A stretch of DNA of 32,000 nucleotides, taken from Moraxella nasovis. GTDB taxonomy: Bacteria > Pseudomonadota > Gammaproteobacteria > Pseudomonadales > Moraxellaceae. How positions within the stretch are numbered: the stretch's first letter is position 1; every line of letters begins with the position of its first letter. The notes under the pieces are model-generated. The model did not search any database, was not told the DNA's origin, and was given only the letters and a program-made list of their open reading frames with translations. The position numbers and the translations under genes are program-made. Shown in pieces: positions 1-32,000 of this stretch. The stretch lies in assembly GCF_022701215.1 (NCBI RefSeq), contig NZ_CP089976.1, positions 90,001 to 122,000 of the forward strand. Direction: 5' to 3'.

Positions 1-1
1 C

Positions 2-874
2 CGTCAGCTTGAAGAAATCATCAAAGCAGGACGCATTTCTATTAATGGTACCATTGCTAGCCTTGGTGATCGTGCCACTCCCCAAGATGAAGTGCGTGTG
101 GATGGGCGATTGGTTCGCCTAAAAGCGGAGCGTGAGAAACGCCGCCGTGTCATCGCCTACTATAAGCCAGAAGGCGAAATCTCATCAGCGTCCGACCCAG
201 AAGGTCGCCCAACCGTCTTTGACCGCCTGCCCAAGCTCACAGGCGACAGATGGGTGATGGTTGGTCGCCTTGACATCAACTCATCAGGACTGCTGTTGTT
301 TACCAACGATGGCGAGCTTGCTCATCGTCTTATGCACCCATCTAGCGAGATTACTCGTGAATATGCCGTGCGTGTGCTTGGTGAAGTTAGCCCCCAAATC
401 GCCAAAAATCTCACCCAAGGCGTAGAGCTTGAAGATGGCATGGCAAAATTTGACGACATCAAAGAAGGCGGTGGCACAGGCGTGAACAAATGGTATCACG
501 TTAGCATTAAAGAAGGTCGCAAGCGTGAAGTTCGCCGTATGTTTGAATCCCAAGAACTCAAAGTCTCACGCCTAATTCGTACTCGCTACGGCACAGTCAT
601 TCTGCCAAAAGAGCTACGCACAGGACGCTTTCTTGAACTTGATGCCAAAGAGATTGGCAAACTCATTGAGACAGTCGGACTAAGGCCACGTCAAGGTACA
701 GGACTTAACACCACCACCAAAGAAAAACAAGCTCGTATCCACAAAAAACCGCTCAAATCCCGTGAAGTTCGCCGTCAAAAACACGAACGGCACGAACGTG
801 AAGAAAAACTCAAAAACCGTATGGGACAAAAACGCACGTCTAATTTTAAAAACGCACGTTTTACCAAAGTATGA
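2..874 (+). CDS. rluB: 23S rRNA pseudouridine synthase RluB (5' end lies outside the window)
   Basis: The frame is open from nt 2. The upstream part reads RQLEEIIKAGRISINGT, an S4 RNA-binding domain, so the GTG at 92 is internal. Catalytic GRLDINSSGLLLFTNDG motif and a Lys/Arg-rich C-terminal tail are typical of RluB. Confidence 0.85.
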   Translation, partial: RQLEEIIKAGRISINGTIASLGDRATPQDEVRVDGRLVRLKAEREKRRRVIAYYKPEGEISSASDPEGRPTVFDRLPKLTGDRWVMVGRLDINSSGLLLFTNDGELAHRLMHPSSEITREYAVRVLGEVSPQIAKNLTQGVELEDGMAKFDDIKEGGGTGVNKWYHVSIKEGRKREVRRMFESQELKVSRLIRTRYGTVILPKELRTGRFLELDAKEIGKLIETVGLRPRQGTGLNTTTKEKQARIHKKPLKSREVRRQKHERHEREEKLKNRMGQKRTSNFKNARFTKV

Positions 875-904
875 TTAAAAAAATATGATTAAAAATGATA
901 ACAA

Positions 905-928
905 ACACCCAAATTTTGGGTGTTTTTT
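905..928 (+). terminator. Rho-independent terminator after rluB
   Basis: Inverted repeat ACACCCAAA/TTTGGGTGT followed by a T-run, about 30 nt after the rluB stop. Confidence 0.75.
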
Positions 929-1028
929 GTTTGGGTGGTCATGATGGATTTATAACCTTTTTTTGATAAGAGCGTTTTATTGTACAATAAAGACAATCGC
1001 CATAATCTCATTGAACATCACTTATCTC

Positions 1029-1778
1029 CTAAGTCAAATGTATACATCTCACCACAGCCACACTCACATTATCTAGCTCGGCAATAGTCCGCTTTTTTAA
1101 TGCGGTAAAAATCTGAATTAGCCAATCTTTTAATGACATATTGGTTGGTAATGGCGGAAAATCATCAAACTCACCACAAAGACCATCACTACACAATAGT
1201 AATACTTCATTCTCTTTTAATTTTAATGACATTGAGCTTGCCAAATGTGTCTCATCATCACCTGTCAAATTATCCACACAAAAATATCCCATTAATCCAC
1301 CATAAAAACTGGCATATTCTTGATTAGAATCAACAGCATATGTTTTGGCAAGTTCATTAAAAACGGTATGGTCTTTGGTGAGACATCGCCACGCCTGCCC
1401 ATCATAATGATAAGCTCGACTATCACCCAGATGCTTGATGGTCAAACCATCGCCATCGCCATAAGCACATACCAATGTGCTACCACCGTCATCGCATACG
1501 CCCGCCAGCTTGTCATTTAATTCATTTTGCAACTTGGCAAAATCTACCATACCGTGTGCCTTATAGGCAGTTTTAAGCAAAGTAAGTAAAGTGCGAGCGG
1601 TGCGTGCCGAATGCGGACTTGTGGATACGCCGTCCGCTATCGCCACACAGCATTGGCTCGTGATGATTTGGCGACTGATTACGCCTTGATGTTGATACAC
1701 TTTGGGATAAATCAACAAAGCATCTTGTTGATACGCCCTGCCACCACGCCAAGTAAAGCCTTGAATTTGGTAACTCAT
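1029..1778 (-). CDS. PP2C-family Ser/Thr protein phosphatase
   Basis: PP2C motifs appear in order: RAYQQDA, VAIADGV, GSTLV, LGDSRAY, KDH, LLLCSDGL, DNVSVAVV. Preferred start is the ATG at 1778 (MSYQIQG), preceded by GGAG; the ORF-track start at 1814 looks over-extended. Confidence 0.8.
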   Translation of the reverse strand: MSYQIQGFTWRGGRAYQQDALLIYPKVYQHQGVISRQIITSQCCVAIADGVSTSPHSARTARTLLTLLKTAYKAHGMVDFAKLQNELNDKLAGVCDDGGSTLVCAYGDGDGLTIKHLGDSRAYHYDGQAWRCLTKDHTVFNELAKTYAVDSNQEYASFYGGLMGYFCVDNLTGDDETHLASSMSLKLKENEVLLLCSDGLCGEFDDFPPLPTNMSLKDWLIQIFTALKKRTIAELDNVSVAVVRCIHLT

Positions 1779-1860
1779 CGTTACTCCAAATAACAACCCA
1801 TCAAAAACGAACAATTTTTGATGGGCAAATGATCATACTCTATTGATTTATCGCTTTAAT

Positions 1861-2556
1861 TTAAAATCCACGTTTGGTTTTATATTCACGCAAAATCTCA
1901 CCAATTCTAGGGGCAAATTTAGCAATATATTCATCGGACAATCCCACTGAACCGCTCGGATGTGGTAGTGTTACCGTTCTACAATGTTCAAAATCTTGGA
2001 AAATCACTCGAAATTTCGCACCAGAAGTTTCAGCGGTTTCCACCACTCGCTCGCCAAGCTGTTTACCCAGCACCGCTTCAATTTTTGGCAAATTTTCCGC
2101 ACGATTGATAAAATCGGAATTTTTACTGCCCATAAACAATATCACGCTTGGCTCTAACGCCTGTAAAAATTCCACAAATCCATCGATACCCGCCGCAATT
2201 TCTTCATAATCTTCCACTCGATTGGCTTGGGTGTTTGAAAGATTGGTTTGCATAATGCTTTTTGTAAAATCATCACCCAAACCATCTCGGTCCATGCGAT
2301 GACCCCAAAGCTCAAACCATTTGATAATACGATTGTCATAAGGGACTTTTAGAGCTTTCTCGCCCAAAAATGGTGTTTTATTGGCAAAAGTAAATTGCAA
2401 ATCTTTTGGATTGGCTTGTACTTCGTCTGTAGCTGCCTGCTGTTCGTACTTTGCATCCGCTTTCGACTCGCCATATTCATAACCACAAATTACAAGTCCG
2501 TGTTTGTCATTTAAACCTTTAAAAAGGCTATTACCTAGATTTAAATTTTCGTGCAT
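1861..2556 (-). CDS. Hypothetical protein, possibly uracil-DNA-glycosylase-superfamily fold (divergent)
   Basis: ATG at 2556 is preceded by AGGAG (plus-strand ctcct, 2564-2568). Motif order resembles the UDG fold: GLVICGYEYGES (motif-A position, non-canonical), IMQTNLSN, PSVILFMGSKN, TLPHPSGSVGLS (compare Mug/SMUG motif B, PNPSGLS/HPSPRN). It lies 82 bp upstream of the PP2C gene on the same strand. The fold call comes from motif memory only. Confidence 0.4.
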   Translation of the reverse strand: MHENLNLGNSLFKGLNDKHGLVICGYEYGESKADAKYEQQAATDEVQANPKDLQFTFANKTPFLGEKALKVPYDNRIIKWFELWGHRMDRDGLGDDFTKSIMQTNLSNTQANRVEDYEEIAAGIDGFVEFLQALEPSVILFMGSKNSDFINRAENLPKIEAVLGKQLGERVVETAETSGAKFRVIFQDFEHCRTVTLPHPSGSVGLSDEYIAKFAPRIGEILREYKTKRGF

Positions 2557-2610
2557 AATTTTTCTCCTAATCAATTCTCACACAAAAAGACCAAAGCCCA
2601 CGTCATCGTG

Positions 2611-2619
2611 ATTATATCA
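2611..2619 (-). promoter_or_regulatory. Extended -10 (TGaTATAAT) for the UDG-like/PP2C cassette
   Basis: The minus strand reads TGATATAAT, 55 nt upstream of the ATG at 2556. A T9 run (plus-strand A9, 2619-2627) lies immediately upstream in the spacer. No good -35 was found. Confidence 0.45.
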
Positions 2620-2673
2620 AAAAAAAACGGTTCAACAAACCCAAAATACAACTTACCCAAGCCTTTTTAATAT

Positions 2674-2710
2674 TTTAAATCCACCCCAAATTTTGCTATA
2701 ATGGGGGGGG
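2674..2710 (+). promoter_or_regulatory. Orphan rightward promoter (TTTAAA-17 bp-TGcTATAAT) followed directly by a G8 tract
   Basis: TG at 2694-2695, TATAAT at 2697-2702, G8 at 2703-2710. There is no convincing ORF downstream for about 300 nt. Confidence 0.4.
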
Positions 2711-2785
2711 TACAAAACCTGATAACAATTTTTACAAATTAGAAATGTTTAAGCAATAAAGTGGGTTTTTTGCGTCAAAAGCTCG

Positions 2786-2806
2786 TTTGATAGAATGATT
2801 ATCAAA
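2786..2806. promoter_or_regulatory. Operator-like inverted repeat TTTGATA-N7-TATCAAA (Fur-box-like core GATAGAATGATTATC)
   Basis: Perfect 7-bp arms are seen directly. The resemblance to the Fur consensus GATAATGATAATCATTATC is partial. Confidence 0.3.
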
Positions 2807-3171
2807 TTTCACTTTTTCCTTGAAAAACATACGATTTGCCCTATTTTTCATTGCAAATATAAAAGTTCAACACGCCCCAGCCAAAAAAACAGCCAAATGA
2901 TTATAAGCAAAAGCCTAACCAACCTAAAACCACGCCACTACAAAGACAATTATCCATCGCCAAAACTTCCCTAAACATCGGTAAAAATTGGGCAAAAAGT
3001 GGCGTGTCTAGTCTATTTTTATCCAAAGAAGCGCGACAAATCCAAAAACACTCTTTATTACAAGAACAAGCCAATTATTTAATCGCAGAATTGGGCAAGC
3101 CCAAAGGCTCAGTGGTCAAAGTCGAGCAGATGCTTGCGTTATATGGCGAGCATTTTTTACCAAAAGAAGTC

Positions 3172-3600
3172 TTAAACGCCCTGCACACGCTCTAACAGCT
3201 TTTTGGCAAAACCTTTATCAAATTTATAACTTTTTAGATAACGATAAACCTGTGCAATTTGGCTATCACCATTCACATCTTGACCGCCAAAAATCTGCTG
3301 TAATTCATGGCTTAAATCCGCTCGATGCTCAAATTCAAGTTTTAGGTTAAATTCATGCTTTAACACCGATAATAGCAAAAACAATGTCGTCAGTCGCTGT
3401 TGTTCGTCAATGACTTCAAATTCATTATCTTTATCTTTACGCTGTTTTACGGTCAAATTACCGATATGGTAATTCTTGCTTGTATCATCGTTGCTTTTAT
3501 GCTTGGGGCGGATTTTTTTTTGACGCTTAAATAATTTCTCTGCTTTTTTTACTTGACAAAATCACCAAATTCTGTACCCAAATACCCCCAAAATCATGTT
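3172..3600 (-). pseudogene. Remnant of a DUF262 (ParB-like nuclease / GmrSD-type) gene
   Basis: The signature VIDEQQRLTTLFLLL (DUF262 DGQQRLTT motif) is present. The frame is open upstream to an in-frame TGA at 3562-3564 (…YRIW*FCQVKKAEKLFKRQKKIRP…), passes through an A9 run, and stops about 95 aa after the motif. Full-length DUF262 proteins are several hundred aa longer. Confidence 0.6.
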
Positions 3601-3718
3601 ACAAAAAAGTTTTAAAAGGTGGAACTTGCGTCAAGCCTTATCATATCTAGCCTAGGGAATTTTCTTAAAAAATGAATCACACCCCCATTAAAAATACAAG
3701 TAGATTTTGTAGAAATTT

Positions 3719-3764
3719 TAGGCTATATTGTGCCAAAATTTAGCAAAAGCACTATATCTTGTGA
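3719..3764 (+). promoter_or_regulatory. Putative tandem NrdR boxes upstream of nrdA
   Basis: Box 3749-3764 (gcaCtAtATcTtgtga) matches the published NrdR palindrome acaCwAtATaTwgtgt at 13 of 16 positions. A weaker box at about 3719-3734 (ggCTATATTGTGcc) lies about 30 bp upstream, roughly three helical turns. Confidence 0.45.
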
Positions 3765-3849
3765 TGATAATACAGTTTAGCCTATGATGGTAACTGCTTG
3801 AAATGTAATAAGTTTTGGTGCGATTTAAGATTTGGCTGAGAACTGATGG

Positions 3850-6135
3850 GTGAATGTGATGACCAATACAGATAAAATTAAAGTAACCAAGCGTGATGGT
3901 AGAGCAGAAGAGATTAACCTTGATAAAATCCATAAGGTGATCACATGGGCTGCCCAAGGTCTGGATAATGTATCTGTATCTCAAGTTGAGCTTAGATCGC
4001 ACATTCAGTTTTATGAAGGTATCGCAACCAAAGATATTCATGAAACCATCATTAAAGCGGCAGCTGATCTAATTTCAGTAGACACGCCTGATTATCAGTA
4101 TTTAGCTGCACGTCTAGCTATTTTTCATTTGCGTAAGATTGCTTATGGTCAGTACGAGCCGCCCCACCTACTAGACCATGTCAAAAAGCTGACAAAGGCG
4201 GGCAAGTACGATGAGCATATTCTTACTGATTACACCCAAGATGAGTTTGATGAGCTTGGTGCATACATTGACCACAGCCGTGATTTAAATCTTGCTTATG
4301 CAGCTGTTGAGCAAATGATGGGGAAATATCTCGTCCAAGACCGTGTTACCAAAACTGTCTTTGAAAGCCCACAGTTTTTATACATGCTTGTTGGCATGTG
4401 CTTATTTGCAAACTATGATAAAAACACTCGCTTAGATTATGTAAAGCGTTTTTATGATGCGACATCTAACTTTTACATCTCATTACCCACTCCCATCATG
4501 TCAGGCGTACGCACTCCGACTCGTCAGTTTAGCTCATGCGTGCTGATTGAGTGTGGAGATAGCCTAGATAGCATTAATGCGACCACCTCCGCCATCGTGC
4601 GTTATGTGTCTCAAAGAGCAGGTATTGGGGTCAATGCTGGTGCAATCCGTGCATTAGGCAGCCCTATTCGTGGCGGCGAAGCACAGCACACAGGCTGCAT
4701 TCCGTTTTTTAAGATGTTTCAAGCTGCCGTCAAATCCTGCTCGCAAGGCGGTGTGCGTGGCGGTGCTGCAACCTTATTTTATCCAATGTGGCATTTAGAA
4801 GTTGAAAACCTACTCGTGCTTAAAAATAACCGTGGTGTGGAAGATAACCGTGTTCGTCATATGGATTATGGCGTACAGATTAATAAGACCATGTACCAAC
4901 GCTTAATTAAAAACGAAAATATCACCCTATTTTCGCCATCGGACGTGCCAGGCTTATATGATGCGTTTTTTGCCAACCAAGATGAATTTGAACGCTTGTA
5001 CACGCTTTATGAAAATGACAAAAACGTCCGTAAGCGTCAAGTAAATGCCAGAGAGCTGTTTAGCTCAATGCTACAAGAGCGTGCCAGCACAGGGCGTATC
5101 TATATTCAGAACGTGGATCACTGCAATACACACAGCCCATTTGACCCAAGTGTCGCCCCTGTTCGTCAGTCAAACTTATGTATGGAAATTGCCCTACCAA
5201 CTAAGCCGCTTGACAATATCAATGATGTAAATGGTGAAATCGCCCTATGCACGTTGTCTGCGATAAACTTAGGCAAGATTCAAAGTCTAGATGATATAAA
5301 AGAGCCAGCAGAGCTGATTGTGCGTGCCTTAGATGCCCTGCTTGATTATCAAGACTACCCTGTACTTGCCGCCAAAAACAGTAGTCTTAACCGCCGTACA
5401 CTTGGCGTGGGTGTGATTAATTTTGCCTATTATCTTGCCAAAAATGGCACGCGTTATTCAGATACTGCCGCCTTAGGTTTAACGCATCGCACTTTTGAGG
5501 CTTTACAGTACCACCTACTTTGTGCATCTGTAAAGCTTGCCAAAGAACGTGGCAAATGCCCACTGTTTCATGAGACCACATACAGTCAAGGTATCTTGCC
5601 TATTGATACCTATAAATCTGACTTAGATACCATCTGCCATGAGCCTTTACATCTTGATTGGGAGCATTTGCGTTCTGAGATTATCACGCATGGACTGCGC
5701 AACTCAACACTATCTGCATTAATGCCGTCTGAGACATCAAGTCAGATTGCCAATGCAACCAATGGTATTGAACCGCCGCGGGGCCTAGTGTCTGTTAAGC
5801 AATCTAAAGATGGCATTTTAAAGCAAGTTGTTCCTGATATTGAAAAACTGGCAAGCTCTTATGAGTTACTTTGGCAAATGCCTGACAACAGCGGTTATCT
5901 TAGATTAGTTGGTATTATGCAAAAATTCATTGATCAAAGCATCTCTGCTAATACAAACTATGACCCATCTAAGTTTGAAGGCGGTCGAGTGCCAATGAAA
6001 GTAATGATAAGCGACTTACTCACCGCTTATAAATTGGGTATAAAAACCCTATACTACCATAACACTCGTGATGGAGCAGACGATTCTCATGAAGATTTAG
6101 ATGATGGTTGTGCAGGTGGTGCTTGCAAGTTGTAA
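3850..6135 (+). CDS. nrdA: Ribonucleoside-diphosphate reductase alpha subunit, class Ia
   Basis: The N-terminal ATP-cone (VTKRDGRAEEINLDKIHKVITWAAQGL) closely parallels E. coli NrdA. Also present are the active-site region NLCMEI and the C-terminal CxxxxC tail (CAGGACKL). The start may be GTG 3850 or ATG 3859. Confidence 0.95.
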   Translation: MNVMTNTDKIKVTKRDGRAEEINLDKIHKVITWAAQGLDNVSVSQVELRSHIQFYEGIATKDIHETIIKAAADLISVDTPDYQYLAARLAIFHLRKIAYGQYEPPHLLDHVKKLTKAGKYDEHILTDYTQDEFDELGAYIDHSRDLNLAYAAVEQMMGKYLVQDRVTKTVFESPQFLYMLVGMCLFANYDKNTRLDYVKRFYDATSNFYISLPTPIMSGVRTPTRQFSSCVLIECGDSLDSINATTSAIVRYVSQRAGIGVNAGAIRALGSPIRGGEAQHTGCIPFFKMFQAAVKSCSQGGVRGGAATLFYPMWHLEVENLLVLKNNRGVEDNRVRHMDYGVQINKTMYQRLIKNENITLFSPSDVPGLYDAFFANQDEFERLYTLYENDKNVRKRQVNARELFSSMLQERASTGRIYIQNVDHCNTHSPFDPSVAPVRQSNLCMEIALPTKPLDNINDVNGEIALCTLSAINLGKIQSLDDIKEPAELIVRALDALLDYQDYPVLAAKNSSLNRRTLGVGVINFAYYLAKNGTRYSDTAALGLTHRTFEALQYHLLCASVKLAKERGKCPLFHETTYSQGILPIDTYKSDLDTICHEPLHLDWEHLRSEIITHGLRNSTLSALMPSETSSQIANATNGIEPPRGLVSVKQSKDGILKQVVPDIEKLASSYELLWQMPDNSGYLRLVGIMQKFIDQSISANTNYDPSKFEGGRVPMKVMISDLLTAYKLGIKTLYYHNTRDGADDSHEDLDDGCAGGACKL

Positions 6136-6204
6136 GCATTTAGCATTGTTGAGTAAAACATTTATTGTTATAATAACTTTTTTATTTCATATTAGGAAAA
6201 CAAC

Positions 6205-6537
6205 ATGAACATTCAAGCACTGATGCAACAAGCCCAAGCTATGCAAAAACAAGTTGAAAAAAACGTCGAATCTGCCAAAGCAAGCTTAGCCACCAAAGAA
6301 GTTCACAGCGAATCAGGTAATGGGCTTGTCAAGGTTACCATGACAGGTCGCCATGTGGTTAAAAGAATCAGCATTGACCCAAGCCTTATGGAAGATGAGC
6401 CTGATATGATTGAAGATTTGGTTGCAGCTGCCATCAATGACGCTGTTCGCCAAGCTGATGAGCTTTATGAATCTGTTATGGCAAATGCCACAGGCAGCAT
6501 GGGTTTGCCAAAGGGTATGCAAGGCTTATTTGGCTAA
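6205..6537 (+). CDS. ybaB: Nucleoid-associated protein YbaB/EbfC
   Basis: 110 aa with an [10 protein letters not shown] start and the [11 protein letters not shown] core. It sits immediately upstream of recR, the conserved arrangement. Confidence 0.9.
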
Positions 6538-6543
6538 TCATTC

Positions 6544-7137
6544 ATGCTAACCCCAAAATTTGATCAGCTGGTTAAACAGCTGCAAATCCTACCAAGCGTT
6601 GGGCAAAAATCAGCCCAACGCATGGCACTATCTTTACTCACCAAAAAACGTGAGCAAGGTGTAATACTCGCCCATGCCTTACAAGTTGCTATGAGCGAAA
6701 TCAAAGAATGTCAAACTTGCCATTCGTTTAGTGATGATGATATCTGCCCAATTTGCAGTGATACTCGGCGTAATGATGAGCAGCTTTGTGTTGTAGAAAG
6801 TGCCGCTGACGTCATGGCAATCGAACAAAGTGGTGCTTATCGTGGTCGTTATTTTGTCTTGGGCGGTCATCTATCGCCTTTAGATGGTATTAATGCAGAA
6901 GATTTGCACATTGATGAGCTGATAACTCGGCTAAAAAATACTGCCATCAGTGAGTTAATTTTAGCGACAGGGGCAACTGTTGAAGGTCAAACAACTGCCT
7001 TTTTTATCAGCGATATTGCACGCACTCACGTCCAAAAAATCACTCGCTTAGCCCAAGGCATACCTATGGGGGGTGAGCTTGAGTATGTGGATAGTCTAAC
7101 GCTACACCAAGCCCTACAAAACCGTGCCTTCATCTAA
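6544..7137 (+). CDS. recR: Recombination protein RecR
   Basis: [13 protein letters not shown] helix-hairpin-helix, C4 zinc finger [16 protein letters not shown], and a Toprim domain. Confidence 0.95.
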
Positions 7138-7154
7138 TATCTAAGACACTAGCC

Positions 7155-8402
7155 ATGCACCACCAAAATTTTGCAACCCCCCAACAAAGTCGCTTTGATT
7201 TCCCAAAGGCAACCTTAGCTGATCATCACGCCTTAAAAGAGTTGCCTGTAAAATGGGTTAAAACTGCCGATGAGCTATACCAACTGATCGATGAAATCGA
7301 TGGTGTTGATGTTATCGCCTTAGATACTGAATTTATCAAACGCACTACTTATTATCCCATTTTAGCCCTAATCCAAGTTAATACAGGTAGTGCCATTTAT
7401 CTTATTGACGCACCCAAGCTTGATTTGCGTGAGTTTTGGGAAGCTTTAATAGAAGTGCCGACCATGGTATGGTATGCCTGTGGGGAAGATTTAGGCATCT
7501 TTTATCTATTAGCAGACTGCCCGCCACTAACGAATGTCTTTGATGTACAAATTGGCATCTCTTATCTGACAGGTAAACTGCAAGTTGGCTATGCTCAAGC
7601 GATTAATGAAGTGCTGGGTATCGATTTGGATAAGGCACAAAGCCAGTCTGATTGGCTCGTGCGTCCGCTTACTAAAGAGCAAGAGCAATATGCTGCCAAC
7701 GATGTACGTTATTTATTAGCACTGTATGGTGAAGTAAAAAAACACCTAAAACTAACCCAAGTGCTAGATTATGTCATAGAAGATAGCAATCTATACGCCC
7801 ATGAGTTACATCAAACTGCTAACATAAAAGATAGCGATTTATACCTAGAATTTAGCGTGCCGACATACACGCCGCACCAGATTGGAGCTTTACAGCTACT
7901 TGTGGCTTGGCGAGAGTCGTTAGCACGTTCAATCAATGAGCCAAGAACCTTTATCATTGGCAGACAGCCTTTGCGTGAGATTATTGACACCATGCCAAAA
8001 ACCATCAAGGCACTGGCACGCACCACCATTAATCGAGCATCCTTGCGTAAATATGGCGACGAAATCATTCGCATCATTAAGACAGCAAGCACCTTGCCTG
8101 TTGATAGCCTACCCATCATGCCACCGCCAACTTACCGCAGTAAAGAAAAAACCTTCAAAAAACCGTTAGACCAAGCCATTGAAGCATACAGCCAAGCCAT
8201 CAATGTACCGCCTAATCTGATACTTAAAGGACGCTGGATTAACGAGCTATTAAACTTAGTCGCTTTTGACCTGCCAAAAGAACAGCTATCCAAGGGCTTA
8301 CAAGGCTATCGCCATGCTTGGGTGGTTGATGTGGTAATCCCACTCTTACAAGAGCATAAGGCTCAAATCATCTCAGGTTTTGAGTGTGGGACGATAAGTT
8401 AA
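7155..8402 (+). CDS. rnd: Ribonuclease D
   Basis: DEDD 3'-5' exonuclease motifs (ALDTEF, YAANDVRYL) followed by an HRDC-like region. 415 aa. Confidence 0.8.
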   Translation: MHHQNFATPQQSRFDFPKATLADHHALKELPVKWVKTADELYQLIDEIDGVDVIALDTEFIKRTTYYPILALIQVNTGSAIYLIDAPKLDLREFWEALIEVPTMVWYACGEDLGIFYLLADCPPLTNVFDVQIGISYLTGKLQVGYAQAINEVLGIDLDKAQSQSDWLVRPLTKEQEQYAANDVRYLLALYGEVKKHLKLTQVLDYVIEDSNLYAHELHQTANIKDSDLYLEFSVPTYTPHQIGALQLLVAWRESLARSINEPRTFIIGRQPLREIIDTMPKTIKALARTTINRASLRKYGDEIIRIIKTASTLPVDSLPIMPPPTYRSKEKTFKKPLDQAIEAYSQAINVPPNLILKGRWINELLNLVAFDLPKEQLSKGLQGYRHAWVVDVVIPLLQEHKAQIISGFECGTIS

Positions 8403-8483
8403 GTAAAATCAGGAAAGCATGGGATTATTATTGAGATGGCATGGCCCTATGTGTTATATTAGCAATTTTTACGCCCTATCTCC

Positions 8484-10019
8484 ATGAAACATACCGCTAC
8501 TTTGCTTGCCGATATGGCAGCCAAACTTGATCAAAACACTGCCTTTAAAGACGCTGCACAAGATGAGATTGACGCCTTGCACGCCAAAATCGCTAAAGAG
8601 CTGGCAGATGACAGTCATACAGCATCAAACTTAGCTGATGTACAGCTGTCTTTAAGCGATTATTTAGAATCGGTTAAAATGGTGATTGATGATATGTTTA
8701 ATCACGACGTTTGGGTGCAAGCTGAAGTCCGATCAATCAACAGTAAAGGTGGGCATTACTATTTTGAATTAGCCCAAAAAGACGATTCAGGTAAAATCAT
8801 CGCTAGCACCAAGGCGACTTTATGGAAAAATCGTGCAAGCCTTGTTATTCATAAATTTATCAATCAAACAGGTAGAGAGCTAGAAGCAGGTGCAAGCATC
8901 TTAATAAAAGCGTCCGCTAAGTTTCATACTCAATACGGCTTTAGCATAAGTATCAGCGACATCGACCCCACTTATACACTAGGGGAGCTTGCCATCGCTT
9001 ATAACGCCATGCTTAAACGCCTGACAGAAGAAGGATTAACCACGCTTAATAAAAGCCTGCCTATGCCGCTTGACATCAAAAATGTCATCGTGGTCGCTCC
9101 AGAAAATGCCGCAGGATTGGGGGATTTTCGTGCTGAAGCTGACCGACTTCAGGCGGCTAATGCCTGTCAGTTTTATTATCATCATGCCACTTTTCAAGGA
9201 AATCACGCACCCCAAGAAATCCGCCTTGCTCTTAGCGGTGCTGTGCGTAACTTCATTAACATTCATGGGCATAAGCCAGACTTAATCGTTATTATTCGTG
9301 GTGGTGGTGCAGTTGGCGATTTGGCTTATCTCAACGATTATGAGCTTGCCGCCCTACTTGCTGAACAGCCTGTTCCTGTATGGGTTGGCATAGGGCATGA
9401 GCGTGACACGGTAATTTTAGATGAAGTGGCACATACTCGCTTTGATACACCATCTAAGGTGATTTTTGGTATTCAAAATCACCTTGTCGCCGTCATGACA
9501 GCTGCCAAATCCTTTATGAATAAGACGCAGCAAATTACCCAAAAGCAGCTAAATCACGCCAGCCAGACCAATCAAGCAAATCTAAAACGTGTGCAATTTG
9601 CCGCCAATAAATCGCTAAATCTTGCCAAAAAAGACAGTGAGTACGCCATTAAACATACCGAACTACTCTCTCGTCACGCCCTAAAAACAAGCTTTGATGA
9701 TATTCACACCAAATACCAAACTTGTCGTTTAGGGGCTTTTACTCAGCTTGAGACCGCCAAAAAGCACATTCATCATTATCGCCAAACTCATCAAAAGCTT
9801 CAATCTAAACTTTTTGCAATCGCCCAAGAATGTCGCCATTTACAAAGCCTAATTCTCATTCAGCATCCTAGACGCACTCTAGAAAAAGGCTATGCGATAG
9901 TACGTACCAAGCAAGGATTAATTATAGATAATGTAAATACATCTTTACAAAGCGACCGTCTTACTATTGAATTTGCAGATGGTAAAATTTGTGCTAAACC
10001 CATTGATAAAGTCACTTAA
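8484..10019 (+). CDS. xseA: Exodeoxyribonuclease VII large subunit
   Basis: OB-fold N-terminal region (VWVQAEVRSINSKGGHYYFEL), catalytic core (IIRGGGAVGDL), and a long helical C-terminus. It has about 45-50 extra N-terminal residues compared with my recollection of E. coli XseA. Confidence 0.85.
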   Translation: MKHTATLLADMAAKLDQNTAFKDAAQDEIDALHAKIAKELADDSHTASNLADVQLSLSDYLESVKMVIDDMFNHDVWVQAEVRSINSKGGHYYFELAQKDDSGKIIASTKATLWKNRASLVIHKFINQTGRELEAGASILIKASAKFHTQYGFSISISDIDPTYTLGELAIAYNAMLKRLTEEGLTTLNKSLPMPLDIKNVIVVAPENAAGLGDFRAEADRLQAANACQFYYHHATFQGNHAPQEIRLALSGAVRNFINIHGHKPDLIVIIRGGGAVGDLAYLNDYELAALLAEQPVPVWVGIGHERDTVILDEVAHTRFDTPSKVIFGIQNHLVAVMTAAKSFMNKTQQITQKQLNHASQTNQANLKRVQFAANKSLNLAKKDSEYAIKHTELLSRHALKTSFDDIHTKYQTCRLGAFTQLETAKKHIHHYRQTHQKLQSKLFAIAQECRHLQSLILIQHPRRTLEKGYAIVRTKQGLIIDNVNTSLQSDRLTIEFADGKICAKPIDKVT

Positions 10020-10027
10020 GGATAATC

Positions 10028-10699
10028 ATGACTGTTTTTTCTGCTCAAAACGCCAAAGACATTGCCAGCAGTCGCTATACTTGCAAGGCATACGACCCTA
10101 ATAAACCGCTTAATGATGATACAATCAAGCAACTACTTGAGACTTTAAGACTCTCACCATCATCAATTAACATTCAGCCGTGGCGTTTTTTAGTAGCAGA
10201 TAACGCTACTGCTAAAGTCAAAATCTGCCAAAGCATGATAGGCAATGGTGAGCATAATGTCGCTAAAGTTATGAATGCTTCTCACGTTTTGGTGCTGTGC
10301 ACCAAGACATCTTTAGACACAAGGCATCTTGATAATGTATTACATGCTGAACATAAAGCAGGACGTTTTAGCTCAAATGAAGCGATGACAGCTCGTAAAC
10401 AGCATTGTATGACGTACTTACAACCCCTACAGCAAGACCCAAAAAAGCTTTTTATATGGAGCGAGCAACAAACCTTTATCGCTTTAGGTCATTTTTTATT
10501 TGCTGCCCAAATAGCAGGCGTAGCAGCCACGCCAATTGGTGGATTTAATGTCCAGATTTTAAATGACATCTTACACTTGGCAGATCGCCATTTGACAAGT
10601 TCAGTTATCGTTGCCTTGGGCTATCCTAGTAAAGATGAGCCAAATCAGCATCTACCAAAAGCACGATTAGATGCCGATCAAGTCATCGAATTTATCTAA
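10028..10699 (+). CDS. NAD(P)H nitroreductase family protein (NfsB/NfnB-like)
   Basis: SRYTCKAYD…PSSINIQPWRF is the hallmark nitroreductase N-terminus. 223 aa, with an AAGGA RBS. Confidence 0.8.
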   Translation: MTVFSAQNAKDIASSRYTCKAYDPNKPLNDDTIKQLLETLRLSPSSINIQPWRFLVADNATAKVKICQSMIGNGEHNVAKVMNASHVLVLCTKTSLDTRHLDNVLHAEHKAGRFSSNEAMTARKQHCMTYLQPLQQDPKKLFIWSEQQTFIALGHFLFAAQIAGVAATPIGGFNVQILNDILHLADRHLTSSVIVALGYPSKDEPNQHLPKARLDADQVIEFI

Positions 10700-10734
10700 A
10701 CCTTGCATATTTCAACACGATTAAAGATACTGAC

Positions 10735-11607
10735 ATGAATACTGACTTTTTTGATGAGAAGCTAAAACGCCTACTCATAGAGTTTTTACAAAACCGCACC
10801 ACAAAACCAAGCACAATTGACCCTGATGTGCTTGCCTATCGCTGGGTTGGTGGCAAACTTGGCCATCTTCAGGCTATGGAAGTGCACTTTACTCATTCAT
10901 TAGATGATCTGCTCGGCATTGATACCCAAAAACATAAAATTATCGCCAATACTGAACAGTTTTTGGCAGGATTTCCTGCCAATCATGTACTCATGACAGG
11001 GGCTCGTGGCACTGGAAAATCTTCTATTGTGCGTGCTTTATTACACCGATACCACAAACAAGGCTTAAGAATTATTGAAGTGGCAAGAGAAGATCTACTT
11101 CACCTAGAAAAGATACGCCACACTATTTTGCAGCACAACCCTTATCATCGCTACATCATCTACTGTGATGATTTAGCGTTTAGCAGCCAAGATGAAAGTT
11201 ACCGCAGCCTAAAAAGCGTGCTAGATGGCTCGCTTGGTAGTGATCAAGACCGTCTGCTTATCTATGCAACAAGCAATCGTCGTCATCTTTTGCCACAGCT
11301 TATGAAAGATAACCAAAATATTTATAATGGTCAAACTGATGAGATTAATCCGTTTGAGCAAATTGATGAGACCGTATCACTCTCGGATCGCTTTGGCTTA
11401 TGGTTATCATTTTACTCAATAGATCAACAAACCTACCTAGATATCGTTAAAAATAATTTGAATAAACACCATATTATACTGACAGATGAAGCAAAAGCCA
11501 GCGCCTTAAGATGGGCAAGTGAGCGTGGCGGCAGATCTGGGCGAGTCGCAGAGCAGTTTGCACGGCATTACATCGGTCAAAAGCTGCTAAATGATAGCAT
11601 AAGCTAA
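10735..11607 (+). CDS. AAA-type ATPase, DUF815 family
   Basis: Walker A GARGTGKSS and Walker B IIYCDDL. Size and layout are typical of DUF815 ATP-binding proteins. Confidence 0.7.
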   Translation: MNTDFFDEKLKRLLIEFLQNRTTKPSTIDPDVLAYRWVGGKLGHLQAMEVHFTHSLDDLLGIDTQKHKIIANTEQFLAGFPANHVLMTGARGTGKSSIVRALLHRYHKQGLRIIEVAREDLLHLEKIRHTILQHNPYHRYIIYCDDLAFSSQDESYRSLKSVLDGSLGSDQDRLLIYATSNRRHLLPQLMKDNQNIYNGQTDEINPFEQIDETVSLSDRFGLWLSFYSIDQQTYLDIVKNNLNKHHIILTDEAKASALRWASERGGRSGRVAEQFARHYIGQKLLNDSIS

Positions 11608-11630
11608 ACCAATAACACTAATGGTTTAGC
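11603..11630 (+). terminator. Stem-loop overlapping the DUF815 gene stop codon (possible terminator or stabiliser)
   Basis: Perfect 9-bp stem GCTAAACCA/TGGTTTAGC with a 10-nt loop. No T-run follows, so it is not a canonical intrinsic terminator. Confidence 0.35.
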
Positions 11631-11931
11631 CTGATGATACACTAAGTGCTTTAGATCATCTAACTATGCAAGCACTGAGTTCTTAAAAAAGCACCTATGC
11701 CATGCCAAGCACTAAGACACTAGACACACTAAACTTACAAACATCACCGCATTTTGCACAGGGCTTTGGATGCCTAGCCCAAAGACTATCTTATTTTTTA
11801 ATTTACAACTAACTTAACGCAGCGGCTATCTTACTTAACCAAATCACAGCTACGGGATAATTTTTATACCAATTAGGCATGACTCATCGGTAAAGTAGCA
11901 TAGCTAATTATCCAAGAGTCATAAACTGGCA

Positions 11932-11977
11932 TTGACAAGGCAGATTTACTGGGTTTACAATAAGAACGATTTTTATT
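11932..11977 (+). promoter_or_regulatory. Sigma70-like promoter (TTGACA-18 bp-TACAAT) with an overlapping Fur-box-like sequence, upstream of the efe operon
   Basis: TTGACA at 11932-11937 and TACAAT at 11956-11961. AATAAGAACGATTTTTATT (11959-11977) matches 11 of 19 positions of the Fur consensus. It lies about 47 nt upstream of the efeO ATG. Confidence 0.45.
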
Positions 11978-12007
11978 TCAGAATTTACCGATTAAACAAG
12001 GATCTTT

Positions 12008-12874
12008 ATGAAGAGTGCTTTTACATTTAGTGCGTTATTTGCCACAACACTTGCCTTAACTGCCTGCCAAAAGCCTGCCGAACAAGCCACTGATGCAACT
12101 GATACAACCACTCAAGCCCAAGAAACCCCAATTGCTGCAACCACTACAGACTTATCTGCTGAAACTGCAGAATACAAGGCTTGGGTGCAATCTGAAATTG
12201 ACGACTTTGTGGCACAAACAGAAGCATTCGTCGCCCTGCTGAATGAAGGAAAGCTCGAAGAAGCTAAGGCTTTATATCCTAAGGCACGCCTGCATTTTGA
12301 ACGTAGTGAACCCATTGCTGAAAGCTTTGGTGACCTTGATCCACGCATTGACAATCGTGAAGCCGACTTACAAGCAGGCGAGAACTGGACAGGTTATCAT
12401 GCCATCGAAAAGATTCTATGGGTGCAAAATACAACGGACGGTACTAAAGAGCTTGGCAAGCAGCTTATCTTTGATGCAAAAGAGTTAAAAGCAAAAATCC
12501 CAACTGCTGAAGTAACAGGCGAGATGATGGTTCAAGGTGCAGTTGATTTATTAAATGAAGTTTCAACCAGTAAAATCACTGGTGAAGAAGAAATTTTCTC
12601 AAAAACTGATTTATATGACTTTCAGGCAAACATTGACGGAGCTTATAAGATTTTTGAAATTCTAACTCCAAAACTTAACGCCAAAGACCCTGCCTTGGTT
12701 CAGACGCTGAAAGAACAATTTGCCAATGTGAATGCCCTGCTTGATAAGCACAAAGTTGGCACAGAAGATTATAAGCCCTATACCCAATTAACAGCCGAAG
12801 ACACCAAAGAGCTTGCTGAAGCCGTTAATAAGCTTGGTGAACCCCTTGCTCAAATGGGCATCGTACTCCAATAA
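12008..12874 (+). CDS. efeO: EfeO/EfeM-like imelysin (peptidase M75) iron-uptake lipoprotein
   Basis: Lipobox LTAC, HFERSEP metal-site motif, 288 aa. There is no N-terminal cupredoxin domain, so it is EfeM-like. It lies in an operon with efeB and an FTR1 permease. Confidence 0.75.
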   Translation: MKSAFTFSALFATTLALTACQKPAEQATDATDTTTQAQETPIAATTTDLSAETAEYKAWVQSEIDDFVAQTEAFVALLNEGKLEEAKALYPKARLHFERSEPIAESFGDLDPRIDNREADLQAGENWTGYHAIEKILWVQNTTDGTKELGKQLIFDAKELKAKIPTAEVTGEMMVQGAVDLLNEVSTSKITGEEEIFSKTDLYDFQANIDGAYKIFEILTPKLNAKDPALVQTLKEQFANVNALLDKHKVGTEDYKPYTQLTAEDTKELAEAVNKLGEPLAQMGIVLQ

Positions 12875-12943
12875 TATGTGATATTTTAGATTAGCACCGT
12901 ATGGCTTTTTTGGTCAGCGGTGTTTTTTATTTAAGGATGTGTT

Positions 12944-14164
12944 ATGACCATTCACTCTCGCCGTGCATTTTTAGGTAAAATGGGTGCCGTCTCATTAACC
13001 GCTCCATTTTTGGGAGCGTGCCACCAAAGCCAATCAAGTCAAAATAACACCGACAATTCAAGCAAATCCACCAAAAACTGCCTAGCAGATCATACTTTTG
13101 AATTTTATGGTGAGCACCAAGCAGGCATCACTACCCCAAGCCAACGTCATATTTATTTTTTGGTGGCTGATTTGCACACCACTGACCTAGAGACGATAAA
13201 AACGGTCTTTAAAAATTGGACAGCATACAGTGAAAAACTTACCCAAGGGCAAAACATTCAAGCATACGGCGATAATGCTCATGTACCACCCATAGATACA
13301 GGTGAAGCAGACAGTCTATCAGCCTATGGCTTGACGCTTACCTTTGGTGTGTCTCGCTCATTTTTGGAAAAATTGGGGTTACACAATAAAATCCCTGCCG
13401 ATTTTTCTGAGCTGCCAAGTTTTCCAAGAGATCAAATTAAGCCAAATTTATCAGGTGGTGATATCTGCATACAGGCATGTAGCGATGATGCACAAGTGGC
13501 GTTTCATGCGGTGCGTCAGTTGGTGCGTCAAGCACGAAATGCCATCACTATGAAATGGTCTCAGTCAGGCTTTACCAGCTATGATACAGCAGATGAAACA
13601 CCACGCAATTTATTTGGTTTTAAAGACGGCACAGCGAACACTGCAACATTAAAAGAGCCTAATAAGCACCTATGGGTAGATAGCGGCTGGCTTAAAAACG
13701 GCACTTATCTGGTCGCTAGAGTCATACAAATGCATCTAGAAACATGGGATAGAACCAGCTTAAACGGACAAAATGAAACCTTTGGGCGGATTCGTAACAG
13801 CGGTGCAGCGATGGGTCAGTTGCATGAGTTTGATCCTGTTGATGTTACCAAAAAGGATGAAAATGGCAATGTTGTCATGCCTGCCATCTCGCATACAGCA
13901 CTTGCCAATAGGAGTGGCTTGCAGATTTTACGCCGTTCATATTCGTACAGCTCAGGAATCGTACCCAATACAGGGCAATTTGATGCAGGCTTATTATTCA
14001 TCTCTTTTCAAAAAACTCCCATGCAATTTGTCGGCATTCAGACTGCTTTAGGCCGAGTGGATAAAATGAATGAGTACATCACACACATTGGGAGTGGTCT
14101 TTTTGCCTGTTTTGGCGGCATTAAAAAAGGCGAATATCTAGGGCAAGCACTATTTGAAAACTAA
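12944..14164 (+). CDS. efeB: Dyp-type peroxidase / deferrochelatase EfeB (Tat-exported)
   Basis: Twin-arginine signal SRRAFLGKMG, Dyp core FGFKDGTAN, 406 aa. Confidence 0.85.
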   Translation: MTIHSRRAFLGKMGAVSLTAPFLGACHQSQSSQNNTDNSSKSTKNCLADHTFEFYGEHQAGITTPSQRHIYFLVADLHTTDLETIKTVFKNWTAYSEKLTQGQNIQAYGDNAHVPPIDTGEADSLSAYGLTLTFGVSRSFLEKLGLHNKIPADFSELPSFPRDQIKPNLSGGDICIQACSDDAQVAFHAVRQLVRQARNAITMKWSQSGFTSYDTADETPRNLFGFKDGTANTATLKEPNKHLWVDSGWLKNGTYLVARVIQMHLETWDRTSLNGQNETFGRIRNSGAAMGQLHEFDPVDVTKKDENGNVVMPAISHTALANRSGLQILRRSYSYSSGIVPNTGQFDAGLLFISFQKTPMQFVGIQTALGRVDKMNEYITHIGSGLFACFGGIKKGEYLGQALFEN

Positions 14165-14207
14165 GCTTTTATTAAAATCAAAAACACCCTATTATAAGAG
14201 AAAAATT

Positions 14208-15977
14208 ATGTTGCGTCGTTTTATTCTACCATTAGTATTAAGCCTTAGTGCATCAAATATAGCAATTGCCACACCCGCTAAGATTACTTATACCGAGCCG
14301 TCAAGCATAACAGCGGATACAGCCACCAAGACAAAAATAAATTTTAGCCCTGTCTTTGTCTTACTCTCTGATGCAATGACCGCTACCCAAAATAATGATA
14401 CAAAAACTGCCTTAGCTCAATTATCCAAGCTTGAGACATCCTTTCATCAGCTCACCAAACATCTGCCAAGTACTGATTTAATCTTTGTTTTAGATGCCAT
14501 CACTAAGGCAAAAATCAATCCAAATACCGACACCTTAAACCAACTATCTGTCGCCCTTTACGCATTAGAAAAACAAACCAACCCTGTGGATTATACAGCA
14601 GAGCGTACTACTTTTAAGCGCAAAGTTATGCCTGCTTTTGAGCAGCTTTGGCAGGCGTCAACTCAATTTAATGGTACAGATACCACTAATCTGCGTCAAA
14701 GTTATGATAACTTTAATCGCACATGGGCAGCCAATGAACGTGTGGTGCGAAACACAAGTCAAGGGCATTATGGTAAGATTGAGACTGCGATGTCACTCAT
14801 ACGAGTGTCGATCGAAAGTACGCCGCCCAACCATCAACAAATCATCGATCAGCTTGCCATCTTAAAACAAAACTTAGATGGGTTTAATGCAGGCGAAAGT
14901 AAAAAAGCTCAATTAAGCACAGCGACTTTAGACGAAGGAATTGCTCTACTACAAGATGGCTTAACCGCCTTTGAATCTAATGACATTAAAACAGCTCAAG
15001 CCAAACTGAACGAATTTTTGACAATATGGCCGAGCATAGAAGGCGATGTCAGCACAAGAAACCCCAAGCTGTATAACGACATTGAAAGCCAAATTCCCAT
15101 CATTACCGCACATGGCGATACCACCATAAACCAAAACAAGTTAGCATCCCTTATTAGCCAGCTAAAAACCATCGATTCCACTCAAGCCTACTCTTGGGTT
15201 GATGCTATGCTTGTCTTACTTAGAGAAGGATTAGAAGCCCTACTTATTATTATGGCACTGATTTTAGCGTTAACGGCAAGTGCTACCCATACCAATCGCC
15301 AAAATATCACCAAAGGTAAAATCGCTGTCTTTTTGGGTGTTATTTTAGGGATGTCATCAAGCGTGCTTGGGGCATATCTATTAACTGCCTATCTACCGAG
15401 TGTGGGTAGTGGTGCTAGTCGCGAAGCCATGGAAGGTGTCATTGGAATCATTGCTGTGGTCTTTATGATTGGTATCGGTGCTTGGCTACATAGTAAATCG
15501 AGTGTACAATCTTGGAATGCTTTTATCACCAAACACACCAAAAAAGCCTTAAGCACAGGCGGTCTTTTATCCTTGTTTGGATTGGCGTTTTTGTCGGTAT
15601 TTCGTGAAGGTGCAGAGACGATTTTATTTTATGCAGGCATATTGCCAAACATTAGCACAGCCAACTTCCTTACAGGCATTGGTTTGGCGGTATTACTGCT
15701 GGTAGTCGCTGGCATCATTATGCTAAAAACATCTATCCGATTGCCTATTCCCACGCTCTTTAGAATCTTAACATGGGTCATTTACGCCCTTGGCTTTAAA
15801 ATGCTTGGCGTAAGCATCTTAGCATTACAGCTGACCAATCACATCACTCAAACCATACTAAGACTACCCGCTATCTCTGCTATTGGTTTTTATCCAAGTA
15901 TTCAGGGTATTATCGCTCAAGCTTTGTACATCATAGTGATTATTGCTATGAATTATTACATTAAAAAACGCCCTTAA
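14208..15977 (+). CDS. efeU: FTR1/EfeU-family iron permease with a large N-terminal periplasmic domain
   Basis: Both REXXE motifs are present (LREGLEAL, FREGAETI) in a C-terminal multi-TM region. The preferred start is ATG 14208 (MLRRFILPLVLSLSA signal peptide, AAGAG RBS); the ORF-track start at 14154 overlaps efeB. Confidence 0.8.
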   Translation: MLRRFILPLVLSLSASNIAIATPAKITYTEPSSITADTATKTKINFSPVFVLLSDAMTATQNNDTKTALAQLSKLETSFHQLTKHLPSTDLIFVLDAITKAKINPNTDTLNQLSVALYALEKQTNPVDYTAERTTFKRKVMPAFEQLWQASTQFNGTDTTNLRQSYDNFNRTWAANERVVRNTSQGHYGKIETAMSLIRVSIESTPPNHQQIIDQLAILKQNLDGFNAGESKKAQLSTATLDEGIALLQDGLTAFESNDIKTAQAKLNEFLTIWPSIEGDVSTRNPKLYNDIESQIPIITAHGDTTINQNKLASLISQLKTIDSTQAYSWVDAMLVLLREGLEALLIIMALILALTASATHTNRQNITKGKIAVFLGVILGMSSSVLGAYLLTAYLPSVGSGASREAMEGVIGIIAVVFMIGIGAWLHSKSSVQSWNAFITKHTKKALSTGGLLSLFGLAFLSVFREGAETILFYAGILPNISTANFLTGIGLAVLLLVVAGIIMLKTSIRLPIPTLFRILTWVIYALGFKMLGVSILALQLTNHITQTILRLPAISAIGFYPSIQGIIAQALYIIVIIAMNYYIKKRP

Positions 15978-15990
15978 CCACCAAATAAAA

Positions 15991-16018
15991 AGCACCGAAA
16001 AATAACGGTGCTTTTTAT
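15991..16018. terminator. Bidirectional intrinsic terminator between efeU and purA
   Basis: Stem AGCACCG/CGGTGCT flanked by an A-run upstream and a T-run downstream, between convergent genes. Confidence 0.75.
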
Positions 16019-16030
16019 TATTAGCTTAAT

Positions 16031-17356
<1,326 letters not shown>

Positions 17357-17370
17357 TCACATCTATAAAG

Positions 17371-18591
17371 TTAATCATCGCCCGATAAGCGGACTGCCCA
17401 CTCACCAAGCGACTCATCAAAGTGCAATACACCATCAATGTGCTCTGGCTTATCATCAGCAGACAGTGGCTTAATGACGATACAACCTTCGTCTTGCAGG
17501 GTTTTAATTTGCACCTCTAAGTCTATTTGTCTTAACTCATCTGCTGCTATAAGCTCATCATAATCTACCCAAATTACGGTATCTTCTTGAAGCTCGATAA
17601 ACTCAAGCAGACGGTTAATATCCATACTAAAGCCTGTCGCTTGGCGATGTGCATTCGCACAAAAGCGACCGCCACGCACCAAGGCTTGGGTCTGAGTGGC
17701 ATCCGAGCAAGTTAAATAGGCATTAAAGACAATGCCTGTGTGATAGTGATAGCCTGACAACTCTGTGCAGTCCACGCTAACACTCATGCCCGCTTGATCA
17801 ATATGAGCGACAAGATTTGCCACCTCGCCTGCTGCCTTGACGATATCTATATCTGCGGCTGCCACAGGTGATAGTTTTTGTAGTAGGTTTTGTGCATTTG
17901 GCGTGTCGTCCATTGATAATGTATGCTTTGCTAAGACGATAAAATCATTGCCACCAGTCAAATCGCTACATAACACTTGAAGCTGTGGTAAGTCTTTTTT
18001 GGTGTAGCATGCCATCAGCTGTGAAATTGATTTCTCACTAAGTTTATGTAGCTGACATAATCTTTGGAAAATAGCGACATGCCCGATATCCACATGCAAA
18101 TCACTTCTTGCCATACCGATATGATCCATTAGCGTGCCAAGCAGATCAATCAATGATTTTTCAGCAGCAATGTCTTTGACACCAAAAATCTCCGCCCCAA
18201 GCTGAAGTGGTGTTCTTAGCCCAAATAGTCCAGTTGGTAAAGTTTTTACCACCTGCCCCACATAGCAGTAGCGACTAATACCAACGCCATGCTGAGCATC
18301 AATACGGGTAATTTGTGGGGTAATATCGGCACGCACGCCCATCAAGCGTCCTGTCATCTGATCGATGATTTTGAAGGTTTGGCGTTTTAATTCTTCATCA
18401 GCAGCACCAAGTAAGGTCTCTGTATACTCAATTAATGGGGGTGATACCAAACGATAGCCGTGAGCTGTCAGCACAAATAACAGTGCGTCTCGCAAACTTT
18501 CTTGTTTTTGGGCGTCTTTAAAAAGGATGTCAGCTACGCCATCAGGCAAAAGCCAATTGCGTGCCGTGCTAGAATCTAATGTGCTAGACAA
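17371..18591 (-). CDS. hisZ: ATP phosphoribosyltransferase regulatory subunit
   Basis: HisRS-like fold without an anticodon domain (WLLPDGVADILF…). It lies directly upstream of purA, as in many gammaproteobacteria. TTG start with an AGAGG RBS. Confidence 0.8.
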   Translation of the reverse strand: MSSTLDSSTARNWLLPDGVADILFKDAQKQESLRDALLFVLTAHGYRLVSPPLIEYTETLLGAADEELKRQTFKIIDQMTGRLMGVRADITPQITRIDAQHGVGISRYCYVGQVVKTLPTGLFGLRTPLQLGAEIFGVKDIAAEKSLIDLLGTLMDHIGMARSDLHVDIGHVAIFQRLCQLHKLSEKSISQLMACYTKKDLPQLQVLCSDLTGGNDFIVLAKHTLSMDDTPNAQNLLQKLSPVAAADIDIVKAAGEVANLVAHIDQAGMSVSVDCTELSGYHYHTGIVFNAYLTCSDATQTQALVRGGRFCANAHRQATGFSMDINRLLEFIELQEDTVIWVDYDELIAADELRQIDLEVQIKTLQDEGCIVIKPLSADDKPEHIDGVLHFDESLGEWAVRLSGDD

Positions 18592-18796
18592 AACGAACCT
18601 CTGTTAATCACGGTTTAAAATCAATCTATTCATGAAAAAACAGAAAAAGTAAATTCGCGTTGTTTTTTCGGGTGTAGTGTATCATTAATTCCATCATCAG
18701 ACTAGGCTCAATTATAAAAAATTTTAAAATTTATAGCCATTTAGCAGTACTAAATAATGTTTTAATGCAATTGGGCGTGAAAAAAGCATGAAACAT

Positions 18797-18805
18797 TGTT
18801 ATAAT
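18797..18805 (+). promoter_or_regulatory. Extended -10 (TGtTATAAT) for corA
   Basis: TGTTATAAT lies about 30 nt upstream of the GGAG RBS and ATG at 18837. Confidence 0.5.
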
Positions 18806-18836
18806 ACCCAATTTTAACCCTTAGCGTGGAGATGGT

Positions 18837-32000: not shown

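Follow-up and report, generated by a model that had tools for sequence, protein, structure and literature searches.

A UDG-fold protein gene, a PP2C phosphatase gene and a decayed type IV restriction gene between rluB and nrdA of Moraxella nasovis

The DNA analysed here is a stretch of 32,000 nucleotides from the Moraxella nasovis contig NZ_CP089976.1, referred to below as the window. Within it, an insert of about 3 kb (positions 875-3849) separates two conserved housekeeping genes, as an earlier note on this DNA had stated. The 3′ part of rluB, a pseudouridine synthase gene, forms the left flank (92..874, plus strand; Pfam PseudoU_synth_2, E=2.7e-21). On the right lies nrdA (3850..6135, plus strand), which encodes the alpha subunit of class Ia ribonucleotide reductase (Pfam ATP-cone, Ribonuc_red_lgN and Ribonuc_red_lgC) and whose product is 87% identical to Moraxella NrdA proteins. 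The insert carries two intact, co-oriented genes on the minus strand, 82 bp apart, just as they had first been called. One (1861..2556) encodes an orphan UDG-superfamily protein of 231 aa, whose family we name UDGL; the other (1029..1778) encodes a PP2C-family Ser/Thr phosphatase of 249 aa. AGGAG precedes the ATG of UDGL and GGAG the PP2C ORF as ribosome-binding sites. Since both ORFs have many homologues with conserved motifs, we regard them as genuine genes and not chance ORFs. The PP2C gene and rluB are convergent, and a bidirectional terminator-like hairpin lies between them (903..925; 10-bp stem, T-runs on both strands).

To the right of UDGL, the 1293 bp from 2557 to 3849 hold a fragment with a GmrSD_N domain as their sole coding trace, in good agreement with the roughly 1.2 kb of non-coding or decayed DNA with a DUF262 remnant noted earlier. 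The remnant itself can be extended to 3175-3519 (minus strand). It derives from a TgvB/GmrSD-like restriction gene of which the N-terminal DUF262 part is left (Pfam GmrSD_N, E=4e-8, 34.0 bits against a cut-off of 33.2) and no GmrSD_C. In place of the bulk of the GmrSD gene stands non-coding filler (2557..3174, GC 0.358), which gave no tblastn match to proteins from about 150 related loci; a small plus-strand ORF at 3004-3195 has no Pfam match. The GC content is 0.375 for the insert, 0.401 for the UDGL gene, 0.420 for PP2C and 0.423 for the whole window. The AT-richness ascribed to the cassette is therefore present but modest, and it comes mostly from the non-coding part; the UDGL gene lies about 2 points under the window mean, which we counted against the reading as a defence cassette.

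The view of this region as an accessory pocket is supported by comparison of the rluB-nrdA junction, because in the Moraxella locus L147 the two genes are separated by 459 bp and the insert is missing. This spacer has no sequence in common with the window insert, and no direct repeats were found flanking the latter. A 233-aa gene downstream of nrdB-yfaE in L147 was considered as a UDGL member and rejected; it encodes an unrelated secreted protein.

The AlphaFold (AF2) model of UDGL has a pLDDT of 89.6 and a pTM of 0.89. A Foldseek search of the PDB with this model gave 54 matches at E<=0.001, and the best 50 of the 54 are all UDG-superfamily structures, in keeping with the UDG-like character suspected in the earlier note. 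The top matches are family-4 UDG, TDG/MUG and UdgX (E ~1e-5, TM 0.43-0.58, identity 11-16%), the best being the family-4 UDG of Sulfolobus tokodaii (4ZBY); among the matches in BFVD are proteins annotated as UDGs and UDG-like domains joined to phage DNA polymerases. The model thus supports a UDG-superfamily fold. At the sequence level, UDGL scores 16.6 bits against Pfam UDG (PF03167; E=0.0084), below the gathering threshold of 24.3, and a weak match (E<1; best 2.8e-4) is found in 32 of 43 members of the family. Neither Pfam, NCBIfam nor PADLOC assigns UDGL to a family, and searching the PDB chain sequences with the UDGL profile returned noise only (SOS1, E ~0.6).

Invariant residues in 43 UDGL sequences cluster at C24-G25, E27 and G29 (CGYExG), directly after the strand at 21-25; at Q103 and N105 (QTN), at the end of the strand at 101-105; and at P198-H199 and S201 (PHPS), after the strand at 193-197. 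G143 is invariant as well, and the motif residues stay so down to 37% identity. Mapped on the model, this layout of motif A and motif B appears to be of the UDG-superfamily type. UDGL shares the core alpha/beta fold of the canonical UDG families 1-6, from Ung, MUG/TDG and SMUG to family 4/5, HDG and UdgX, and keeps their motif order, in which motif A follows strand 1 and an Asn follows strand 2, with an HPS-type motif B, but its motif A has a Glu within GYExG where canonical UDGs have GQDPY, GINPG or GEAPG. C24 is invariant and C192 nearly so in the 43 sequences, whereas the four Fe-S cysteines of family 4/5 UDGs are absent. With Ung, UDGL has the PHPS motif alone in common, and hhalign with a single Ung sequence was not significant. 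Catalytic roles are assigned by position only: Glu27, in the CGYE(Y/W)G motif at the end of strand 1, would stand for the catalytic Asp/Asn of other UDG families, QTN, where strand 2 ends, would form the second pocket motif, and His199 of PHPS, after the last strand, would be the counterpart of the leaving-group histidine of Ung. In at least seven members of a divergent subfamily with the motif CGINHG, an FtsK_gamma winged-helix DNA-binding domain is fused to the protein, at the N-terminus in some and the C-terminus in others, and six of the fusions are matched by an HMM of the FtsK_gamma protein that PP2C cassettes encode as a separate gene. We count these fusions in favour of DNA as the putative UDGL substrate.

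The identification of the 249-aa protein as a PP2C also stands. It exceeds the Pfam cut-offs for PP2C_2 (30.3 bits; cut-off 24) and PP2C (24.2 bits; cut-off 20.3), and in an alignment of its 27-sequence clade the metal-binding residues D19, D49-G50 and D198-G199 are invariant and D236-N237 nearly so, which supports an intact catalytic Asp set. It shares fold and catalytic residues with the PDC-M21 and Stp1/IreP PP2Cs, but its scores are far from membership in either: 56.5 bits against NCBIfam Stp1_PP2C_phos (NF033484), below the cut-off of 230, and a weak match to PADLOC PDC-M21C (E=1.7e-4, 18.9 bits). The neighbouring proteins match no PDC-M21 model, neither a partner kinase nor other PDC-M21 components were seen beside the window PP2C, and no kinase is encoded in the PP2C cassettes. 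More distant PP2C homologues (31-34% identity, L094-L121 and others) have a different conserved neighbourhood.

Orthologues of about 50% identity to the window PP2C adjoin DUF262/GmrSD pairs. In Moraxella bovis and its relatives the intact unit consists of three genes, encoding a DUF262+DUF7834 protein, a DUF262+DUF1524 (GmrSD) nuclease and PP2C. At no fewer than three distinct chromosomal sites the pair is followed by PP2C after 55 bp, and PP2C and the pair are neighbours in two gene orders. TgvAB is a type IV restriction pair shown to cut glucosyl-hmC phage DNA (PMC11014532), and its architecture, a DUF262-only protein followed by DUF262+DUF1524, is seen in the remnant and the intact Moraxella pairs (PMC11014532), which also match the Orf5, HEC-06 and SspE-type DUF262 models of PADLOC. 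TgvAB/GmrSD as described has no third gene, whereas the Moraxella systems carry PP2C; the literature searched contains no report of PP2C as a third gene of TgvAB-like systems, and a paper on a WYL activator of Moraxellaceae mentions none of these genes. The partners of the PP2C clade are mostly GmrSD or PDDEXK_4. Eleven loci have the order PP2C / FtsK_gamma / GmrSD pair and four have PP2C / FtsK_gamma / PDDEXK_4 (PADLOC PDC-S26); further cassettes are DUF2779 / PP2C / WYL / k20 / UDG-like in L089 and PP2C / DUF2779 / k20 / GmrSD pair in L126 and L128. From this comparison it follows that, in two architectures, UDGL and the GmrSD pair occupy the same slot. Judged by gene content, these loci show that TgvAB-like restriction systems and related cassettes have PP2C as a conserved third gene.

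The window remnant corresponds to residues 43-153 of a 628-aa GmrSD_N+GmrSD_C protein (51% identity over 115 aa) that stands before PP2C in L062, L067 and L068, and it is 61% identical over 80 aa to the protein of L057; nothing of the window gene outside residues 43-153 survives. By homology and gene order, the conserved partner of PP2C is the TgvAB-like DUF262 type IV restriction pair, not UDGL. The earlier note had seen in the DUF262 gene a mere decayed neighbour; since PP2C orthologues adjoin the two-gene DUF262/GmrSD system, it is instead likely to be the original partner of PP2C, with UDGL the newcomer. Because the remnant represents the N-terminal end of the pair's second gene, UDGL would have taken the place of the restriction gene, and with only about 115 codons of that gene left, the window restriction system is dead. 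We infer from other genomes an ancestral three-gene state made up of a DUF262+DUF7834 gene, a GmrSD gene and PP2C. In the window today, the first restriction gene is missing and the second is cut to a 115-codon N-terminal fragment, next to which come about 600 bp of unrelated DNA; UDGL, with its own promoter-like element and terminator-like hairpin, lies directly upstream of the intact PP2C. Counted against the ancestral scenario is L001, the closest relative with a UDGL-PP2C pair, which has no GmrSD remnant. PP2C is intact where GmrSD is lost or broken (the window, L058/59 and L054), so it may have a role unrelated to any effector.

A single promoter for UDGL and PP2C had been proposed at 2611-2619. 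An extended -10 promoter-like element, TGATATAAT, can indeed be read straight from the sequence there (2619-2611, minus strand), 55 nt before the UDGL start codon; a two-hexamer promoter scan did not call it because its -35 is poor. Between the UDGL stop codon and the PP2C start, however, lies a terminator-like hairpin (1796..1826, minus strand; 13-pair stem, then TGTTATTT). The region 1770-1865 (96 nt) folds with -21.5 kcal/mol (z=-2.67), and hairpins just before the PP2C start were also seen by eye in L001, L055, L057 and L062. The element is thus present, whereas a promoter common to both genes, with this hairpin between them, is an inference.

The earlier note had raised the possibility that UDGL and PP2C form a phospho-regulated module of defence or stress that targets DNA bases; on this model they would be a dedicated two-gene unit, co-transcribed from this element. 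Their co-occurrence, in five loci (the window, L001, L039, L089 and L143), is far above chance. In L001, from an Acinetobacter sp. MAG, the two genes are adjacent and co-oriented (64% and 50% identity to those of the window) between flanks that differ from ours (pabB, rluA-like and rapA), so the two have either stayed together or travelled jointly. In L039, L089 and L143, which represent three UDGL subfamilies, UDGL has a PP2C of the window PP2C's clade at a distance of up to 5 kb, and the very rare UDGL family is present in 2 of 80 PP2C-anchored metagenome loci. Yet 50 of the 53 UDGL genome loci have no relative of the window PP2C within 8 kb (tblastn E<=1e-3); PP2C directly adjoins UDGL in L001 only and is two genes away in L039, so that the pairing does not hold as a conserved one. 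A WYL regulator gene and a small gene separate the two in L089, and L143 has them on opposite strands at a distance of 4 kb. The preference of the PP2C clade for GmrSD or PDDEXK_4 and the hairpin between the two genes point the same way, and we consider a dedicated module unlikely; the fold, the PP2C, the accessory nature and the defence setting are what stands of the note's interpretation.

Another way to read UDGL is as a housekeeping or back-up repair glycosylase (for uracil, hypoxanthine or another lesion) or a nucleotide-pool enzyme, with the PP2C and GmrSD neighbours incidental. Its active-site logic is Ung-like (motif A supplies an acidic residue, strand 2 ends in Asn, and PHPS holds a His), it lacks a PADLOC match, and Brig1 and Brig3 keep residual uracil activity (10.64898/2026.02.25.707755). 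Many members are single genes within housekeeping arrays: UDGL is found in three arrangements inside or next to the class Ia ribonucleotide reductase operon (Psychrobacter, as nrdA-UDGL-nrdB, Guyparkeria and the window), and also in the dcw cluster and beside topA, with murC-UDGL-ddl in Moraxella boevrei and rsmD-UDGL-topA in Neisseria. These placements would be just as compatible with a role in repair or in the nucleotide pool. For a repair enzyme, however, the family is extremely sparse and patchy: scanning 185,579 species genomes gave 53 loci, scattered over gamma-, beta-, alpha- and epsilon-proteobacteria and one cyanobacterium, and there are 188 clusters among 1.84 billion (1.84e9) representatives; few Psychrobacter species carry it, and in Psychrobacter proteolyticus it is pseudogenised. 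Recurrent neighbours of UDGL are WYL regulators, SIR2, nucleases, R-M genes and a recombinase: the neighbourhoods in L143 (SIR2, NucS-like nuclease, WYL, Fic), L026 (tyrosine recombinase, hsdM) and L041 (DUF2971, PDDEXK_4) are of defence type. Together with its apparent substitution for type IV restriction genes, this makes a repair role rather improbable, and the defence-type setting proposed for the pocket is supported. Least credible to us is that UDGL is the toxin of a toxin-antitoxin-like or abortive-infection pair, attacking normal DNA bases once released and neutralised by its neighbour (DUF2281, Macro domain or PP2C). A 75-aa ORF of the antitoxin-type DUF2281 overlaps the UDGL start codon in Moraxella boevrei and a Moraxella sp., and seven Acinetobacter loci, whose flanks vary, have a Macro-domain gene 5-8 bp after UDGL, beside a Fic/Doc gene. 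No single partner is conserved across the family, though, and many members, for example in Neisseria and Psychrobacter, are solitary; such intact solitary copies argue against intrinsic toxicity.

On balance, we think it somewhat probable that the rluB-nrdA insert is a remodelled anti-phage cassette in which UDGL, a putative DNA glycosylase, replaced the GmrSD gene, PP2C being an accessory. By analogy, UDGL is best read as a Brig-like defence glycosylase, a swappable effector that would share its PP2C accessory with others. Brig1, of the UDG superfamily (PMC11078745), Brig2 (10.1101/2025.10.29.685425) and Brig3, which acts with the accessory hydrolase BapA (10.64898/2026.02.25.707755), are anti-phage DNA glycosylases. 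Like UDGL, they are single-domain UDG-fold proteins of ~230-260 aa that occur sporadically in defence-type, mobile or AT-richer contexts, and the best structural match of Brig1 is also 4ZBY (PMC11078745). ADP-ribose hydrolase genes adjoin brig1 and brig3, as a Macro-domain gene adjoins the Acinetobacter UDGL, and Brig3-BapA is a precedent for an accessory enzyme within the operon. In sequence, however, Brig1 (taken from the paper's supplement) has no detectable similarity to the UDGL profile (hhalign E=0.62, 15 columns): its motif A is LGLNPG in place of CGYE(Y/W)G, and its NFE catalytic segment is absent from UDGL. In the literature searched, an association with PP2C is reported for no Brig protein.

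In such a remodelled cassette, UDGL would act as a monofunctional DNA N-glycosylase. The base that it flips into the pocket of its three conserved motifs would most likely be a modified pyrimidine, and the abasic sites that it leaves would block the replication of phage DNA, as has been shown for Brig1, Brig2 and Brig3. PP2C would be an accessory or regulatory part serving exchangeable effectors (the GmrSD pair, a PDDEXK_4 nuclease or UDGL), and it probably controls or protects the effector via dephosphorylation. Because the co-occurrence is above chance and UDGL is found in the GmrSD slot of two PP2C cassette types, a functional link between a PP2C accessory and an exchangeable DNA-targeting effector is plausible. 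It is tempting to go further, to a proposal that we hold tentatively and with considerable doubt: there would be modular, modification-dependent anti-phage cassettes with PP2C as the shared regulatory or licensing subunit and an exchangeable effector, the window would represent a swap from cleavage to base excision, and UDGL would add a fourth lineage to the defence glycosylases, independent in sequence and with a modified-base specificity of its own. The effectors of these cassettes would be a PDDEXK_4 nuclease, a GmrSD pair of TgvAB type or a hitherto unrecognised putative glycosylase of UDG fold. PP2C is often joined in them by a free-standing FtsK-gamma protein, a WYL regulator or a DUF2779 nuclease.

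To our knowledge, base excision was first recognised as a means of defence in 2024, with Brig1, and it is now extending to glycosylase lineages missed by sequence searches. The present locus points to a further small and unannotated UDG-fold family, with no Pfam, NCBIfam or PADLOC model, which is marked by intact active-site motifs, fusions to DNA-binding domains and repeated substitution for type IV restriction genes. It also holds a lesson for annotation, in that the intact gene probably had its decayed neighbour as its original partner. If PP2C is truly a third gene of these systems, phospho-regulation of modification-dependent restriction would become directly testable.

The interval between rluB (92–874, forward strand) and nrdA (3850–6135, forward strand), about 3 kb, carries two reverse-strand genes and the remains of a third. 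The first, whose 231-aa product has a uracil-DNA-glycosylase (UDG) fold and is called here, with its family, UDGL, runs from 2556 to 1861, with AGGAG ahead of it and an extended -10 element, TGATATAAT, at 2619–2611 on the same strand. It is followed by a terminator-like hairpin with a 13-bp stem (1826–1796, reverse strand) and by the 249-aa PP2C phosphatase ORF (1778–1029, with GGAG ahead); a bidirectional terminator-like hairpin at 903–925 is shared with rluB. Toward nrdA, about 600 bp without coding signal separate UDGL from a reverse-strand DUF262/GmrSD_N fragment of 115 codons (3175–3519). The coordinates, protein lengths and 82-bp spacing of the two ORFs in the earlier note are correct. 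As for its description of an AT-rich cassette, GC is 0.375 in the insert as a whole, 0.401 in UDGL and 0.420 in PP2C, against 0.423 in the window; the impression therefore comes mainly from non-coding DNA.

That this is an accessory pocket, as had been suggested, is borne out by the relatives. In the Moraxella locus L147 (CP089977.1), scpA-scpB-rluB is followed by 459 bp and nrdA, with no cassette, and in M. nasibovis, M. bovoculi and M. haemolytica it is putA that lies upstream of nrdA. This marks the 3-kb segment as an accessory insertion. The NrdA of the window reaches no more than 87% identity with any protein in the database, and its top matches all come from Moraxella; the host is thus a Moraxella species that has no close relative among sequenced genomes.

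By its sequence, the 249-aa protein is a PP2C: it exceeds the Pfam gathering thresholds for PP2C_2 and PP2C, and, across 27 aligned clade members, each of its metal-binding aspartates is fully or almost fully conserved. Orthologues of about 50% identity, from Moraxella bovis, Moraxella sp. FZFQ2102 and several assemblies, lie about 55 bp 3′ of a two-gene system, with a hairpin in between. This system, GmrSD_N+DUF7834 (~444 aa) and GmrSD_N+GmrSD_C (628–691 aa), has the same architecture as TgvAB, a Vibrio cholerae system that restricts glucosyl-hmC phages (PMC11014532), and its flanks vary by genome (fumC and ABC transporter genes, or a histidine kinase and surA). The window fragment at 3175–3519 matches the second GmrSD gene, with 51% identity over 115 residues (residues 43–153 of the L062/L067/L068 protein) and 61% over 80 residues of the L057 protein; the rest of either gene was not found in the window. 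In L058/59, PP2C is solitary and a GmrSD 3′ end is still present in the upstream spacer, and in FZFQ2102 an IS1595 element interrupts the GmrSD gene next to an intact PP2C. PP2C is intact despite deletion, remnant or IS1595 split of GmrSD in L054, L058/L059 and the window (1029–3519). The pattern suggests that PP2C is retained for a reason independent of the restriction genes. Judging the ancestral state from other genomes, we conclude that PP2C came with the GmrSD pair and that UDGL later took the place of most of that pair. What had been read as a UDG and PP2C cassette next to a decayed neighbour is thus real in its genes and its remnant, but it is better read as a GmrSD and PP2C cassette in which a UDG-fold gene has replaced the restriction genes. 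The defence flavour ascribed to the pocket holds.

A metagenome scan with the PP2C alignment gave 80 loci, to which tblastn, clustering and annotation were then applied. About 10 loci have the GmrSD pair followed by PP2C, and 11, in a clade of 37–40% identity, have the permuted order PP2C, 70-aa FtsK_gamma winged-helix protein, GmrSD pair. Four others have PP2C, FtsK_gamma and a PDDEXK_4 nuclease (PADLOC candidate PDC-S26). The order in L089 and L092/93 is DUF2779, PP2C, WYL-WCX regulator, small protein k20 and a final gene, which is UDGL in L089 (intergenic gaps 11–59 bp) and encodes an uncharacterised 187-aa protein in L092/93, and that in L126 and L128 is PP2C, DUF2779, k20, GmrSD pair. Two different architectures thus have UDGL in the place of the GmrSD pair. 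The PDDEXK_4 nuclease, a candidate single-gene system in PADLOC, recurs beside the PP2C clade (L060, L061, L069, L070; L084; L125), often after the FtsK_gamma gene; PDC-S26 may belong to a larger PP2C-containing system in some genomes. About 35 metagenome loci (L094–L121, L129, L131) have more distant PP2C homologues (31–34% identity) in another conserved neighbourhood (gene clusters k3, k2, k7, k5 and k10). The PADLOC candidate system PDC-M21, which contains a PP2C, matches the window PP2C weakly, and the literature searched held no report pairing PP2C with either a GmrSD/TgvAB system or a glycosylase.

Pfam, NCBIfam and PADLOC assign UDGL to no family; its sole match is a sub-threshold one to Pfam UDG (E=0.0084), and the same weak match is found in 32 of 43 homologues. 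The AlphaFold2 model from the 43-homologue alignment (pLDDT 89.6, pTM 0.89) gave 54 Foldseek matches in the PDB at E≤0.001, and all 50 of the matches listed are UDG-superfamily enzymes (TM-scores 0.43–0.58, identity 11–16%), among them Sulfolobus and Thermotoga family 4 enzymes, human TDG, E. coli MUG and mycobacterial UdgX. The UDG-superfamily fold proposed for this protein is thereby upheld. In the alignment and model, the invariant residues sit at UDG active-site positions: C24, G25, E27 and G29 of CGYE(Y/W)G after strand 1, Q103 and N105 of the QTN that ends strand 2, G143 after strand 3, and P198, H199 and S201 of PHPS after the last strand. A divergent subfamily has CGINHG as motif A, with Asn in place of Glu, as in MUG/TDG; UDG families differ from one another at the catalytic position in this kind of way. 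Unlike family 4 and 5 UDGs, UDGL lacks the four Fe-S cysteines.

An FtsK_gamma winged-helix domain is fused to UDGL in at least seven members of the family (P0084, P0089, P0104, P0119, P0120, P0128 and P0129; E≤1.4e-4), with P0115 as an eighth (E=0.006). It sits at the N-terminus of some of these proteins and at the C-terminus of others, and the fusions belong to the CGINHG subfamily. Because of these fusions, DNA is supported as the substrate of UDGL. In 19 PP2C cassettes, a free-standing 70-aa FtsK_gamma gene separates PP2C from the effector genes, and its HMM matches six of the UDGL fusions (E 1e-9 to 1e-3); the fusions thus link UDGL to the parts of which the PP2C cassettes are made. Another member, P0134 (587 aa), has an N-terminal extension of 350 aa without annotation.

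UDGL is rare: an exhaustive profile search of 1.84 billion representatives gave 188 clusters (at 50% identity), and a scan of 185,579 species, one genome each, gave 53 loci. Its hosts are Moraxellaceae, Neisseria, various beta-, alpha-, gamma- and epsilon-proteobacteria and a Cyanobium. When the adjoining ORFs were called and clustered and representatives annotated, no single conserved partner was found across the clustered neighbourhoods of the genome loci. PP2C lies immediately downstream in only one of the 53, L001 from an Acinetobacter MAG, where UDGL and PP2C are 64% and 50% identical to the window proteins and the flanks are other housekeeping genes (pabB, rluA-like, rapA). A dedicated, conserved UDGL–PP2C pair is therefore not supported. 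In L039, PP2C is two genes from UDGL on the other strand, and in L143 it is on one strand, with Fic, SIR2, a NucS-like nuclease, a WYL regulator and UDGL on the other. Together with the window, L001 and L089, these make five loci, spanning three UDGL subfamilies, with UDGL at most 5 kb from this PP2C clade. Since UDGL is so rare, its occurrence in 2 of the 80 PP2C-anchored loci is far above chance; some of the excess may come from both families residing in defence islands. A dedicated phospho-regulated pair of UDGL and PP2C, to which such an excess might point, is in our judgement unlikely.

The other neighbourhoods are diverse. Four Psychrobacter species have nrdA-UDGL-nrdB-yfaE (L020, L022, L051, L018), with UDGL broken into two pieces, 135 and 95 aa long, in P. 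proteolyticus (L018), and Guyparkeria (L029) has nrdA-nrdB-UDGL. With the window, where UDGL is divergent from nrdA (1861–6135), this gives three different arrangements that place UDGL inside or next to the class Ia ribonucleotide reductase operon, which is more often than expected of chance adjacency. An insertion hotspot is one possible cause, a link to dNTP metabolism another. The order in Neisseria is rsmD, a small membrane ORF, UDGL and then topA; that in Moraxella boevrei and a Moraxella MAG is murC, a DUF2281 antitoxin-like ORF, UDGL, ddl. This 75-aa antitoxin-type ORF overlaps the UDGL start (L003 7768–7995, L002 7729–7980), and the two form a pair inserted into the cell-division gene cluster, with murC on one side and ddl on the other. 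Cyanobium (L026 6679–8696) has a tyrosine recombinase, UDGL and then hsdM, a type I R-M methylase gene; the recombinase is encoded 188 bp 5′ of UDGL on the same strand, carries a Phage_int_SAM_4 domain and is perhaps integron-integrase-like in sequence. The order is DUF2971, UDGL, PDDEXK_4 in L041, and double AAA ATPase, UDGL and a second, different UDG-superfamily gene in L036 (8823–9470 and 9646–10188). This second gene, directly after UDGL, has the motif GINPGG (Pfam UDG, E=6e-4) and is followed by a gene with an FtsK_gamma-like domain; L089 likewise has a double AAA ATPase, 3′ of UDGL. In seven Acinetobacter loci (L019, L023, L043–L047), a Macro-domain gene (PF01661, E=7.6e-41; about 8690–9240 in locus coordinates) begins 5–8 bp 3′ of UDGL; the upstream flanks vary, and a Fic/Doc gene is on the opposite strand.

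UDG-fold defence glycosylases are an established class. Brig1 excises alpha-glucosyl-hmC (PMC11078745), Brig2, found by a structure-guided search, acts against phages with modified thymidines (10.1101/2025.10.29.685425), and Brig3 excises hmC after the accessory hydrolase BapA has removed the glucose (10.64898/2026.02.25.707755). UDGL has its fold, size and best structural match (4ZBY) in common with Brig1; its profile has no similarity to the Brig1 sequence (E=0.62), the one Brig protein in that comparison. ADP-ribosyl glycohydrolase genes are reported to adjoin both Brig1 and Brig3, a likeness to the Macro-domain gene that adjoins UDGL in Acinetobacter.

With fold, motifs, fusions and gene context as the basis for what we propose of either protein's function, a repair glycosylase is an improbable identity for UDGL, and a toxin-like role is more doubtful still. 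From the same evidence we infer, with confidence barely above even, that UDGL most likely acts against modified phage DNA as a base-excision effector of the Brig kind. PP2C, in turn, would be not a dedicated partner of UDGL but a shared accessory of exchangeable effectors.
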